Assembly (NCBI GenBank): GCA_035464095.1
Contig: DATHSO010000150.1
Span: 56,593-120,592 of the forward strand
Direction: 5' to 3'
Source of the DNA: Candidatus Methylomirabilota bacterium
Lineage (GTDB): Bacteria > Acidobacteriota > Thermoanaerobaculia > Thermoanaerobaculales > Sulfomarinibacteraceae
DNA length: 64,000 nucleotides
Shown: positions 1-64,000 of the stretch, in pieces
Layout of the letters: each line of letters opens with the position of its first letter
How positions within the stretch are numbered: the first letter of the stretch is position 1
Notes under the pieces: model-generated
What the model was told of the DNA's origin: nothing
Seen by the model: the letters and a program-made list of their open reading frames with translations, nothing else
The model's database searches: none
Position numbers and translations under genes: made by a program

Positions 1-881
1 TCGGTCACCAGGCGGTGCTGCGGCACGTGGTCGAGCGCGGCGAGACCCTGGCGACCGTGGCCGCCGCGATGACCCTCGACCCCCACCCGGTGAAGCTGCT
101 GCGGCCCCGGCAGGCGCCCCAGCTGGTCACCACCCTGGAGCAGCGCCTCGAGCTGATCGCCCGCACCGGGATCCAGGCGACCCTGGTCCTGCCCTTCACC
201 CACCGCCTGTCGCGGATGCCGGCCGAGGCCTTCGTGCGCGAGGTCCTGGTGGAGCGCCTCGCGATCCGCGAGGTCTACATCGGGGCCAACTTCCGCTTCG
301 GGGCCGACCGCGGGGGCGACGTGGCCCTGCTCGAGCGGATGGGCGCCGAGCTCGGCTTCGCCGCCGCGGCGTCGCCCATCGTCGAGATCCCGAGCGGGGT
401 GGTGTCGTCGAGCCGGGTCCGCGAGGCGGTGGCGGCCGGCGACGTGACGGAGGCGGCGGCCATGCTCGGCCGCTTCGTTTTCATCGACGGTCGCGTGCTC
501 GAGGGCAAGCGCCTCGGCCGCAAGCTCGGTTTCCCGACCCTCAACGTCGAGGTCGACAACGAGCTCCACCCGGCCCGGGGCGTCTACGTCACGGCGGTCC
601 ACATCCCGTCCTTCGGGCGCACCTTCGCCTCGGTCACCAACGTCGGGACCCGGCCCACGGTCTACGAGAACTCGATCCTGACGGTGGAGACCCACCTCCT
701 CGACTTCTCGGCCGATGTCTACCGCGAGCCGGTCCGCCTGTTCTTCCTGCGGCGGCTGCGCGACGAGATGAGCTTCCCGTCCACGGTCCAGCTCATGGCC
801 CAGATCCAGAAGGACGTGGAGGCGAGCCGGCTTCACTTCCTGCAGCACCCGGTCGAGAGCCTGGAGCTGATCATCCCGTGA
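1..881 (+). CDS. ribF: bifunctional riboflavin kinase/FMN adenylyltransferase, 5' end outside window
   Basis: Frame of ORF 15..881 stays open to base 3 (GHQAVLRHV, FAD-synthetase GHxxV motif). C-terminal riboflavin-kinase motifs GRKLGFPTLN and ETHLLDF. Confidence 0.9.
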   Translation, partial: GHQAVLRHVVERGETLATVAAAMTLDPHPVKLLRPRQAPQLVTTLEQRLELIARTGIQATLVLPFTHRLSRMPAEAFVREVLVERLAIREVYIGANFRFGADRGGDVALLERMGAELGFAAAASPIVEIPSGVVSSSRVREAVAAGDVTEAAAMLGRFVFIDGRVLEGKRLGRKLGFPTLNVEVDNELHPARGVYVTAVHIPSFGRTFASVTNVGTRPTVYENSILTVETHLLDFSADVYREPVRLFFLRRLRDEMSFPSTVQLMAQIQKDVEASRLHFLQHPVESLELIIP

Positions 882-1897
882 CCGGCCTCGACGTCGTCGC
901 GGTGCTGTCGGCGTTGATCCTCTCGACGGGGCTCCTGGTGGCGGTGGTGACTGCCGTGTGGTGGTTCGACCGCTACGACCGCGAGCCCCTCCACCTGGTG
1001 GCGGGCGTCTTCCTGTGGGGCGCTCTGGTCGCGCCGGTCCTGTCGGTGGCGGTCAGCTCCTTCCTGGCGGCGGCGTTGCACGTGACGCCGGCAGTCACCC
1101 TCGGTTGGCTCGGGCCGGTGGTGGAGGAGGTGATGAAGGCGGCGGGCCTCGGCCTGGTGGTGCTGCTGTCGCGGGAGTTCGACAACCCCACCGACGGGCT
1201 GGTCTACGGCACCGCCGTCGGGCTCGGCTTCGGCGCCACCGAGAACGTGATCTACGCCGCTGCGGGGCTCGGGGCGGTCGGCGTTGCCGAGACCGCGTCC
1301 CTGGTGCTGGTCCGGACGGCCATGTGCGCCGGGATCCATGCCCTGTCGTCGGCGGCCCTCGGCGGCTGCCTGGGCTTCGCGACCCTTTCCGGCAGCCGCC
1401 GGCGCCGGGTGGGTTGGGCCGCGGGCGGGTTGGCGGCTGCCGTCGCCCTCCACGCGACCTGGAACCTCACGGTGCTGGGCGCGGCTGCGGCGGCCGGGCC
1501 CCGAGTCCCCGAGCTCTGGCTCGCCGCCCTTCCCGTCCTCTACGCCCTGTACCTGGGCATCCTGGCCCTCTTCCTGCGCTCGGAGCAGCGGATCCTGCGC
1601 GAGCTGCTGAGCGAGGAGGTGGCACTCGAGATGGTCCCGGCCTGGGTCTCGGAGGTCATCCCCTCCTATCGACGGCGGATCCGGTCCGACTGGTGGCCGT
1701 CGCGGCGGGAGCGCACCGTCCTGGCGCGGCTGTTGACCCGGCTCGCCTTCCGCAAGTACGCCGTGCGCCGCCTCGGCCGACCCGAATCGGACCTTGCCGG
1801 CCTCGAGGTGGTCCGACTGCGGCAACGGATCCGGGCCATGTTGGCAACCTCCGACGAATGTCAAAGCTCTGTGGAAGGCGAAGCCGCGAGCTCCTGA
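878..1897 (+). CDS. PrsW-family intramembrane protease
   Basis: Multi-TM ORF with PrsW-like motifs FDRYDREP, EEVMKAAG and GLGFGATENVIY. 4-nt overlap with the ribF stop. Confidence 0.7.
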   Translation: MTGLDVVAVLSALILSTGLLVAVVTAVWWFDRYDREPLHLVAGVFLWGALVAPVLSVAVSSFLAAALHVTPAVTLGWLGPVVEEVMKAAGLGLVVLLSREFDNPTDGLVYGTAVGLGFGATENVIYAAAGLGAVGVAETASLVLVRTAMCAGIHALSSAALGGCLGFATLSGSRRRRVGWAAGGLAAAVALHATWNLTVLGAAAAAGPRVPELWLAALPVLYALYLGILALFLRSEQRILRELLSEEVALEMVPAWVSEVIPSYRRRIRSDWWPSRRERTVLARLLTRLAFRKYAVRRLGRPESDLAGLEVVRLRQRIRAMLATSDECQSSVEGEAASS

Positions 1898-1919
1898 TTT
1901 CCGGCCGGCGACCTACCAT

Positions 1920-2681
1920 GTGAGTGTGACCAGCCGAGTCGCCGACCTTTCGTCGCCGGAGCTGCTGGCCCTGGTCCGCGGCGGCAGCCTGGACGACCTC
2001 GAGGTGCTGGAGGTCCTGCGCAGCCCCTTCTGCACCGCCCAGATCGCCGAGCTGGTGGCGTCGGACCGGGAGCACCTCGGGACCCAGTCGGTGCGGGAGC
2101 TGCTGGCGGGGTTCCCCGGCTTGAGCAACGCGCGGGCCATGAACCTCCTGTCATCGCTGCCCTGGACCTCGCTGCTGGCGGTGGCCCAGGCGCCCCGGAC
2201 CCCGCCGCTGGTGCGGCGACAGGCCGAGCGCAAGCTCATTCTCCAGGTCCACTCCATGGCTCTGGGCGAGAAGGTCGCCATGGCGAGGCGGGCGCATCGG
2301 GCCCTGTTTACGGCCCTCGTGCGCGAGGGCGACCCGATGATCCTGAGCGCGCTGCTCGACAACCCGCGCCTGGTGGAGAATGACATCGTGGTGCTCGTCA
2401 ACACCCGGGAGCCGCCTCCCGAGCTGCTGGGAGAGATCGTTCGGCACCACCGCTGGGGTCAGTGCTTCGGGGTTCGGCGGGCCGTCGTCGAGTGCCCGAC
2501 CAGCCCGCTTCCCTTGGCGCTGAGCGTCCTGGTCCAGCTGCCGCCCGTCGAGCTCCAGCGCATTGCCGCCAAGGAGCGGCTGCCGGAGCGCCTGCGGGAC
2601 GCAGCCTCGGCGCTGCTTTGCCGTCGCGAACGGGGCGAGGGGCCGGGGGCGGGGATCGGGAACGGGATCGGGGTCGGTTGA
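1920..2681 (+). CDS. hypothetical helical-repeat protein; start uncertain, C-terminus runs into a repeat block
   Basis: ORF 1794..2681; the first GTG after the prsW-like stop is at 1920. C-terminal ~100 aa are paralogous to ORF 3764..4840. The last 11 codons (GAGIGNGIGVG) are encoded by the GGGATC/GGGAAC repeat. Confidence 0.55.
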   Translation: MSVTSRVADLSSPELLALVRGGSLDDLEVLEVLRSPFCTAQIAELVASDREHLGTQSVRELLAGFPGLSNARAMNLLSSLPWTSLLAVAQAPRTPPLVRRQAERKLILQVHSMALGEKVAMARRAHRALFTALVREGDPMILSALLDNPRLVENDIVVLVNTREPPPELLGEIVRHHRWGQCFGVRRAVVECPTSPLPLALSVLVQLPPVELQRIAAKERLPERLRDAASALLCRRERGEGPGAGIGNGIGVG

Positions 2682-2885
2682 CTCCCGCGGGGGCGCGAGC
2701 GACTGTTCGCTGCCACTGCCACTGCCACTGCCACTGCCACTGCCACTGCCACTGCCACTGTTCCTGATCACTGCCGCTGGTCGCTGTCCCTTGTCACCGG
2801 CGCTGGTCGCCGCCGATGGAACTCCCTCGGGCACGGGCACGGGCACGGGCACGGGGCCGGGAAGGAGGGGAGAAAAAGGGGAATC
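2650..2885. repeat. mosaic block of five different short-tandem-repeat modules (element E1)
   Basis: Modules in order: GGGATC/GGGAAC units 2650..2677; 19-mer junction 2692..2710; (CTGCCA)x8.5 2710..2760; GCTGGTCGCYG words 2761..2820; (GCACGG)x4 2831..2854; purine run GGGAAGGAGGGGAGAAAAAGGGGAA 2859..2883. Confidence 0.9.
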
Positions 2886-2918
2886 GACGGGCGCGCCGCG
2901 AACCCTGCGCAGCAGTGG

Positions 2919-2924
2919 TAAGAT
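2919..2924 (+). promoter_or_regulatory. -10-like hexamer 6 nt before the rodZ-like GTG
   Basis: TAAGAT at 2919..2924; GTG at 2931. Confidence 0.35.
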
Positions 2925-2930
2925 CCTGGG

Positions 2931-3764
2931 GTGGTGACGGTTGACGAACCGACCCGGACCGACCCCAGAGCCTTCGGCGAGCAGCTGCGGAGGGTGCGCG
3001 AGAGCGCCGGACTGGAGATCGAGGACATCAGCGCCGAGACCAAGGTCTCGCGGCGGGTCCTCGAGGCTCTCGAGGGGGGGAATTTCGGCACCCTGCCGGA
3101 GCGGGTGTTCTGCCGGAGCTTCGTCGCCCAGTACGCGGGCACCATCGGGATCGACCCCGATCCCCTGGTGGCCGCCTTCGACCGGGCCTGGCAGGACCAC
3201 ACCGAAAGCTCGGGGATCCATGCACGCCCGGTGCCGGAGGTGGCCGACCTGAGCCCGTCCATCCGCTGGCGCTTCTGGATCCCCATCGCCGCCGGCGCTC
3301 TCATCCTGTTGGTGGCCGGAGGCGTGATCCTGAGCGGCTCGTCGTCGGGCCCCCAGGGCCTCAAGCCGGACCCGAGGCGTTCGGGGTCGCGGCAGACAGT
3401 CTCTCAACCGACCCAGCCACCGACGATTCCGGTCCCTCCGGTGGGCACGGCCACGGCGACGGTGCCCGAGCCTGCCGAAGACGCTGTGGTCCGGATGACG
3501 GTCGAGGTGGACGAGGGCGAGGAGTGCTGGATCCACTACCGGGACAGTGAGGGCATGACCGGTCAGCAGCTCCTCACCGGGGGTGAGCGGGTCGCCCTGG
3601 ACCTCCCGGTCCCGGTGAAGCTGACGGTGGGCAATGCCGGCGCCGTCCGGGTGAGCGTGGACGGCCGGACCTTCGGCGATCTCGGTCTGCCCGGCCAGGT
3701 GATCCACACCGAGATCACCGACGACGGCATTCGTCCTCTGGAGTCGGGTGGGTTCGGGGGCTGA
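2931..3764 (+). CDS. rodZ: RodZ-like cytoskeleton-associated protein (N-terminal HTH, TM segment, C-terminal beta domain)
   Basis: N-terminus FGEQLRRVRESAGLEIEDISAETKVSRRVLEALE is XRE-type HTH. Single TM WRFWIPIAAGALILLVAGGVIL. C-terminus LTVGNAGAVRVSVDG is DUF4115-like. Confidence 0.65.
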   Translation: MVTVDEPTRTDPRAFGEQLRRVRESAGLEIEDISAETKVSRRVLEALEGGNFGTLPERVFCRSFVAQYAGTIGIDPDPLVAAFDRAWQDHTESSGIHARPVPEVADLSPSIRWRFWIPIAAGALILLVAGGVILSGSSSGPQGLKPDPRRSGSRQTVSQPTQPPTIPVPPVGTATATVPEPAEDAVVRMTVEVDEGEECWIHYRDSEGMTGQQLLTGGERVALDLPVPVKLTVGNAGAVRVSVDGRTFGDLGLPGQVIHTEITDDGIRPLESGGFGG

Positions 3765-4840
3765 TGAGCCGCTTCGAGACCACCGACGACCTTCTCAACG
3801 GGATCCTCGAGGGCAAGGTTCCGCGCCAGGTGCGGCTGTTCGCCGCCCAGGGCCTGCTGCCGATCTCGCGCGAGGACCTGTTGCGCCTCCAGGTGCTGCT
3901 CTCCACGGACCCCGACACCGAGCTCGCGAAGGTCGCCGAGGCGTCGGTGGCGGAGGTCGAGGAGGCGACCCTGGTCGACTGGGTCAAGAGCTACACGCAC
4001 CAGCCGGTGGAGCTCGACCTCCTGGTGAGGCTTCGGGACGAGGACTCGATCTGGGCGGCGGTGGCGACCAGCCCCGAGGTCTCCGACGAGACCCTGCGGG
4101 TGCTGGCCAAGAACGGCGGCAACGTCGTCCAGGACATCATCATCACCAACCAGGTGCGGATCTTCAACTGCCTCGAGATCCTCGAGGACCTGAGGGCCAA
4201 CCGGCACATCGCCGACACCATCCTGCGCCGGGTTCGAGAGTTCGAGGAGGAGTTCCTCGAGAAGGCACTGGCAGCGGAGGGGGCCCTCGGCGGGACCGAC
4301 GCACCGAACATCGAGGAGGCCCTGGCGGCGCTGCGCCTGATCGGGGCCCACATCCCGGCCCTCGACCGCCTTCCCTACCAGCGGCCGCACGAGGATGCGG
4401 GCCTGCAGGAAGCGGTGGGGCTGCTCGGCGGTGGCGACACGGCGTTCAGCCGGCTGCTCAAGATGAACATCAAGGAGAAGGTGATCTGCGCGCTGAAGAG
4501 CAGCCGTGAGGAGCGCGCGATCCTCATCAACTCCCGCAACCGGCTCGTGGTGCGGGCGGTGCTGGCGTGCCCGCGGCTGTCCGACGGCGAGGTCGAGGTC
4601 TTCGCCGGCTCGCGCACCGTCGACACCGAGGTGCTCCGGATCATCAACCGCAACCCGCGCTGGACCAGGCGCTACCAGGTCGCCCTCCAGCTGTGCCTCA
4701 ACCCGAAGACCCCGGTGGAGATCTCCATGCGCCTGGTTCCCAGGCTCAACACCCGCGACCTCAAGCGCCTCGCCATCAACCGGAACGTCAACCCGGTGGT
4801 GCGGCGGTCGGCCCAGAACATCGCCCAACGGCGCCGCTGA
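3764..4840 (+). CDS. hypothetical helical-repeat protein, paralogous tail to ORF 1920..2681
   Basis: 358-aa ORF start-coupled to the rodZ-like stop. No recognisable catalytic motif. Confidence 0.6.
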   Translation: MSRFETTDDLLNGILEGKVPRQVRLFAAQGLLPISREDLLRLQVLLSTDPDTELAKVAEASVAEVEEATLVDWVKSYTHQPVELDLLVRLRDEDSIWAAVATSPEVSDETLRVLAKNGGNVVQDIIITNQVRIFNCLEILEDLRANRHIADTILRRVREFEEEFLEKALAAEGALGGTDAPNIEEALAALRLIGAHIPALDRLPYQRPHEDAGLQEAVGLLGGGDTAFSRLLKMNIKEKVICALKSSREERAILINSRNRLVVRAVLACPRLSDGEVEVFAGSRTVDTEVLRIINRNPRWTRRYQVALQLCLNPKTPVEISMRLVPRLNTRDLKRLAINRNVNPVVRRSAQNIAQRRR

Positions 4841-4969
4841 CGGCTGTCGGGCGGCACACGAACCTCATTGCCAGAGAAGACCTTGCGGTCCGGGCGGCGT
4901 TGCTTTGCCGGTGTGGATATGGTAATCAATTGACTGCAGGCCAACCTGCGGAACCACCGCGAGAAATCG

Positions 4970-5638
4970 ATGGCGAAGTCATACAACCTCTACGAGATCC
5001 TCGGGGTCGAGCCGGATGCGAGCGAGGCGCAGATCCGCACCGCCTTCCGAAAGCTCAGCTTCCAGCACCACCCCGACCGTTTCAGGGGGCCGGAACGGGC
5101 CCGGGCCGAGGAGCGCTTCCAGGGCATCACCGAGGCCTTCAACGTCCTCAGCCGGCCCGAGAGCCGGGCCAAGTACGACAACAACCTGGCCCAGGGCCAG
5201 GCAGACAGCGCCGCCATGGAGCCGGCCGAGATCGCCCGCAGGCTGGCGTCAAGGGGCGCACAGACCCTCCGCGAGGGACGGGTCTCCGACGCGGTGGCGG
5301 AGCTCAAGTCCGCCCTCGACCACGACGAGGCGTGCTCACGAGCGCACTACTTCATGGGCCTCGCCCTGTCACGGATCAGCGATCGCGACAAGGAGGCGCT
5401 CCGCCACATGGAGCGCGCCGCCACCCTCGAGCCGCGCAACGCCGTGATGCTCGCCGAGGCCGCCGTGCTCGCGCTCAAGGTGGGCATGCGGGCCAAGGCG
5501 CAGCGCCTGGCCGACCAGGCCCTGACCTTCGACCCGACCAACGACAAGGCGGCCAAGGTCCTCCAGACATCGAACGAAGAGGACCCGTCCGCGAGCGGCG
5601 AAGGCGGTCTGCTCGGACGTCTGCGGCGGAGGGGCTGA
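4970..5638 (+). CDS. J-domain (DnaJ-like) protein with TPR repeats
   Basis: N-terminus YEILGVEPDASEAQIRTAFRKLSFQHHPDR is a J-domain with the HPD motif. TPR-like helices follow. Confidence 0.8.
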   Translation: MAKSYNLYEILGVEPDASEAQIRTAFRKLSFQHHPDRFRGPERARAEERFQGITEAFNVLSRPESRAKYDNNLAQGQADSAAMEPAEIARRLASRGAQTLREGRVSDAVAELKSALDHDEACSRAHYFMGLALSRISDRDKEALRHMERAATLEPRNAVMLAEAAVLALKVGMRAKAQRLADQALTFDPTNDKAAKVLQTSNEEDPSASGEGGLLGRLRRRG

Positions 5639-5644
5639 GGGATC

Positions 5645-6457
5645 GTGGCCATCAACCCCAACCGCGTCATCGGCTATCGGCTCGAGTCCGCAGGCGCGAC
5701 CGACGTCGGCCGCAAGCGCCAGCTCAACGAGGACGTCTTCCTGACCGACGAGTCGCTGGGCCTCTACCTGGTGGCCGACGGCATGGGCGGCCACGCCGCC
5801 GGCGAGGTCGCCTCCCGCCTGGCGGCCGACGAGATCTTCCGCACCCTCGGCGGGCGCGGCGGGAGCGTGGAGGAGACCTGGCCGGAGCACTGGGACCGCG
5901 ACCGCAGCGTCACCGCCAACCTGCTGGTGGACGCGATCCTGTCCGGACACGAGCGGGTCACCAACGCCGTCAACCGCGACGCCAACCTCAAGGGGATGGG
6001 CACAACCGTGGTGGTCGCGGTGCACCCGCCGGCGAGTCGGCACCTGGTGGTGTGCCACGTCGGCGACAGCCGGGCCTACCGCTGGCGCCGCAGCCAGCTC
6101 GAGATCCTGACCGAGGACCACTCCTGGGTCCACGAGCAGGTGGCTGCGGGCTTCCTGTCCGAGGAGGCCGCCCGCAACCACCCCCTCAAGAACGTGGTGA
6201 CCCAGGCCCTGGGAGGCAGCGCCGAGCCCAAGGTGGACATCCTCGAGACCGAGATGATGCACGGCGACCTCTACATGCTGTGCTCGGACGGGCTCAACTC
6301 GATGCTCACCGACGAGGAGATCGCCGACTTCCTCGCCCGGGCGGACAACCTCGACGAGTGCACCGGCCGGCTCATCGACGCCGCCAACGAGCGGGGCGGC
6401 AACGACAACGTCACCGTCGTCCTGCTCCGGGCCTGCCAGATCACCCCGAAAGCCTGA
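5645..6457 (+). CDS. PP2C-family Ser/Thr protein phosphatase
   Basis: Motifs DVGRKRQLNEDVF, LVADGMGGHAAGEVAS, GDSRAY and GGNDNVTVVL. Confidence 0.9.
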   Translation: MAINPNRVIGYRLESAGATDVGRKRQLNEDVFLTDESLGLYLVADGMGGHAAGEVASRLAADEIFRTLGGRGGSVEETWPEHWDRDRSVTANLLVDAILSGHERVTNAVNRDANLKGMGTTVVVAVHPPASRHLVVCHVGDSRAYRWRRSQLEILTEDHSWVHEQVAAGFLSEEAARNHPLKNVVTQALGGSAEPKVDILETEMMHGDLYMLCSDGLNSMLTDEEIADFLARADNLDECTGRLIDAANERGGNDNVTVVLLRACQITPKA

Positions 6458-6607
6458 AGCTCCAGGCCCGACCGCCCAGGCCACCGTCGTCCGAGCCCGG
6501 CGATCGAGCGTCCACCACCCGGCAGGGCAGGGGAATGGTCGGGCCGGGTCCGAGGTTGCCGCAGTCGAGCAGGCGCCGCCGGAGCGCCGCCAACGAGGTG
6601 CACGCCC

Positions 6608-8293
6608 ATGGCCGACTTCCATCTGCCGCCATCACCGCAGTTCTCCGGCGTGCCCGGGCCGCTGCTGCTCGTCATCCTCGACGGGGTCGGGCTGTATCGC
6701 GGAGCCGCCGAGGGCTACCCGGCCAACGCCTTCGACCTGGCCGCCACGCCGAAGCTCGACCGCCTTCTCGCCGCCGCGCCCGTGCGGCTCGAGCTCAAGG
6801 CCCACGGCACCGCGGTCGGGATGCCGTCGGACGCCGACATGGGCAACTCGGAGGTCGGGCACAACGCCATGGGGGCGGGCCGGATCTTCGCCCAGGGGGC
6901 GAAGCTGGTCAGCGACGCCATCGCGGCGGGCACCATCTTCGCCGGCCCGGTGTGGCGCGAGCTGGTCGAACGGGTGCGCGACGGCGGCGGCACCTTCCAC
7001 CTGATCGGGCTGGTCTCGGACGGCAACGTCCACAGCCACATCGACCACCTCGAGGCCCTGATCCGCCGCCTCGCCGGGGAGGGCGTGCCCAGGGTCCGCC
7101 TCCACGCCCTCGCCGACGGCCGGGACGTGGACCCGGTCACCTACCACCTCTACCTGGAGAGGCTGGAAGCCGTGTTCGACGAGCTTCGGGCGGGTGGCTG
7201 CGACGTGGCGGTGGCGTCGGGCGGCGGCCGGATGGCGATCACCATGGACCGTTACAACGCCAACTGGGAGATGGTCCGGGTGGGCTGGCAGACCCACGTT
7301 CTCGGGCGCGGCCGGAGCTTCCGGTCGGCGGCGGAAGCGGTGGCGACCCTGCGCGCCGAGCGCCCAGGGGTCATCGACCAGGACCTTCCCCCGTTCGTGA
7401 TCGAGGACGGCGGCGGCCGGCCGCTCGGGGAGATCGTGGACGGCGACTCGGTGGTGTTCTTCAACTTCCGCGGCGACCGCGCGATCGAGATCTCCCGGGC
7501 CTTCACCGAGGACGACTTCCGATTCTTCGACCGGGAGCGACGCCCGGAGGTGGCCTACGCCGGCATGATGCAGTACGACGGCGACCTCCAGATCCCGCCC
7601 CGGTACCTGGTGGAGCCGCCCGCCATCGCCCGGACCGTCTCGGAGTACCTGGTCCACAACGGCGTCGCCCAGCTGGCCACGGCCGAGACCCAGAAGTACG
7701 GGCACGTGACCTACTTCTGGAACGGCAACAACTCCGAGAAGTTCGACCCGGCGCTGGAGGACTGGGTCGAGGTGCCGAGCGACGTGATCCCTTTCGAGCA
7801 GGCGCCGGAGATGCAGGCCGACAAGGTGTGCGGGGTGGTGGTGGATGCCCTCGCGAGCGGCCGCTACCGATTCCTGCGGGTCAACTTCGCCAACGGCGAC
7901 ATGGTCGGCCACACCGGCGTCCTCGAGGCCGCGGTGACGGCCATGGAGGCGCTGGACCGGTGCGTGGGGCGGCTCGAGGAAGCGGTCGCCGAGGCCGGTG
8001 GCACCATGATCGTCACCGCGGACCACGGCAACCTCGAGATGATGTGGGAGGTGGACCGGGCCACCGGCCACGTCAAGCTCGACGGCGACGGCAAGCCGGT
8101 GGTCAAGACCAGCCACACCCTGTCGCCGGTGCCGTGGCTGCTGGTCGGCGAGCGCGCCGACGAGCTCGTTCCCAACCCCGAGGTGAAGGCACCGGGGCTC
8201 GGCAACCTGGCCGCCACCATCCTCCTGCTCCTCGGCTTCTCCGCCCCGGCCGACTACCTGCCGCCCCTGGTCGTCCCCAAGGCTGCCGGGTGA
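6608..8293 (+). CDS. gpmI: 2,3-bisphosphoglycerate-independent phosphoglycerate mutase
   Basis: Motifs MGNSEVGHNAMGAGR, SDGNVHSH, NGDMVGHTG and ADHGN. Confidence 0.9.
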   Translation: MADFHLPPSPQFSGVPGPLLLVILDGVGLYRGAAEGYPANAFDLAATPKLDRLLAAAPVRLELKAHGTAVGMPSDADMGNSEVGHNAMGAGRIFAQGAKLVSDAIAAGTIFAGPVWRELVERVRDGGGTFHLIGLVSDGNVHSHIDHLEALIRRLAGEGVPRVRLHALADGRDVDPVTYHLYLERLEAVFDELRAGGCDVAVASGGGRMAITMDRYNANWEMVRVGWQTHVLGRGRSFRSAAEAVATLRAERPGVIDQDLPPFVIEDGGGRPLGEIVDGDSVVFFNFRGDRAIEISRAFTEDDFRFFDRERRPEVAYAGMMQYDGDLQIPPRYLVEPPAIARTVSEYLVHNGVAQLATAETQKYGHVTYFWNGNNSEKFDPALEDWVEVPSDVIPFEQAPEMQADKVCGVVVDALASGRYRFLRVNFANGDMVGHTGVLEAAVTAMEALDRCVGRLEEAVAEAGGTMIVTADHGNLEMMWEVDRATGHVKLDGDGKPVVKTSHTLSPVPWLLVGERADELVPNPEVKAPGLGNLAATILLLLGFSAPADYLPPLVVPKAAG

Positions 8294-8300
8294 GCGTAAA

Positions 8301-8330
8301 TTGACCCGTTCTTCGGCGCTCTGGTAGAGT
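8301..8330 (+). promoter_or_regulatory. sigma-70-like promoter directly abutting the accA start (leaderless candidate)
   Basis: TTGACC - 18 nt - TAGAGT, then 6 nt to ATG 8337. No SD. Confidence 0.5.
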
Positions 8331-8336
8331 CCGTCG

Positions 8337-9290
8337 ATGGCTTCCCCGACCCTGCCCTTTCTGGAGCCCATCGAGTCCCTGCGCGCCGAGGTGCGGGAGC
8401 TCGAGGCCGCGTCGGCGGGCTCCAAGCCGAGCGCCGCCCTGGTCAAGAAGCGCCGCGCCCTGGCCGCCGCCATCGACACCGTGTTCTCGTCGCTGACCCC
8501 TTACCAACGCTGCCAGGTGGCCCGACATCCCGACCGTCCGTACACCCTCGACTACATCTCGGCCCTGTTCACCGACTTCACCGAGCTCCACGGCGACCGC
8601 CGCTACGCCGACGACCCGGCCATTGTGGCGGGCTTCGCGCTCTTCGACGGCGATCCCGTGGCGGTGGTCGGCCACCAGAAAGGCCGGGACACCGGGGGCA
8701 AGCTCCACCGGAACTTCGGCATGCCGCGGCCCGAGGGCTACCGCAAGGCCCTGCGCATCATGCAGCTCGCGGCCCGCTTCCGGCGACCCGTGATCTCCTT
8801 CGTCGACACCCCCGGCGCCTACCCGGGGATCGACGCCGAGGAGCGCGGCCAGGCCGAGGCGATCGCCAACAACCTCCTCGAGATGGCCCGGCTGCCGGTT
8901 CCCGTGATCGTGGTGGTCACCGGCGAAGGCGGCTCCGGCGGGGCCCTGGGCATCGGGGTCGGGGACCGCATCCTGATGCTCGAGCACGCCGTCTACTCGG
9001 TGATCTCGCCCGAGGGGTGCGCGGCGATTCTCTGGAAGGACCAGGCGCGGGCCGAGGACGCCGCGCGGGCGCTCCGGCTCACCGCCCGCGACCTCAAGGA
9101 GCTCGGCGTGATCGACGAGATCCTGCCCGAGCCCCAGGGCGGCGCCCACATGGACGCTCCGGCCATGGCCAAGACGGTGGTGACGGGGATCCGCCGCCAC
9201 CTGCGGCAGATCCGGAAGGTCCGGCCCGACGCCCTCGTCGCCCGCCGCTACAAGAAGTTCCGAAGTATGGGGTTCGTGACCGATCGCTGA
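8337..9290 (+). CDS. accA: acetyl-CoA carboxylase carboxyltransferase alpha subunit
   Basis: Motifs [36 protein letters not shown] and [13 protein letters not shown]. Confidence 0.92.
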
Positions 9291-9367
9291 GGGGAGGCCC
9301 GCCCCGTGAGTGATCTCGTCCCGCCGCCGTCGTCGGCGCCGCGGTATCCGTCGGCCCGAGGTTCGGC

Positions 9368-11320
9368 GTGAGCCGCGCCGGACGGCGCTGGATCCGGCGC
9401 CTGACCGGGGTGCTCATCGTCGCCTTCCTGGCGGTGGTGGCGTTCATCGGCTGGGACCGGACCCGAGGCAACGGCAGGGGGGGGGCGCTGTTGGGCCCCG
9501 ACGCGGCGGATCTCGACGTGGCGGAGGTGGCGGTGGGGCTGTACCGGGGCTTCCGCCACACCGAGACGTTGAAGGGCGAGCCCCTGTTCATCCTCGACTC
9601 TCTGAAGACCCTGAGCCTGGCCTCCGGTTGGCAGGAGATCGAGGGGGTGCGGCTCCAGCTTTACCGGGACGGCGAGGAGGGTCCGGTGCTCACCGCCGAG
9701 CGGGCCTCGTTCAACATCGAGAGCCGGGACGCCCGCCTGGAGGGCGGGATCCACGTGGAGTTTCCCAGCGGCGCCTTCCTCAACACCGAGGCTGGCCACT
9801 TCCGAGCCAAGACCCAGGTCTTCGACTCGGAGGCGCCGGTGCTGTACGTGGACGGCCCCACCTTCGGCCAGGCGAGGCGGGCGAGCTACGACCTGGCCGA
9901 GAACCGGATTCTGCTCGAGGGCAACGCCGCCTTCAGGGCCGATGACGGCACCCTGCTGACGGCCCCCGAGATGGTCTACCGGCGGGACGAGAACCGGGTC
10001 CTGATGGCGGGCGGAGTGACCCTGACCCGGGGGCCTTCCAAGGTCGTGGCGCCGCGGGCGGTGGTCGAGCTGGCGCCGGACGACGGCCCCCCCAGGGCCA
10101 TCCAGCTGCTCGACGGGGTCAGCGCGACCACGATCGAGGAGGGGGGCGGCGCGCTGGTGACGATGCAGGCCGAGCGGGTCGTCGCCGAGATCGACGCCGG
10201 AGGCAACTGGCAGGTGGACGCCCGGTCCAGCGGGCCGTGGGTGGAGATCCGCTTCCTGGGCGGTCCGGGCTACTACGAGCGGGTCATCCAGACCATGGTC
10301 CTGGGGGCCGTGGTGGGGGAGACCGGACTGCTGAGCCTGCAGGCGGAGCGCGGGATCTGCCTCTTCGAGGTGCCGGAGGAGGGCCCGGCGCGGCGAGGCG
10401 AGGCGCAGACCGCCCGAGCGTGGTTCCGCGACGGGCTCATGACCGACGTCGAGCTCGACGGCGAGGTCGAGCTGGTCGCCGGGCCGCACACGGTCCACGC
10501 GGCCCGCGCGCGCCTCGTCCAGGCCACCGGCCTGGTGATGGTTCAGGGCGACCCCACCGGCGCCACCCGGGTCCGAGTGAGCTCCGAGCGCGGACAGATG
10601 ACCTGCGACCAGGCCAACCTCTTCGATCGGGAGGGCCGGGTCGAGGCCCGCGGCCAGGTCAACGGGGAGCTCCACGAAGCACGCCTCTTCGGCTCGGCCG
10701 GGGCTCCGGCCGACGACGAGCCGGTGCGCTTCGCCGGCAACGTCGTCGAGCTCACCGACGGCGGCGCCACGACGGTCCTGCGCGACAATGCCCGCGTCTG
10801 GCAGGGCCAGCGGCTGCTGCTGGCGGACAGCGTCATCTACCGGCAGGACGCCGAGGCGGTGGCCGCCCGCGGCCACGTCCGTGCCACCTTCCCCGCCGAC
10901 CAGATGGACCCGGAGGCCGATGCCGGGCAGGACGTGGTGGTGGTCTCGCGGGCCCTCGACTACGAGGCCGCCCAGCGGCGGGCGGAGTTCCGGGGCTCGG
11001 TCCGCTACGCCGACCCCAAGCACTCCCTGTCCGCCAACCGGATGACGGTGACCTTCGACGACAACGACGAGATCTCGGACGTCGAGGCCGAGGGCGCGGT
11101 GGAGATCAACGACCTGGTCGGCGGCCGCCGGCTCACCGGCCAGCACGCCCACCGCGAGCTGGCGACCCAGGTGATCACCGTCACCGGCTCGCCGGCCCAG
11201 CTCATCGACGAGCGGGGCAACGTGGCCTCCGGCGACTCGTTGACCTGGAACCAGGCCGATGGTACGGTCTCCATCGGCGGCGGCAGCGAGCTCATCTACT
11301 ATCCGGAGGAGACACCCTGA
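9368..11320 (+). CDS. membrane-anchored LptC/LptA-like (OstA-type) LPS-transport protein, apparent fusion or expansion
   Basis: N-terminal TM anchor followed by repeated OstA-like beta-jellyroll signatures. Lies directly upstream of lptB-rpoN, the position of lptC-lptA in the canonical locus. Confidence 0.65.
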
Positions 11321-12051
11321 GCCCGAAAGCGCTGGACCTCGTCGCCCGTGAACTGAGGAAGTCGTACCGCGGTCGCTCCGTGGTCGACGGCATCACGCTC
11401 GCCATCGCCCCGGGCGAGATCGTCGGCCTGCTCGGACCGAACGGGGCCGGCAAGACCACCACCTTCTACATGATGGTCGGGCTCATCGAGCCGGACGGCG
11501 GCCGGGTGGTTCTCGGGGAGCGGGACATCACCTCGGAGCCGATGTTCCGGCGCGCGCGGATGGGGGTCGCCTACCTGGCCCAGGAGCCGAGCGCCTTTCG
11601 CCACCTGAGCGTGGAGGACAACATCTGGCTCCTCCTCGAGGCCCTCGGGGTCGACTCGGGCACCTCCCGTCACCGGATCGGCCGGCTGCTCCAGGATTTC
11701 GGCCTCGCGGCCCTCAAGGACCAGCGGGCCGAGACCCTGTCGGGCGGGGAGCGCCGACGCCTGGAGATCGCCCGCGCCCTCGCCACCGAGCCCACCTTCA
11801 TTCTCCTCGACGAGCCCTTCGCCGGCATCGACCCGATCGCGGTGCTCGACCTCCAACGCATCATCGCGCATCTCAAGTCGTTGGGAATAGGTGTTTTAAT
11901 GACAGACCACAACGTCCGCGAGACATTGAAGATCACCGACCGCGCCTATATAATCAAGGACGGCAAGATTTTTGCTACAGGGCACCCTGTCGAGCTGGCC
12001 GAGAACGAAGACGTTCGTAGGATCTACCTGGGTGAAGGATTTCGACTGTGA
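11317..12051 (+). CDS. lptB: LPS export ABC transporter ATP-binding protein (start codon uncertain)
   Basis: Walker [10 protein letters not shown], signature LSGGERRR, Walker B ILLDEP, and the typical C-terminus [10 protein letters not shown]. There is no ATG/GTG near the N-terminus; CTG at 11317 overlaps the upstream stop. Confidence 0.88.
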
Positions 12052-12131
12052 TCTCGATCGGCCGGCGCCACCCGGCGGCGCGAATGCCGACGGCGGGGCC
12101 GCCGGGTCGCGCGTGAGGTGTTGACGGTTTC

Positions 12132-13619
12132 ATGGCTCTCGAGCAAAAGCTCCGGTTGAAGCTCGCCCAGCGGCTGGTGATGACGCCGTCGCTGCAGCAG
12201 GCGATCAAGCTGCTCCAGCTGTCCAGGCTCGAGCTCGAGGAGACTCTCGCCCAGGAGATTCTCGAGAACCCCGTGCTCGACGTGGAGGAGGCCGAGGATC
12301 AGGTGGTGGCCGAGGCCGGCGAGGCGCCGGCGGAGGGCGAGGCCAGAGCCGAGAGCGCGGCGGCCGAGGAGGACGGGCTGCCTTCGGAGGAGGAGGCGTA
12401 CGGCGACATCGACGTCGAGGCCTTCTTCGCCGACTACCTGGCCGACAGCCGACCCGAGGGGCCCTCGATGTCGGCGCCGGCGGCGGGCGACGGCGTACCG
12501 CTCGAGAACGTGCTGACGTCGTCGGGCGGGCTGTCCGATCACTTGGTGTGGCAGCTCCACCTGCTCGACTGCAGCGCCCGCAGCGTGGATATCGGCGAGT
12601 ACATCATCGGCAACCTGGACGAGGGTGGCTTCCTGCACGTGTCCGACGAGGAGATCGCCGCCGACACGGACGCCGACCCGGACGAGGTCGCCGAGGCGCT
12701 CGCGACCGTGCGCTCCCTGGACCCGCCGGGAATCGCCGCCCGCAGCCTCCAGGAGTGCCTGGCGATGCAGATCGACCGGCTCATCCAGGCCGCCGACGAG
12801 GAGGCCGACATCGAGGCTCTGGATCGGGCACGCACCGTCATCACCGACCACTGGGACGACTTCCTCCACCAGCGGTGGGAGCGCCTGGCGGCGGCCTGCG
12901 GCTGCGAGATCGCCGAGCTCAAGGTCCTGGTGGAGATCATCCAGCGCCTCGAGCTCAAGCCGGGTCGGATCTTCCACCAGGACCGCAACCAGTACATCGA
13001 GCCGGATGTCCACATCCGCAAGGTCGACGACGAGTACACGATCCACCTCAACGACGACGGGCTGCCACGGCTGCGCCTCAATGCGGGCTACACGCGGATG
13101 CTCGAGGGTGCGTCGGTCGATCCCCAGGTGGCGAGCTACCTGCGGGAGAAGATGCGCAGCGCGGTCTGGCTGATGAAGAGCATCGACCAGCGCCAGCGCA
13201 CGATCTACAAGGTGGCCAGGAGTATCGTGAACTTCCAGCGCGACTTTCTCGACCACGGCCTCGAGCACCTCAAGCCGATGGTGCTGCGCCAAGTGGCCGA
13301 GGACATCGGGATGCACGAGTCCACCATCTCGCGGGTGGTGAGCAACAAGTACATGTACACGCCCCGTGGGCTGTTCCCGATGAAGTACTTCTTCCACTCC
13401 GGGGTCGACTCGGCGCGGGGCGAGAACGTGTCGTCCCTGGTGGTCAAGGAGAGGATCCGCAAGCTGGTGGAGGCCGAGGACCCGTCGCGACCGCTGTCGG
13501 ACTCCAAGATCATGCGCATGTTGCAGCGCGAGGGCATCCGCCTCGCTCGGCGAACCGTGGCGAAGTACCGAGAGGAGATGTCGATCCCGTCATCCGACAA
13601 GAGGAAGAAGGTGTTCTGA
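12132..13619 (+). CDS. rpoN: RNA polymerase sigma-54 factor
   Basis: N-terminus LKLAQRLVMTPSLQQAIKLLQLSRLEL and C-terminal RpoN box ARRTVAKYREEM. Confidence 0.95.
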   Translation: MALEQKLRLKLAQRLVMTPSLQQAIKLLQLSRLELEETLAQEILENPVLDVEEAEDQVVAEAGEAPAEGEARAESAAAEEDGLPSEEEAYGDIDVEAFFADYLADSRPEGPSMSAPAAGDGVPLENVLTSSGGLSDHLVWQLHLLDCSARSVDIGEYIIGNLDEGGFLHVSDEEIAADTDADPDEVAEALATVRSLDPPGIAARSLQECLAMQIDRLIQAADEEADIEALDRARTVITDHWDDFLHQRWERLAAACGCEIAELKVLVEIIQRLELKPGRIFHQDRNQYIEPDVHIRKVDDEYTIHLNDDGLPRLRLNAGYTRMLEGASVDPQVASYLREKMRSAVWLMKSIDQRQRTIYKVARSIVNFQRDFLDHGLEHLKPMVLRQVAEDIGMHESTISRVVSNKYMYTPRGLFPMKYFFHSGVDSARGENVSSLVVKERIRKLVEAEDPSRPLSDSKIMRMLQREGIRLARRTVAKYREEMSIPSSDKRKKVF

Positions 13620-13638
13620 CACCTTGTTTGGAGTTAGC

Positions 13639-14184
13639 ATGAAGGTCGATTACATCGCGCGCAAGGTCACCCTGGACGATTCCTTCCGCCAGCTCACCGA
13701 GAAGAAGCTGGCCAAGATCACCAAGTACTTCAACGACATCCTCGACATGCGGGTGGAGGTCAGCCAGGAGCGGCACCTGCACGTGGTCGACCTGTTCGTC
13801 AAGGGCAAGGACTTCGACATCCACTCCACCACCCAACACAAGGAGCTCAACGCGGCGATCCAGGAGGGGATCGACAAGCTCGAGATCCAGGCTCGGCGGG
13901 CCAAGGCGCGGCTCAAGGACCACAAGGCCCGAGGCGGCGAAGCCCGGGCGGCGCAGAGCCTCGGGGACCAGGCGGCCGAGCCCGAGGCGACGGTGTCGGG
14001 CCCCCCGCAGATCGTCGAGCGCTCGACCATCGCCATCAAGCCCATGTCGGTGGAGGACGCGGTACTCGAGCTCGAGCGCGGGAGCGACCAGTTCCTGGTC
14101 TTCCGCAACGCCACCTCCGACCAGATCAACGTGCTCTACCGGCGCAGCGACAACAACCTGGGTCTGATCACCCCCGAGATCTGA
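13639..14184 (+). CDS. hpf: ribosome hibernation promoting factor, long form
   Basis: Lies after rpoN. N-terminal S30AE-like region plus C-terminal dimerisation region (IVERSTIAIKPMSVEDAVLELE, FLVFRN). Confidence 0.85.
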   Translation: MKVDYIARKVTLDDSFRQLTEKKLAKITKYFNDILDMRVEVSQERHLHVVDLFVKGKDFDIHSTTQHKELNAAIQEGIDKLEIQARRAKARLKDHKARGGEARAAQSLGDQAAEPEATVSGPPQIVERSTIAIKPMSVEDAVLELERGSDQFLVFRNATSDQINVLYRRSDNNLGLITPEI

Positions 14185-14651
14185 TGAAGATCCGAGAGGC
14201 GGTCAACCGCGATCTCGTCTTCCTGGGCCTGCGCGCGGCGGACGCCGCCCAGGCGATCGCGGAGATGTCCCGGCAGCTCGCCGACCATGCCGGTCTCGAC
14301 GCGACGAAGGTCGCGGCGTCCCTCGGCGAGCGCGAGCGGCTGGGCTCGACCTCGGTGGGCAACGGCTTCGCCATCCCGCACTGCAAGCTCGGCGACCTCG
14401 AGGACATCGTGGTGGCGCTGGCCCGATTCGAGGCGGGCGTCGACTTCGGCGGCAACCGGCACCACGAGCCGGTGTCCTTCTTCTTCGTGGTCCTGTCCCC
14501 GCCCGACCGTCCCGCCGAGCACCTCCAGGTGCTGTCCCAGATCGCGAGGATCCTCAAGAGCCGGGAGCTCAGGGACGAGCTCCTCGACGCCGCCGACAGC
14601 GACACGGTGGTGGAGGCCGTCGAGCGCGCGGCCGACCGGGAAGGGCTGTGA
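14184..14651 (+). CDS. ptsN: PTS EIIA-Ntr
   Basis: Motif STSVGNGFAIPHCK with the active-site His; conserved position after hpf. Confidence 0.85.
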   Translation: MKIREAVNRDLVFLGLRAADAAQAIAEMSRQLADHAGLDATKVAASLGERERLGSTSVGNGFAIPHCKLGDLEDIVVALARFEAGVDFGGNRHHEPVSFFFVVLSPPDRPAEHLQVLSQIARILKSRELRDELLDAADSDTVVEAVERAADREGL

Positions 14652-15634
14652 AGCTGCCGCCCCCGATCCCGGTGTCGCGCCTGGTCCGCGAGCCCCGACT
14701 CGCCCCGCTGCGCCTCCGGGTGGTGGCGGGGGAGGGCGGTCTCGACAGCCGCGAGATCTCCAACCCGCGGATCCAGAAGCCCGGTCTCGCCCTCGCCGGC
14801 TACCTGCCCTACGTCAAGGGCGGCCGCGCCCAGATCCTCGGCGAGTCGGAGTACGCCTACCTCGAGACCCTGGGCGAGGCGGTCGCCACCGAGCGCCTGC
14901 TCAGGATCGTCGACCTCGAGGTGCCGTGCCTGATCTCGACCAAGGGCAACCGGCCCCCCGACCAGGTGATCGATGCCTGCGACGAGCGCCGGGTGCCGCT
15001 GCTGCTGACCTCCCTGCAGACCTCCGAGACCATCGAGATCATCTCGGCCTTTCTCGAGGACGAGCTGGCGCCCCGGGTGCAGCTGCACGGGGTCCTGCTC
15101 GACGTCTTCTCCCTCGGCACCCTGATCGTGGGCGACGCCGGAATCGGCAAGAGCGAGTGCGCCCTCGAGCTGATCTACCGCGGCCACCGGCTGGTGGCCG
15201 ACGACATCGTCATGGTCCGCCGGACCCACAACCGCGGCCTCACCGGCAGCCCCCACGAGCTGCTGCAGAACTACCTCGAGCTCCGGGGCGTGGGCATCAT
15301 CGACATCCGCAAGCACTTCGGGATGACGGCGACCCAACCGTCGGTGGCGATCTCGCTGGTGATCCAGCTCATCAAGCTGAGCGCCGACGCCAAGGCCATG
15401 GAGCAGCGCTGGCGCGAGCAGATGATGGAGCGGCCGCGGGCGTGGACCTCCACCGAGACGATCCTCGGCATGGAGATCCCCAAGTACACCATGGTGGTGG
15501 CGCCCGGGCGCGACGTGGCGATCATGGTCGAGACCGCGGTCCGCAAGTGCCTGCTCGCCCAGCGGGGGATCCAGGACGAGCGCGACTTCCTCGAGGCGGT
15601 CAACCGGATCGCCCAGGGGGAGCCGGATGACTGA
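14648..15634 (+). CDS. hprK: HPr kinase/phosphorylase
   Basis: Motifs HGVLLDVFSLGTLIVGDAGIGKSECALELI and LELRGVGIIDI. Confidence 0.9.
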   Translation: MKLPPPIPVSRLVREPRLAPLRLRVVAGEGGLDSREISNPRIQKPGLALAGYLPYVKGGRAQILGESEYAYLETLGEAVATERLLRIVDLEVPCLISTKGNRPPDQVIDACDERRVPLLLTSLQTSETIEIISAFLEDELAPRVQLHGVLLDVFSLGTLIVGDAGIGKSECALELIYRGHRLVADDIVMVRRTHNRGLTGSPHELLQNYLELRGVGIIDIRKHFGMTATQPSVAISLVIQLIKLSADAKAMEQRWREQMMERPRAWTSTETILGMEIPKYTMVVAPGRDVAIMVETAVRKCLLAQRGIQDERDFLEAVNRIAQGEPDD

Positions 15635-16502
15635 GTCGCGCTTCGGGGGACCGTTCGTCATCACCGGTCTCTCGGGCTCGGGCAAGACGGTCCTCTCGCG
15701 CTCGCTGGAGGACATCGGCTACCTGTGCGTCGACAACATTCCCCTGGAGCTCGTCAGCGCCCTGTTCGAGGCCACCCAGCGGGAGATCGAGCGCCTGGTG
15801 GTCGGGATCGACGTCCGGGCCAAGGGCTTGGCCCACGATTTCCCGAGCATCTTCCGGGGGCTCAAGGAGCGCTACCCGAACCTGCGGCTGGTCTTCGTCG
15901 AGGCGTCCACCGAGGTGCTGCTCCGCCGCTACTCGGTGGTCCGCAGGCCCCACCCCCTGAGGGACGGGGGGATCGCCGACTCGATCGCCGCCGAGCGCAG
16001 CTCGTTGGGGGCGATCCGAAGCCTGGCGGACCTCATCGTCGACACCACCAACCTGTCGCCCCACGACCTGCGCCGGCAGGTTCTGGCCCTCGGCGGGGGC
16101 GACCCGGACCCCCAGGGGGCGCTCACCCTGGAGGTGGAGAGCTTCTCCTACCTTCAGGGGGTGCCGTCCACCGCGAGCCTGGTCTTCGACGTCCGGTTCC
16201 TGCCCAACCCGTACTTCAAGCAGGAGCTGCGCCAGCTCGCCGGTGACGACGAGCCGGTGAAGAGCTGGCTGGGCGGCCAGGAGGAGGTGGAGGAGGCGAT
16301 CCGGAAGGTCGTCGAGCTGGTGCTCTACCTCCTGCCGCGGTACGGCAACGAGCTCAAGAGCCAGCTCACCATCGCCGTCGGCTGCACCGGCGGGCGCCAC
16401 CGCTCGGTGTACGTGGCCGACCGCCTCGCCGAGGCCCTGGCCGAGGCCGGCCAGAAGGTCGTGCTGCGGCACCGCGACAAGGAGCAGTGGAGGTTCACAT
16501 GA
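15627..16502 (+). CDS. rapZ: RNase adapter protein RapZ (P-loop ATPase)
   Basis: Motifs ITGLSGSGKT, FDVRFLPNPY and AVGCTGGRHRSV. Confidence 0.9.
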   Translation: MTESRFGGPFVITGLSGSGKTVLSRSLEDIGYLCVDNIPLELVSALFEATQREIERLVVGIDVRAKGLAHDFPSIFRGLKERYPNLRLVFVEASTEVLLRRYSVVRRPHPLRDGGIADSIAAERSSLGAIRSLADLIVDTTNLSPHDLRRQVLALGGGDPDPQGALTLEVESFSYLQGVPSTASLVFDVRFLPNPYFKQELRQLAGDDEPVKSWLGGQEEVEEAIRKVVELVLYLLPRYGNELKSQLTIAVGCTGGRHRSVYVADRLAEALAEAGQKVVLRHRDKEQWRFT

Positions 16503-16915
16503 TCCCGGTTCTGGTTCTCACCCACGGCGAGCTCGCCAACGCCCTGCTCGAGTCGGCGCGCAAGATCGACCCGCATCTGGACGACGAGACCGACGCGATC
16601 ACCCTGCCGTGGGACGTGGACACCGACACCGCGACCGCCGAGCTCCGGGAGCGGCTCAAGGCCATGGACAACGGGTCCGGTGTGCTCGTGCTCACCGACA
16701 TGTTCGGCGGCACCGCCACCAACCTGGCGCTGCCGTTTCTGGTTCCCGACCGGATCGAGATCGTGACCGGGGCCAACCTCCCCATGCTCGTCAAGCTCGG
16801 ATCGCTCCGCGGCCGGGACATCCCCCTCGGCGACCTGGCGGCGCGGCTGGCCGAGTCCGGTCAGAAGAGCATCCGACTGGCCAGCGAGTTCCTGCGCAAC
16901 CGCAGCGGAGGCTGA
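16499..16915 (+). CDS. PTS EIIA component, mannose/fructose family
   Basis: N-terminus MIPVLVLTHGELA with the phosphorylatable His. The ATGA overlaps the rapZ stop. Confidence 0.8.
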   Translation: MIPVLVLTHGELANALLESARKIDPHLDDETDAITLPWDVDTDTATAELRERLKAMDNGSGVLVLTDMFGGTATNLALPFLVPDRIEIVTGANLPMLVKLGSLRGRDIPLGDLAARLAESGQKSIRLASEFLRNRSGG

Positions 16916-17026
16916 ACGAGGGCCGGGACCGCGTCCAGGTACAATGGAGGCCGGCGGGACCGGCGGCTGCCGACCGCACGTCGCCGGGGGCCGGGTTTCC
17001 CCACCGACATCAGGAGCGCGAAGGGC

Positions 17027-17296
17027 ATGACGCAGCAGAAGGTGATGATCACGAACCGGCTCGGGCTCCACGCCCGGGCGGCCGCCAAGCTCGTGCACAC
17101 GGCCAACACCTTCGAGTCGGACGTCTTCATCGGCGGCGACCACGAGGAGGTGAACGCCAAGTCCATCCTCGGCCTGCTGACCCTGGCGGCGTCCAAGGGG
17201 ACCCCGCTGACGGTCCGTGCCGAGGGCCCGGACGAGGCCGAGGCGGTGCGCGCCCTGGTCGAGCTGTTCGAGGACAAGTTCGGGGAGGGCGAGTGA
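17027..17296 (+). CDS. ptsH: phosphocarrier protein HPr
   Basis: Motif ITNRLGLHARAAAKLV contains the His15 region; the Ser46 region is NAKSILGLL. Confidence 0.92.
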   Translation: MTQQKVMITNRLGLHARAAAKLVHTANTFESDVFIGGDHEEVNAKSILGLLTLAASKGTPLTVRAEGPDEAEAVRALVELFEDKFGEGE

Positions 17297-19056
17297 GCCG
17301 CACCCTGACCGGCCTCGGGGTGAGCCCGGGCATCGCCATCGGCGAGCCGGTGGTGCACGAGACCCGACCGATCTCGACCCTGCGGATCACCATCCCGTCG
17401 GACCAGGTGGAGTCCGAGGTCCGGCGCTTCTCGGCCGCGGTCACGGCCACCGTCGACAACATCTGGGAGAACCGGGAGCGCGCCCGGACCCAGATGGGCG
17501 ACGAGTACGCCGGGATCTTCGAGGCCCACCAGCTGATCGCCACCGACCCGTCCTTCGTCGATCCGGTCAAGAAGATCATCCGCGAGGAACGGGTCAACGC
17601 CGAGTGGGCCACCGACCAGGTCGTGGCGCGGCTGGTGGCTCGCTTCGAAGCCCTGCCCCACGCCCACTTGGCCGACCGCAAGCTCGACGTCCTCGACGTG
17701 GCGACCCAGATCCTCAACGCCCTCCACGGCCTCGACCTCGGCCAGCTCGACCACCTGGACCGGCCGTCGATCCTGGTCGCCGACGACGTGCCGCCGTCCA
17801 AAGCGGTGCAGCTGCCCATGGACAAGATCCTCGGCTTCGCCCTGGAGACCGGCGGGCCCACCGCCCACACCACCATCATCGCGCGCTCCTTCGGGATCCC
17901 GGTGATCGTGGGCGCCCAGGGCCTGTGCGAGGCGGCGCGGCAGTCGCGCCAGGTCGCCCTCGACGCCTTCGAGGGCAAGATCGTCTTCGACCCCAACCCG
18001 GCCGAGCTCGCCGAGTACCGCAACCGGCAGCTGGAGTACCGGGAGCAGCAGCAGCAGCTGCTGGCCATGCGGAGCGAGCCGTCGGTGACCCGGGACGGGC
18101 GCGAGATCACCATCCTCGCCAACATCGACCTGCCCAACGAGGTCGAGCTCGCGAGGCAGTGGAACACCGCCGGCATCGGGCTCTACCGCTCCGAGTTCCT
18201 GTACATGAAGATGAGCCCGAACCTGCCGTCGGAGAAGGACCACCTGGAGGTCTACCGGCAGATCACCGAGCGGATGGCCCCGTACCCGGTCACGATCCGC
18301 ACCTTCGACCTCGGCGGCAAGAAGCTCGCCCGGGAGGTGATCGGCACGTCGGAGGCCAACCCGGTGCTCGGCCTGCGGGGCATCCGGCTGTGCTTCTCGC
18401 AGCCGGACTTCTTCAAGACCCAGCTGCGGGCGCTGGTGCGCCTGGCGGGGGAGTACGAGCCCGGTCGGGTGCGGATCATGTTTCCCCTGATCAGCGGCAT
18501 CGAGGAGTTCCGGATCGCGCGGCTGCTGGTGCGCAAGATGGTGGAGGAGGTCCGGGCGGCCGGCCACCGGGTCCCGGACACCATCCCCCTGGGGGCCATG
18601 GTCGAGGTGCCGTCGTCGGCGATCATGGCCCGCGAGCTCGCCCGGGAGGTGGACTTCATCTCCATCGGCACCAACGACCTGATCCAGTACTCCCTGGCGG
18701 TCGACCGCTCCAACGAGCTCGTCGCCAACCTCTACCGGCCCACCAGCCCGGCGATTCTGCGCCTCATCGCCCGGGTCGTCGAAGCGGGTCGAGCCGAGGG
18801 GATCCCGGTCTCCATGTGCGGCGAGATGGCCTCGGACCCGCTCATGGTGCCGGTGCTGCTCGGGATCGGGCTCGAGCGCTTCAGCATGAATCCCCAGGCC
18901 GCGCCGGTGGTCCGGGCTCTGGTCCGCCAGCTGTCCTACCGGGAGTCGGTCAACCTGGCGACCCGGGCCTGCGCCATGGTCACCGCCCGTGACGTCGAGG
19001 AGTTTCTCCTCGAGCAGCTTGCGCTTTCGCTCGCCAAGATCAAGATTCGGGTGTAG
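17293..19056 (+). CDS. ptsI: phosphoenolpyruvate-protein phosphotransferase (Enzyme I)
   Basis: GTG start overlaps the ptsH stop. Motifs GGPTAHTTIIARS, GLYRSEFLY and SIGTNDLIQY. Confidence 0.92.
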   Translation: MSRTLTGLGVSPGIAIGEPVVHETRPISTLRITIPSDQVESEVRRFSAAVTATVDNIWENRERARTQMGDEYAGIFEAHQLIATDPSFVDPVKKIIREERVNAEWATDQVVARLVARFEALPHAHLADRKLDVLDVATQILNALHGLDLGQLDHLDRPSILVADDVPPSKAVQLPMDKILGFALETGGPTAHTTIIARSFGIPVIVGAQGLCEAARQSRQVALDAFEGKIVFDPNPAELAEYRNRQLEYREQQQQLLAMRSEPSVTRDGREITILANIDLPNEVELARQWNTAGIGLYRSEFLYMKMSPNLPSEKDHLEVYRQITERMAPYPVTIRTFDLGGKKLAREVIGTSEANPVLGLRGIRLCFSQPDFFKTQLRALVRLAGEYEPGRVRIMFPLISGIEEFRIARLLVRKMVEEVRAAGHRVPDTIPLGAMVEVPSSAIMARELAREVDFISIGTNDLIQYSLAVDRSNELVANLYRPTSPAILRLIARVVEAGRAEGIPVSMCGEMASDPLMVPVLLGIGLERFSMNPQAAPVVRALVRQLSYRESVNLATRACAMVTARDVEEFLLEQLALSLAKIKIRV

Positions 19057-19065
19057 GGAGGCCGC

Positions 19066-19440
19066 GTGATGGTCCCGGCGCCGGTGCGCATCGTCGACAA
19101 GCCGTGGGGGCACGAGGAGATTTTCGCCGAGACCCCCAGCTACGTCGGCAAGATCCTCTTCATCCGCAGCGGCGAGGCGCTGAGCCTGCAGTACCACGAG
19201 ATCAAGGAGGAGACCCTCAGGGTCCTCGACGGCAGCCTCGACCTGGTGCTCGGCCCCGACCTCGAGTCCCTCAGGACCCACCACCTGACCGTCGGAGCGG
19301 TCTTCCACGTCGCCCCCGGCACCCTGCACCGGATGGCCGCGACCTCCGACTGCACCCTGCTCGAAGTGTCCACCAACCACCTCGACGACGTGGTCCGTCT
19401 CGAGGACCGTTACGGTCGCCAGGGGACCAGCGACCCCTGA
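19066..19440 (+). CDS. cupin-domain protein (type II mannose-6-phosphate isomerase C-terminal-like)
   Basis: Motifs KPWGHEEIF and LSLQYHEIKEETLRVLDG. Confidence 0.7.
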   Translation: MMVPAPVRIVDKPWGHEEIFAETPSYVGKILFIRSGEALSLQYHEIKEETLRVLDGSLDLVLGPDLESLRTHHLTVGAVFHVAPGTLHRMAATSDCTLLEVSTNHLDDVVRLEDRYGRQGTSDP

Positions 19441-19459
19441 GCCGCTCCGGAGGTGAGCC

Positions 19460-20140
19460 GTGACTAGGTCAATGACGACAGCAGCCCTCGCGGTGGCCCT
19501 GGCCTGGACCCTCTCGGCCGCCGCCGGCGAGGAGCCCACCGCGACCCCGACCCCCAGCCCGACTCCGCTCGTCGGCGAGCGCACCCTGTCCGAGGTCGCC
19601 GGTTCCATCACGCTCGACCCCAAGGCGGTCGGCGCCCAAGGCGGGATCGTGATCAGCGACGAGAACCTGTCGGAGCTCGCCGGCAAGGGCGCCATCACCG
19701 AGGTGACCCGCCGGGGCCCGGCCCAGGGCCAGAGGAACCTGGCCGACGTCACCGGCACCGGTGCGGAGGTCGAAGGGCAGGGACCGGGCTTCGCCGAGGG
19801 TCAGGAGCGCAAGCAGTACTGGCAGGGTCTGTATCGGCAGCAGGTCGATCTGGTGACGTCGCTGCGTGGGCAGATCGACCAGCTCGACCGGGAGATTCCG
19901 GGTCTGTGGCGCGACTACTACGCCTGGGACGACCCCGCCTACCGTGACGGCGTCATCAAGCCCAAGCTCGACGAGGCCATGGCCCGGCGCCAGAAGCTCG
20001 AGGCCGACCTCCAACAGGCCGAGGCCCGGCTCGATCAGATCGAGCAGGATGCCCGTCGCGACGGGGCCCAGCCGGGCTGGTTCAGAGGCATCGAGAAGCC
20101 GCCGACGCCGGTGCCGACCCGCGGCGTGATGCCCCCCTGA
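19460..20140 (+). CDS. hypothetical secreted coiled-coil protein
   Basis: Signal-peptide-like N-terminus MTTAALAVALAWTLSAAAG, a Pro/Thr linker and a coiled-coil C-terminus. Confidence 0.55.
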   Translation: MTRSMTTAALAVALAWTLSAAAGEEPTATPTPSPTPLVGERTLSEVAGSITLDPKAVGAQGGIVISDENLSELAGKGAITEVTRRGPAQGQRNLADVTGTGAEVEGQGPGFAEGQERKQYWQGLYRQQVDLVTSLRGQIDQLDREIPGLWRDYYAWDDPAYRDGVIKPKLDEAMARRQKLEADLQQAEARLDQIEQDARRDGAQPGWFRGIEKPPTPVPTRGVMPP

Positions 20141-20251
20141 GCGCGGCCGGGACGCCGCCGGCGGCTCCCCCTGGAAAAGACCTGAGAACGGAATCGCCGG
20201 CCGGCGACGTCGACGCGCCTGTCAGTCGCATGACCTCGCCGTGAGGTGACT

Positions 20252-20450
20252 TGCAGTGGCAGTTCCAGCGGCCGTGAACGATCGCCCGCGCCGGAGCGGG
20301 CGTCTCACCTCGATCCCGATCCCGGTCCCGATCCCGGTCCCGAACGGCCCGGGTCCGGGTTCGAGTCCGGTTGCTGCCGCTACCCCTGCCGATGCCACTG
20401 AATCTGATACTGCCACTGAGTCTGCCACTGTCACTGCCGCTGTCTCCTGC
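20252..20450. repeat. left repeat complex of the four-helix-bundle cassette (element E2)
   Basis: GCAGTGGCAGT fragment 20252..20262; 19-mer GTGAACGATCGCCCGCGCC 20274..20292; (GATCCC/GGTCCC)x5 20312..20342; degenerate CTGCCR units 20373..20450. Confidence 0.85.
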
Positions 20451-20586
20451 TACGGCCCCGCCGGCATGATCACCTCCGGGCCGTTCCTGGCGGCGGTGGT
20501 AGTCGCCGGGACGTTCCGCGTCATGGGCGCCCGACCACCCGACCTCCCTTGACCCGGAACGCCCCGGCGACTCGGGGGAGAGGGCC

Positions 20587-20955
20587 ATGAACGACCCGGA
20601 GGTGACCATGCACGACAACCGATCCGGCAACGAGCTCACCGCCCACCGCAAGGCCGTCGAGGCCGCGGGTATCGCCATCAGCCTCGTCCCACGGCTACCC
20701 GCCCATCTCAGGAGCCTCGCCGACCAGGTTGTCCGGTCCGCCTCGTCGGTGGCCGCCAACCTCGCCGAGGGCCAGGGCCGATTCGGGAAGGACCGCGCTT
20801 ACCATTGGCGCATCGCGTACGGCTCCGCTCGAGAGGTCGACACCCATCTCAGGCTCCTGATCGGTGCGGGTGCCGCCGATCGAGCCCTGACCGCGATCAG
20901 CCTCTTCGACGAAGTGCGAGCCATGACCTGGCGGTTGCTCCATCCCCAGCTCTGA
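20587..20955 (+). CDS. four-helix-bundle protein (23S rRNA intervening-sequence protein family; Avd-like)
   Basis: Motifs QVVRSASSVAANLAEGQGR and RIAYGSAREVDTHLRLL match the family signature (R.A.S...NIAEG..R; A.GS..E..T.L). SD GGGGAGAGG lies upstream. Confidence 0.8.
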   Translation: MNDPEVTMHDNRSGNELTAHRKAVEAAGIAISLVPRLPAHLRSLADQVVRSASSVAANLAEGQGRFGKDRAYHWRIAYGSAREVDTHLRLLIGAGAADRALTAISLFDEVRAMTWRLLHPQL

Positions 20956-20978
20956 CGCGGCCTGGTCGGCGTGCCGCA

Positions 20979-21003
20979 TTGTGGGGCCGGCGGCTCGCCG
21001 GCC
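20979..21003 (+). other. conserved 25-nt motif with 8-bp GC stem-loop downstream of the four-helix-bundle ORF
   Basis: TTGTGGGGCCGGCGGCTCGCCGGCC is identical to 45424..45448. Stem GGCCGGCG / CGCCGGCC with a 3-nt loop and no U-tract. Confidence 0.85.
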
Positions 21004-21025
21004 TCGCCCGGGCGTTCCGGACCTT

Positions 21026-21136
21026 AGTGACAGTCACAGTGGCAGTGCCAGTGGCAGTGGCAGTGGCAGTGGCAGTGAACAGTCGCCCGCGCCGCTGCCG
21101 CCGTCCACCTCTCCCACTCCTTCTCGCTCTCCCTCG
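21026..21136. repeat. right repeat complex of the four-helix-bundle cassette (element E2)
   Basis: (AGTGAC/AGTGGC)x~9 at 21026..21077 is the reverse complement of the CTGCCA unit. It is followed by the 19-mer GTGAACAGTCGCCCGCGCC 21075..21093 and a CT-rich run 21103..21136. Confidence 0.9.
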
Positions 21137-21297
21137 CGATGGCGTTCAGCGCGCTGGGAAGGAGGAGCCGCCAGCGACGTGGCCGGGCTCGGGGAGGTGC
21201 TGGAGGTCGAACGTATCGGCTTGTCCTTGCACAGCGATCGGCTCACGGGGTAGACTCCCCCGGTGAGCGTGTTTTGGGAGTGAAACGCAATCTCACC

Positions 21298-22626
21298 ATG
21301 AGGACCTTCTTCGTCGAGACCTGGGGCTGCCAGATGAATCAGCACGACAGCGAGCTGATCGAGGGGCAGCTGCGGCGCCACGGCCTCGAGCCGGCCCCGT
21401 CGGCCAACGGCGCCGATCTGGTCGTCCTCAACACCTGCTCGGTCCGGGACAAGCCGGTCCAGAAGATCATCAGCCGGATCGGCGCCCTCGCGAAGTCCAG
21501 CCCGCGCACCACCATCGGGGTGTGCGGTTGCGTTGCCGAGCAGGAGGGTGGGGCCCTGCTCGACCGGTCGCACTCGGTGGGCTTCGTGCTCGGGCCGGGT
21601 CAGGCCGGCCGGATCGGCGAGGCGGTCCGCGCGCTGACCCAGGGCGAGCGACCTGTCTTCACGGGCTTCGACGCCGAGACCGAGCACAACCACCGGACGA
21701 TCTTCCGCAAGAGCTCGACCCGGGGCATGGTCACGGTGATCGAGGGCTGCAACGAGTTCTGCACCTTCTGCATCGTGCCCTACACCCGGGGCCGGGAGGT
21801 CAGCCGGCCCCTGGACGGCATCCTCGACGAGGTCCGTAGACTCGCCGCCGACGGGGTGCGCGAGGTGGAGCTCCTCGGCCAGACGATCAACGCCTACCGC
21901 TGCCCCCGGACCGGGGCCGACCTGGCCGGCCTGCTGGAGCGGGTGGCGGGGGTCGATGGTCTCCTCAGGGTGCGCTTCATCACCTCGCACCCGCGCCACT
22001 TCGACCAGGGTCTGATCGATGTTATTGCAGCGAAAGCCACTGTTTTCAGTTATTTACATCTTCCAATCCAGTCCGGTTCGGACCCGGTCCTGAAACGGAT
22101 GCACCGCCGGTACACCCGCGGGGAGTACCTCGACCTGGTGGCCCGGATCCGAGCCGCCTCCCCGGAGATCAACCTGTCGACGGACATCATCGTCGGCTTT
22201 CCGGGGGAGAGCGAGGCCGACTTCGAAGCCACCCTGGCGGTGCTCGACGAGGTCCGATTCGGCCAGGTCTTCGCCTTCGGGTTCTCGCCGAGACCGCGAA
22301 CCCCGGCTGCCCGCTACCGCCCCCGGGTGCCCGACGAGGTCGTCAGCGAGAGGCTCCAACGCCTGTTCGCCATGACCGACCGGATCTCCCTGGAGCTCAA
22401 CCAGGAGCTCGTGGGCCGTCGGGTGCAGGTCCTCATCGATGGGCCGAGCCGGCGCGACCCGTCGCACTGGCAGGGCAGGGGAGAGGACAACCGGGTGGTC
22501 AACTTCCCGGCCCTCGGCCGCGAGGGCGTGGGCGACCTGGTCGAGGTGGAGATCCTTCGGGCGGGTCCCCACGCCCTCGCGGGGGAGATCGTCGCCGGCG
22601 CCGTGCGGCTTCCGGTCCTTCCTTGA
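21298..22626 (+). CDS. miaB: tRNA-i6A37 methylthiotransferase
   Basis: N-terminus FVETWGCQMNQHDSE and radical SAM motif CNEFCTFCIVPYTRG, with a TRAM-like C-terminus. Confidence 0.9.
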   Translation: MRTFFVETWGCQMNQHDSELIEGQLRRHGLEPAPSANGADLVVLNTCSVRDKPVQKIISRIGALAKSSPRTTIGVCGCVAEQEGGALLDRSHSVGFVLGPGQAGRIGEAVRALTQGERPVFTGFDAETEHNHRTIFRKSSTRGMVTVIEGCNEFCTFCIVPYTRGREVSRPLDGILDEVRRLAADGVREVELLGQTINAYRCPRTGADLAGLLERVAGVDGLLRVRFITSHPRHFDQGLIDVIAAKATVFSYLHLPIQSGSDPVLKRMHRRYTRGEYLDLVARIRAASPEINLSTDIIVGFPGESEADFEATLAVLDEVRFGQVFAFGFSPRPRTPAARYRPRVPDEVVSERLQRLFAMTDRISLELNQELVGRRVQVLIDGPSRRDPSHWQGRGEDNRVVNFPALGREGVGDLVEVEILRAGPHALAGEIVAGAVRLPVLP

Positions 22627-22657
22627 CATCCGCCCCCGGTTCGGGGGACAGTGGGGT

Positions 22658-23158
22658 ATGACCGACACGAGCCCGTCGCCCCCGGTGAAGATGACGGTCC
22701 GAGCCCTGGTGGTCGACCCCTCCACCAACTCGCCGGTCGTCATCCTGGCGCGGCCCGAGAAGAACGCCTACCTGCCGATCTGGATCGGGGTCTGCGAGGC
22801 CAACGCCATCGCCGTCACCCTCGAGGGCGTCACAACCCCCAGGCCCATGACCCACGACCTGATGGTGTCCCTGATCTCGAGCCTCGGCTTCACCCTCGAC
22901 CACATCCTCATCCACAGCCTCGCCGAGAGCGTCTTCCACGCCTCCCTCCACCTGGTCGGGAGCGACGGCACGAGCACCCGCGAGGTCGACGCCCGCCCGT
23001 CGGATGCCATCGCCATCGCCCTGCGCGCCAAGGCCGACGTGCTCGTCGACCCGTCGGTGCTCGAGCAGGCCGTGGTCACCGAGGCGACCCAGGAAGAGGC
23101 CGTCAAGGCGGTGCTGGAACGGCTCCGCCCCGAGGACCTGGGCGATTACGAGATGTGA
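22658..23158 (+). CDS. bifunctional nuclease (BFN/DUF151) domain protein
   Basis: Motifs PVVILARPEKNAYLPIWIGVCEANAIA, PRPMTHDLM and DARPSDAIAIALR. Confidence 0.75.
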   Translation: MTDTSPSPPVKMTVRALVVDPSTNSPVVILARPEKNAYLPIWIGVCEANAIAVTLEGVTTPRPMTHDLMVSLISSLGFTLDHILIHSLAESVFHASLHLVGSDGTSTREVDARPSDAIAIALRAKADVLVDPSVLEQAVVTEATQEEAVKAVLERLRPEDLGDYEM

Positions 23159-23187
23159 CCGGGGCCCCGGAAGGCCGTCGCCCTCGA

Positions 23188-23217
23188 TTGACACCCTCCG
23201 CGACGCGCCCCTATCAT
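23188..23217 (+). promoter_or_regulatory. sigma-70-like promoter for parAB
   Basis: TTGACA - 18 nt - TATCAT, about 35 nt upstream of ATG 23253, with SD GGGAGG. Confidence 0.5.
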
Positions 23218-23252
23218 GGACGGCGCACGTCGCCGGGAGGCGCCAACCACCG

Positions 23253-24017
23253 ATGATCATCGCCATCACCAACCAGAAGGGCGGGGTGGGGAAGACCACG
23301 ACCGCGGTCAACCTCGCCGCCGGACTCGCCCAGAAGGGCATCTCCACCCTCCTGGTGGACATCGATCCCCAGGCCAACTCGACCATGTCCAACGTCGACC
23401 TCGCAGGGGTCGACGGCAACATGTTCGACGTCCTCACCGGCCGGCTGGCCCTTGCGGACGTGATCGTCCCCGGCCACCAGCCCAACCTCTGGGTGGCGCC
23501 CTCCCGGATCGCCATGGCCAAGCTCGAGGTCTCCATGGTCGGGGAGCTCGACGCGCCCTACCGCCTCAAGGACCGGCTCGACGAGATCGACGGCACCTAC
23601 GAGGCGGTGATCATCGACACCCCGCCGACTCTGGGGCTGACCACGGTCAACGCGCTGGTGGCCGCTTCGGCCGTGATCATCCCCATCCAGTCCTCCTACT
23701 TCGCCCTCGAGGGCACCGACGACCTGCTGGACACCATCGACAAGATCAAGGCCCGACCCAACACGGGCCTGCGCATCCTGGGCGTCCTGGTGACCATGTT
23801 CGACCGCCGCACGCTCCTCGCCCAGCAGGTGGCGGACGAGATCCGGGGCGTCTTCGGAGACCTGGTCTTCGAAACCGTCATCACCAAGTCCGTGCGGCTC
23901 GAGGAGTCGCCGGCCCACCAGTGCAGCATCTTCGAGCACGCACCGAGCTCGAGCGGTGCGTACGAGTACTACCGTCTCTGCGAGGAGGTCCTCGAGCGTG
24001 TCCGACGCCAGCCGTAA
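23253..24017 (+). CDS. parA: chromosome partitioning ATPase ParA/Soj
   Basis: Deviant Walker A NQKGGVGKTTT and IIDTPPTLG. SD GGGAGG lies upstream. Confidence 0.92.
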   Translation: MIIAITNQKGGVGKTTTAVNLAAGLAQKGISTLLVDIDPQANSTMSNVDLAGVDGNMFDVLTGRLALADVIVPGHQPNLWVAPSRIAMAKLEVSMVGELDAPYRLKDRLDEIDGTYEAVIIDTPPTLGLTTVNALVAASAVIIPIQSSYFALEGTDDLLDTIDKIKARPNTGLRILGVLVTMFDRRTLLAQQVADEIRGVFGDLVFETVITKSVRLEESPAHQCSIFEHAPSSSGAYEYYRLCEEVLERVRRQP

Positions 24018-24888
24018 GAACATCGGTCTGCCCAACCGCCGGCGGATGCGCCACGACCGCCACTATGTGGACGAGCTGATCGCGCCCCGCACCGCCGACG
24101 GGATCGGCTTCATGCTGCGGGTCAGCCAGATCGCGTCGAACCGCGACCAGCCGCGCAGCAGCCTCGGCAAGCTCGAGGACCTGGTGGACAGCATCCGCCG
24201 ACACGGCATTCTCGAGCCTCTCCTGGTGCGCCGTCGGGACAGTGACGGCTTCGAGCTCATCTCCGGCGAGCGGCGCTTCCACGCCGCGATGATGGCGGGC
24301 CTCGAGGAGGTCCCCTGCATCGAGCTCGAGCTCGACGACCGGCAGGCCCTGGAGATCGCCCTGATCGAGAACCTCCAGCGCAAGGACCTGACGTCCTTCG
24401 AGGAGGGGGAGGGCTTCCGCACCCTCATCGAAAGCTACGGCTACACCCACGAGGAGGTTGCCAAGGCGGTGGGACGGTCCCGGGTGACGGTCACCGAGTC
24501 CCTGAAGCTCCTGGTGATCCCGGGCGAGGTCAGGTCGGCATGTCGGCATGCCGACATCACGGCCAAGAGCACGCTGCTCGAGATCGCCCGCGCTCCCGAC
24601 GCCGAGGCCATGCTCGAGCTGGTGCGCGAGATCGTCGAGGAGCGCCTGGACCGTGCGGAGCTGCGCCGTCGTCGCCGGGGCGAGGAGGCCGTCGGCGCCG
24701 AGGGTGGCAAGCCCCCCGAGTCGGTGCGACCGTACGTCGTGCGGTTCAAGCCGTCCGCCGAGCGCCCCTTCGGCGTGTCGCTGTCGTTCCGGACCGAGAC
24801 CGAGCCGGAGCCGCGACAGGTCATCGAGGCCCTCCGGACCCTGATCCGAGAGATCGAGGCGAGCCTGGAAGGCGACCAGGCCGACTGA
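23998..24888 (+). CDS. parB: chromosome partitioning protein ParB/Spo0J
   Basis: Motifs GILEPLLVRR, ISGERRFHAA and ALIENLQRKDL, plus the HTH EEVAKAVGRSRVTVTESL. Confidence 0.9.
   Translation: MSDASRKNIGLPNRRRMRHDRHYVDELIAPRTADGIGFMLRVSQIASNRDQPRSSLGKLEDLVDSIRRHGILEPLLVRRRDSDGFELISGERRFHAAMMAGLEEVPCIELELDDRQALEIALIENLQRKDLTSFEEGEGFRTLIESYGYTHEEVAKAVGRSRVTVTESLKLLVIPGEVRSACRHADITAKSTLLEIARAPDAEAMLELVREIVEERLDRAELRRRRRGEEAVGAEGGKPPESVRPYVVRFKPSAERPFGVSLSFRTETEPEPRQVIEALRTLIREIEASLEGDQAD
24540..24557. promoter_or_regulatory. 18-bp perfect palindrome inside parB (parS-like candidate)
   Basis: ATGTCGGCATGCCGACAT. The 20-nt string ATGTCGGCATGCCGACATCA recurs at 27723..27742. Confidence 0.4.
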
Positions 24889-25112
24889 CGACCGAGAAGG
24901 AAACGAAGCCGGGGGAGCGTCGATTGACAGGTTTCTCCGCCCTCGTCGGCTTCAGGTTTACATAATATAACTTATCGGACGCTGCATCCGGGGCAGGGAT
25001 CTGCGGAAAACGGGGCCCTGTGGAAAAGGCTGAGGAAAACTCCCCCGGCCCGGCCGAGGGCGATCGCCGGAGCGGCCGCTCGTGTAGACTGTGCCGCGAT
25101 GAGGCTCGCACC

Positions 25113-27578
25113 ATGAGGACCTTCGGCCGGCTCGACCGCTTCGTCATCCGCGAGGTGATTCCGCCCGCCTTCCTGGGCTTCGTGGTCTACACCTTTCTGC
25201 TCATGATGCGGCCCATCTTCTCCCTGGTCGAGCAGGTCCTGGTGCGCGGCGTGCCGTGGTCGGACGCCTTGGTGGTGCTCGCGAACACCATCCCTCACGT
25301 CATGGTCCTGACGGTTCCCATGAGCTTCCTGTTCGGGGTGCTCATCGGCGTCGGACGCATGAACGCCGACAACGAGATCATCGCGCTCCAGGCGAGCGGG
25401 ATCTCCACCTCACGGCTGCTGCGGCCGATCGCGCTGCTCGGGATCCTGCTCACCGTTGTCAACGCCTGGATGTACCTGAGGGTCATCCCGGAGGCCAACC
25501 GGACCCTGCGCGAGATGCGGGTGGCCCTGTTCGCCAGCGCCAAGAACATCGGTCGCATCGAGCCCGGGGTCTTCTACGAGGAGTTCCCGAACCTGCTGCT
25601 GTACGTGCGCGAGGTCGCCGACCGGGGCGGCCGGTGGCGGGGCGTCATGATCTTCGACACCAGCCATCCCGAGGAGCAGCGGCTGACTCTCGCCCGTCGC
25701 GGTCGGATCGTCACCACCGGCGACGGCAGCGACTCCCATCTCGAGGCTCCGGAGCTCGGCAGAGCGACCGGCCCGTCGGATCGGTGGATTCTCCTGGAGG
25801 ACGTGGTCAACCACCAGTTCAACCGAAACGACCCGGAGTCGTACCGGTACTCCCACAGCTTCCAGCAGGTGGTGCGACCGGACCCCACCCGCAACGGCCA
25901 GGGCGTGTCCCGGTACCGGCTCGACATGCGCGAGCGCGAGACGGCGGAGCTCCTGCGCTACCTGGACAAGGGCGCCTTCGCCGACGAGGAGACCGGGATC
26001 ACGGCAGCCGATTCTCAGGACCGCACCCTGGAACGACGCCTCGCGGTCATCGAGCTCAACCGGCGCCTCGCCATTCCCTTCGCGTGCATCGTCTTCGCCA
26101 TCCTCGCCGTGCCCCTGGGCGTGGGCTCGCGGTCCGGCGGCCGCGGCCGGGGCTTCATCGTGTCGGTGGCGGTGATCCTGGCCTACTACGTCATCAACAA
26201 CAACGGCGAGCTACTGGCCGCGGAGGGCCGGGTTCCGCCGTGGCTCGGCGTATGGATCGCGAACATCGTCCTCACCGCCTTCGGCCTGCTCCTGATCTCG
26301 CGCATGGGGCGTTGGATGGGCGAGCGGCAGCGGCCGGAAGGGCCCCTGGCGCGACTGCTCCGGCGATGGAAGGCGGCTCGCCACGCCCGTGCGTCGAGCC
26401 ACGGGCGGATCGACCCCGACGCCGAGCCGCTGGTGGCGGGGGGCTACCCTGTGAGCCTCCCGCGCGGGCGGGCCGCCTCGCGCTTTCCGACCCTCCTCGA
26501 CCGGTACGTCATCCGAAGCCTGATCGCGCCCCTGGCCCTGGTCCTGGTCAGCACCTCCCTGCTCTACGTGGTCATCGACCTCACGGACAACGTCGACCAC
26601 ATGGCGAAGAACCGGGTGCCCCTCGACGTCATCATCGGCTACTACGTCAACCTGGTGCCGCAGCTGGTCATGGACATCATGCCCCTGGCCCTGATGATCG
26701 CCGTCCTGATCCTGCTGACCGTGCTCGAGCGCCGACAGGAGCTCACCGCCATCAAGGCCGGCGGTATCTCCCTGTACAGGGTCGTCGTGCCGATCCTCCT
26801 CATCGCCTCGGCGATGGCGGTTGCCATGTGGCTGCTGAGCGAGTCGGTGGTCCCGGACGCGAACCGCGAGGCCAAGCGCCTCCTCGACCGCATCAAGGGC
26901 CGGGAGTCGGTGCGCTCCACCATGGCTGGCGGACGGCAGTGGCTACTGTCCCGCGACGACGAGAGCTTCTACTGCTTCCTGCAGTTCGACGAGACCACCA
27001 CGTCCATGGTCCGCTTCACCCAGTTCACGGTCGACGAGGCCATGGAGCTGCGCTTCCACCTCTTCGCCCAGCGCGTCAGCTACGACAACGGCTCGTGGTT
27101 CGCCGAGTCGGGGTGGTTCCGCCGGGTGAACCCCGACGGCAGCGTGGACTTCCAGATGATCTCGGGACGAGCCGAGATCGGCGTTCCAGAGGGGCCGGAG
27201 TACTTCGCCCGCGAGCGGCGGTTGCCGGCCGAGATGACGGTGGGAGAGCTCAGGGCCCACATCGACGAGCTCATCGAGTCCGGGCACCAGCCGGCCCGAC
27301 TGCTGGTGCGCTGGCACCAGAAGTTCGCCTACCCCCTGTCGGCCTTCCTGATGGTCTTCCTCGCCCTGCCCTTCGGGCTCAACCGGGGCGGCCGGCGCGT
27401 CACCACCATGCAGGGCATCGCCCTCGCCTTGGTGCTCGGCATCGCCTACCACGTGTCCGTGGCCTTCTTCGGCAAGCTCGGCGAGGCCGAGGTGCTGCCG
27501 GCGGTCATCGGCGCCTGGGCGCCGGTGATCCTCGCCGCCCTGGTCGCCGTCAACCGGCTGACCACCCTGCGCACCTGA
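25113..27578 (+). CDS. fused LptF/LptG-type LPS export permease (two YjgP/YjgQ modules)
   Basis: Two permease modules each begin with the family N-terminus (LDRFVIREV... and LDRYVIRSL...) within one 821-aa ORF. Confidence 0.75.
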   Translation: MRTFGRLDRFVIREVIPPAFLGFVVYTFLLMMRPIFSLVEQVLVRGVPWSDALVVLANTIPHVMVLTVPMSFLFGVLIGVGRMNADNEIIALQASGISTSRLLRPIALLGILLTVVNAWMYLRVIPEANRTLREMRVALFASAKNIGRIEPGVFYEEFPNLLLYVREVADRGGRWRGVMIFDTSHPEEQRLTLARRGRIVTTGDGSDSHLEAPELGRATGPSDRWILLEDVVNHQFNRNDPESYRYSHSFQQVVRPDPTRNGQGVSRYRLDMRERETAELLRYLDKGAFADEETGITAADSQDRTLERRLAVIELNRRLAIPFACIVFAILAVPLGVGSRSGGRGRGFIVSVAVILAYYVINNNGELLAAEGRVPPWLGVWIANIVLTAFGLLLISRMGRWMGERQRPEGPLARLLRRWKAARHARASSHGRIDPDAEPLVAGGYPVSLPRGRAASRFPTLLDRYVIRSLIAPLALVLVSTSLLYVVIDLTDNVDHMAKNRVPLDVIIGYYVNLVPQLVMDIMPLALMIAVLILLTVLERRQELTAIKAGGISLYRVVVPILLIASAMAVAMWLLSESVVPDANREAKRLLDRIKGRESVRSTMAGGRQWLLSRDDESFYCFLQFDETTTSMVRFTQFTVDEAMELRFHLFAQRVSYDNGSWFAESGWFRRVNPDGSVDFQMISGRAEIGVPEGPEYFARERRLPAEMTVGELRAHIDELIESGHQPARLLVRWHQKFAYPLSAFLMVFLALPFGLNRGGRRVTTMQGIALALVLGIAYHVSVAFFGKLGEAEVLPAVIGAWAPVILAALVAVNRLTTLRT

Positions 27579-27721
27579 TCTCACCGCGACGACGCCAAGG
27601 TCGCCAAGCACCGCAGGATCGTCTGATCAGGGCACTTGGGGTTCGGCGCTTGGGGAATCGAGGCAACAAATCGCTGCGCCGGAAGGTCCGAACTTCAGAT
27701 CGCGGAGATCACGGTGCCGAC

Positions 27722-27741
27722 GATGTCGGCATGCCGACATC
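27722..27741. promoter_or_regulatory. 20-bp perfect palindrome, second copy (parS-like candidate)
   Basis: GATGTCGGCATGCCGACATC, overlapping the stop codon of the minus-strand serine hydrolase gene. No U-tract on either strand. Confidence 0.4.
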
Positions 27742-28822
27742 AGGGCTGGGCGAGCAGGTCGTGGAAGCGGCGGCGCAGGGGGTGGAGGTCGACCTCGCCG
27801 TGGCCCGGGTGGGTGCGGTTGGTGAGAAGGACCGCGATCAGGCGCCGGTGCGGGTCGACCCACAGCGAGGTGCCCGTGAAGCCGGTGTGGCCGAAGGCCT
27901 CCGGCGCCAGGGACGCCCCGGCCGAGCAGCCCGGCGAGGACGCCAGCTGCCAGCCGAGCCCCCGCGCCTGGCCGAGACCGGGGGTGTGGTTCCCGGTTGC
28001 CAGGGCACGCTCCTCGTCGGTGAGGAGGCCACCCCCCGGAAGGTAGACCGAGGCCAGGGCCAGGACATCGAGGGCCCTCCCGAAGAGGCCGGCGTTGCCG
28101 GCGGCCCCGCCCAGGAAACGGGCGTTGCCGTCGTCGGGCAGGCCGGGACCGGTGGCCGGGATCCAGCTCTCGTCGAGGCCGCGCTCGGCGATCAGCCGAT
28201 GCTCCGCCGCCGGGACCCCCGCTCCGGCCGCGACCCGGTCGCCGGGCCGCGGCCCGAAGCCGATGCCGAGGCCGAGGGGGGCGGCGACCGCCTCCGCGAA
28301 CAGGCGGTCGAGGGGTCGGCCGTGAAGCGATTCGAGCGCGAGCCCGAGGGTGATGAAGCCGGGGCACGAGTACACCACCTGCCGCCCGGCCGCTTCCAGG
28401 GGCAGCTCGCCGAGCACCGCCGCGAGCCGCTCCCGCCGACCCCGGCAGAGGGCGTACAGGGGCGCCCAGGCCGGCAGCCCGGAGCTGTGGGTCAGCAGCT
28501 CGAGGACCGAGCGCTCGCCCAGGGGTCGAGCGGCAAGCTCCGGCAGGAGCTGTCCGACCCGGGTGTCCAGGTCGAGACGTCCCCCGCGGCGGGCCAGGAG
28601 CACGAGCGTCGCCGTCGCGAGCGGCTTGGTGAGGGAGGCCAGGTCGAAGACGGTGTCCGCCGTCGCGGGAGCTGGCGGCGGGCCCAGGTCGGCCGTGCCC
28701 GTGGCCACCGTGGACGGCGCCGACTGCCCCAACCCGACCCAGGCCGCGACCGCTCCGGGCGCAAGCCCGGCACGGACGGCGGCGGCGAGCAGCTGGGCGA
28801 CGGCGGTTCGGACCCCGCTCAT
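27740..28822 (-). CDS. serine hydrolase, beta-lactamase/PBP4* family
   Basis: SxxK motif in FDLASLTKPLAT, with family-typical GHTGFTGTSLWVDP. Confidence 0.8.
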   Translation of the reverse strand: MSGVRTAVAQLLAAAVRAGLAPGAVAAWVGLGQSAPSTVATGTADLGPPPAPATADTVFDLASLTKPLATATLVLLARRGGRLDLDTRVGQLLPELAARPLGERSVLELLTHSSGLPAWAPLYALCRGRRERLAAVLGELPLEAAGRQVVYSCPGFITLGLALESLHGRPLDRLFAEAVAAPLGLGIGFGPRPGDRVAAGAGVPAAEHRLIAERGLDESWIPATGPGLPDDGNARFLGGAAGNAGLFGRALDVLALASVYLPGGGLLTDEERALATGNHTPGLGQARGLGWQLASSPGCSAGASLAPEAFGHTGFTGTSLWVDPHRRLIAVLLTNRTHPGHGEVDLHPLRRRFHDLLAQP

Positions 28823-29217
28823 CAGACCTCGACGCCGCGGGCTGGGCGGATCGGGGTCGGGCGCCCGTCCCCGTCCACGTTGACGTAGGTGATCTCGGCC
28901 TCGGTGACGTCGACGATCCTCTGGCGGTCGAAGCGGCGGGCGGCCCGGACGCGAACCCTGACGGTGACCGAGGTGCGCCCGGTGCGCACGTGCTCGGTGT
29001 AGAAGGAGACCAGGTCGCCGACGAGGACCGGCTCGTGGAAGACCACCCGGTTCATGGCCACGGTGACCACCCGGAGGGCGCCCTGGCAGATGGCCTCCTC
29101 GGAGCCCGCCTGATCGATGTACGACAGGATCACGCCGCCGAAGATGGTGCCCGAGGCGTTGGTGTCCCTGGGCATCATGAGCGCCCGGATCTTGGGCTGG
29201 AGTTCATGACCGTCCAC
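28822..29217 (-). CDS. acyl-CoA thioesterase (hotdog fold)
   Basis: Motifs MPRDTNASGTIFGGVILSYIDQAG and VTVAMNRVVFHEPV. Confidence 0.8.
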   Translation of the reverse strand: MDGHELQPKIRALMMPRDTNASGTIFGGVILSYIDQAGSEEAICQGALRVVTVAMNRVVFHEPVLVGDLVSFYTEHVRTGRTSVTVRVRVRAARRFDRQRIVDVTEAEITYVNVDGDGRPTPIRPARGVEV

Positions 29218-29239
29218 CTTGGCCTCCTCCGCGCCGCGG

Positions 29240-31465
29240 CTATTCCAGATAGCCGAGGGCCTTCAATTGCTCTCGCGTCTCGGAATCGATCCTGGTTCGC
29301 TCTCCCAACCGATCCGTCAGGAGGGCGTGGTCCAGCTGGGCCAGCAGCCACCCCGTTCGCACCGGAGCCGAGGACGCCAGGTTCCGGGACTCGCCGGGAT
29401 CGTCGGGCAGCCGGTAGAGCTCGGTCCCGGTCCCGAAGGCGCCCGAAAGGGGCTCGATCAGCTTCCAGCCGTCCCGGATGGCGGCGGCTCCGGTGCGGCC
29501 CCAGTAGTCCAGGTAGGCGAGCACGGCGCGCGACGGCACGTCCCGGGGATGGCCGTCGCCGCCGAGCAGGACCGCGCCCGGAAGCTCGGCGGCGCCCTCG
29601 ACCCCGGCCAGGCTGAGCAGGGTCGGCAGCAGGTCGATGTGCTGGACGGTGGCATCCACGCGCCGGCCCCCTCCGACGCCGCCGGGCAGCCGCACGACCA
29701 GGGGCACCGCCAGCACCTCGTGGTAGAGGTCGAGCCCGTGGGTGAAGGTGCCGTGCTCCCCGAAGGCCTCGCCGTGGTCCGAGGTGAAGACGACCACGCT
29801 GCGGTCGAGCTCGCCCCGGCCTGCCAGCTCGTCGAGGAGCCGACCGAAGCTGGCGTCGTTTGCCGCCACCTCGCCGTCGTAGAGGGCGCGCAGGTCCCGG
29901 GTGAGGTCCGGGCTCGGGTCCACGGTGCCCAGCACCAGGCCGCGAACGGTCTCCACCTCCCCCACCGAGGGGTCGGCCACCTCCCCGGCGAAGCGCTCGA
30001 GGTACGGCGGCGGCGGCGCGTAGGGGGCGTGGGGGTCGATGGTGTGAACATAAAGGAAGAACGGCCGGCCGTCGTCCGGCAGCCCGTCGAGCCAGGCGGT
30101 GACGCGCTCGTGCAGGACCTCCGAGCGGCCCCGGCTGTGCTCGATGAACTCGAAGTGGTCGAAGCCGCGGGCGAAGCCGAAGGGCCGGCCCACGTAGGCG
30201 TTGGCGACGATGGCGGCGGTGCGGTAACCCGCGTCGTGCAGGCGCTCCGGCAGGGTCTGAAGGTCCTCGGGGAGCCGGTCGTCGGGGCCGTTGACGCCGT
30301 GCTCGCGCGGCCACAGGCCGGTGAAGATCGAGGCCACCGCGGCCTTGGTCCACGACGACTGGGCGATGGCGTCGGTGAAGACGACGCTGTCGACGGCCAT
30401 GGCGTCGAGGTGGGGCGACAGGGGGCGCTCGCAGCCGTACACCCCGAGATGGTCGGCCCGCAACGCGTCCACGAGGTAGACCACGAGGTTCGGCCGTGGC
30501 TCGACCGGCGCCGGAGGGCTCGTCGCGGCGGTTTCGGCCACCGCCTCCCCCACCCCCGGGGCCCGGACCAGGGGGGCCACGAGCCGGACGCCGGTAGCGC
30601 TGCCGCCATCGCCGGGAACGACGTGCAAACGTATTTTTTTCAATGACTTGATGTCACCGAGCGGAACCTCGAACGGCGCGCCGTCGCAGCGCCCCACGAC
30701 GGTCGGGGCGTCACCGGCGCCGTCGTCCAGAACGGACACTGCAACCGCCGCTGACCCCGATCCGAGGAGCTCACAGCGTCCGACCTCGAGCACGGATCGC
30801 GGCGGCGGCTCGACGAAGTGGTCGGCCCAGGCTCCTGCCGGCAGCTCGACGGCGCCGTCGGCGACCCGGACCGGCGTCGGGTCGACGCCGGCCAGCCGGA
30901 TCCGATCCCAGGCCACCGCCAGCTGCCGCCGGTCGTCCGAGCCCGGTACCACCGCCGCCGGAGCATCGAACCGGCGATAGCGGGCCACCAGGGTGTTCCG
31001 CCCCTCGACCTGGGCCGAGGCCGGCAGCACGACCCGGTACTCGGCAGGTCCGGTCGCCAGGGTCAGCTCCGCCACCGGGTGGGAGTTGAGCTCGAGGGAC
31101 ACGACCTGGGGCTTTGCGCCGGGAAACAGGAACGGACGGCAGCGGATCTCGAGCTCGAGATCGCGCCGCCAGCCCAGGTGGAAGCTCAGCTCGGAGAGCG
31201 GCCCGTCGCTCCAGACGAAGGTCTCGCCGCTGTCCCGAGCGCGCTCGTCGTGGAACCACCCGCGGCCCAGGTGGCGCCGCGCCGACGGCGTGCCCAGGTC
31301 GATCCCGGTCGGCTCCACCGCGATCAGGACCGCTGACGGATCGGCCGTGAGATCAGCCAGGACCGACCGCGGCTCGCTGCCGCAGCCGACCCCGACGGCG
31401 GCAGCGAGGGCGAGCAGGGCGATGGGGCCCGGCGCCGGTCGGCGGCGAGCGCGCCCCGGGCTCAT
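29240..31465 (-). CDS. sulfatase-like hydrolase/transferase lipoprotein (alkaline-phosphatase superfamily) with a large unknown N-terminal domain
   Basis: Lipobox LAAAVGVGC at the N-terminus. Motifs NLVVYLVDALRADHLG, and SSWTKAAVASIFTG where the canonical C/SxPxR would be expected. ATG 31465 overlaps the scpB stop. Confidence 0.7.
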   Translation of the reverse strand: MSPGRARRRPAPGPIALLALAAAVGVGCGSEPRSVLADLTADPSAVLIAVEPTGIDLGTPSARRHLGRGWFHDERARDSGETFVWSDGPLSELSFHLGWRRDLELEIRCRPFLFPGAKPQVVSLELNSHPVAELTLATGPAEYRVVLPASAQVEGRNTLVARYRRFDAPAAVVPGSDDRRQLAVAWDRIRLAGVDPTPVRVADGAVELPAGAWADHFVEPPPRSVLEVGRCELLGSGSAAVAVSVLDDGAGDAPTVVGRCDGAPFEVPLGDIKSLKKIRLHVVPGDGGSATGVRLVAPLVRAPGVGEAVAETAATSPPAPVEPRPNLVVYLVDALRADHLGVYGCERPLSPHLDAMAVDSVVFTDAIAQSSWTKAAVASIFTGLWPREHGVNGPDDRLPEDLQTLPERLHDAGYRTAAIVANAYVGRPFGFARGFDHFEFIEHSRGRSEVLHERVTAWLDGLPDDGRPFFLYVHTIDPHAPYAPPPPYLERFAGEVADPSVGEVETVRGLVLGTVDPSPDLTRDLRALYDGEVAANDASFGRLLDELAGRGELDRSVVVFTSDHGEAFGEHGTFTHGLDLYHEVLAVPLVVRLPGGVGGGRRVDATVQHIDLLPTLLSLAGVEGAAELPGAVLLGGDGHPRDVPSRAVLAYLDYWGRTGAAAIRDGWKLIEPLSGAFGTGTELYRLPDDPGESRNLASSAPVRTGWLLAQLDHALLTDRLGERTRIDSETREQLKALGYLE

Positions 31466-32025
31466 GCCTCGGCCGCCACCTCGGCCTCGGCCGCCACGCC
31501 GACCTCGACCAGCTCCTCGGGGTCGGGCAGGTCCTCGGCCCTGTCGAGGCCGAAGTGGAGCAGAAACTCCTGGGTCGTGCGGTAGAGGAAGGGCTTGCCC
31601 ACGACCTTCTTGCGGCCGGCGAGGCGGATCAGTCGGCGCTCGAGGAGGGTCCTGGTGACCGTCGACGAGTTGGCGCCGCGGATGAAGTTGATCTCGGGCA
31701 GGGTCACCGGCTGGCGGTGGGCGACGATGGCGAGCACCTCGAGGGCGGCCTGGGACAGGCGCTGGCGGCTCGCGATGCCGTGGAAGGCGCGCAGGACGTG
31801 GTCGAGCTGGGGCGGAGTGACGCACCGCCAGCCGCCCGCGGTGCGCTCGACACGGATCCCCCGGCCGTCGGCGTCGCAGGCCGAGGCGAAGGCGGCGATG
31901 GCCTCCTCGACCTCCGCCTCCCCGGCCTCGCGATCCACGGCCAAGGAGACGGCACCCGCGGTCACCGGTCCCCTGGAGGTGAGCAGCACCGCCTCGACCA
32001 CCGCGGCGAGGGTGTCACGATCCAC
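31462..32025 (-). CDS. scpB: segregation and condensation protein B
   Basis: Motifs LAAVVEAVLLTSRGPV, LEVLAIVAHRQPVT and GRKKVVGKPFLYRTT. The GTG start lies just after the scpA stop. Confidence 0.88.
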   Translation of the reverse strand: MDRDTLAAVVEAVLLTSRGPVTAGAVSLAVDREAGEAEVEEAIAAFASACDADGRGIRVERTAGGWRCVTPPQLDHVLRAFHGIASRQRLSQAALEVLAIVAHRQPVTLPEINFIRGANSSTVTRTLLERRLIRLAGRKKVVGKPFLYRTTQEFLLHFGLDRAEDLPDPEELVEVGVAAEAEVAAEA

Positions 32026-32812
32026 CGTCGGCCTCCTCGTCGGCCCTTCGCAGGGCCTCGACATCCAGGGCTCGGTCGCCCCGCCGCAGGTAGATCTCGG
32101 CGAAGGCCAGGCGCTGCTCGGCTCGGGCCGCACCCAGGCGCACCAGCTCGAGGGCGGCGACGAACAGCACGACCACCTCCTCGGGGTCGGGTCGGGCGTG
32201 GAGGTGGCGCAGCAGCGGCACCAGGTCGTCGTGGACGATGCGGTCGTAGATCTCGCGCATGGTGTCCCGCACGTTGTAGCGCAGGGGCAGGACCTTCAAC
32301 GGCGGCGGGTGGCTCGCGGCGAAGCGCTGCATCACCCGCAGGTAGGTCTCGGCGAGGAGGCGCAGGTCCACCTCCTCCCAGTCCAGCTCCACCTCGTCGT
32401 CGCCGAGCTCGGGCCGGACCCCCGCCGGCCACACGCAGCGACGGACCAGGTCCTTGTCGTGGAGGATCGAGGCCAGCTCCTTGACCCGGCGGTAGGCGAG
32501 CAGTCGCTCCACCAGCTCCTCGCGGGGGTCGCCCTCCTCCTCCACCGCCCGCGGCAGGAGCATGCGCGACTTGAGCTGGAGCAGCCAGGCCGCCATCCAC
32601 AGGAAGTCGCCGGCGATCTCCAGGTCGAGGTCGGCCATCGCCCGCAGGTGGGCGTGGTACTGCTCGCAGATGCTGACGATCGGGATGTCGTAGATCGAGA
32701 CCTCGTTGGCGCGGATCAGGTGCAGCAGGAGGTCCAGGGGGCCGGTGAAGACCGGCAGCTCCACGGGCGGCCCGAGGAGCGCCTCTTCGACGAGATCGGG
32801 ATTCACTTCCAC
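32015..32812 (-). CDS. scpA: segregation and condensation protein A
   Basis: Motif FTGPLDLLLHLIRANEVSIYDIPI. Confidence 0.88.
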   Translation of the reverse strand: MEVNPDLVEEALLGPPVELPVFTGPLDLLLHLIRANEVSIYDIPIVSICEQYHAHLRAMADLDLEIAGDFLWMAAWLLQLKSRMLLPRAVEEEGDPREELVERLLAYRRVKELASILHDKDLVRRCVWPAGVRPELGDDEVELDWEEVDLRLLAETYLRVMQRFAASHPPPLKVLPLRYNVRDTMREIYDRIVHDDLVPLLRHLHARPDPEEVVVLFVAALELVRLGAARAEQRLAFAEIYLRRGDRALDVEALRRADEEADGGS

Positions 32813-32866
32813 GGCGGGAGTATACCCGGGCCGGCTGCGCCCCCGAATGCCACCTGCACTCTTCCA

Positions 32867-32971
32867 CCCCTCTCCTTCTCTCTCTCCCTCTCCCTTTCCG
32901 TCTCCCTTCGCGGGCGGGCTGGTTATCGCAAGGGAGAGGGAGAGAGAGAAGGAGAAGGAGCGGGAGAGGGG
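32867..32971. repeat. CT-rich / GA-rich inverted-repeat hairpin (element E3)
   Basis: Left arm CCCCTCTCCTTCTCTCTCTCCCTCTCCCTTTCCGTCTCCCT 32867..32907 and right arm AGGGAGAGGGAGAGAGAGAAGGAGAAGGAGCGGGAGAGGGG 32931..32971. The 23-nt loop contains TTATCGCAAGG. Confidence 0.9.
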
Positions 32972-32986
32972 AACGGGCGGAGCCCG

Positions 32987-33583
32987 TTACCACTCGACCG
33001 GGACGGTGCGGGGCTTGCCGCCGAAGCGCGAGACCATGACGCAGCGGTTGCGCTTGCCGAAGTCGTAGAGGTCGCGGGTGACCCTGACGTCCTCGCGGCA
33101 GTACTCGACGATCTTGTCGATCTCGCCGAGCCGCCACCAGTCGAGGGCCTGGAGCCCGTCCGCGGTCTTGCCGCAGCCGAGGCTCGGCAACGCCACGCTT
33201 TCCAGCTTGGGCCGGAAGCCGAGGCGATCCTCGAGGTCCGCCATCAGGTCGAAGGTCGGCAGCAGCTGCAGGTCGACGTCGGTGTAACCCCGCAGCACCT
33301 GGTAGTCGAAGCCCCGGATGTTGTAGCCGACCACGAGGTCGGCGCGCCGCAGCAGCTCGACGAGCTCGCCGACGGTGTCCTCGGTGTAGACCAGGAACTC
33401 GTCGGTGTCGTAGCGGTAGGCGACGCCCACCGACACCCCGAGGCGGTGCAGCTGGCTGCGCCCTCCGACCTCGTCGAAGGAGCGCTGGGTCTCGAGGTCG
33501 AAGACCACCACCAGACGGTCGGCGCCGACCTCGCGCTGCGGGTTGTCGTCGAAGAGGCCCATCTGGCCGTCCCAGATCTCCAC
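32987..33583 (-). CDS. RNase H-like / DEDD-type 3'-5' exonuclease domain protein
   Basis: Motifs VVVFDLETQ, GYNIRGFDYQVL and EYCREDVRVTRDLY. Confidence 0.65.
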   Translation of the reverse strand: MEIWDGQMGLFDDNPQREVGADRLVVVFDLETQRSFDEVGGRSQLHRLGVSVGVAYRYDTDEFLVYTEDTVGELVELLRRADLVVGYNIRGFDYQVLRGYTDVDLQLLPTFDLMADLEDRLGFRPKLESVALPSLGCGKTADGLQALDWWRLGEIDKIVEYCREDVRVTRDLYDFGKRNRCVMVSRFGGKPRTVPVEW

Positions 33584-33650
33584 GCTGCCTTCCCTCCCGG
33601 GCGCTGCCCGGGGGAGCTTAGCACGGGCCGCCGGAGTTCCCCCGGCGTCG

Positions 33651-35654
33651 TCAGGGAAGGCCGCTGAGCCTGCGGACCGTGGCGAGGAGGTCGTCGGCGT
33701 CGAGCTGGGACTTGACGAACCAGGCGTCCGCGCCCGCCGACAGCCCGGACAGGCGCGCAGCCGGGCCGCTGCCGGTGGAGACCACCACCACCGGCAGCTC
33801 CGACCAGCGCCCGTTCCCGCGGATCCGCCGGATCAGCGCGAGGCCGTCCTGGTCGGGCATCTCCACGTCGGTGACGACACAGTCGAAGGCCTCCTCACCG
33901 AGGCGGGACAGTGCTCCCGGCACCGAGGCCTCGGCCGCCACCTGGAAGCCCCCGTCCTCCAGGAGCCGGCGCAGCATCTCGCGGCTCGCCCGGGTGTCCT
34001 CGACGAGCAGCACCCTCGGAACCCTTCGGAGCTCCTCGCTCTGGGTGCCATCGTCCAGGTTCAGGGGTCCGAGGCGCTGGAGCTCGAGCACGGCCACCGG
34101 GCGGCCGCTGGCCAGCAGCGCCACCCCCTCGACCTGGACCGGCGCCCCGGCCGCCGCCGGAATCGGCCGGACGAAGACCTCCTCCTCGCCGACGACCGCG
34201 TCGACCACCACGGCGAGGGACGCGCCGCCGATGTTGGTCTCGACGACGACCGGGCTTCGGACCGGCTCGGTGCCGGCGAAGCCGGCCAGAAAGACGGCGT
34301 TGACCGCGCCGCCGCCGCGGCGGATCCTGACCCGGCCGTCCTCACGCACGACCTGCTCGGGCCGCAGGCGGCCGAAGGTGCGCACCGCCGCCGCCGGCAG
34401 GGCCAGCTCCAGGTCGCCGACCCGGACCACGAGCAGCCGCTCGCCGCGACGAGTGACCGGCAGCTCGACGGTGACGGTGGTGCCCCGGCCCGGCTCGGAG
34501 CGGATCCAGAGGTCGCCGCCGACGCTGCGGATGGCCGTCGCGACGGCGTCCATCCCCACGCCGCGTCCGGACAGCTCGGTGGCCCGGTCGCGGGTGGTGA
34601 AGCCGGGCAGCTCGAGCAGCTGGTAGGCCTCGTCGGCGGTGAGCCGCGCGGCCGTCGCCGGCTCGACCAGACCCCTCTCAACCGCCAGCTCGACGATCCG
34701 GGCGGGGTCGATGCCCCGGCCGTCGTCGGCCACCGTCAGCCGGACCCGGTCGCCCCGGGCCGCCGCCTCGATTCGAATCCTGCCCACCGGCTCCTTACCG
34801 GCCCGCTCGCGCTCCCCGGTGCTCTCCAGGCCGTGGTCGACGGCGTTGCGGACCAGGTGCAGGGAGGCCTCCCGGATCGCCTCGAGGATCCGCCGGTCAA
34901 GTTGGACGTCGCCGCCCGAGGTGCCGATCACCACCTCCTTGTCGAGGGATCGGGCAAGATCACGGGTGTGGCGCGCCAGGGTTCTGAGGAAGGGGCGCAG
35001 CGGCTGGACCTGGAGGCGCAGCAGCGCGTCGAGCTGCTGCTCGCTGAGCTTCCCGGCACTCCGGCCGAGGCGCTCCAGCTCGAGGGCGGCCTGCTGCAAC
35101 GAGGTCGCGAGCTCGGTCAGGGCGCGCCGGCTCTCACCCTCGCCCACCGCCCGGCCGGCGCCCCGCGCCAGCTCGAACAACCGGTCGGCGAGGGCTCCGG
35201 TGGCCGACGCCGACAGCCGCAGCCTCGTGCTGCGCTCGGCCAGGCCGTCCACGATCCGGTTCGCCACCCGCATCTCGCCCGAACCGCCGCGAATCTCCGA
35301 GCCCCGGCGGCGGCCCCGCGGCCTCGGCGCTCCCGGGGGGGCCGGCCCGGCCGCACCTACCTCATCCCGGAGGTCGTCGACGACCTCGGCCAGGCGCTCG
35401 CCGAGCTCCCGCGCCGCCTCGAGGTCGGCGCCCTCCTCCCCCACCAGGCAGTCCTCGGTCCGGTGGCAGAGCTCGGCGACCTCGTCGAGCCCCATCATCC
35501 GGGCGGCGCCCTTGACGGCGTGGAGCTCCCGACGCGCCTGGACCGCCGCACCGGGATCGTCGCCGGCGCGGACCAGGAGCCCCGAGAGCCGCTCGAGCCG
35601 GGCCCCGGCCTCCTCGAGGAACATGGGCAGCAGGTCCCCGAGCTCGTCGGTCAC
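33651..35654 (-). CDS. cheA: chemotaxis histidine kinase CheA with C-terminal receiver domain
   Basis: HPt motif ELHAVKGAARMMG, HATPase motifs HLVRNAVDHG, DDGRGID and GRGVGMD, a CheW-like P5 domain, then REC (VLLVEDT...DVEMPDQDG). GTG at 35654 follows the MCP stop; the long N-terminal extension in the ORF track is rejected. Confidence 0.85.
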   Translation of the reverse strand: MTDELGDLLPMFLEEAGARLERLSGLLVRAGDDPGAAVQARRELHAVKGAARMMGLDEVAELCHRTEDCLVGEEGADLEAARELGERLAEVVDDLRDEVGAAGPAPPGAPRPRGRRRGSEIRGGSGEMRVANRIVDGLAERSTRLRLSASATGALADRLFELARGAGRAVGEGESRRALTELATSLQQAALELERLGRSAGKLSEQQLDALLRLQVQPLRPFLRTLARHTRDLARSLDKEVVIGTSGGDVQLDRRILEAIREASLHLVRNAVDHGLESTGERERAGKEPVGRIRIEAAARGDRVRLTVADDGRGIDPARIVELAVERGLVEPATAARLTADEAYQLLELPGFTTRDRATELSGRGVGMDAVATAIRSVGGDLWIRSEPGRGTTVTVELPVTRRGERLLVVRVGDLELALPAAAVRTFGRLRPEQVVREDGRVRIRRGGGAVNAVFLAGFAGTEPVRSPVVVETNIGGASLAVVVDAVVGEEEVFVRPIPAAAGAPVQVEGVALLASGRPVAVLELQRLGPLNLDDGTQSEELRRVPRVLLVEDTRASREMLRRLLEDGGFQVAAEASVPGALSRLGEEAFDCVVTDVEMPDQDGLALIRRIRGNGRWSELPVVVVSTGSGPAARLSGLSAGADAWFVKSQLDADDLLATVRRLSGLP

Positions 35655-35674
35655 CGGCCGCCCGCCCCCACCCT

Positions 35675-37318
35675 TCAGATCCTCGTCCACGAGCGCACGT
35701 TGACGTCGACCCCGAGGGTGCCGAGCGTGGCGCCCTCGCGGTCGTGGACCGCGGCGGCGACCGTGAAGCAGCGCTCGCCGGTGAGCAGGGAGCCGTAGGG
35801 CGACGTGACCGCGGGCCGCTCGTCCCGCTTGACGGCCAGGAACCACGGGCGGTCGGCGTAGGCCTGGCCCACTGCCAGCGTCCCGGTGAGCCGCTGCTCG
35901 TCGACGACCTGCGGGTTGACCTCGAAGGCGACCATCGTGCCCGACGGGTCGACCAGGTAGGCCAGCTCGATGTACGGGAAGTCGCGGACGATGGTGGCGA
36001 GCACGCCCTCCACTGCCTCCAGGTTGGACGTGGCGTCCCGCAGCCGGTCGCTCCAGCCGAGCACCTGGTGCTTGAGAGAGTGCACCGAGTCGATGCGGAA
36101 GCTCTGGGTCAGCAGCTGGATGGACAGGGCGAGGTCGTCGAGGCGCTCGGCCGAGGCGCTGAACTGGCGGAAGCCGTCCGCGGTGCGCTGGACGAGCTCG
36201 GCCACCTGTCGCAGGGTGAGCACCACCTGGTCGGAGGCGGTGCGCTGCTCGTCGGTTGCCAGGGAGATGTCGCTGGCGGTGCGGGCGGTGTCGTCGAGGG
36301 CGGTGCGCAGCTGCTCGATGGCGCTCTGGGTGGAGCGGCTCAGCTCGAGGACCTGGTCGGCCGCCTTGCTGCCCTGCTCGGTGGCCACCACCACCGACCG
36401 GATGCCGCCCGAGAACTCGTCCAGGAGCTTGCGCACCGAGTCCACCGACTCCCTGGAGCGCTCGGCGAGGCGCCTCACCTCCTCCGCCACCACCCCGAAG
36501 CGCGCGCCGTGCTCGCCCGCCGCCGACGCCTCGATGGCGGCGTTGAGGGCCAGGATGTGGGTCTCCTGGGCGATCTCGGTGATCAGGTCGAGGACCCGGT
36601 AGATCTCCCGCGACCGCTCGCCCAGGACGTCGGCTCGGTCGGCGATCACCTCGATGCCCTGCCGGAGGGCTCCGGCGCTCTCCACCGCCCGTTCCAGAGC
36701 CCGGGCCCCGGCGTTGCCGGCCTCCCGAGCCCGATCCGCCAGGTCGGCCTGGGCGACGGCGTTGGTGGCGATCTGCCCGGCGGTGCGCGCGAGCTCCTCG
36801 GTGGTGGCCGTGATCTCCACCACCGCCGCAGCCTGGTGCGAGGCCCCGTCCACGAGCTCGGCGGAGGTGCTGTGGACCGTGCCCGCCGACGTGGCCACGT
36901 CCACCGAGGCGTTCTGGATCTGCTTGAGCAGGGTCGCCATGGCGTGGGCCGCCGCGTCGACCGCGGCCTGCATGGCCTCGGGCAGCTTCGCGGCGGGCTC
37001 CAGACAGCCCACCAGGTCGCCGAAGCGGATCTCGTCGAGGGAGTTCCGCAGGGCCGAGCACTGCTCGTCGTGGCGCCGGAGCAGCTCGTCGTGGGCGCGC
37101 TCGAGGCGGACCCGCGGCAGGGACGACAGGAGCAGGTGCGCGATGACCGCAGTCAGCCCGATCACGGCCCAGGCGCGGAAAGGCCAGGGGTTCGCGCCGT
37201 CGTCGGACACGAGCTCGATGACCACGGCTCCGGCGAGGACGACTGCCACCAGGACGACCATGCCGAGCCAACGGCGGAGGGTCGAGGGGCGTGGGACAGG
37301 CTCCATCGTGCGCTCCAT
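35675..37318 (-). CDS. methyl-accepting chemotaxis protein with cytoplasmic C-terminal Cache-like domain
   Basis: Two N-terminal TM helices with almost no loop between them. MA-domain hairpin core EIAQETHILALNAAIEASAAGEHGARFGVVAEEVRRLAERS. C-terminal YADRPWF...VTSPY...LGTLGVDVNV is Cache_1-like. Confidence 0.8.
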   Translation of the reverse strand: MERTMEPVPRPSTLRRWLGMVVLVAVVLAGAVVIELVSDDGANPWPFRAWAVIGLTAVIAHLLLSSLPRVRLERAHDELLRRHDEQCSALRNSLDEIRFGDLVGCLEPAAKLPEAMQAAVDAAAHAMATLLKQIQNASVDVATSAGTVHSTSAELVDGASHQAAAVVEITATTEELARTAGQIATNAVAQADLADRAREAGNAGARALERAVESAGALRQGIEVIADRADVLGERSREIYRVLDLITEIAQETHILALNAAIEASAAGEHGARFGVVAEEVRRLAERSRESVDSVRKLLDEFSGGIRSVVVATEQGSKAADQVLELSRSTQSAIEQLRTALDDTARTASDISLATDEQRTASDQVVLTLRQVAELVQRTADGFRQFSASAERLDDLALSIQLLTQSFRIDSVHSLKHQVLGWSDRLRDATSNLEAVEGVLATIVRDFPYIELAYLVDPSGTMVAFEVNPQVVDEQRLTGTLAVGQAYADRPWFLAVKRDERPAVTSPYGSLLTGERCFTVAAAVHDREGATLGTLGVDVNVRSWTRI

Positions 37319-37320
37319 TC

Positions 37321-37779
37321 TCAGGGTACGGGCTCGAACAGTCGGGCGGGGTCGAGCAGCACGGCGGGCTGCCCGGCGGCGCGGCCGCGTCCCGCCACCC
37401 ACGGCGGGTCGTCGGGTCGCCGGTCCTCGTCCCGCTCCACCGCGACCATGCCGAGGGCGTCGTCGACGGCCAGGCCCAGGGGCGCCGCCCCGTGGCGATG
37501 GCGGAGGATCACGGTCAGCCGGTAGCCGCCTCCCGCCAGGCCCGCGGGGTCGAGGAGGCCGTGCAGGTCGACCACCGCCACCGGCTCGCCCGCGAACTGC
37601 GCCAGCCCGAGGAGCCGGGGGGCCGACCTCGGCAGCGGAACGGTCGGCAGCACGCCGGTCACCTGCGGGGCGGCGTCCAGGGGGATCGCGCAGCGCTGCC
37701 CGCCGCTGCGGACGAGCAGGTGTTCCGGGTGCCGGTCAGGGCTGGTCTGGCTGGTGCCCATGCCCGCCCAGGATAGCAC
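37321..37779 (-). CDS. cheW: CheW-like coupling protein (alternative ATG start at 37761)
   Basis: Motifs LLVRSGGQRCAIPLD, LGLAQFAGEPVAVVDLHGLL and LAVDDALGMV. Confidence 0.75.
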   Translation of the reverse strand: MLSWAGMGTSQTSPDRHPEHLLVRSGGQRCAIPLDAAPQVTGVLPTVPLPRSAPRLLGLAQFAGEPVAVVDLHGLLDPAGLAGGGYRLTVILRHRHGAAPLGLAVDDALGMVAVERDEDRRPDDPPWVAGRGRAAGQPAVLLDPARLFEPVP

Positions 37780-37789
37780 CCGGGGCCGC

Positions 37790-38659
37790 TCAGGCCGCCC
37801 GCGGACCGACCCCGGTCACGACCGCGGCGCCGGTCTTGATCTCACCTGCCTCCCAGTCCCTCTCGGAGCCGCGCAGGCTGTGTGGGATCAGGAAGATCCC
37901 CATCATCACCACCCAGCCGATCACCACCGCGGCACGCAGCCGGCGCCCGGTGAGGGCGAGGATCGTGGCCGGCAGCCACGCCAGGAAAGCGACCAGGGTC
38001 TTGTTGTCGGTCAGGTCGTGGCCCAGGGGCCAGCCGGTCCAGTAGGCGTCGAAGGCGTGCTTCTGGACCACGGGGCCCAGGAACAGCCCGCCGACCACCA
38101 GCAGCCCCATGGCGAGGACCACCGTGCGGCGGGGGTCCGGGGTCGACGACCGAAGGGCCTCGAGCAGCGCCCCGGTCGCCAGCAGCATGCTCGAGAACAT
38201 GGCGAGGATGTGGGGAATGAGCACCCCGGCAGGAACGTCGGCGCGGAACCTGGCGACCGGCGGCTCGCCGGCCGGGACCGCCAGCGTCGCGCCGTCGCCG
38301 GCGGCGAGCAGGAGTCGATACTCCACCTTGCCGGCCGGCGGCTGGTGGGGCACCTCGGCGCGGAGCCGGCCGTCGGCGCCCCGGCTCATGACCTCCGCCG
38401 TCCACGGGTCGTCGGTGGGGTAACGGCGCCACTCCAGGACCCCTCCGGCGACGCCGGCCGGCACCTCGAGATCGACCTCGAGGCCCCCGGGACCGCCGTG
38501 GCTCCGCGGCAGGGCGTAGCGGAAGGGCTCGACCCCCGCGCCGGAGGCCTCGCCGCGAAGGGGGTAGCTGGGGCCGGTCGTGCGCTGGAAGACCGCGAGC
38601 AGGACGGTCAGGAGAAAGGCCGCGATCCAGAGGGCGACGGTGACGAGCTTCGTGTTCAT
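37790..38659 (-). CDS. hypothetical integral membrane protein
   Basis: N-terminal TM helix, a ~110-aa extracytoplasmic-looking domain, then 4-5 TM helices. No recognised motif. Confidence 0.55.
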   Translation of the reverse strand: MNTKLVTVALWIAAFLLTVLLAVFQRTTGPSYPLRGEASGAGVEPFRYALPRSHGGPGGLEVDLEVPAGVAGGVLEWRRYPTDDPWTAEVMSRGADGRLRAEVPHQPPAGKVEYRLLLAAGDGATLAVPAGEPPVARFRADVPAGVLIPHILAMFSSMLLATGALLEALRSSTPDPRRTVVLAMGLLVVGGLFLGPVVQKHAFDAYWTGWPLGHDLTDNKTLVAFLAWLPATILALTGRRLRAAVVIGWVVMMGIFLIPHSLRGSERDWEAGEIKTGAAVVTGVGPRAA

Positions 38660-38758
38660 CCGCGGGATTCTACGACAGAATCTCGATTGGTCCCTTCCGG
38701 TGGACGAAAAACGCCCGCGCCGGGCGGCGCGGGCGTCGACGTCCGCGACCGAAGCGGG

Positions 38759-40075
38759 TCAGTCGAGCACGGCCTTGACCATCTCCTCGATGACGCCGGG
38801 CTCCACCTCCTCGAGCTCGTAGGTGACGTTCGCCACCGGCTTGTTGACGGTGATGATCCGCTTGAGCTCGATCGGCGTGCCCTCCACGACCACGTCCGCC
38901 GGGGTCGCGTTGATGGTCTCCTGGAGGTCCTTGATCTGCTGCTCGCCGTAGCCCATGGCGGGCAGGATCCTGGCCGCGTTGGGGTACTTGTCGTAGGTCT
39001 CCTTCAGAGTCCCCACCGCGTACGGGCGGGCGTCGACGATCTCGGAGGCGCCGGCCTGCTTGGCCGCGAACCAGCCCGCGCCGTAGGTCATGCCGCCGTG
39101 GGTCAGGGTCGGGCCGTCCTCGACCACGAGGGCCCGCTTGCCGGCGATCAGCTCGGGTTGCTCGGCGGTGATCTTGGAGCGGCACTTGATGACCCGGGCC
39201 GACGGGTTGGCCCGGTGGCAGTTGTCGACCACCTCCTCGACCTTGACCGGATCGGCGGTGTCGACCTTGTTGACGATGAGCAGGTTGGAGATCCTGAGGT
39301 TGGTCTCGCCCGGGTAGTAGCTGAGCTCGTGGCCGGCCCGGTGTGGGTCGACCAGGGTGATGTGGAGGTCCGGCTTGTAGAAGGGGGTGTCGTTGTTGCC
39401 GCCGTCCCACAGGATGACGTCGGCCTCCTTCTCGGCCTCACGGACGATCTTCTCGTAGTCGACGCCGGCGTAGACCACGAAGCCGTTGTCGATGTGGGGC
39501 TCGTACTCCTCCCGCTCCTCGATGGTGCACTGGTGCCGGTCGAGGTCCTCGTAGGTCTCGAAGCGCTGGCAGATCTGCTTGGTGAGGTCGCCGTAGGGCA
39601 TGGGGTGGCGGATCGCCACCACCCGCTTACCGAGCTTCTTGAGGATCCGCGACACGTAGCGGGTGGTCTGGGACTTGCCGACGCCGGTGCGCACGGCGGT
39701 GATGGCGATGATCGGCTTTGACGACGAGATCATCGTCCGGGTCGCCGAGCAGACCCCGAAGTGGGGGCCCCAGCCGATGACCTGGCTCGCCTTGTTCATG
39801 ACGTAGGTGTGGGCGACGTCGGAGTACGAGAACCAGACCTCGTCGACCCCGTGCTCGCGGACGACCTCCTCGAGGTCGTCCTCGGGCACGATGGGAATGC
39901 CGTCCGGGTAGAGCGAGCCCGCCAACCCGGCCGGGTAGGTCCGGCCCTCGATGTCGGGGATCTGGGTGGCGGTGAAGGCCACCACCAGGTAGCGCTCGTC
40001 GTCCCGGAACAGGGTGTTGAAGTTGTGGAAGTCCCGACCGGCCGCGCCCATGATGACGACCTTGGTCCTGTCCAT
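38759..40075 (-). CDS. COG2403-type P-loop protein (family often annotated cyclic 2,3-diphosphoglycerate synthetase-like)
   Basis: N-terminus KVVIMGAAGRDFHNFN, VVAFTATQIPDIEGR and P-loop ITAVRTGVGKSQTT. Function is not established in bacteria. Confidence 0.6.
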   Translation of the reverse strand: MDRTKVVIMGAAGRDFHNFNTLFRDDERYLVVAFTATQIPDIEGRTYPAGLAGSLYPDGIPIVPEDDLEEVVREHGVDEVWFSYSDVAHTYVMNKASQVIGWGPHFGVCSATRTMISSSKPIIAITAVRTGVGKSQTTRYVSRILKKLGKRVVAIRHPMPYGDLTKQICQRFETYEDLDRHQCTIEEREEYEPHIDNGFVVYAGVDYEKIVREAEKEADVILWDGGNNDTPFYKPDLHITLVDPHRAGHELSYYPGETNLRISNLLIVNKVDTADPVKVEEVVDNCHRANPSARVIKCRSKITAEQPELIAGKRALVVEDGPTLTHGGMTYGAGWFAAKQAGASEIVDARPYAVGTLKETYDKYPNAARILPAMGYGEQQIKDLQETINATPADVVVEGTPIELKRIITVNKPVANVTYELEEVEPGVIEEMVKAVLD

Positions 40076-40157
40076 GGATTGTCCTCCTCGGATCACCACG
40101 CCGGCGGTGTCTCCCTGCCGGCGACCCGCCGGGTAAGGCTGAACCGGCGGGGCGAGC

Positions 40158-40196
40158 GCATTCTACCACCAGCGCTTCGCGCGGGTGGTAGAATGC
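40158..40196. repeat. 12-bp perfect hairpin with 15-nt loop
   Basis: GCATTCTACCAC ... GTGGTAGAATGC. Each arm contains TAGAAT/ATTCTA, a possible -10 element for the minus-strand COG2403 gene. Confidence 0.8.
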
Positions 40197-40205
40197 TAAA
40201 TTCTC

Positions 40206-40318
40206 AATTATGAATTATGAATTATGAATTACATCGCAAGGGCGGCGACGTCTTCGAGAGCAGTTCACAGGATCAGTGCCCGCCATTCATAATTCATAAT
40301 TCAAAATTCATAATTCAC
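40206..40318. repeat. AT-rich heptamer foldback (element E4)
   Basis: (AATTATG)x3.9 at 40206..40232 and its complement (CATAATT-type)x~5 at 40285..40318 flank a 52-nt GC-rich core. Strong AT island in a GC-rich genome. Confidence 0.9.
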
Positions 40319-40321
40319 GGG

Positions 40322-41854
40322 TTACTCCCACTCGATGGTGCCGGGGGGCTTGGAGGTGACGTCGTAGACGACCCGGTTGATGCCGGCGACCTCGTTGACC
40401 ACCCGGCGGGCGATGCGGTCGAGGACCTCGGGCGGGAAGCGGAACCAGTCGGCGGTCATGAAGTCGCTGGTGGTCACGGCGCGCACCGCCAGCACCTGGT
40501 CGTAGGTGCGGGCATCGCCCATGACCCCCACCGAGCGCACCGGGAGCAGCACGCACAGGGCCTGGGCGATCGCGTCGTAGAGGCCGGCGCTCCGGATCTC
40601 GTCGATCACGATCGCGTCGGCCTGCTGCAGGGTCCGGACCTGGTCCCGGCTGACCTCGCCGAGGATCCGCACCGCGAGCCCCGGACCGGGGAAAGGGTGG
40701 CGCCAGACGAAGTCGTGGGGCAGGCCGAGCTCCTCCCCCACCCTGCGGACCTCGTCCTTGAACAGGTCCCTCAGCGGCTCCACCAGCTCGAGGCCGAGCC
40801 GCTCGGGCAGCCCGCCCACGTTGTGGTGGGTCTTGATCACCGCTGCCGTGCCGCGTACCCCCGACGACTCGATGACGTCCGGGTAGAGGGTGCCCTGGGC
40901 CAGGTAGGCGGCGTCGGGGAAGCGCCGGGCCTCGGCCTCGAAGACCTCGATGAACTCGCGGCCGATGATGCGCCGCTTCTGCTCGGGGTCGGCGACCCCG
41001 GCGAGGGCGTCGAAGAAGCGGTCGGCGGCGTCCACCAGGTCGAGCTCGATGCCGACCTCGGCGAAGCGGGCCATGACCGCCGCCGCCTCGTTCTGGCGGA
41101 GCACCCCGGTGTCGACGAAGATCGGCACCACCCGGCCGCCGATCGCCTCCCGCAGCAGCAGGGCGGTCACCGACGAGTCGACCCCGCCCGACACGGCGCA
41201 GATCACCCGGCCCGATGGAATCCGGCGCCGCAGGTCGGCCACCAGCTCGTGGCGGATGGCGGCCGGGTTCCAGTCCCGGCGGGCGCCGGCGAGGTGGATG
41301 AAGCGCTCGAGCATGGTGGTCCCGTGGGGGGTGTGGCGGACCTCGGGGTGGAACTGCAGGCCGATGAGCCCCCGCTCCCGGTGAACCATGGCCGCCACCG
41401 GCGAGTTGGAGGTCCGGCCCACCGCCTCGAATCCGTCGGGCAGCCGGATGACGTGGTCGCCGTGGCTCATCCACACGGTCTGCGATGCCGGCGTGCCCCT
41501 CAGGATCGAGCCGTCGTGGGTGACCTCGAGCTCGGCGAGGCCGTACTCCCGGCGGTTGGAGGCCGCCACCTCGCCGCCCAGGTCCCGGGCCATCAGCTGC
41601 ATGCCGTAGCAGATGCCGAGCACCGGCACCCCGAGCCCGAAGACCGCCGGGTCGACCTGGAGGGCGCCGGGCTCGGTGACGCTGGCGGGGCCGCCGGAGA
41701 GGACCACCGCGATCGGCTCGGCAGCACGCACCTCGTCGCCCGGAAGGTCGCCGCGCTCGATGACCGTCTTGACGCCGAGCTCCCGCAGCCGGCGAGCGAT
41801 GAGCTGGGTGTACTGGGAGCCGAAGTCGAGGATCAGGATGGTCTCGTGCCGCAT
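40322..41854 (-). CDS. guaA: GMP synthase (glutamine-hydrolysing)
   Basis: N-terminus ILILDFGSQYTQLIARRLRE, GICYGMQ, ATP-PPase SGGVDSSV, and C-terminus YDVTSKPPGTIEWE. Confidence 0.95.
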   Translation of the reverse strand: MRHETILILDFGSQYTQLIARRLRELGVKTVIERGDLPGDEVRAAEPIAVVLSGGPASVTEPGALQVDPAVFGLGVPVLGICYGMQLMARDLGGEVAASNRREYGLAELEVTHDGSILRGTPASQTVWMSHGDHVIRLPDGFEAVGRTSNSPVAAMVHRERGLIGLQFHPEVRHTPHGTTMLERFIHLAGARRDWNPAAIRHELVADLRRRIPSGRVICAVSGGVDSSVTALLLREAIGGRVVPIFVDTGVLRQNEAAAVMARFAEVGIELDLVDAADRFFDALAGVADPEQKRRIIGREFIEVFEAEARRFPDAAYLAQGTLYPDVIESSGVRGTAAVIKTHHNVGGLPERLGLELVEPLRDLFKDEVRRVGEELGLPHDFVWRHPFPGPGLAVRILGEVSRDQVRTLQQADAIVIDEIRSAGLYDAIAQALCVLLPVRSVGVMGDARTYDQVLAVRAVTTSDFMTADWFRFPPEVLDRIARRVVNEVAGINRVVYDVTSKPPGTIEWE

Positions 41855-41916
41855 GGGCGCTCCGTTTCGCGTGCTCCGGCGGAGCATAGCAGAGGCCCCC
41901 GGGACCGGAGCGTCGT

Positions 41917-42536
41917 GGGTTTTAACCGCGAAGACGCAAAGATCGCGAAGCCATCGCAGACATCGCATTGTTAACGCAGAGGCGCAGAGACATCGCAGAC
42001 ATCACAGCTCAACGCAAAGGCGCCAAGGCGCAAAGACGCAAAGACATCGCAGCCATCGCAGGGAGTGTGGGCGGCGGAGTCGGCGGCGGTTCGGAACCGC
42101 CGCCACCGCGACGGCGTGCGTCCGATCCGAACACGGGTGTTCGTCCCGGCCGCATGCCGTCCCGGCCCGCTGTGCTCGGAGCACAGCGGCTCCGCCTCGG
42201 TGACACGTTGCCTTCACGTCATGCCGAGTCGGGCGTCCCGGGCCTGTCGAATCCTCGGGGAGCCCTCGGAGATCGACCTTCGGGGAATGCCAACCCGGAC
42301 CTCAGTGCCGCACCGTCGGGCCTCACTCCGGACCGCGGGAGAGCGACGCACCGTCGACCGTCAGACCCGCACGCTCCCGAGCTGCGATGCCCTCGGCACC
42401 ACTGCGTAGGTCTGCGATGGGCCAGAAATGCGATGGTGCGATGGCTCTGCGGCTCTGAGCCTCTGCGTTGAAAATGCGATGTGCGCGATGACCTTGTGAT
42501 GTCTTCGCGTTCTCCGCGTCTTCGCGGTTCAACCCC
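41917..42536. repeat. ~620-bp foldback element with ~150-nt word-repeat inverted arms (element E6)
   Basis: Left arm 41917..42063 and right arm ~42382..42536 are imperfect reverse complements built from the words CGCGAAG, CCATCGCAG, GCGCAGAG and ACGCAAAG. Termini are GGGTTTTAACCGCGAAGACGC / GCGTCTTCGCGGTTCAACCCC. Confidence 0.85.
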
Positions 42537-42559
42537 GACACCGCCCCGCCGCCCCCAGA

Positions 42560-42588
42560 TTGCGCAATCCGGGGCAACGCGCTAAGAT
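42560..42588 (+). promoter_or_regulatory. sigma-70-like promoter for rex
   Basis: TTGCGC - 17 nt - TAAGAT, located just outside the right terminus of element E6. Confidence 0.45.
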
Positions 42589-42620
42589 CGCGCTTGTGAA
42601 ATCGGACACATGATCGGCCG

Positions 42621-43310
42621 ATGCAGGAACCGTCGGCCGCGGAGTGTCCTGGAGTGGCCATGACCGCATACAAACGGCACATCGACAACTCGGCGATCTC
42701 GGACCTCACGGTGGCCCGGCTCTCGGTCTACCTCCGGTGCATGGACCGGCTGCTGGAGCTCGGCGTCGACACCGTCTCGAGCCAGGCGCTGGCGGACCGC
42801 TTCGGCCTCAACTCGGCCCAGATCCGCAAGGACCTGGCCTACTTCGGCGAGTTCGGGGTGCGCGGGGTGGGCTACAACGTGCGCGAGCTCCGGCAGTACG
42901 TGGTCGAGATCCTGGGCCTCGACCGGGAGCGGCGGCTGATCATCGTCGGGGCCGGCAACCTCGGCACCGCCCTCTGCCACTACTCGGGCTTCTCGGGCGG
43001 CAACTTCCTGGTGGTGGCCATCCTGGACTCGGACCCGAGCCGGATCGGCGACCCGACCCCGGCCGGCCTCCTGGTCGAGGACGCGGCCCGCCTCGGCGAG
43101 ATCGTGGCCCAGCGCCAGGTGGAGATCGGCGTCATCACGACGCCGGCATCCGCGGCCCAGGTGGTGGCCGACTCCATGGTCGACGCCGGCCTCAAGGCGA
43201 TCCTCAACTTCGCGCCGATCAGGGTCCGCGCCCCCGGGGGCGTGCTGGTCAAGACCGTCGACCTGGGCGTCCACCTCGAGGAGCTCAGCTTCCACCTGAC
43301 CCACGCCTGA
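42621..43310 (+). CDS. rex: redox-sensing transcriptional repressor Rex
   Basis: Motifs RLSVYLRCM, IRKDLAYFGEFGVRGVGY and Rossmann IVGAGNLGTAL. Confidence 0.9.
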   Translation: MQEPSAAECPGVAMTAYKRHIDNSAISDLTVARLSVYLRCMDRLLELGVDTVSSQALADRFGLNSAQIRKDLAYFGEFGVRGVGYNVRELRQYVVEILGLDRERRLIIVGAGNLGTALCHYSGFSGGNFLVVAILDSDPSRIGDPTPAGLLVEDAARLGEIVAQRQVEIGVITTPASAAQVVADSMVDAGLKAILNFAPIRVRAPGGVLVKTVDLGVHLEELSFHLTHA

Positions 43311-43361
43311 GCCGCCGCGCGGAGATTGTCGAAGTCCCAGGGCTCGGTTAGAGTTGCCGGG

Positions 43362-45062
43362 ATGGAGACTCCAGAGCGGATTGGCAAGTACGAGGTCCGG
43401 TCGCAGATCGCGGCCGGCGGCTTCGGGGTCATCTTCAAGGGCTGGGACCCCTTCATCAAGCGCCCGGTCGCCATCAAGATGTGCGCCTCCCCCGACGAGG
43501 AGGTCCGCCAGCGCTTCCAGCAGGAGGCCCAGTTCGTCGGCAACCTGGTCCACCGCAACATCACCCTCGTCTTCGACTTCGGGGTCGAGGGCGGGATTCC
43601 CTACATCGTCCAGGAGTTTCTCACCGGCTACGACCTCGACCAGCTGGTCAAGGCCGGGGTCGTGGACGACACCAGGACCGTGACCTCGATCCTCCTCCAG
43701 GTCTGCGAGGGCCTCGACTTCGCCCACCAGCGGGGGATCGTCCACCGCGACATCAAGCCCTCCAACATCCGGGTCCTCGAGGATGGGACCGTCAAGATCA
43801 TGGACTTCGGCATCGCCAAGTCCCTGGAAGGCTCGACCAAGCTCACCCAGACCGGCATCGCCCTCGGCACCGCCGGCTACCTCGCGCCCGAGCAGATCCA
43901 GGGCGGGACGGTGGACCCCCGCACGGACATCTTCGCCCTCGGCGTGGTCGCCTACGAGCTGGTGACCGGGGAGCGCCCGTTTCACGGCACGTCCCTGTCC
44001 AACGTCCTCTACCAGATCCTCAACGACGAGCCGCGGAGGCCGTCCGAGGTCATGCCCGGGATTTCGCCGGAGCTCCAGGACGTGGTCGTGCGCTGCATGG
44101 CGAAGGCCCCCGCCAACCGCTACCAGAGCGCCCGCGAGGTCTTCCAGGCCCTGCGCGCCGTGCCCGGAGCCGGTCCGGACGACGGCGAGTCGACGGTCGA
44201 GGCCACCACCGGAGTGCTCCGGGTGGCGATGGCCAACATGGCGCCGGTCGTCAGCCACGAGGAGCCTCCGACCCGCGACCTCTCGGGCGCCGGGGTCGAC
44301 GCCGACGCCACCGTGCAGGTCGACTCGGGAAGCTCGGTGACCGAGCTCTCCCGCTCCCCGGACATCGAGGAGGAGAACAAGGACCGGCGCAATCCCGTGT
44401 TCGTGATCTTCCTGCTCCTGCTCGGGGTAGTGATCGCCGCCGGCGCGGCGCTGTACCTGTCCCGCGACGTGCAGGACCTGGTCTTCGGGCCGGAGGGTGC
44501 GCCCTGGCTGCCCACCGCCACCCCGACCCCCACCGCCACCGCCACCCCCACCGAGGTGCCGACCCGCACCCCCACCCCGACCGTCACCGAGACGCCGGCG
44601 CCCGAGCCCACGCCGACGCCGGCGCCGGTGACGGTCCGCCTGCACGTGGACCCGCCCGCCTCGGTGACCGTGGACGGCCGTCCCTTCAACGGCGGCGACA
44701 AGACCAACGGCGGCACCATCGCTCTGCTGCCCGGGCCCCACACCTTCACGGTGTCGGTCCCCGACTTCCCCGCCCGCACCTTCACCCGCACCGTCGACCC
44801 GGCGACCCGGACCATCGTGCTCAACCTGGATCTCGGACTGCTGACGGTGATGATCGACCCCGCGGTCCGCCTGCCGGGTGGCGAGGCCTTCCTGGACGGC
44901 GACTCCATCGGCGCCCTGCCCCTGATCCGTCGCAAGGTGGAGGCCGGGGAGCACGAGCTCGTGGTGAGGTGGCCGGGGGCGGACGCACCGTTCAGGCGGC
45001 GCATCACCGTACCGCCGGCGCCGGCGGAGCTGCGGCTCACAGTGGCGCCGGGGGGGGCGTGA
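43362..45062 (+). CDS. Ser/Thr protein kinase with TM segment and PEGA-like C-terminal domain
   Basis: Motifs IAAGGFGVIFKG, VAIK, HRDIKPSNI, DFGIAK and GTAGYLAPE. TM segment VFVIFLLLLGVVIAAGAALY. Confidence 0.88.
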   Translation: METPERIGKYEVRSQIAAGGFGVIFKGWDPFIKRPVAIKMCASPDEEVRQRFQQEAQFVGNLVHRNITLVFDFGVEGGIPYIVQEFLTGYDLDQLVKAGVVDDTRTVTSILLQVCEGLDFAHQRGIVHRDIKPSNIRVLEDGTVKIMDFGIAKSLEGSTKLTQTGIALGTAGYLAPEQIQGGTVDPRTDIFALGVVAYELVTGERPFHGTSLSNVLYQILNDEPRRPSEVMPGISPELQDVVVRCMAKAPANRYQSAREVFQALRAVPGAGPDDGESTVEATTGVLRVAMANMAPVVSHEEPPTRDLSGAGVDADATVQVDSGSSVTELSRSPDIEEENKDRRNPVFVIFLLLLGVVIAAGAALYLSRDVQDLVFGPEGAPWLPTATPTPTATATPTEVPTRTPTPTVTETPAPEPTPTPAPVTVRLHVDPPASVTVDGRPFNGGDKTNGGTIALLPGPHTFTVSVPDFPARTFTRTVDPATRTIVLNLDLGLLTVMIDPAVRLPGGEAFLDGDSIGALPLIRRKVEAGEHELVVRWPGADAPFRRRITVPPAPAELRLTVAPGGA

Positions 45063-45092
45063 GTCATCAGTAGTGAGTGGTGAGTGTCGGAC

Positions 45093-45182
45093 GGTGCCAG
45101 GTACGGCGACTTGACAAACACGCCAAGAACCACGCCACCGCTGCATCGATGACGAGTTTGTCAAGTCGCCGTACCTGGCACC
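45093..45182. repeat. perfect 27-bp inverted repeat with 36-nt loop
   Basis: GGTGCCAGGTACGGCGACTTGACAAAC (45093..45119) and GTTTGTCAAGTCGCCGTACCTGGCACC (45156..45182). The right arm lies within the decayed four-helix-bundle reading frame. Confidence 0.95.
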
Positions 45183-45405
45183 CTCGGAGATCGTCCGATC
45201 CACGGGACCGGGGCACGGGAGGGCCGGGAAGGATCGGGCGTACTACTTCCGCGTCGCCTTCGGCTCCGCGAAGGAGGCCGAGACCCACCTCGGGATTCTG
45301 CTCACTGCCGGTGTTATCGATCGCGGCCAAGCCATTCGCGCCCTCCGGCTCTTCGACGACGTCCGCGCCATGACTTGGAGGCTCCTTCCCCCTCACCCTG
45401 AACTT
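45115..45405 (+). pseudogene. decayed four-helix-bundle (IVS-protein family) gene remnant
   Basis: My frame-1 translation gives ...PSEIVRSTGPGHGRAGKDRAYYFRVAFGSAKEAETHLGILLTAGVIDRGQAIRALRLFDDVRAMTWRLLPPHPEL, colinear with ORF 20587..20955. It has no ATG/GTG/TTG start, a shortened NIAEG region, and an upstream in-frame stop at 45112. Confidence 0.7.
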
Positions 45406-45423
45406 GCGCACCCGGGACGCTCG

Positions 45424-45448
45424 TTGTGGGGCCGGCGGCTCGCCGGCC
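45424..45448 (+). other. second copy of the conserved 25-nt stem-loop motif
   Basis: TTGTGGGGCCGGCGGCTCGCCGGCC, identical to 20979..21003 and in the same position downstream of the four-helix-bundle homology. Confidence 0.85.
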
Positions 45449-45451
45449 AAC

Positions 45452-45665
45452 GGGTGAACGCACCCGGAGCCGGAGCCGGTGCTGGTCGCTGACGCCGGTC
45501 GCTGACGCTGGCGCTGGTTGCTGCCCCTGATCGCTGGCGCTGATCGCTGATGCTGATCGCTGATGCTGATCGCTGACAGCTGGTCGCTGTCATCGGGTGC
45601 GGGCACCCGGCTCCGCCTTCGGCTTCGCCGTGCCAAGCGGACGCGGACGCGGACGGGGGAAGGCC
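45452..45665. repeat. right repeat complex of the decayed cassette (element E5)
   Basis: GGTGAACGCACCCGG; (GGAGCC)x2; GCTGGTCGCTGAC/GCTGATCGCTGAT units 45481..45592; GCACCCGGCTCC; (GGACGC)x3 45638..45657; GGGGGAAGGCCGGG. Confidence 0.85.
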
Positions 45666-45708
45666 GGGCACTTGCGGGGATGGCGTGGTCGTCGGTACAG
45701 TGGTCCGG

Positions 45709-47340
45709 ATGTTGAAAAACAGCCTTCTCGTCCTGTGCCTGTTGTGTGTGTTCGCAGTGGCGGCGCCGGTCTCCGCCCAGGAGAGCGCAGCGACCCCGAG
45801 CGAGGAGGCGGCGATTCAGGCCTTCCGCGAGGGCTCCTTCTCCAGGGCGGTGGAGCTGTATCGCCAGGCCCTTCAGGAGACCGACGACGCCAGCCACCGG
45901 GCCAGGCTCCACATCAACATCGCCTGGACGCTGTTCGCCCTGGGACGGGAGGCGGAGGTCCAGACCCACCTCCGCGCGGCCCTGGTCGAGGACCCGAACC
46001 TGACCCTGCTGCCCGACTACTACACCCAGGAGTTCATGGACCTCTTCGACCAGGCCCGCCGGCGCGGGCTCGAGCCCGGTCCGGCGGTGCCGCCGCCCGA
46101 CCTGGAGTCGACCCTGGCCAGCATCGACGCGCGCATGGCCGCCGGCGAGGACCTGGAGGGCGCCCTCGGCGATCTCGACCGGCTGCTCGAGGCCTACCCC
46201 GCTGACGGACGGCTCATCCCCATGCGATCTGATCTCCTGCGCCGGCTGGGCCGCGACCAGGAGGCCGACGAGCTGCTGCGCACCTACGGCGGCGGGGTCG
46301 GTGCCGGGGCCTACGCCGAGCGGATGTCGATCCCGGACCTGATCCTGCGCGCCAACCGCCTGCTCGACGAGGGAGACAGCACGACCAGCCTCGAGCTGCT
46401 GCGCGAGGCCGTGGCCAGGCAGCCCAGCAACGTCGCGGCCCTCGAGCTCATGGCCGAGGCCGCCCAGCGGGGCGGCCACTGGCAGGAAGCGGAGTTCGCC
46501 CTCAAGTCCGCCCTCGGCATGCAGCCCGGCAACGTCGGCCTGCAGCTGAGGTTGGGCGAGGTCTACCTCGCCGAGAACGAGCTCTCCGCCGCCCGCGATG
46601 TCTTCCGGGAGATCACCGAGGCCTCCCCGCACTCCGACCGCGGCTGGGCGTCCCTCGGCCTGCTCGAGGCCCGCCTCGGCAACCTCGAGCGCGCCCTGGC
46701 CCACCTCGACCGCGCCATCCAGGAGAACCCCCTCCTGCCCGAGGTGCAGCTGGCGCGGGGCGAGCTCCTGCTGCTCGAGGGCAGGGCCGCCGAGGCGGTG
46801 GCGGCCCTCCAGGCGGCCGGCAGCCTGCTCCACGACGACGCCCAGCTCGAGGCCCGGTTGGGTCAGGCCCTCCTCGCAGCCGGGCGGCCCGACGAGGCCC
46901 TGCCGCTGCTCCGGGGCGGCGTGGAGGGGGGATTCGCCAACGACGACGTCAAGCGCGCCCTGGCCCTGGCCCTGGCCCTCAACGGCCTCCACGCCGAGAG
47001 CGAGCGGGTGCTCGCGCGGACCGATGTGGCCGACAACCTGGACTCCGACATCGTTCGCGGCCTGCTGATGCTCGAGCGCTCCAGCCACGCCGCCGCCGAG
47101 GACGTGCTGACGCCGGTGGTCCAGAGCCGCTCCAACGAGGCGCGGGTTCTCAACCTGTTCGCGGCGGTCCTGTACCGGCAGGGCCGCTTCGACGAGGCCG
47201 TGTCGTTCCTGGAGCGGGCCCGGGGCCTCGACCCCGCCGACCCCGCCATCGAGGCCAACCTGGTGGTCGCCCGGGCGGCCCGGGCCGCCGAGGTCCTCGC
47301 TGCCAACGCCGCCACCGTCAAGGCCGCCCCCGACAGCTGA
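45709..47340 (+). CDS. secreted TPR-repeat protein
   Basis: Signal peptide MLKNSLLVLCLLCVFAVAAPVSAQ followed by many TPR-like helical pairs. Confidence 0.75.
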   Translation: MLKNSLLVLCLLCVFAVAAPVSAQESAATPSEEAAIQAFREGSFSRAVELYRQALQETDDASHRARLHINIAWTLFALGREAEVQTHLRAALVEDPNLTLLPDYYTQEFMDLFDQARRRGLEPGPAVPPPDLESTLASIDARMAAGEDLEGALGDLDRLLEAYPADGRLIPMRSDLLRRLGRDQEADELLRTYGGGVGAGAYAERMSIPDLILRANRLLDEGDSTTSLELLREAVARQPSNVAALELMAEAAQRGGHWQEAEFALKSALGMQPGNVGLQLRLGEVYLAENELSAARDVFREITEASPHSDRGWASLGLLEARLGNLERALAHLDRAIQENPLLPEVQLARGELLLLEGRAAEAVAALQAAGSLLHDDAQLEARLGQALLAAGRPDEALPLLRGGVEGGFANDDVKRALALALALNGLHAESERVLARTDVADNLDSDIVRGLLMLERSSHAAAEDVLTPVVQSRSNEARVLNLFAAVLYRQGRFDEAVSFLERARGLDPADPAIEANLVVARAARAAEVLAANAATVKAAPDS

Positions 47341-47376
47341 CCCGACGCTCGGTCCGCCTGTGCCGAGCTCCCGCCT

Positions 47377-48606
47377 TCACCGACTCTCGAGGGAGACCAG
47401 GAACGCCGCCAGCGAGCGCGCCGCGTCGGCCGGCCGGTGCTGCCCCTCGTAGGCCGCGCGGGCGGCCCGACGGCGCTCGCCCCAGCCATCGCCCCCGATC
47501 GTCCCCAGCAGCCGAGCCAGGTCGGCGGCCGCCGACGGTCCGGGGGTGAGCCGGGGCGCAGCCGGTTCCGGCCACTCGAGGAACTGGCGGGCGCCGCCCA
47601 CCGCCACCGGCGTCCCGCAGGCCAGGAAGCGCACGGCTGCGGCCGAGGTCTCGCCGGCAGACGGCGTGCGCAGCACCACGCCCAGGTCGGCCGCGGCCGG
47701 GACCGCGCGCAGCCGGTCCTCGTCGATCCATCCCGTTGCGAGCATCCGGTCGGCGACGCCGGCAGCGTCCGCGGCGTGCTCGAGGGCCCGAAGGGCCGAG
47801 CCCTCCCCCACCACGACCAATCGCACCGGCAACCCGCAGCCCGCCGCCGCCGCGAGCGCGCCGAGGATCTCGTGCAGTCCCTTTTCGCGGGTGAGGAAGC
47901 CGAGGTGCATGACAACCGCCTCGTCGGGGCCGATGCCGAGGCGGGCGCGCTCGCCCCGACGGTCGACCGGGCCCGGGTCGGCCACCGCGAGCCCGATCCG
48001 CGCCGTCCGGAGATCCGGGCGCTCGCCGCGTACCCGGGTTTCGGCCCACCGGGAATGGACCACCACCGCGGTCGCCCTGTCCAGGAAAGACTGCCGCGCC
48101 GGGAACAGGAAGGGGTCGAGGCGGCCGCTGACGCCCACGGCCCGGGCCGAAGCCAGCGCGACCCCGGCGTCGCCGTGGGCGGCGGCGAGCCGGCGGGCGT
48201 AGCCGGCGCGGTCGCCGGCGGCCACGGTGCCGGCCACCAGCAGGTGGTGGAGGACCGCGTCGTGGAGAACCACCACCGTCCTCGCCCTCGGGCGGAGCTC
48301 GGCGAGGCGGTCGGCCAGCCACAGGTGGTGGGGGTTGTTGCCGAGGTGAATCAGCTCGATCTCGTCCCCAGCGGCGACCGTGTCGGTCGGCACCGGCTCG
48401 AGGCGGCGCGGCCAGTCGCCCGGCGGCGTCCAGCCCGGCGGGCGCAGGACCCGCACCGAGGCGAGCCGGGCGAGCTCGGGGAGCAGCTCGACGGCGTAGT
48501 CGGCGACGCCCGACCGCGTCGGCGGCAGCGGCGATCCCCAGAGGATGCGGAGGTTGGAGGCCACGGTGGGAGTGTACCCCGGAGACAGCGGCGAGTCGCG
48601 GACCAT
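47377..48606 (-). CDS. glycosyltransferase, GT4/GT1 family
   Basis: C-terminal GT-B motifs (GFLTREKG, ...PSAGETSAAAVRFLACGTPV). Confidence 0.75.
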   Translation of the reverse strand: MVRDSPLSPGYTPTVASNLRILWGSPLPPTRSGVADYAVELLPELARLASVRVLRPPGWTPPGDWPRRLEPVPTDTVAAGDEIELIHLGNNPHHLWLADRLAELRPRARTVVVLHDAVLHHLLVAGTVAAGDRAGYARRLAAAHGDAGVALASARAVGVSGRLDPFLFPARQSFLDRATAVVVHSRWAETRVRGERPDLRTARIGLAVADPGPVDRRGERARLGIGPDEAVVMHLGFLTREKGLHEILGALAAAAGCGLPVRLVVVGEGSALRALEHAADAAGVADRMLATGWIDEDRLRAVPAAADLGVVLRTPSAGETSAAAVRFLACGTPVAVGGARQFLEWPEPAAPRLTPGPSAAADLARLLGTIGGDGWGERRRAARAAYEGQHRPADAARSLAAFLVSLESR

Positions 48607-48619
48607 GAAGCTCGCTCGT

Positions 48620-48738
48620 CCTACTTTTTCCCCTCCTTCTTCCTCTCCCCCGGGCGATCCGGAACGCTCGACTGATGACAGTCCGCTGTGAATCCGGGTC
48701 GTGTCTGGGAGAGGAAGAAGGAGAGGAAAAAGGAGAGG
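48620..48738. repeat. CT-rich / GA-rich inverted-repeat hairpin (element E8)
   Basis: Left arm CCTACTTTTTCCCCTCCTTCTTCCTCTCCCCC 48620..48651 and right arm GGGAGAGGAAGAAGGAGAGGAAAAAGGAGAGG 48707..48738. The 55-nt core has its own imperfect IR. Confidence 0.9.
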
Positions 48739-48784
48739 TCCGCCCGCGGCCGCTCAGGCGGCCGGGGACGGACTAGAATGAGGC

Positions 48785-49045
48785 GTGCACGCTCTCCGGG
48801 TCATCCTGACGATCCTCTACGCCTCGTACCTTGTGAACATGGGCATACTGCTCATCATGCTGCCGTGGTCCGAGGTCTGGGCCCACGCGCTGCTGCTCAT
48901 GCCCATGCGCCTCGCGGTGGTCGTTGACATGCCCGCGGTTCGGGGCGCGATCAGCGCCTTCGGCGTGCTCCACCTGCTCCTGCTCGCCGCCGAGTTCTTC
49001 CACCCGACGCTGGTGAGCCCGTCCCGGGATCAGCGTCTGATGTGA
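48785..49045 (+). CDS. small hypothetical membrane protein
   Basis: 86-aa ORF with 2-3 hydrophobic helices. GTG start lies 5 nt after a TAGAAT hexamer. Confidence 0.45.
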   Translation: MHALRVILTILYASYLVNMGILLIMLPWSEVWAHALLLMPMRLAVVVDMPAVRGAISAFGVLHLLLLAAEFFHPTLVSPSRDQRLM

Positions 49046-49055
49046 CCCGGCTGCC

Positions 49056-49085
49056 TTGCGAGCCTCTCTGTCGTAGGGGTACACT
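49056..49085 (+). promoter_or_regulatory. sigma-70-like promoter abutting the response-regulator start (leaderless candidate)
   Basis: TTGCGA - 18 nt - TACACT, then 6 nt to ATG 49092. Confidence 0.45.
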
Positions 49086-49091
49086 CGAGGC

Positions 49092-49463
49092 ATGGAGGGC
49101 GCGGTTCTCATCGTCGACGACGAGGACTACATCCGTCGCATCCTCTGCTTCAAGCTGGAGCGGGCCGGTTACCACACCCTGGAGGCCGCGTCCGCCGAGG
49201 CCGCGGAGGCGATCCTCGAGAGTCACGACGTCCAGCTCCTCCTCCTGGACGTCGCCCTCGCCACCACCACCAACGGTTTCGACCTGGCGGCACGGCTGCG
49301 GCGCAACGCCCGCACCGAGCGCCTGCCCATCATCCTGGTGACCGCCCGCGGCTTCGCGGCCGACGTGCTGCGGGGTCGCGAGGTCGGCGCCGACGGCTAC
49401 ATCACCAAGCCCTTCTCCGCCGACGAGGTGGTCGACCGGGTGCGCGCCATCCTCGGCGGCTGA
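49092..49463 (+). CDS. single-domain response regulator (REC)
   Basis: Motifs VLIVDDE, LLLLDVAL and a conserved Lys region (ITKPF). Confidence 0.85.
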   Translation: MEGAVLIVDDEDYIRRILCFKLERAGYHTLEAASAEAAEAILESHDVQLLLLDVALATTTNGFDLAARLRRNARTERLPIILVTARGFAADVLRGREVGADGYITKPFSADEVVDRVRAILGG

Positions 49464-49490
49464 ACGCCGGTCCTCGGAAGGCCTCCGATT

Positions 49491-49519
49491 TGACCTCGGA
49501 CCCCGTGCCGCGTAGGCTC
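49491..49519 (+). promoter_or_regulatory. sigma-70-like promoter for lspA-lgt-rluD
   Basis: TTGACC - 17 nt - TAGGCT. Confidence 0.5.
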
Positions 49520-49583
49520 TGCGCCGGAGAACGGCGACGGTGACACCACATAAGACGACGGATTCCCCGGGACGGGCGGACTG

Positions 49584-50087
49584 ATGCGGGCCTTCATCCC
49601 CTGGCTGACCGCCCTGGTCATCCTGGTCGCCGACCGCCTCACCAAGATGGCGGTCCTCGAGCACCTTCCCCACGGCTCGCGGACGCCGGTGTTCCCGGGC
49701 TTCACCCTGACCCACGTCCACAACCCGGGCATCGCCTTCAGCCTGTTCGCCGACGGCGGTCCGGTCTCCCGCGCGCTCCTCCACCTGGTGATCTTCACGG
49801 CGGTGGTGGTGATCGCCTGGATGGTGGTGCGCCACGGCCACCGCAGCGCCTTCGCTGGCTTCGCCTTCGGGCTCATCCTCGGCGGCGCGCTGGGAAATCT
49901 CGTCGACCGCGTGCTCTACAGCTGGGTGCTGGACTTCATCCACCTCTGGGTCCGGATCGGCGACCGCGCGGTCTCGTGGCCGGACTTCAACATCGCCGAC
50001 AGCGCGATCACCGTCGGCGCGGTGCTGCTCATCATCATCGAGCTGCGCCGTCCCGGGACCACCGACGATGCACCCGATTCTGATTGA
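49584..50087 (+). CDS. lspA: lipoprotein signal peptidase II
   Basis: Motifs VADRLTK, HNPGIAFS, GGALGNLVDR and FNIADSAI. Confidence 0.9.
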   Translation: MRAFIPWLTALVILVADRLTKMAVLEHLPHGSRTPVFPGFTLTHVHNPGIAFSLFADGGPVSRALLHLVIFTAVVVIAWMVVRHGHRSAFAGFAFGLILGGALGNLVDRVLYSWVLDFIHLWVRIGDRAVSWPDFNIADSAITVGAVLLIIIELRRPGTTDDAPDSD

Positions 50088-50847
50088 CCTCGGCTTCTAT
50101 CAGCTCCCCACCTACGGGGTGCTCGTGGCCGCCGCCGTGCTGGTGGCGCTGTGGACGATCTATGCCCGGGCCGAGGGCGCCGGCATGGACGCCCCCCGGG
50201 TGGTGGACTTCGCGCTCTGGCTGGTGGTGTGGGCGCTGCTCGGGGCGAAGATCCTGCTGGTCGTCGTCGAGTGGCGCCGTTACCTGTCGGACCCGGCCCA
50301 GCTGCTCGGGCTGGTGCGCGCCGGCGGAGTCTTCCTGGGCGGTTTCATCGCGGCCGTCGCCGCCGCCGTCATCCTGCTGCGCCGCTACCGTCTCGAGGCG
50401 CTTCCGACCTTCGACGTCATCGTGCCGTCCCTGGCTCTCGGCCAGGCCATCGGGAGGGTCGGCTGCCTCATGGCCGGCTGCTGCTGGGGCAGCGCGTGCG
50501 AGCTGCCCTGGGCGGTGACCTACAGCGACCCCGCGGCGGCGGCCAATGTCGGCACGCCGCTGCACGTGGCCCTCCATCCCTTCCCGGCCTATGCGGCCCT
50601 CTTCAACTTCAGCCTCTTCCTGGTTCTGAGCCTGCTCCACCGCAGTCGTCCGGCGCCCGGCCGGGTCTTCGCCACCTACCTGGTGCTCTACGGCGCCGGG
50701 CGCTTCCTGCTCGAGCTGACCCGCGGCGACGCCGCCCGCGGGCTCTACTTCGACGGGCTGCTCTCCACCAGCCAGCTCATCACCGCCGCCCTGGTGGTGG
50801 TCGGGATCGCCATGCACTGGTGGATCGGCCGCCGCGGGAGCGCATGA
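50068..50847 (+). CDS. lgt: prolipoprotein diacylglyceryl transferase
   Basis: Motifs YGVLVAAA, GRVGCLMAGCCWG and YGAGRFLLELTRGD. Confidence 0.9.
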   Translation: MHPILIDLGFYQLPTYGVLVAAAVLVALWTIYARAEGAGMDAPRVVDFALWLVVWALLGAKILLVVVEWRRYLSDPAQLLGLVRAGGVFLGGFIAAVAAAVILLRRYRLEALPTFDVIVPSLALGQAIGRVGCLMAGCCWGSACELPWAVTYSDPAAAANVGTPLHVALHPFPAYAALFNFSLFLVLSLLHRSRPAPGRVFATYLVLYGAGRFLLELTRGDAARGLYFDGLLSTSQLITAALVVVGIAMHWWIGRRGSA

Positions 50848-51797
50848 GCCGGCTGCTGCGCTTCACCGTCCCCGACAGCCTGGCCGGGAGCCGGCTCGAC
50901 CGCTGCCTCGCCGCCCTCGAGGAGCCCTGGTCGCGGTCGCGGGTGCGGCGGCTCGTCGACGACGGCCGGGTCACCCACAACGGCCGGCCGGCAAAGCCGG
51001 CGACCACGGTCGCCGCCGGGGACGAGCTGGTGGTGGACGAACCCGACGTCGAGCCCCTGGACGTGGTGGCTGAGGCCATCCCCCTGACGGTGGTCTTCGA
51101 GGACGACGAGATCCTGGTGATCGACAAGCCCGCCGACCTGGTGATCCACCCCGCCGCCGGCAACCCCTCCGGGACCCTGGTCAACGCCCTCCTCCACCAC
51201 TGCCGGGACCTGTCGGGGATCGGCGGGGTCGCCCGTCCCGGCATCGTCCACCGCCTCGACAAGGACACCACGGGCCTCATGGTGGTGGCCAAGACCGACC
51301 GCGCCCACCAGGCCCTGGCCCTGGCCTTCCGCTGGCGCAAGGTGACCAAGACCTACCTGGCGGTGTGCTACGGCTCGCCGGCCGACGACGAGGGCGTCGT
51401 CGACGCACCCATCGACCGGCACCCCCGGGAGCGCCGGCAGATGGCGGTGGTCGCCGACGGCCGCCCGGCGCGGACCCTGTACTCCGTGGCGGAACGCTGG
51501 CAGGGGGTCTCGCTGCTGCACTGCCGGCTGGTTACGGGCCGCACCCACCAGATCCGGGTCCACATGGCCCACGTCGGCCACGCCCTGGTGGGCGACCCCC
51601 TCTACGCCGGGCGGCAGTGGCGGAACGTGCCCGATCCTCGGGCGCGGGCGGCCTGCCGGGAGTTCCCGAGGCAGGCGCTGCACGCCATGCGGCTCGCGTT
51701 CGCGCACCCCGTCAGCGGCGAGGTCCTCGAGCTCGAGGCGCCGCCGCCGGCCGACCTGCAGGGCCTCATCGACCTCCTGCGGCGCGCGGGGGGTTGA
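50844..51797 (+). CDS. rluD: 23S rRNA pseudouridine synthase, RluD family
   Basis: S4-like N-terminus, then GIVHRLDKDTTGLMVVAK and TGRTHQIRVH. The ATGA overlaps the lgt stop. The stop codon lies inside the terminus of the foldback element at 51790. Confidence 0.9.
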   Translation: MSRLLRFTVPDSLAGSRLDRCLAALEEPWSRSRVRRLVDDGRVTHNGRPAKPATTVAAGDELVVDEPDVEPLDVVAEAIPLTVVFEDDEILVIDKPADLVIHPAAGNPSGTLVNALLHHCRDLSGIGGVARPGIVHRLDKDTTGLMVVAKTDRAHQALALAFRWRKVTKTYLAVCYGSPADDEGVVDAPIDRHPRERRQMAVVADGRPARTLYSVAERWQGVSLLHCRLVTGRTHQIRVHMAHVGHALVGDPLYAGRQWRNVPDPRARAACREFPRQALHAMRLAFAHPVSGEVLELEAPPPADLQGLIDLLRRAGG

Positions 51798-52389
51798 ACC
51801 GCGAAGGCGCGAAGGACGCGAAGCCATCGCAGTCATCGCAGAGCCATCGCAGGCATCGCAGGTTGAACCGCAAAGACCGCGAAGAGCGCAACGCAGGGCA
51901 CGCGAAGACATCGCATTTCTGAGCCATCGCAGGCATCGCAGGCGTCGCAATCACGAAGACACCGAGACACGAAGAAATTTGATCGTGGCGGCGGCGGCTC
52001 GCCGGTGGTCGCCGGCGATGCCGATCACGTAACCGTATCCTCCGTAGGCGGGTCGTTGACGACCCGCGACCACCGACGTGGAGGGGGCCGGTGGCGTCGG
52101 TCGAGACCGCGGGCGTCGTGGCCGCGGGGCCTGAAGACCCCGCCTACGGGGAGGGGCTGCCGGGTTCGTGGTGTGGTTGCCGGATCGGCCTTGAGGGGTC
52201 GGGATCGGGACCCTCCTACTTCGTGTGCGACGTCTTCGTGATTTCGTGTTTCAAACTGCGATGGTTGCGATGGCTCATTCCTGCGATGGTGCGATGGACT
52301 CTGCGCCTCTGCGCCTCTGCGCCTCTGCGCTGAATGCGATGGCTGCGATGGCTGCGATGGCTTCGCGTTCTTCGCGTCTTCGCGGTGAC
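51790..52389. repeat. ~600-bp foldback element, same family as 41917..42536 (element E7)
   Basis: Left arm 51790..~51978 starts GGGGTTGAACCGCGAAGGCGCGAAGG. Right arm ~52219..52389 includes (CTCTGCGC)x4 and (GCGATGGCT)x3 and ends GCGTCTTCGCGGTGAC. The arms are imperfect reverse complements. Confidence 0.85.
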
Positions 52390-52413
52390 TGGGCGGGCGG
52401 GGGCGCCGGCGGC

Positions 52414-53511
52414 TCAGAACCGGCCCTCGAGGGTGCCGGCGTAGCCGGTGAGCTCGGCGTAGCCCTCGCCGCCGGTGGTGCCGGAGGCCTCGACGGGCCC
52501 CTCCCAGTAGACGACGCCGGTGGTGGCGCGGCCGTCGAGCTCGGCCGACGGGAGCAGGGCCTTCACCTCGAGGTCGATGGCGTGGGCCGGGACCCGAAGG
52601 CGCCACCGGATCGGGTAGCGGCCGCCGGTGGCCGGGCTGGTCCACCACTCGAGTGGCGCGAGGTCGACGTCGTCGCGGTCGAGGCGGGTCGTGCCGCCGT
52701 CGGGCCCGACCAGGGTTCCCGAGGAGTAGGGGTCGGCCGACCCGTCGGCCCGCCGCAGGCGATAGACCATGAGGTCGCGGCCGTCGGCCAGGCGCAGGCT
52801 GAACCAGTCCCAACCGACCACGCCGGCGCCGAGCTGGGAGGTTCCCCACTCGTGGTCGAACCAGGCCGTGCCGGTGACCGTGACGCTGGCGCCCGCAACC
52901 TCGATCCGGCCGCCGACGGCGAGCCGGGTCCAGCTCAGGTAGGCCGAGGCGTTGCCGGGGTCGGCGCCCTTCCGGGAGTAGCCGTCGAGGCCGTGGAGCA
53001 CCAGGGGCCGCGTCGGTCGGAGCTCGAGGTCGAGGCCGATGGCGGCGGCCGGGTCCCGGGCGTCGACGGTGATCCTGCCGTCCGGTCGGCGGCGCATGCT
53101 CCAGTCCTCGAGCCAGACCTTGAGGTCGTCCGTCGCCGCGCCGGCGAGGCCGCCGGCCCACCGGCGCAGGCGCTCGGCGTGGTGGAAGCGGCCGGCGTCG
53201 ATCTCGGCCACCGCGATGTGGGCGGCGGCGATCTGCCGGGCGCGCAGCTTCGACTCGCCCGCCGGGGCGTCGCCGGGAGCCATGCCCTGGCGGAAGAAGG
53301 TGACCTGGAAGCCGTAGCGCTTGCCGTCGTCGCCGTCGAGCAGCCCGGTGACGTACCACCACTCGGTGCGGTGGGCGGGGTGGGCGCCGTGGTCGCGGGG
53401 GAAGACCAGCTCGGGCGGGCCGGTGACCTCGAGCCAGGCGGGTCCCTCGGCCGCCGCGGAGGCGCCGACCAGCGCCGCGAGGAGAAGCCACGAAACGGTG
53501 AAGCGAGCCAC
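52414..53511 (-). CDS. AttH/CrtC-like lipocalin-domain protein (ABC-transporter associated)
   Basis: Motifs FPRDHGAHPAHRTEWWYVTG, GFQVTFFR and AWFDHEWG. Signal peptide present; the GTG start abuts the permease stop. Confidence 0.75.
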   Translation of the reverse strand: MARFTVSWLLLAALVGASAAAEGPAWLEVTGPPELVFPRDHGAHPAHRTEWWYVTGLLDGDDGKRYGFQVTFFRQGMAPGDAPAGESKLRARQIAAAHIAVAEIDAGRFHHAERLRRWAGGLAGAATDDLKVWLEDWSMRRRPDGRITVDARDPAAAIGLDLELRPTRPLVLHGLDGYSRKGADPGNASAYLSWTRLAVGGRIEVAGASVTVTGTAWFDHEWGTSQLGAGVVGWDWFSLRLADGRDLMVYRLRRADGSADPYSSGTLVGPDGGTTRLDRDDVDLAPLEWWTSPATGGRYPIRWRLRVPAHAIDLEVKALLPSAELDGRATTGVVYWEGPVEASGTTGGEGYAELTGYAGTLEGRF

Positions 53512-53512
53512 C

Positions 53513-56065
53513 TCAGCCCTCCTCGCGCAGGGCCGCGGCGGGCTGCATCCGGGCAGCCAACAGCGCCGGTGGCAGGCCGGCGACCAGGCAGGCCGCCACA
53601 ACCCAGGCGGCCATCTCGGCCAGGGAGGCCCAGGGCAGCACCAGCTCGAGGGACCACCCGAAGGACTGCAGGTTGACCACCTTCACCAGTACCACGCCGA
53701 CCACCAGCCCGACAGCGGACCCGGCCCCGGCGGCGGCGACGCCGAGCAGGCCCGCCTCGGCCACCACCATGGCCGCGAGCTGGCGCCGGGAGCCGCCGAT
53801 CGCGCGCACCGTGGCGAGCTCCCCTCGCCGCTCCACGACCAGGGTCAGGAGCACCGTCAGAACCGCCACCACCGCCACCACCGCCGCCACGAGGTACATG
53901 GCGGTGGTGATGGCGAAGGTGCGCTCGAAGGCGGCGAGGACCGCGCCTCGGAGCTCCCCAGCGACCAGGGCCTCGACCAGGAATCGCCCCCGCGCCGCCT
54001 CCATCAGCTCTGATCGGGCGGCCTCGGCGTCGCTTCCGGGGGCTAGGAAGAGGGCGATGTCGTCGGGCCCGAGCTCGGGGAAGAAGCGCAGGAAGTCGGG
54101 GCGGTCCACCACCACCAGGCCGTGGGACCTGGAGTAATCGCGGAAAACGCCCACCACCTCGCGCTCGAGCGCCCCGCCCGGCAGCTCGAGGCGAACGGTG
54201 TCCCCGACCCCGATGCCGAAGCGGGTCGAGAAGGGCTCGTTGACCACCGCTCCCCGCCGCTCCCAGGCCTCCTGGAAGACCTCGGCGGACTCCCGGCCCG
54301 GAAAGGGCACGCTGCCGTGGTGCCGGACCACGTCGAAGGCGGCGCCGGCGAAGCTCACCGGCCGGCCCCGGTAGGGGACGGTCACCTCGTGGAAGGGGTC
54401 GACGGCCTCGGCCCCGAACATCCCCTCGAGGAACGGGACGAGCTCGGGGTCGAGGCGACCGACCCAGGCCCCGGTGTCCGCCGCCATCGGCCGGACCCAG
54501 ACGTCGGCCCGCATCCCGGCTTCGGTCCAGTCTTTCACCGTCGCCCGGAACGAGCTCACCATGGTGGCGATGGCGACCGCGAGGGCCACCGCCACGGCCA
54601 CCGAGCCCGCCGCCCACGCGGCCCGCCGCCGCCCCGCCGACAGCGCCGCCGCGGCGAGTTGGAGCGCAGCCGAGTGGAGCCGGGCCAGGGGCAGGTGGCC
54701 GAGGCGGGCGAGGGTGTCGAGGAGCAGGCCCGAGCCCACCAGCAGGGTCGCCATGAGCACCAGCGCCGCCACCAGAGCCGCCACCGGCAGTCCCCACAGC
54801 ACCGGCAGCCGCACCAGGACTGCCGCCGCGGCCGCCATGGCCAGCAGGGCGGCGAGGGTGATCAGCCGGGTGCGGTTACCAAGCTGCTGTGGCGTCGTGG
54901 AGCGCAGGCCCTGAAGTGGCGGGATGCGCATCACCTCGGCCAGCGGCAGCACGGCGGCGGCCAGGGCCGTGACCACGGCGACGGCGAGGCCGGCGGCGGC
55001 GAGGCCCGGGTCGAAGCGGATCTCCGAGGCCGGGATGCCGCGCACCACCGAAGCGACGGTGAAGCGGACGCTGGTCAGGGCGAGGCGAGCGCCGCCGAAG
55101 CCGGCGGCAACACCCAGGGCGCCGCCGATCAGGCCGAGGGCGAGGGCCTCGCCCAGGACGGCGCCGGCGATCCCGCGACGGGACGCGCCGAGGGAGCGCA
55201 GCAGGGACACCACGTAGCGCCTCTGGACCACCGAGGTCGCCAGGGTCGTGGCCACCAGGACCCCCCCGACCAGGAGCGAGATCGACGACAGCGCCACGAG
55301 GTTGAAACGCAGGGACGCCAGGATCTGCTCGGCGAAGCGGCGGCGCTCGCCGGGCTCGGCGACCGTCACGCCGCCGGGCAGCATGGCGGCGGCGCGCTCG
55401 CGGAGATCCTCGAGCTCGGCGCCGGCGCGCGGCACCAGCTCGATGCGGTCGAGCCGGCCGACCCGGCCGAGCAGCTCCTGGGCGGCGGCGACGTCCACGA
55501 GGAGCACCCGCTCCCAGACCGCCGACAGGCCCTCGGCGGGGAAGGTGCCGGCGACCTCCACCGTCGCCGGCCGGCCGTCGGCCGACAGGGCCAGGGCATC
55601 GCCCCGGGCGACCCCGAGCTCGCGGGCCAGCGGCTCGGACAGCAGGGCGCCGGAGCCGAGCAGGATCGCTTCCAGGTCGGGCACCTCGGCGTCGCCGGCG
55701 AGCACCGGCCGTACCTGGTCGTCGAGGAGCAGGTCGACGCCGAGGAGACGGACCCCGTCGCCCAGGTCCAGCAGGAGCACTGAATCCTCGACCACGGGCA
55801 CGACGAGGGCGTCGCCGGACAGCGGCCGCAGGGCCTCGAGGAGCTCCTCGGGGAGGCCGCCGGGGCGGGTGACCTCGAGCCGGGCGGCGCCGGCCACCTC
55901 CACGATCCCCTCGGCGAAGGAGGCGACGGCGGCGCGGCTCGCAGCCACGGTGGAGATCACCGCCGCAACCCCCGCAGCAATGCCGACCACGGTGACCAGG
56001 AACCGCCACGGCCGGCGGGCCAGGGGGCGCAGGAGCAGGGCCTTCAGGATCATCGCCGCCGCCAA
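53513..56065 (-). CDS. ABC transporter permease, double FtsX/MacB-type
   Basis: 850 aa with two FtsX-like 4-TM modules separated by large periplasmic regions. Confidence 0.8.
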   Translation of the reverse strand: MAAAMILKALLLRPLARRPWRFLVTVVGIAAGVAAVISTVAASRAAVASFAEGIVEVAGAARLEVTRPGGLPEELLEALRPLSGDALVVPVVEDSVLLLDLGDGVRLLGVDLLLDDQVRPVLAGDAEVPDLEAILLGSGALLSEPLARELGVARGDALALSADGRPATVEVAGTFPAEGLSAVWERVLLVDVAAAQELLGRVGRLDRIELVPRAGAELEDLRERAAAMLPGGVTVAEPGERRRFAEQILASLRFNLVALSSISLLVGGVLVATTLATSVVQRRYVVSLLRSLGASRRGIAGAVLGEALALGLIGGALGVAAGFGGARLALTSVRFTVASVVRGIPASEIRFDPGLAAAGLAVAVVTALAAAVLPLAEVMRIPPLQGLRSTTPQQLGNRTRLITLAALLAMAAAAAVLVRLPVLWGLPVAALVAALVLMATLLVGSGLLLDTLARLGHLPLARLHSAALQLAAAALSAGRRRAAWAAGSVAVAVALAVAIATMVSSFRATVKDWTEAGMRADVWVRPMAADTGAWVGRLDPELVPFLEGMFGAEAVDPFHEVTVPYRGRPVSFAGAAFDVVRHHGSVPFPGRESAEVFQEAWERRGAVVNEPFSTRFGIGVGDTVRLELPGGALEREVVGVFRDYSRSHGLVVVDRPDFLRFFPELGPDDIALFLAPGSDAEAARSELMEAARGRFLVEALVAGELRGAVLAAFERTFAITTAMYLVAAVVAVVAVLTVLLTLVVERRGELATVRAIGGSRRQLAAMVVAEAGLLGVAAAGAGSAVGLVVGVVLVKVVNLQSFGWSLELVLPWASLAEMAAWVVAACLVAGLPPALLAARMQPAAALREEG

Positions 56066-56068
56066 CCG

Positions 56069-56773
56069 TCAGCCGGCGAGCCGGCCGTCGGCGAGCTCGA
56101 GGACGCGGTCGGCGGCGGCGGCGACCCGGGCGTCGTGGGTCGCCAGCAGCAGTGCCACGCCGGCCTCTCGCCGGAGCTCGTCGAGGAGCTCGAGGACCGC
56201 CGCGCCGGTGCGGCTGTCGAGGTTGCCGGTGGGCTCGTCGGCGACCACCACCCGCGGCCGGTGGACCAGGGCCCGGGCGACGGCGGTGCGCTGCTGCTCG
56301 CCGCCCGACAGCTCCGACGGGTAGTGCCGGCGCCGGTGCTCGAGGCCGACACGGCGGATCAGCTCGGCGACCCGGGCGGGGTCGCGGCGGCGGTCGAGGG
56401 CGAGCGGCAGGGCGACGTTCTCCTCCACCGTGAGGTGCGGCACCAGGTGGAAGGCCTGAAAGACCATGCCGATGCGGCGCCGGCGAAGGGTCACCAGCTC
56501 GGCTTCGGAGGCGGCGGCCACGTCGATGCCGCAGACCCGGACACGACCGCGGTCCGGGCGGTCGACCGCCGCCACCAGGTTGAGGGCGGTGGACTTGCCG
56601 CATCCCGACGGCCCGACCAGGGCGACAAGCTCGCCAGGCGCTATGGTGAGGGAGAGCTCGTCGAGGGCGCGCACCTCCTCCGAGCCACGCAGGTAGCTGC
56701 GGCCGGCCCGGTCGAGCTCGACGACGTGCTCCATCACTTCCGGCGAACCGCGGTCGTCGCCCGGAGCTTCCAT
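56069..56773 (-). CDS. ABC transporter ATP-binding protein (LolD/MacB type)
   Basis: Walker A GPSGCGKST, signature LSGGEQQR and Walker B VVADEPTGNLD. Confidence 0.9.
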   Translation of the reverse strand: MEAPGDDRGSPEVMEHVVELDRAGRSYLRGSEEVRALDELSLTIAPGELVALVGPSGCGKSTALNLVAAVDRPDRGRVRVCGIDVAAASEAELVTLRRRRIGMVFQAFHLVPHLTVEENVALPLALDRRRDPARVAELIRRVGLEHRRRHYPSELSGGEQQRTAVARALVHRPRVVVADEPTGNLDSRTGAAVLELLDELRREAGVALLLATHDARVAAAADRVLELADGRLAG

Positions 56774-57075
56774 CAGTCGTCGGCGTACTCGCCGATGGGT
56801 CGGTAGCAAAAGACGAAGGCGCCACCGTTGACGACCACCTTGAGGGTCGCCCCGCGAGTGACGGCGTACTCGACGTAGCCCGGCACCTCGCAGTCGCCGT
56901 GGCACTCGCTGGCGTGGGCCGGCGACTCGCGGTCGGCGCCGCGGTCGTGCCAGGCCAGGCAGATCGGCCCGTCGAGGGCCTGTGCCGCCAGCTCGTCGGC
57001 GAGCCGCTTGGCGGCGGCGAAGTCGAGGTCGGCGGCATCGGTGGTGATGTCTCGGGTCTCGAGCGGATCGATCAT
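56773..57075 (-). CDS. small hypothetical protein (tentatively AF1514/DUF5619-like)
   Basis: 100-aa ORF translationally coupled (ATGA) to the ABC ATPase gene. Motifs PICLAWHDR...SP..SEC and GGAFVFCY. Family assignment is from memory only. Confidence 0.45.
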   Translation of the reverse strand: MIDPLETRDITTDAADLDFAAAKRLADELAAQALDGPICLAWHDRGADRESPAHASECHGDCEVPGYVEYAVTRGATLKVVVNGGAFVFCYRPIGEYADD

Positions 57076-57251
57076 GGTCGACCTCCGGTCGGCTGGTCGT
57101 CGGGCACATCCGGCAAACGCCGGTTGTCGGGGGCGGTGTTCCTGTCCCTCGAGTGCCGCACGCGGAGGCTCATCCGCGCCTCGCCCGCCGGGTCGTGGAA
57201 TGGGACGGCTCGGCCGAACCCTTGACTGGAGCGGGGGTCAGAGGCAGCAAC

Positions 57252-57332
57252 ATGGAGGACATTATGGATCGTAAGCCAGTCTACGTCATTCTCGGAGCGA
57301 CCGGCGGCATCGGCTCGGCCTGGCACGATTGA
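57252..57332 (+). pseudogene. 26-codon N-terminal fragment of a short-chain dehydrogenase/reductase
   Basis: MEDIMDRKPVYVILGATGGIGSAWHD* carries the SDR Rossmann motif TGxxxGIG and then stops. Locally lower GC. Confidence 0.5.
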
Positions 57333-57336
57333 TGCA
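57321..57336 (+). promoter_or_regulatory. sigma-54 (-24/-12) promoter candidate upstream of the cNMP-binding gene
   Basis: TGGCACGATTGATGCA versus consensus TGGCACG-N4-TTGCW: correct GG/GC spacing with one mismatch. About 40 nt of leader with an SD before ATG 57387. Confidence 0.6.
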
Positions 57337-57386
57337 CAGGTCATCGGGAGAACCACGACCCACTGACGGGCGGAAAGGAGTCCCAG

Positions 57387-57887
57387 ATGATCCACGATCG
57401 ACTGGACAAGAACGAGGTCTTCCAGTTCCTCGGTCCCGACCAGATCCGGGCCATCAGCGACGCGGCTGAGGTGTTGGAGGTCCCGGCGGGCGAGACCATC
57501 TACCACCAGGGAAGGCCGGCGGACCACTTCTTCGTGGTCCTCAAGGGGCAGGTCTCGCTGCGCCTGCCGGGACGGTCCGGGGTCAGCATCCAGATCGACG
57601 AGCTCAGCGAGGGTGCGGTCTTCGGCTCCTGCGTCTGCTTCCAGCTGGCCACCTACTCGCTCAACGCCCAGTGCACCCGCGACTCCAGCCTGCTCAAGAT
57701 CGACTCGAGGACCCTCAAGGAGATGATGGACGACGACCTCCTGATGGGCTACACGATCCAGACCCAGATCTCGCGGATCTACTTCAAGCGCTACATCGAC
57801 TCCATGAAGAAGCTGCAGTCCCTGGTCATGAACCTCCCCTTGGAGGTCGAGCAGGGCGAGCCCGCGCAGGTGTCCGTCCCCGTCTGA
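57387..57887 (+). CDS. stand-alone cyclic-nucleotide-binding domain protein
   Basis: cNMP-binding beta-roll pattern (FQFLGPDQIRAISDAAEVLEVPAGETIYHQGRPADHFFVVLKG...GAVFG) with no HTH. SD AAAGGAG lies upstream. Confidence 0.75.
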   Translation: MIHDRLDKNEVFQFLGPDQIRAISDAAEVLEVPAGETIYHQGRPADHFFVVLKGQVSLRLPGRSGVSIQIDELSEGAVFGSCVCFQLATYSLNAQCTRDSSLLKIDSRTLKEMMDDDLLMGYTIQTQISRIYFKRYIDSMKKLQSLVMNLPLEVEQGEPAQVSVPV

Positions 57888-58068
57888 CCGCCGGGACGAC
57901 CCGAGACCGGAGTGCAGAAGACGGTCGGGTCGAGCCGGCCGCCGGGTGCCGGTGCGTGCCCTGAGTCGACGAAAGCCCCGTGGCGACCGATAATGAGGGT
58001 ACGCCGAGGACCGGACGGGTCCATCGGCGTCCCCCCGGGAATCCGGGGAGGATCGGCGTCGATGGGCG

Positions 58069-59439
<1,371 letters not shown>

Positions 59440-59571
59440 GAACGCGAGCGATTCGCACTCCTGGCCCGAGCCGGGTCGGTGCGAAACGCGTGCCTCCGCG
59501 AACCCGCCAGCAGCGATCACAGGGTGCTGCGGCACCTCCCGATCGGGCTCGGAGCACGGGGCCCGCACCGC

Positions 59572-59587
59572 TGGCACTGCTGTTGCA
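59572..59587 (+). promoter_or_regulatory. sigma-54 (-24/-12) promoter candidate upstream of the NifX-like/radical SAM/CGGC genes
   Basis: TGGCACTGCTGTTGCA is a full match to TGGCAC-N5-TTGCA. It lies immediately after the sigma-54 activator gene, and the predicted +1 near 59598 is just before ATG 59600. Confidence 0.7.
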
Positions 59588-59599
59588 GGTCTGGTGAGC

Positions 59600-59998
59600 A
59601 TGAGAGTAGCGATCCCAGCCTGGGACGGACGGGTTTCCCCGGTCTTTGACGTCGCGCGGGTGGTGCAGATCTTCGACCTCGACCTCGGGCGGGGCGTGGC
59701 CCGTGCGGTCGGGAGCCGCCGCCTCCCCGACGGCCGCGCCGCCTCGACGGTGGCGGACCTCGGCGTCGACCGCCTGATCTGCTCCGCCGTGTCGCCGCAG
59801 CTCGAGGCCGTGCTGCTGATGGCCGGCGTCGAGGTCGTCACCGACGTCTGCGGCGATCTCGAGGAGATCGTGGCGGCGGTCGCGAGCGGCGACACGGAGC
59901 TGTCCCGGTTCCGGATGCCCGGGGCGTCCCGCGGGCAGAGGCGGCGGGCCGCCGACGGCGCGGGTCGCGATGGCCGCGAACCGCGACCGGCGCACTGA
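59600..59998 (+). CDS. NifX/NifB-C-terminal-like (dinitrogenase FeMo-cofactor-binding fold) domain protein
   Basis: N-terminus MRVAIPAWDGRVSPVFDVA and ...ICSAVSPQLEAVLLMAGVEVV. ATG 59600 is preferred over GTG 59594 because of the sigma-54 promoter position. Confidence 0.65.
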   Translation: MRVAIPAWDGRVSPVFDVARVVQIFDLDLGRGVARAVGSRRLPDGRAASTVADLGVDRLICSAVSPQLEAVLLMAGVEVVTDVCGDLEEIVAAVASGDTELSRFRMPGASRGQRRRAADGAGRDGREPRPAH

Positions 59999-60034
59999 GT
60001 CGGGGGCCGAGCCGGCCCCGAGGGGAGGTCAACC

Positions 60035-61060
60035 ATGAGCACGCCGACCCCGCATCACGTCTTCGGCCCGGTGCCGTCGCGGCGGCTGGGGCGCTCCCTC
60101 GGGGTCGACCCGCTGCCGCTGAAGACCTGCAACTTCAGCTGCGTCTACTGCCAGCTCGGCCGGACCCGCCGGCGCCAGCTCCGGCGCCACTCCTTCGTCA
60201 ACATCTCGGACATCGTGTCGGAGATCGCCACGACCCTGGCGCACCACGACCGGGGGACCGTGGACTGGATCACGTTTGTCGGCTCGGGGGAGACCACCTT
60301 GTACTCCCGGCTCGGAACCCTGATCCGCTTCGTCAAGACGATGAGCGAGATCCCCGTGGCCGTGATCACCAACGGGTCGCTGCTTCACCTGCCCCGGGTG
60401 CGGCGCGAGCTGGAGGCGGCGGATGCGGTCCTGACCGGCCTCGATGCGGGCACGAGCTCGCTCTTCCGGGCGGTCAACCGGCCCCATCCGGAGCTTGACT
60501 TCGAGACCCACATCGGGGGCCTCGTCGACTTCGGCCGGGAGCACGCCGGCCGCCTCTGGGTGGAGGTGATGCTCGTCGAGGGTCTCAACGACAGCGACGA
60601 TGCCCTGGCGGCGATCGCCGAGGTCCTCCGCCGGGTGGGGCCGGACGAGATCCACGTCACGACGCCGACCCGGCCGCCCGCAGAACCTTGGGTGCGCTGC
60701 CCCGGCGACGAGGCGGTCGCCCGGGCCGCTGCGATCCTCGGTCAGGTGGCTCCGGTTTCGAAGCCCGATGCCGTCGACGCGGCGCTCGATCTCGACGACG
60801 ACCTGGTCGACGCCGTCTTCAACATCATCTCGCGCCACCCCCTGGGAGACGCGGAGCTCGAGCGCCTGCTCTGCGACTGGGCCGCCGGGAAGGTCTCGGG
60901 CGCCCTCGCCAGCCTCCGCTCGAGCGGCAGGGTCCAGGCCGTCGAGCGCTCGGGCCGGCGATTCTGGTGCGCGGCGGGCCTCGACTTCCCCGAGGCGGAC
61001 GACCGTTCGGCCGTGCAGGTGCCGAAAATGCGGTCCGACGTGGTTCCGGCACTGGTGTGA
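60035..61060 (+). CDS. radical SAM protein (COG0731-like, function unknown)
   Basis: N-terminus FGPVPSRRLGRSLGVD, CxxxCxxC motif CNFSCVYC, and GSGETTLY. Confidence 0.85.
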   Translation: MSTPTPHHVFGPVPSRRLGRSLGVDPLPLKTCNFSCVYCQLGRTRRRQLRRHSFVNISDIVSEIATTLAHHDRGTVDWITFVGSGETTLYSRLGTLIRFVKTMSEIPVAVITNGSLLHLPRVRRELEAADAVLTGLDAGTSSLFRAVNRPHPELDFETHIGGLVDFGREHAGRLWVEVMLVEGLNDSDDALAAIAEVLRRVGPDEIHVTTPTRPPAEPWVRCPGDEAVARAAAILGQVAPVSKPDAVDAALDLDDDLVDAVFNIISRHPLGDAELERLLCDWAAGKVSGALASLRSSGRVQAVERSGRRFWCAAGLDFPEADDRSAVQVPKMRSDVVPALV

Positions 61061-61144
61061 CCGGGAGAGCCCGGCGATGGCGCCGGTCGAAGCTGCGCCT
61101 CGCCGTCCGGCGATGAGGCGGAAGCGAGAGGAAGGAAGGGGCCA

Positions 61145-61582
61145 GTGAAGAAGATCGGGATCATTATCTGCGATCGCTGGCGCCGGTGCGCGGGGGGCAA
61201 GTGCCTGCGTGCCCTCGAGCACCGCGAGGGGGCGTTTGCGCGCTACCGGGACGAGGAGGTCGCCCTGGTGGGCTACACGACCTGCGACGGCTGTCCGGGC
61301 GGCAACGTCGAGTACGCGCCCGAGGAGATGCTGCGCAACGGCGTCGAGGTCATCCACCTGGCCACCGGGTTGCTCGTCGGCTACCCGCCGTGCCCGTACC
61401 TCGACGACTTCAGCGAGTACATCCGGACGCGCTTCGGCATCGAGGTGGTGCTCGGCACCCACCCGATCCCGCAGAAGTACTGGGAGACCCACCAGTCGCT
61501 CGGGACCTGGGAGCCTCCCCGCTGGCGCGAGCGCATCCGGCTGACGGTGGCCGACGAGGCGACCCGGCGCGCCTACGACTGA
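61145..61582 (+). CDS. CGGC-domain protein
   Basis: Motifs MKKIGIIICDRWRRCAGGKC, TTCDGCPG and HLATGLLVGYPPCPY. Confidence 0.7.
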   Translation: MKKIGIIICDRWRRCAGGKCLRALEHREGAFARYRDEEVALVGYTTCDGCPGGNVEYAPEEMLRNGVEVIHLATGLLVGYPPCPYLDDFSEYIRTRFGIEVVLGTHPIPQKYWETHQSLGTWEPPRWRERIRLTVADEATRRAYD

Positions 61583-61591
61583 CCGGGCGCC

Positions 61592-61924
61592 TCAGTCGTC
61601 GCTCGGCGCCGGCCGGTCGAGGCGGTCGAGCCGACGCTTGATCTCGGCGAGCTCGGCCTCGAGTGCCTCGGCGTCCCGCGACAGCAGCTCCCGCTCATCG
61701 ACGCTGGTGAGGGGGTCGTCCCCCCAGAAGCGCGCGTGAAGCCGGCCCGGCCGGCCGGTCGCCCAGAAGCGGTGGCGCCAGCCGTGGCCGCCAAAGCCGC
61801 CGGGCGCGCCGGCCCAACGGCGGCCGGCCCAGCCTGACCAGCCGCGACCCTGGCCGCACGGGCCCCATCCGCCTCCGGTTCCGGCGCCGTACCCCGTGGG
61901 TCCAGTTCCGTCGTGTCCTGGCAT
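61592..61924 (-). CDS. DUF5320-like protein (Gly-rich N-terminus, coiled-coil C-terminus)
   Basis: N-terminus MPGHDGTGPTGYGAGTGGGWGPCG and C-terminus EALEAELAEIKRRLDRL. Confidence 0.6.
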   Translation of the reverse strand: MPGHDGTGPTGYGAGTGGGWGPCGQGRGWSGWAGRRWAGAPGGFGGHGWRHRFWATGRPGRLHARFWGDDPLTSVDERELLSRDAEALEAELAEIKRRLDRLDRPAPSDD

Positions 61925-61957
61925 GGTGATGCCTCCAATCCGACCCCGTGGCGCCGA

Positions 61958-62287
61958 TCAGGCGTCCTTGGAGCCTCGGCGTTCGGTGATCTTCTGGTGC
62001 GTCGGTGAGCCCTCGCGGACCAGCGCCGAGCCGCACTCGGGGCAGCGCTGGTCGAGGCATGGGTTACCGGGCAGGTGGGGTGCGCGGTGACCGCACTTCG
62101 GGCACAGACAGACGCCGCCGCTGCCGAGGCCTCCACCCTGTCCGCGGCCGCCGCCGCCGCGGCCGCCGCCCATGCCGCCGCCGCGGCCGCCTCCGCCGCC
62201 GCGGCCCATGCCGCCGCCGCCTCCGCCGCCGCCCCCGGGGGCGGCCATCATCCGGGACCTTCTCGGTCCGAGCGTGTCGTCAATCAT
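61958..62287 (-). CDS. Gly/Arg-rich protein with C-terminal zinc ribbon
   Basis: About 45 aa of GGGGMGRGGGGGRGGG repeats followed by CPKCG...CPECG. Confidence 0.55.
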   Translation of the reverse strand: MIDDTLGPRRSRMMAAPGGGGGGGGGMGRGGGGGRGGGMGGGRGGGGRGQGGGLGSGGVCLCPKCGHRAPHLPGNPCLDQRCPECGSALVREGSPTHQKITERRGSKDA

Positions 62288-62319
62288 GTCGATCCTCCGT
62301 AGAGCCGGCGCCGGCCGGC

Positions 62320-62736
62320 TCAGCTGTTGTGGCCGCCGCCGCGGCCGCCGTGGCCTTGGCCGTGGCCGTCATGGTTGTGGCCGCAGTCGTGGAAACTGTG
62401 GTCGTGGCAGACCTCACCCGTCGCCTGGAGCGTGCCGGAGACGTACTGCCGGACCACGGTGTCGGGGTCGGTTCCCTGCACTCCCAGGACGACGTCGATG
62501 CCGTGCTGGGCGAGAATGTCGATGGCGCGGGGCCCCATGCCGCCGGCCAGGATCACCTCCGCGCCCTGGCTCCGCAGCCACATGGGGTAGATGCCCCGAC
62601 CGTGCTCGGGGGGGGAGCCGACCACCCGCTCGGCCACAGTCTGGCTCGCCAGGTCCACGGTGTAGAAGGCGAACGCGTCGGCGCCGCCGAAGTGCTCCGA
62701 GAATCGGCCCTGTTGCAACGGAATCACCACTCGCAT
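62320..62736 (-). CDS. NifX/NifB-C-terminal-like domain protein with His-rich tail
   Basis: N-terminus MRVVIPLQQGRFSEHFGGADAFAFY, then ILAGGMGPRAIDILAQHGIDVV, and tail CHDHSFHDCGHNHDGHGQGHGG. Confidence 0.7.
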   Translation of the reverse strand: MRVVIPLQQGRFSEHFGGADAFAFYTVDLASQTVAERVVGSPPEHGRGIYPMWLRSQGAEVILAGGMGPRAIDILAQHGIDVVLGVQGTDPDTVVRQYVSGTLQATGEVCHDHSFHDCGHNHDGHGQGHGGRGGGHNS

Positions 62737-62775
62737 GTCGTCATTCCTCCTTTGTCTGTCCTGTGTCTGTCCTGC

Positions 62776-63180
62776 TCACCGCGGGCCGTGCCCGCGACCG
62801 TGTCCGTTGCCCGCGCCGCGGCAACGGCAGCCACGCCCCCGCCGACCCCCGCCGTCGTGCACCGGGCAGGGGAGCGGGCGCTCTGGGCCGGCCGCCACCA
62901 CCGGGCCTTCGCTGACGACGAGGAGGCGCTCCTCGACGATCGCTCGGGCGACCGCAACCCGGGCGCGGGCGAGGATGCGGGCGAAGGTGGGCCGCGAGAC
63001 CCCCATCCGCTCGGCGGCGACCTCCTGGTAGAGACCCTCGAGATCGGCCAGCCGCAGCGCCTCGAGCTCGTCGAGGCGGAGCGCCTCGACCTCGAGCTCG
63101 CCGGCCGGGCGGCCGATGGGCTTGAAGGCCCTGCCGCCAGCCACGCATCCGACCTGTCTGAGCTTCTCGGGCCGTGCCAT
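62776..63180 (-). CDS. DUF134 (UPF0251) putative DNA-binding protein
   Basis: Motifs FKPIGRPAGELEVEALRLDELEALRLADLEGLYQEVAAERMGVSRPTFARIL, with a Cys/His/Gly-rich tail. Confidence 0.7.
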   Translation of the reverse strand: MARPEKLRQVGCVAGGRAFKPIGRPAGELEVEALRLDELEALRLADLEGLYQEVAAERMGVSRPTFARILARARVAVARAIVEERLLVVSEGPVVAAGPERPLPCPVHDGGGRRGRGCRCRGAGNGHGRGHGPR

Positions 63181-63197
63181 CGCGCCTCCCAGTTACG

Positions 63198-63226
63198 AAC
63201 ATATGCTCATTACGGGTCGATGTCAA
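63198..63226 (-). promoter_or_regulatory. sigma-70-like promoter for the DUF134 operon
   Basis: Minus strand reads TTGACA - 17 nt - TATGTT, followed by SD GGGAGG and ATG 63180. Confidence 0.55.
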
Positions 63227-63388
63227 GCGCCCGTCGACCAGCCATGACGGGTGCTAGACTCCGCCGCGGAGTCGCATGGCGGACCGCTTCGCACGACGGC
63301 AGGGCGCACGTTGCCGGCAGCTCCCCATAGCTGCCGCCGGCCGAGCTGCCGGCGCCGCTGCTCCGCGCCGCGCGCGGGGAGCGCCCTG

Positions 63389-64000
63389 ATGGACCTCGTG
63401 GTGCTCGCGGTCTTTGTCCTGGTCTACCTGGGCATGATCCTCGGTCGCATCCCGGGGCTGGCCATGGACCGCACCGGCATCGCGCTGCTCGGCGCCATCG
63501 TCCTGGTGGGTTCGGGGCGGGTGTCGCCCACCGAGGCCTGGCGGGCCATGGACGTGCCGACCATGGCCCTGCTGCTCGGCCTGATGGTGGTGTCCGCCCA
63601 GCTCCGGCTCGGCGGCTTCTACTCCGAGGTGACGCGTCGGGTGGCTGCGACCGGGACCGGGCCGGGCGGTCTGCTGGCGGCGGTCATCGCCGTTGCCGGC
63701 GGGCTGTCGGCCCTGCTCGCCAACGACATCGTCTGCCTCGCCATGGCGCCGTTGCTGGTGGTCGGCTGCCTGCGGCGGGGCTTCAGCCCGCAGCCGCACC
63801 TGCTCGGTCTCGCCTGCGGCGCCAACATCGGCTCCGCGGCGACTCTCATCGGCAACCCGCAGAACATGCTGATCGGCCAGCGCCTCGAGCTGTCCTTCGC
63901 CGGCTACCTCGTGCACGGTGTGCCCCCGGCGGTGATCGGCTGCGCCCTGGCGTGGGTGCTGATCGCCCTCGTCTACCGTGGGCGCTGGCGCTGCCCGCCG
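63389..64000 (+). CDS. ArsB/NhaD-superfamily anion permease, 3' end outside window
   Basis: My own translation from ATG 63389 is open to the window end (not in the ORF track, no stop): MDLVVLAVFVLVYLGMILGRIPGLAMDRTGIALLGA...SAATLIGNPQNMLIG. Confidence 0.7.
   Translation, partial: MDLVVLAVFVLVYLGMILGRIPGLAMDRTGIALLGAIVLVGSGRVSPTEAWRAMDVPTMALLLGLMVVSAQLRLGGFYSEVTRRVAATGTGPGGLLAAVIAVAGGLSALLANDIVCLAMAPLLVVGCLRRGFSPQPHLLGLACGANIGSAATLIGNPQNMLIGQRLELSFAGYLVHGVPPAVIGCALAWVLIALVYRGRWRCPP

Follow-up and report, generated by a model that had tools for sequence, protein, structure and literature searches.

A palindrome-disrupted remnant of a four-helix-bundle gene cassette in an intergenic spacer of a Thermoanaerobaculia bacterium

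Organisation of the kinase-TPR spacer

The DNA analysed here, a stretch of 64,000 nt (hereafter the window), comes from a Thermoanaerobaculia (Acidobacteriota) bacterium and carries, in the spacer that separates a kinase gene from a TPR gene, the remnant of a dead cassette of about 380 bases. The stop codon of the kinase gene is the TGA at 45060-45062; the short left flank behind it, TGAGTCATCAGTAGTGAGTGGTG (45060..45086 including the stop codon, + strand), is common to the window and its closest relative. This flank contains CATCAG, with weak complementarity to the CTGATG units of the array further downstream, and may therefore be the relic of a CAG-type arm; the minimum-free-energy fold of the region pairs it with the array end. 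The core of the mosaic spans about 45087-45461, and the right end of the window-specific segment is AACGGGTGAACGC (45449..45461, + strand), in which GTGAAC resembles GTGAAC(A/G)(G/A)TCGCC, the motif with which the arm of the intact unit elsewhere in the window closes. The boundary motif GTGAAC(A/G)(G/A)TCGC alone is not significant (3 matches vs 1.9 expected). On the right, the mosaic is bounded by the one portion of the spacer that distant relatives also conserve (45671..45711, + strand), a likely TPR promoter and gene start consisting of CTTGCG, 19 nt, TACAGT, 7 nt and ATG at 45709. The promoter role is putative; a consensus promoter scan did not call it.

At the center of the mosaic lies the 3' part of a PF05635 (S23p/Avd-type four-helix-bundle, 4HB) gene, which we classify as a pseudogene (45184..45401, + strand). 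The remnant encodes the C-terminal ~70 residues of the protein, starting in helix 2 at the codons equivalent to G-D-Q-V-I-R-S and continuing through helices 3 and 4. The original prediction had regarded this segment as a dead, colinear homologue of the open reading frame at 20587-20955, and pairwise alignment bears this out: BLASTP of 45184-45405 against 20587-20952 gave 41/74 identical residues (55%, E = 5e-27), and tblastn carried the match out to residue 38. At the profile level, the remnant (45184-45405) scored 19.8 bits for PF05635 and 19.3 bits for TIGR02436, under the respective cut-offs of 33.8 and 24 bits; its family membership is assigned on the basis of the match to the intact copy and of its 65-79% identity to PF05635 family members.

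The gene is broken in several places. An in-frame TGA occurs upstream of the remnant (45112-45114) and no in-frame ATG, GTG or TTG is found until 45370, in agreement with the earlier claim of a missing start codon behind an upstream stop. The shortening of the NIAEG segment noted then corresponds to the replacement of ASSVAANLAEG by TGPG, a 21-nt deletion with a net loss of 7 codons. Consequently absent from the remnant is the helix-2 motif S-V-x-A-N-x-x-E-G, which is present in the intact copy and of which S54, V55, A57, N58, E61 and G62 are invariant in 41 homologues. Near the 3' end, a 1-nt deletion relative to a related locus (L092) puts the family stop codon (TGA, 45399-45401) out of frame. 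Also missing at 45 kb are the upstream arm, the covarying leader described below, and helices 1-2 up to the break. Because the remnant keeps the tail of helix 2 and helices 3 and 4 alone, it cannot form the bundle by itself. It is probably inert.

The intact cassette and its family

The comparator is an intact cassette at 20380..21105 (+ strand). It consists of a CTG-type left arm (20380-20444), a leader with an outer stem (20464-20491/20584-20611) and an inner hairpin (20501-20527/20546-20572), an open reading frame (20587-20955) whose true start is probably the second ATG (20608), a stem-loop (20979-21003), and a CAG-type right arm (21026-21077) followed by the closing GTGAACAGTCGCC. Over about 50 nt the two arms show 73-83% complementarity, and the minimum-free-energy fold pairs them with each other (z = -5.1). 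The encoded protein (20587-20952) scored 51 bits for PF05635 and 55.3 bits for TIGR02436, above both cut-offs, and its AlphaFold model (pLDDT 88) comprises helices at residues 14-32, 39-63, 67-93 and 99-118. Structurally, the model came closest to the S23-family entries 2gsc and 2rld and to the Avd entries 4dwl and 8ub7 from diversity-generating retroelements, at TM scores of 0.7-0.8; the comparison with 2gsc gave TM 0.78-0.82 and an rmsd of 1.6. The protein is thus predicted to adopt a four-helix-bundle fold like that of XCC0516, BT_0352 and Avd. PDB sequence matches to designer PPR proteins were discarded as repeat-summing artefacts, 2gsc alone being meaningful.

In these acidobacteria, each genome carries dozens of members of the cassette family. 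A search for further intact and broken copies, which the original prediction had called for, recovered 159 confirmed relatives in the genome collection, where one MAG supplies 22 of the best 80 loci, and more than 3,000 related proteins in metagenomes; the broken allele was found at two further loci, L090 and L092. Across about 85 copies, CAG periodicity peaks upstream, at -250 to -150, and CTG periodicity downstream, at 0 to +100, at ~5x background. Arms of the same cassette paired somewhat better than arms of different cassettes (-160.6 vs -151.6 kcal/mol, Wilcoxon P = 9e-4), with the expected direction at 49 of 77 loci; the specific matching of the arms of one cassette to each other is therefore a weak effect. 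CAG arrays pair with CTG arrays whichever cassette they come from.

The leader is the best-supported structure of the family. In the leader alignment, 93.7% of cells are paired and 19 pairs show changes on both sides, and compensatory cells number 106, compared with 23.5 for shuffled and 10-16 for slid controls. Both the Shine-Dalgarno sequence and the start codons are paired in the outer stem, and the covarying leader is thus predicted to hide the ribosome-binding site in intact copies. No transposase, recombinase or reverse transcriptase was found linked to the cassettes. Specifically, no reverse-transcriptase Pfam family occurs among the cassette neighbours in L001, L003, L090 and L092 or around the orthologous cassette-less spacers L004-L008.

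Both cassette copies in the window (20.6 and 45 kb) are placed between protein-coding genes. An Rfam search of the whole window at the gathering threshold returned nothing, and both are thus outside any Rfam rRNA match; permissive thresholds gave just sub-threshold microRNA-hairpin look-alikes. PADLOC defence models had no match, and a plasmid BLAST of the region matched the simple-repeat array alone.

A palindromic element at the break

Exactly at the 5' break of the gene lies a MITE-like palindromic element of 92 nt (45092..45183, no strand assigned), with perfect 27-nt terminal inverted repeats (45093-45119 / 45156-45182, GGTGCCAGGTACGGCGACTTGACAAAC) around a 36-nt loop (45120-45155). Including its surroundings, the inverted repeat extends over 45087-45188 with 39-nt arms, of which the 27 nt form the perfect core. 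As in MITEs, terminal inverted repeats are present and coding capacity is lacking. The original prediction had overlooked this palindrome, which is the main lesion of the gene. The element is flanked by the 5-bp direct repeat TCGGA (left copy 45087..45091, + strand; right copy 45184-45188), a candidate target-site duplication.

The same palindrome sits at the same codon in L090 and L092, and L090 keeps the N-terminal 32 codons immediately upstream of it. TCGGA flanks both ends in the window and in L090, and CCGGA/TCGGA in L092; at the corresponding codon, the nearest intact gene (L098) carries TCGGG just once. Since all copies lie at one intragenic site, the target-site duplication counts as one observation. 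The palindrome ends are 95-100% identical among the three loci, against 70-80% for the adjoining coding DNA, and the loop in the window is the reverse complement of the loops in L090 and L092. We considered a local inverted duplication of helix-2 sequence as the source of the palindrome and rejected it, as the alignment scores equalled those of shuffled queries; nor do the arms resemble any part of 89 4HB genes beyond shuffled controls. By these sequence comparisons, the palindrome is foreign to the 4HB gene, i.e., an insertion. The three known loci are all inside 4HB genes; neither the window nor 540 kb of retrieved loci yielded another copy, and a scan of viral contigs for the palindrome end returned nothing. 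We identified no RAYT, IS or other cognate transposase for it. A library-wide phmmer search with the palindrome plus junction peptide retrieved one spurious repetitive ORF.

The disrupted allele, defined by the palindrome and the 21-nt deletion, thus occurs in at least three unrelated genomic contexts, so an intact reading frame seems dispensable for dispersal. The short flank specific to this allele is far less conserved in L092 than the palindrome, and its history was therefore not a simple single origin. In the truncated copies, dN/dS is 0.2-0.5, below 1 (window vs L092: 0.20, binomial P = 1.2e-4), which is unexpected if all divergence came after one disruption. A putative explanation of the low values is that intact paralogues converted the C-terminal part, as is suggested by the small distance between the 3' half of L090 and L001 from the same genome (dS 0.27).

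The low dN/dS could alternatively indicate that the palindrome and the half-gene form a functional unit, in which the palindrome supplies the expression signals for a two-helix protein (helices 3 and 4) that may interact with full-length pentamers, the window copy being recently inactivated. Four independent copies keep an open frame of about 70 codons, gene callers give starts in L090 (GTG) and L092 (ATG), and the palindrome is unusually conserved and contains TTGACA in both arms. However, the start codons vary among copies, the promoter scan finds nothing, the invariant helix-2 motif is deleted, and the copy in the window has neither a start codon nor its stop codon, while conversion by intact paralogues can give low dN/dS as well. 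We consider such a unit improbable and favour the reading of the palindrome as an inactivating insertion.

Stem-loop and CTG-periodic array as separate modules

Downstream of the remnant, the stem-loop module TTGTGG-GGCCGGCG-GCT-CGCCGGCC (45424..45448, + strand) is identical in all 25 nt (TTGTGGGGCCGGCGGCTCGCCGGCC) to the one at 20979-21003, located 24 nt 3' of the intact reading frame. Exactly two copies are present in the window, against 0 expected by chance. That this element matches the intact copy's had been predicted, as had the contrast with the gene: the stem-loop is far better kept (25/25) than the reading frames at the DNA level (64% identity; P about 1.6e-5 per position). One-mismatch variants occur in L001, L003 and L089. 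The copy in L089 belongs to a cassette without any 4HB reading frame, indicating that the stem-loop behaves as an independent module, and L003 contains an arm pair around the cassette 3' end alone (half of the stem-loop plus its downstream flank). The identity could equally stem from recent module exchange or gene conversion as from purifying selection. An exact scan of 185,579 species genomes, a set in which the source genome is not included, gave 0 matches, so that the 25-nt element appears confined to this lineage, and the exact scan of metagenomes gave one locus, L089. A shortened pattern had one match among viral contigs, judged a chance match because its sequence context differs.

Further downstream lies a CTG-periodic array of GCTGRTC/GCTGAY units (45481..45592, + strand; period 13 as 6+7, 6.9 copies, 82% matches). 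It is bracketed by a short inverted repeat with the left arm CGGGTGAACGCACCCGGAGCCGGAGCCGG (45451..45479) and the right arm CGGGTGCGGGCACCCGGCTCCGCCTTCGGCTTCG (45594..45627), neither assigned to a strand, which contain GCACCCGG/GGAGCC and GCACCCGG/GGCTCC, respectively. Array and brackets were thus found as initially described, and the array is of the type usual downstream of 4HB genes. Its assignment to the cassette, as a repeat arm kept by the decaying gene, did not hold. In L004 and L005, which lack the cassette, the array and its GCACCCGG flanks are near-identical, with an array of other length and a conserved right bracketing arm, and a short version of the array occurs in L006 and L007. 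Judged from this comparison, the array belongs to the locus and is a resident spacer feature, no part of the cassette.

The position of these structures raises the question of whether the host has co-opted them, such that the palindrome and the GC-rich hairpin would terminate the kinase transcript, stabilise its 3' UTR or insulate the TPR promoter that follows. Such a role would be compatible with our main explanation. The mosaic sits exactly between stop codon and promoter, repeat-arm hairpins occupy the same kind of position at further gene pairs of the window, convergent or tandem, and the region folds more stably than shuffled sequences (z = -3.3). Against this, no U-tract follows either the palindrome hairpin or the GC-rich stem-loop, close relatives manage without these particular modules, and the turnover of cargo among near-identical strains argues against a specific requirement. 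Co-option is therefore unlikely. Under the explanation that we prefer, the hairpins, when transcribed as part of the kinase 3' UTR, would at most be passive terminator or stabiliser structures.

Recent arrival of a probably already broken cassette

The history of the segment is best read from orthologous spacers. Between the same genes, the spacer measures about 58 nt in relatives of 74-75% identity (L093, L096) and 185 nt in an 80% relative (L006/L007), whereas in L004/L005, whose flanking gene is 97% identical, it measures 487 nt and holds different cargo. As these orthologous spacers lack the cassette, we conclude from the comparison that the cassette at 45 kb is a recent, lineage-specific arrival, and it was probably already broken when it arrived.

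These spacers bear directly on the original interpretation, namely that an ancestral, resident cassette decayed in place while RNA-level selection kept its hairpin and arm. The perfect stem-loop beside reading frames of 64% identity, together with a downstream array of the family-typical kind, speaks for such decay. It is disfavoured by synteny, with the cassette missing from the spacers of the 97%, 80% and 74-75% relatives; moreover, the array occurs in relatives without the cassette, and the same broken architecture is found at other loci. The structured parts were also not kept as a whole, given that the covarying 5' leader and the upstream arm are gone. We therefore hold decay in place to be quite unlikely. 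The related proposal that the structured flanks are the propagating unit fared better in part: the stem-loop occurs without a 4HB reading frame in L089, and arm-type hairpins without any reading frame are common in the window, but the leader and an arm have been lost from the remnant. Finally, an error of assembly or binning, for instance a chimera joined within repeats, is very improbable even in a repeat-rich region whose source is probably a metagenome assembly, because the junction of palindrome and fragment recurs in independent assemblies (NCBI GCA_035466355.1, ENA, JGI) and both flanks align colinearly with relatives.

As a whole, the explanation that we find reasonably probable is that the spacer holds a lineage-specific mosaic with a dead IVS-type cassette, inactivated by the palindrome. 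The mosaic occupies the interval from the kinase stop codon to the TPR promoter. An intact cassette comprises the PF05635 gene, the covarying leader, complementary CAG/CTG arms and the GC-rich 3' hairpin, the last being part of the cassette in this lineage only, and its CAG- and CTG-periodic arms can close a long stem around the gene. Inactivation would have come about by insertion of the 92-nt palindrome into helix 2, with its 5-bp flanking repeats and a linked 21-nt deletion, and a later 1-nt deletion would have cost the gene its stop codon. We infer that the segment came already broken and is untranslated here, and that the cassette moves without its own protein, at the nucleic-acid level. 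The hairpin and short-repeat modules may recombine with one another or allow template switching between them; alternatively, a trans-acting factor may drive the movement.

Comparison with known mobile and repeated elements

The closest parallel is the rRNA IVS. In Coxiella, the S23p ORF lies in the loop of a stem formed by 28-bp terminal repeats, with variable heptamer repeats upstream; the IVS is excised by RNase III, its ORF is under reduction and, because the ORF is prone to reduction, the RNA was proposed to matter more than the protein (PMC4990558). IVS elements in 23S rRNA (Coxiella burnetii, Leptospira and others) carry the same PF05635 ORF family as the cassettes described here. Shared with them are the placement of the intact ORF in the loop of a long terminal-inverted-repeat stem, the variable-copy short tandem repeats upstream of the ORF, a ribosome-binding region within the structure, and the tendency of the ORF to be reduced. 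By analogy, the long stems of intact copies would be putative RNase III substrates. The 45-kb remnant, by contrast, has no upstream arm and hence no enclosing stem. The cassettes further differ in their location in spacers of protein genes rather than in 23S helix 25 or 45, in their number (dozens per genome), in their arms (50-100 nt hexamer/heptamer CAG/CTG arrays vs a unique 28-bp repeat), and in their conserved two-stem leader.

Avd of diversity-generating retroelements has a common fold and Pfam clan with the cassette protein (4dwl and 8ub7, TM 0.7-0.8) at a sequence identity of about 11%; unlike in Avd systems, neither a reverse transcriptase nor a template/variable repeat pair was seen beside the cassettes examined. 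As Avd is a partner of nucleic acid and reverse transcriptase, an RNA-linked role is plausible for the cassette protein. Correia elements of Neisseria and the REP/BIME of enterobacteria are MITEs or palindromic intergenic repeats. Like MITEs and Correia elements, the 92-nt element has perfect inverted ends, short direct repeats, an RNA hairpin and no coding capacity, and like a BIME, the whole spacer is pieced together from palindromic and repeat modules that can be reused. However, the 92-nt element is known at one intragenic target, and the arm modules are simple-sequence arrays instead of fixed REP units.

Integron cassettes are small, mostly promoter-less ORFs with attC sites that form imperfect inverted-repeat hairpins, and empty or degraded ones occur. 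The units studied here likewise combine small ORFs with hairpin-forming repeats and include empty and degraded members, yet they are single and dispersed, with arms on both sides of the ORF instead of one 3' attC, no adjoining integrase gene or attI array, and no evident R'/R'' core sites. Eukaryotic foldback elements, in which long inverted arms of short tandem repeats surround a variable centre, offer an architectural resemblance only; they are much larger, and no relationship is implied.

On a broader and more tentative reading, which we put forward as possible but doubtful, the PF05635 cassettes of Thermoanaerobaculia would be a dispersed, non-ribosomal counterpart of the rRNA IVS. They would be ORF-in-a-stem elements that settle in the loops of intergenic short-repeat hairpins, with a conserved leader that would sequester the ribosome-binding site. 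Copying and exchange would take place at the nucleic-acid level without the elements' own protein, so that dead copies would still spread, and the cassettes would even have a parasite of their own in the palindrome targeting helix 2.

To our knowledge, the role of S23p-type proteins and the origin and movement of rRNA IVS have been unclear for about 30 years, in part because genomes offer one or few rRNA copies to compare. The present material provides dozens of units per genome, near-identical strains that differ in presence/absence and by cargo swaps, intact copies next to broken ones, and a strongly covarying leader. Such multi-copy material makes RNase III substrates, translational silencing, CTG/CAG binding and protein-independent propagation directly testable. 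For annotation, it means that much of the spacer 'junk' of these high-GC genomes is organised, forming a mosaic of modules that can be reused. The cassettes also stand apart from their hosts in base composition, with a GC3 of 0.78-0.84 vs 0.95 in host genes.

A pseudogene in the kinase-TPR spacer

The region 45067-45665 of the window, whose overall G+C content is 71%, lies between the stop codon (TGA, 45060-45062) of a Ser/Thr kinase gene and the start of a TPR-protein gene at 45709. Its frame 1 translation from 45115 includes FVKSPYLAPSEIVRSTGPGHGRAGKDRAYYFRVAFGSAKEAETHLGILLTAGVIDRGQAIRALRLFDDVRAMTWRLL, and the four-helix-bundle (4HB) gene fragment at 45184-45405 aligned with ORF 20587-20952 over 41/74 identities (BLASTP, E = 5e-27), confirming the colinear homology to 20587..20955 that the original prediction had proposed. 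The intact ORF belongs clearly to PF05635 and TIGR02436, and its AlphaFold model (pLDDT 88) contains four helices, with XCC0516 (2gsc), BT_0352 (2rld) and the DGR protein Avd as top structural matches. The 45-kb copy spans nothing more than the tail of helix 2 and helices 3 and 4. In agreement with the original prediction, it has an in-frame stop upstream, no start codon before 45370 and a helix-2 motif, invariant in the family, that is shortened by seven residues; in addition, a 1-nt deletion relative to L092, another broken copy, shifts the stop codon typical of the family (45399-45401) out of the reading frame. Judged by these lesions, the 45-kb copy is a pseudogene, and the remnant is probably inert. 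The 25-nt stem-loop TTGTGGGGCCGGCGGCTCGCCGGCC is the same in the decayed and intact copies, its only two occurrences in the window, and the period-13 GCTG array (45481..45592) with its bracketing inverted repeat was likewise found as described. GC3 was 0.84 in the intact cassette gene and 0.78 in the fragment, whereas the kinase and TPR genes reach 0.95; the lower values of the cassette genes would fit a separate origin or a different evolutionary regime.

A probable palindromic insertion at the 5' break

The earlier account of the lesions missed a 92-nt palindrome (45092-45183) that coincides with the 5' break and whose perfect inverted ends, each 27 nt long, enclose a 36-nt loop. Using the fragment as query, we recovered other short ORFs with the same odd junction (...SEIVRST-P-HGRAGKDRAY), whose DNA has this palindrome at the codon where it stands in the window. 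One of them, L090 (assembly GCA_035466355.1), adjoins a patatin gene and retains the first 32 codons of the 4HB gene directly upstream of the palindrome, so that the gene is interrupted by it. In L092, which precedes a formate/nitrite transporter gene, the N-terminal half has been lost, as in the window. TCGGA stands at both ends of the palindrome; in L098, the intact gene nearest to the fragment (68% identical), the corresponding position carries TCGGG just once. Across the three loci, identity is 95-100% for the ends vs 70-80% for the adjoining coding DNA, and the arms showed no resemblance to 89 family genes beyond that of shuffled controls. These sequences are most simply read as a small MITE-like insertion that duplicated 5 bp of its target. 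The loop (window 45120-45155) is the reverse complement of L090 283-317 and L092 104-138, although arms and flanks keep one orientation in all three; recombination between the arms may have flipped the element, or it may have inserted in the opposite orientation. Besides, the right arm is tandemly duplicated in L090 and L092, and comparison of L090 120-160 with 9890-10030 of L001, an intact locus of the same genome, revealed that everything between the leader outer-stem halves is precisely deleted in L090, leaving the short perfect palindrome CATGGTCACC CGGA GGTGACCATG.

Growth of the spacer by accretion

We compared the spacers of loci found as orthologues of the TPR gene. At 74-75% TPR protein identity (L093, L096), the spacer is about 58 nt and shares with the window only a promoter-like motif, CTTGCG...TA(G/C)AGT. 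At 80% (L006/L007), it measures 185 nt and holds a CCCTCT/GGGAGA arm hairpin enclosing a short GCTG array. At 97% (L004/L005), the 487-nt spacer has the left flank, GCTG array and right flank of the window, with a different cargo of ~240 nt where the window, with a spacer of 646 nt, has the palindrome, fragment and hairpin. The window-specific segment in the spacer alignment is about 45083-45461, and the comparison indicates that the spacer grew by accretion, that the GCTG array is a property of the locus and that the cassette remnant arrived recently. The array cannot then be counted as a repeat arm kept by the cassette, since it is present in cassette-free L004/L005. Decay of the cassette in place is contradicted by orthologous spacers without it and by the same broken architecture at other loci; given the latter, the remnant was most likely already broken on arrival. 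The promoter-like motif (CTTGCG, about 19 nt, TA(C/G)AGT) lies just upstream of the TPR start at 45671-45701 in the window, 2962-2995 in L093 and 2960-2995 in L096. It is the only spacer sequence conserved between the window and the 74% relatives, probably represents the TPR promoter, and has every spacer insertion upstream of it.

Low dN/dS among the broken copies

The palindrome and, linked to it, a deletion of 21 nt are common to all four disrupted copies and point to a single origin. Against this sits a low dN/dS: for the window and L092 fragments it was 0.20 in the final 58 codons (non-synonymous changes 17.8, synonymous 22.2; P = 1.2e-4 in a test for dN/dS < 1), and the remaining disrupted pairs gave 0.34-0.50. 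Our preferred explanation is that intact paralogues have converted the homologous parts, which would import variation evolved under selection into dead copies. The 3' half of L090 is close to L001 (dS 0.27) and its N-terminal part resembles another subfamily, and so recombination among paralogues is frequent. That the half-protein of the disrupted copies is itself functional, which the low ratios might otherwise indicate, seems improbable to us.

The cassette family, its arms and its leader

The search for further copies yielded 159 confirmed relatives in the genome collection, and metagenomes contain >3,000 family proteins at 68% identity or above. One Candidatus Sulfomarinibacteraceae MAG supplies 22 of the best 80 loci, and two other MAGs supply 9-11 each. 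Near-identical members are labelled as MAGs of Methylomirabilota, Deinococcales, 'Chondromyces sp.', Thermoanaerobaculia and Holophagae, which could mean that the family spread horizontally or that short, repeat-rich contigs were mis-binned.

Across about 85 copies, CAG-periodic arrays peak 150-250 nt upstream of the ORF and CTG-periodic arrays within the first 100 nt downstream, each at about five times background. Polarity is reversed (CTG upstream, CAG downstream) in the window's intact copy and in close relatives of it, the arms being complementary either way; in the minimum-free-energy fold of the former they pair around the gene (z = -5.1). L001 is syntenic with this 20-kb locus and encodes a 96% identical protein. 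A 93% identical gene in another context (L003) is preceded by a CTG/CAG arm pair (9420-9660) that encloses no more than the stem-loop's 3' half and the downstream flank TTGCCCGGGCGTTCC, an internally deleted, ORF-less cassette remnant in tandem with the intact one. A direct repeat made up of the CAG-arm end and GTGAAC(A/G)(G/A)TCGCCCGCGCC lies on both sides of the intact cassette (20253-20304 and 21054-21105; 52 nt, 81% identical) and is longer in L001 (9640-9720 and 10490-10560); such repeats could stem from a tandem arrangement of units or from a long duplication generated during insertion. In MAG Ust_16, three loci (L011, L012, L077) carry diverged 4HB gene pairs tail to tail, unlike the single cassettes elsewhere, with one common terminator-like hairpin between the stop codons, and a fourth (L074) has a weak second 4HB match on the opposite strand.

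All intact copies (aligned here for the window and 37 related loci) have a two-stem leader upstream of the 4HB gene, for which Rfam holds no corresponding family. The only one in the window is at 20463-20611. The outer stem, CATGGTCACCTCCGGGTCGTT...AACGACCCGGAGGTGACCATG, is 21-23 bp, and the inner hairpin is about 22 bp with a conserved tip (GTCAAGG...CCTTGAC). In the alignment of 38 sequences, 93.7% of cells pair and 19/43 pairs show changes on both sides, with 106 compensatory cells vs 23.5 in shuffles and 10-16 with partners slid. The 3' half of the outer stem is annotated as the first eight codons (MNDPEVTM) and contains the Shine-Dalgarno sequence GGAGGTGA five bases before a second ATG; the stem pairs this sequence and both candidate start codons. 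Because of this position, the second ATG is probably the true start, with a paired ribosome-binding site, and the eight annotated codons are probably RNA structure, not coding sequence.

Comparison with rRNA intervening sequences

The closest precedent is the S23p-carrying intervening sequence (IVS) of 23S rRNA. The Coxiella IVS has a 28-bp terminal-repeat stem, cut by RNase III, with the ORF in its loop, and carries variable-number heptamer repeats just upstream of the ORF; its ORF is under reduction, and the authors suggest that the RNA is more important than the protein (PMC4990558). The present family has the same protein, the ORF-in-a-stem layout, tandem repeats and a tendency to lose the ORF. 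Unlike the S23p IVS, it lies outside rRNA, is massively multicopy and builds its arms from simple-sequence arrays. A word-matching search by family names in an incomplete literature collection returned no description of such dispersed cassettes.

Reuse of modules in spacers

The proposal that the structured flanks are the propagating unit stands in part: non-ORF modules have been conserved and used repeatedly, and dead copies go on dispersing, but the main structured element of the family, the leader, is missing at 45 kb. The hairpin motif had a single metagenome match, L089, inside a cassette that has arms of CGCGAAG/CATCGCAG type, lacks a 4HB gene and carries cargo 79% identical to window 42029-42228. 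The window itself contains further repeat-arm hairpins at about 2699-2860, 32867-32971, 40191-40316, 41917-42536, 48621-48735 and 51798-52386, all intergenic, with inverted arrays of short tandem repeats as arms and loops of 21 to about 500 nt. Spacers in this genome are therefore mosaics in which arms, hairpins and cargo are combined, conceptually comparable to BIMEs. The arm repeat units vary by site (CTGCCA, CCCTCT, AATTATG, CGCGAAG/CATCGCAG, CCTCTCC), with one arm type common to the 41.9-kb and 51.8-kb elements.

Follow-up and report, generated by a model that had tools for sequence, protein, structure and literature searches.

A 600-nt non-coding hairpin over the rluD stop codon, probably a non-autonomous composite palindromic repeat

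Some bacterial MITEs fold into long hairpins, the Correia elements of Neisseria being an example. Correia elements are mentioned in PMC4853749, and MITEs are the subject of the review PMC3184786. REP, REPIN and BIME systems are mobilised by RAYT transposases (PMC3116915, PMC3733652, PMC2817692). In eukaryotes, Foldback transposons are represented by FB, Galileo and Tetris (PMC3573991, PMC4079207). Finally, the intervening sequences of 23S rRNA and the associated ORFs of family PF05635 (S23p, four-helix bundle) have been described in PMC4990558.

The window (the whole 64-kb stretch of DNA that was analysed) contains a 600-nt non-coding, hairpin-forming repeat at 51790..52389, here called E51790. 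This element is a long imperfect hairpin: the region 51785..52395 folds at -367 kcal/mol, against -281 +/- 8 in shuffled sequences (z -11.1), and the orthologous element of a relative also folds as a strong hairpin. Its outer arms (51798-51841 and 52343-52386) are 93% complementary over 44 nt, and the GC content of the arms is 58-65%, against 77% in the flanks. The arms are not colinear, as the order of their modules has been rearranged between left and right. An earlier note on this DNA had taken the element for the second member of a foldback family, which agrees both with the strength of the hairpin and with the alignment of its arms to those of a sister element, E41917 (41917..42534, hairpin z -7.9). 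The cores of the two do not align. E41917 is located between guaA and a divergent gene that appears Rex-like by eye, without a Pfam match.

On the forward strand, the element opens with the left terminus GGTTGAACCGCGAAG (51792..51806), whose TTGA lies over the end of rluD. The sharing of this terminus with E41917, also proposed earlier, is borne out by exact copies at 51792(+) and 42520(-), with one mismatch at 51861 and two at 41919. The outer left arm (51798..51860, +), which pairs with 52343-52386, holds three CGCGAAG words followed by CATCGCAG words, and is 89% identical to locus L120, from a relative with 97% RluD identity that carries the orthologous element and, 1.3 kb away, a second copy with the same module order. 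The inner left arm (51861..51982, +) starts with a second terminus, GGTTGAACCGCAAAG, at 51861, and continues with the block CATCGCATTTCTGAGCCATCGCAG and with CACGAAG words at 51952 and 51968, an order of modules also found in both L120 elements. On the other side of the core, the inner right arm (52219..52298, +), which takes part in several inverted repeats, holds CTTCGTG words, GTTTCAAAC and CTGCGATGG words. It is followed by the perfect tandem array (CTCTGCGC)x4 (52299..52330, +) and by the outer right arm (52331..52392, +), with (TGCGATGGC)x3, three CTTCGCG words and the variant terminus GGTGACT.

Both tandem arrays had been pointed out before and are present with a 100% match, the second of them as 3.1 copies at 52335-52362. 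The complements ascribed to the left arm were recovered in part: CCATCGCAG occurs there three times, while GCGCAGAG is absent, with only a single CGCAGAG at 51837. In E51790 the left-arm partner of (CTCTGCGC)x4 has been lost, whereas L120 keeps it in its own left arm in the form of GCGCAGAG repeats. The words measure 7-9 nt and follow the form CRCNRAG (CGCGAAG, CGCAAAG, CGCAGAG and CACGAAG), in addition to CATCGCAG, and E51790 as a whole is put together from hairpin modules nested in one another, each opening with TT(N)AAC and then CRCNRAG words. The right terminus, ...CTTCGCGGTGACT, does not mirror the left one; its reverse complement, AGTCACCGCGAAG, is a TTCAC-type variant known elsewhere in the family. 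A truncated right end was considered and rejected because AGTCACC fits the TTCACC variant of L123, L124 and L134. Reading through the arms also generates a spurious short ORF (...NREGAKDAK...) at 51365-51922.

The core shared with L120 (52084..52232) is 83% identical over 149 nt without indels. Its differences are distributed 11/7/7 by codon position, with no codon periodicity, and none of the ORFs overlapping the core has a Pfam match; the ORFs 52005-52241 and 52091-52333 were discarded as small proteins on these grounds. Upstream of the shared core, the alignment reveals a window-specific insert (51991..52087, +) that is not found in the orthologous L120 element. The 3' half of this insert is an inverted 78% copy of 52118-52149 (inverted repeat 52042-52073 / 52118-52149), and each copy holds a GTAG-tagged palindrome: the REP-like GTAGGCGGGTCGTTGACGACCCGC (52044..52067, +), with an 8-bp stem and a 4-nt loop right after GTAG, and GTAGGCGGGGTCTTCAGGCCCCGC (52124..52147, -), inverted with respect to the first. 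These two core hairpins, at 52044(+) and 52147(-), are the only ones with the GTAG-plus-palindrome structure of a REP and 8-bp stems, no other convincing example being found in the 64-kb window, and they form a REPIN-like doublet. The second L120 element has a palindrome of the same type in its core, and the units of L191 show a looser GTAG-led, GC-rich inverted repeat.

The gene preceding the element, rluD (50844..51797, +), encodes a 23S rRNA pseudouridine synthase of 317 aa with the Pfam domains S4 and PseudoU_synth_2, 97% identical to a Ca. Sulfomarinibacteraceae RluA-family protein. It is the last gene of lspA-lgt-rluD, an order conserved in L120-L126 and L216-L218. As had been read from the sequence, its frame ends ...RRAGG, with the TGA (51795-51797) inside GGTTGAACC. 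The further proposal that the insertion redefined the 3' end of the gene fails, as the orthologues without the element (L216, L218 and L125) have their stop codon at the same position, precisely the outcome named beforehand as contradicting it. These genes end ...AARG (GGC-TGA-gcgtctcg) in L216, ...GAVG (GGG-TGA-ggcgtcgc) in L218 and ...RAAGG (GGA-TAA, with the same final AGG residues) in L125; the DNA that follows is unrelated, and length and stop position are kept. Moreover, 317 aa is the commonest RluD length, found in 41 of 121 sequences (120 homologues and the window's own). The terminal TTGA coincides with the TGA and with the third position of the final Gly codon; at most, the TTGA of the element has taken the place of the stop and of this wobble base, a synonymous change. 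Because of this coincidence the protein is unchanged, and, judging from the sequence comparison, RluD is not redefined by E51790.

At its other end the element faces a convergent AttH-like gene (52414..53601, -; Pfam CrtC and Lipocalin_9 domains), whose stop lies at 52414. The 616-nt gap between both genes is filled by E51790 except for 25 nt, in line with the earlier description. In relatives the AttH-like gene does not accompany the element, the downstream genes of L120, L121 and L123 being Rieske/Biopterin_H.

The site 3' of rluD is empty in L216, L218 and L125, filled in L120, and filled or decayed in L121, L217, L123 and L124. Turnover is fast, with gain and loss of arrays, inverted duplication and indels of 100-170 nt between relatives that share 97% RluD identity. 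In addition, the Rieske and Biopterin_H block is inverted in L120 with respect to L121 and L123, and is bounded by family copies or by a 154-nt inverted repeat; the best reading is that family copies mark a rearrangement hotspot. The element or its remnants persist 3' of rluD in relatives whose RluD identity goes from 97% down to 75%, and in L159, whose RluD is distant (~50% identity), the gene likewise ends GGT-TGA-ACCGCGAAG. For this reason, the association with rluD could reflect a function at this specific site, or targeting of it, and not selfish insertion at random.

Outside these genomes, an identical 22-nt arm start was found in 89 metagenome loci, 32 of which are complete hairpins of 82-277 nt ending CTTCGCGGTTCAA, on contigs with a GC content of 46-74%. 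The 15-mer GGTTGAACCGCGAAG opens hairpins in these 89 loci and in about a dozen MAG loci, and the terminus TTGAACCGCGAAG is common to E51790, E41917 and the 89 metagenome loci. By their titles, the MAGs with the 22-nt arm start cover at least seven phyla: Acidobacteriota, Chloroflexota, Cyanobacteria, Planctomycetota, Verrucomicrobiota, Desulfobacterota and Gammaproteobacteria. A subfamily of ~200 nt has a conserved asymmetric core and occurs in both orientations, nested in the loops of outer hairpins made of CGCCAAA words. No homologues of the element were found on plasmids, phages or viral contigs. A non-exhaustive search of the literature found no named family with these words, nor PF05635 cassettes with arms of tandem words, and an earlier description is possible.

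Taken together, E51790 is probably a composite palindromic repeat of the non-autonomous kind, closest to a MITE or a BIME, and neither a gene nor a regulatory RNA dedicated to the host. It is small (600 nt), without a transposase ORF or Pfam matches in its core ORFs; its outer arms constitute terminal inverted repeats; and copies are dispersed (two in the window and two in L120), with presence or absence at the same site. No transposase and no RAYT gene were found among the 46 window ORFs scanned, and no long partnered (autonomous) copy with the same ends among 200 loci. Neither E51790, E41917 nor the small complete hairpins inspected are flanked by a direct repeat indicative of target-site duplication, and some right ends of family hairpins are, ambiguously, TTGAA instead of TTCAA. 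Against the MITE-like reading, it counts that the arm words are identical across phyla, which is unusual for MITE families.

As a mobile repeat, E51790 and its kin would have spread by transposition in trans, and our guess for the mover is a single-strand, hairpin-dependent HUH or RAYT-like enzyme encoded elsewhere. The loops of existing hairpins may be the favoured targets, and slippage together with arm-to-arm templated repair may maintain the complementarity of the arms. The hairpin, once co-transcribed with rluD, would act only as an incidental barrier to transcription or translation, or as a substrate for RNase III.

The same hairpin might instead have been selected by the host as an RNA, either as a bidirectional terminator, mRNA 3' stabiliser or RNase III site for the convergent genes, or for control of rluD expression from its place at the stop codon of that gene, one possible means being ribosome stalling, which has been reported at stop-proximal hairpins for E. 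coli REPs. The very stable fold, the position between convergent genes and the persistence of words and hairpins 3' of rluD, in relatives with 75-97% identity and in the distant RluD, are consistent with this function. So is the finding that, among 75 other copies, at least 9 (about one in eight) have a Pfam-confirmed gene whose stop codon is the terminus TGA, an open-frame test of the same 75 being only weakly skewed (20/9/15). Nevertheless, none of the 32 termini of an independent set ends a convincing gene, and the tendency is therefore recurrent, not universal. The sister element is found not 3' of a gene but in a divergent promoter region, and three orthologues lack the element altogether. 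An intrinsic terminator was rejected, since a U-tract is missing and neither strand of 51500-52700 has a terminator-like site. No Rfam family matched the window at the gathering score, and an E-value threshold returned only noise (E above 1). Finally, a conserved RNA structure was rejected as well: no covariation was found, between the window and L120 the outer-arm pairs are mostly broken (8 broken, 1 compensatory and 2 one-sided changes), and the 100-170-nt indels mentioned above point in the same direction. We consider a host-selected RNA unlikely.

Comparably improbable is that E51790 derives, by loss of the ORF, from the hairpin cassettes that encode PF05635 proteins (23S rRNA IVS protein). 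In these cassettes, inverted arms of short tandem words surround an ORF that is followed by a 25-nt hairpin motif, and loss of the ORF would leave arm, motif, core and arm. The window has two of them, at about 20250-21105 (intact ORF, 20587-20955) and about 45087-45600 (truncated ORF), with an identical 25-mer after the ORF, and in an unrelated metagenome organism a PF05635-like ORF lies between perfect 37-nt inverted GTACTGC arrays. The resemblance of E51790 to this motif is what the earlier note had described as a diverged copy. The string GTGGCGGCGGCGGCTCGCCGG is indeed present in the core (51985-52005), and 51983..52007 (+) is identical at 20 of 25 positions to the motif of the four-helix-bundle ORFs (20979, 45424). 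Local alignment with the motif, TTGTGGGGCCGGCGGCTCGCCGGCC, gives 21/24, in the same orientation and directly after the left arm, which exceeds chance (p about 0.003; 0-1 of 300 dinucleotide shuffles), and the arm/core junction of L120, TTCGTGGGGCCG, can be compared with TTGTGGGGCCG of the cassettes. However, the motif is not ancestral to the element because it sits in the ~100-nt segment (about 51991-52087) missing from the orthologous L120 element, and the proposed alignment of the core to the cassettes is significant for E51790 but not for the cores of E41917 and L120. Strings of the type GGCCGGCGG are common in a 71% GC genome, with 19/25 matches at 11117 and 38249, and the cassette arms have other words and no TTGAAC terminus. 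A decayed four-helix-bundle gene was also rejected, as tblastn with the window's PF05635 protein left no coding remnant (best E = 0.19 in E51790, 1.3 in E41917) and neither tblastn nor Pfam found a PF05635 ORF between the arms of E51790.

Far less credible than either is an integron attC site or lone cassette remnant with GTTGAAC/GTTCAAC as R boxes, which draws on the match of each of these mutually pairing strings to 6/7 positions of the R-box consensus (RYYYAAC...GTTRRRY) and on family members of 68-140 nt, inside the attC size range of 57-141 bp, and was rejected for E51790 as its boxes are in swapped order and its 600 nt are the wrong size, besides which small members often have stems that pair throughout, with no obvious extrahelical bases, the window has neither an integrase nor a cassette array, and family copies are scattered singly.

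A broader and quite speculative extension of the mobile-repeat reading, to which we give only a slightly better chance than to the cassette origin, is that hairpins of TT(N)AAC plus CRCNRAG words are a single cross-phylum class of self-nesting mobile DNA. Its members may insert into single-stranded hairpin loops and into gene ends of the type ...GGN-TGA, with TTGA over the wobble base and the stop, and may be moved by a candidate hairpin-recognising HUH or RAYT-like enzyme. They may also have an evolutionary link to the word-armed cassettes with 23S-IVS-type four-helix-bundle genes. The 3' ends of rluD would be a recurrent target, because two lineages whose RluD proteins share only ~50% identity have both been hit there.

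For the rluD locus itself E51790 is of little importance, since it leaves RluD unaltered and is probably neutral baggage. Of more interest is the family, which extends over at least seven phyla, shows nesting and has copies around an invertible two-gene block. Knowing what moves these hairpins would explain the spurious short ORFs that are common in the annotation of high-GC MAGs as well as local breaks of synteny, and might reveal a connection of REP-like elements and MITEs with the hairpin cassettes of PF05635, which are related to the intervening sequences of 23S rRNA.

With respect to known systems, E51790 shares with MITEs and Correia elements its small size, the lack of an ORF, terminal inverted repeats and many dispersed intergenic copies, which can be hairpins co-transcribed with neighbour genes and substrates for recombination. 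Unlike them, it shows no TA or other target duplication, its arms are nested modules of short words and not one unique TIR, and its family has a terminus and words common to several phyla, with no parent IS found. The two inverted, GTAG-tagged, GC-rich palindromes of the core are reminiscent of a REPIN, and the mosaic of repeated motifs of a BIME; like REP systems, E51790 is extragenic, adjoins a stop codon and is vertically persistent. In contrast, its arms of 150-190 nt are not REPs, it is ten times longer than a REPIN, and the window has only two GTAG palindromes in 64 kb and no RAYT gene seen.

Foldback elements resemble E51790 in having long inverted arms composed of short tandem repeats, a middle part that varies and an arm length that changes rapidly, and both they and its family are associated with inversions. 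They belong to a different domain of life and have known transposase partners, unlike E51790, and homology is not expected. Like 23S rRNA intervening sequences, E51790 is a hairpin-bounded insert that would be an RNase III substrate if transcribed, although it lies outside rRNA, has no ORF and uses different arm words. The link between the two rests on a similarity of 24 nt, through the 25-nt motif that E51790 has in common with the PF05635 ORFs located in word-armed hairpins of the window.

The element under study, E51790 (51790..52389), separates two convergent genes: rluD (50844..51797, + strand; S4 and PseudoU_synth_2 domains), which closes the series lspA-lgt-rluD, and an AttH-like gene (52414..53601, - strand; CrtC and Lipocalin_9 domains). 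The closest match to this RluD, 97% identical, carries the NCBI name Candidatus Sulfomarinibacteraceae (Acidobacteriota, Thermoanaerobaculia). The 600 nt of E51790 form a single long imperfect hairpin (-367 kcal/mol, z -11.1; dinucleotide shuffles give -281 +/- 8), whose outer ends pair over 44 nt with 93% complementarity. Its left arm is T-poor (A 30%, C 30%, G 30%, T 10%), the right arm is the mirror of this composition, and GC is 58-65% in the arms versus about 77% in the flanking genes. Both tandem arrays that an earlier note had reported in the right arm are present and perfect, (CTCTGCGC)x4 at 52299-52330 and (TGCGATGGC)x3.1 at 52335-52362. The GCGCAGAG words attributed to the left arm are absent from it, where CGCAGAG alone occurs, once, and the right end reads CTTCGCGGTGACT, which is not the mirror of the left terminus GGTTGAACC. 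Two forward frames of the T-poor left arm are free of stop codons, so that a spurious 185-aa ORF (51365-51922), ending ...GGLNREGAKDAKPSQSSQSHRRHRRLNRKDREERNAGHAKTSHF, reads through it; arm read-throughs of this kind probably contribute false short proteins to MAG annotation.

E51790 is indeed a second member of a foldback family, as about 120-150 nt on each side align with the arms of the sister element E41917 (41917..42534). The core of E41917 is unrelated to that of E51790; its hairpin also folds strongly (z -7.9), and its neighbours are guaA and a gene that is Rex-like by eye (no Pfam match). The 97% relative (L120, GCA_035466355.1) has an orthologous element of 680 nt (z -12.5) starting at the same rluD stop, and a second copy of 735 nt about 1.3 kb beyond the first. 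Side-by-side comparison of the copies shows that their arms are a fixed series of modules, more than a common vocabulary, with one type of word after the TT(N)AAC string that opens each module. The first holds TTGAAC and CGCGAAG, then CATCGCAG; the second, another TTGAAC with CGCAAAG/CGCGGAG, then ...CATCGCATTTCTGAGCCATCGCAG; the third, CTAAC or TTCAAC with GCAAAG/GCAGAG; and the fourth, TTGAAAC with CACGAAG, after which comes the core. In the L120 element every module of one arm is mirrored in the other, whereas E51790 has rearranged arms. Decay has been reciprocal: the GCGCAGAG array is retained in the L120 left arm, and the complementary (CTCTGCGC)x4 in the right arm of E51790. Although the RluD proteins are 97% identical, indels of 100 and 170 nt separate the two elements, and the well-aligned outer-arm pairs show 8 broken pairs, 1 compensatory change and 2 one-sided changes. 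The hairpin therefore follows statistically from the presence of the same words in both arms and does not reflect a conserved base-pairing scheme.

The rluD TGA (51795-51797) does lie within the canonical terminus. The headline claim of the earlier note, that the insertion redefined the 3' end of this gene, is wrong: neither the stop position nor the C-terminal residues depend on the element, an outcome that the note itself had named as refuting. At 317 aa, this RluD has the most frequent length in a set of 121 (itself and 120 homologues). DNA was compared at eleven orthologous rluD loci. Family words are missing at three of them: L216 (RluD 77% identical; GGC TGA gcgtctcgcag..., next gene 64 nt away), L218 (76%; GGG TGA ggcgtcgccgg...) and L125 (70%; GGA TAA), whose C-terminus ...RAAGG has the same residues as the RluD of the window. 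Others continue from the stop into a full element (L120, 97%; GGT TGA ACCGCGGAG), a decayed one (L121 and L122, 84%; AAG TGA ACCGCAATGG) or a hairpin of ~130 nt (L217, 75%; GGC TGA ACCGAAAGG...CCGCGGTTTGA). In L123 and L124 (78-79%) arm words begin no more than 16 nt after the TGA, and L126 (78%; CGG TGA gcgtgggttcggtcaccgagg...) keeps at most a decayed trace of them. Only next to a terminus that abuts or nearly abuts it (the window, L120 and L123) does the last Gly codon read GGT; the empty sites have GGC, GGG or GGA. This pattern, seen in few genomes, fits a silent change in which the TTGA of the element would have overwritten the wobble base and the stop.

The overlap with stop codons was also examined in 75 non-redundant metagenome copies with sufficient upstream DNA, counting open frames of 100 codons or more. 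The terminus TGA closes such a frame in 20 of the 75, compared with 9 and 15 for the other two phases, and Pfam supported a real gene for 9/10 frames tested (GFO/IDH/MocA, 2-Hacid_dh, GH3, RsmB, RmuC, hexapeptide transferase, GNAT, SpoU and an RluD ~50% identical to that of the window). No convincing gene end was found at 32 independent termini lacking the preceding GG. Thus, the overlap is recurrent, well above random intergenic placement, but not universal. The distant RluD (L159, 1-360; ~50% identical) also ends ...RRG, with GGT-TGA-ACCGCGAAGGCGCGAAGG, which is either a coincidence or a sign that rluD 3' ends were targeted independently.

Regarding the core, the segment 52084-52232 is 83% identical to L120 with 0 indels, and the spread of differences over the three phases (11/7/7) indicates that it is non-coding. 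The core contains two mutually inverted palindromes led by GTAG, GTAGGCGGGTCGTTGACGACCCGC at 52044 (+) and GTAGGCGGGGTCTTCAGGCCCCGC at 52147 (-). Inverted pairs of palindromes starting with GTAG are the signature of GTAG-tagged REPs and REPIN doublets (PMC3733652, PMC3116915). A pair of the same kind is found in the second L120 element, with concordant changes on both sides of the stem (GGGCGGG...CCCGCCC versus GGGAGGG...CCCTCCC). On an unrelated metagenome contig (L191, 879-1235), a 123-nt unit is tandemly repeated in 2.9 copies of 94% identity, and in each a GGTTGAACCGCGAAG arm, lacking the complementary arm, is coupled to a GTAG-led GC-rich inverted repeat.

The window also encodes two PF05635 proteins (23S rRNA IVS protein, four-helix-bundle), at 20587-20955 and, as a truncated paralogue, at ~45130-45405, each enclosed by inverted arms built from short tandem words, with an identical 25-mer, TTGTGGGGCCGGCGGCTCGCCGGCC, after the ORF. 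The copy of this motif claimed for the E51790 core is real as a likeness: directly after the left arm, in the same orientation, 21/24 positions match (ATCGTGGCGGCGGCGGCTCGCCGG), and it exceeds chance, since only 0-1 of 300 dinucleotide shuffles score equally. However, its carrier, a ~100-nt segment at about 51991-52087 whose 3' half repeats 52118-52149 in inverted orientation at 78%, is missing from the L120 orthologue; the E41917 and L120 cores have no significant match to the 25-mer, and no PF05635 coding trace was found in E51790. The motif is thus probably a recent acquisition of E51790 and does not define the family. As for the cassettes themselves, the inverted arms of the intact one (20253-21105) are CTGCCACTG / CAGTGGCAG words over 50 nt, 76-83% complementary, and the unit is flanked by a 52-nt direct repeat (20253-20304 / 21054-21105, 81% identical) containing GTGAAC..TCGCCCGCGCCG, perhaps a recombination site or else a target duplication of unusual length. 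The truncated paralogue (unit 45087-45600; protein 50% identical to the first) has before it a 39-nt inverted repeat (90%; 45087-45125 / 45150-45188) that overlaps its 5' end, and after it ~16 GCTGATC-type heptamers (45481-45589). In an unrelated metagenome organism (L136, 6818-7417; L163, 7960-8463), a PF05635-like ORF lies between perfect 37-nt inverted GTACTGC heptamer arrays, with the same variant unit in both arms, and a 138-nt CGCGAAG-type hairpin is found one gene away.

In species-representative genomes, the 15-mer terminus occurs at no fewer than 119 loci, mostly chance matches; among the matches listed, about a dozen continue into family words. According to record titles, these belong to Acidobacteriota (including another Sulfomarinibacteraceae with a 594-nt foldback), Chloroflexota / Anaerolineales, an oscillatorian cyanobacterium, Phycisphaeraceae, Verrucomicrobiota, Desulfobacteraceae and Sedimenticola. 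A stricter pattern yielded 89 metagenome loci (GC 46-74%), 32 of them complete hairpins of 82-277 nt ending CTTCGCGGTTCAA. One subfamily of ~200 nt, with a conserved asymmetric core found in both orientations, sits in the loop of an outer small hairpin made of CGCCAAA words, so nesting is a family habit. Viral contigs, phage records and plasmid records gave no family matches, and the literature searched, whose coverage is incomplete, held no prior description of a word-built cross-phylum family.

Other repeats are present in the window. At 32867-32971, between scpA and an RNase_H-superfamily gene, arrays of CCCTCT and AGGGAG hexamers form a hairpin (29 nt, 97% complementary, 33-nt spacer). An AT-rich hairpin of AATTATG / ATTCATA heptamers (40191-40317; 26 nt, 96% complementary) lies directly 3' of the guaA stop, in a genome of 71% GC. 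Between an unassigned ORF and a RodZ-like gene, 2710-2855 holds a perfect (CTGCCA)x8.5, 13-nt CTG..GTCG repeats and (CGGGCA)x4.7, for which no inverted partner was found.

Gene order downstream of the element is not shared: where relatives carry a Rieske + Biopterin_H pair (phenylalanine-hydroxylase-like), the AttH-like gene stands in the window. The orientation of the pair in L120 is opposite to that in L121 and L123. It lies between the two full elements in L120 (3951-4633 and 5911-6645), and in L121 between the halves of a 154-nt, 85% inverted repeat (3953-4106 / 5859-6012) that starts on the rluD stop codon itself. Arrangements of this kind are what arises when dispersed palindromic repeats recombine. 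Being inverted between these relatives, the pair resembles a block of two genes that is invertible or has been mobilised.

E51790 is a member of a repeat family: non-coding, fast-evolving, nested, situated at a synteny break, and present or absent at an orthologous site. An enzyme whose gene lies elsewhere would make its copies in trans; a scan of 46 window ORFs revealed no transposase. The hairpin-only build, the insertion into hairpin loops, the lack of target duplications and the association with GTAG palindromes point to single-strand, HUH-type chemistry, to which we give a low probability. The arrays may be altered by slippage and arm-to-arm templated repair, and the transcript hairpin may act as an incidental read-through block or RNase III lure. 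The locus by itself is ordinary; a proper census would be worthwhile for the family to which it belongs.

Readings of E51790 as an attC site, a terminator or an Rfam family failed all three tests. The element works like a hairpin-forming MITE of the Correia type, but it fails the target duplication test and its parent IS is not known. It also works like a BIME/REPIN mosaic, although only the core agrees with the definition of a REP, while the architecture of its arms is reminiscent of eukaryotic Foldback elements.
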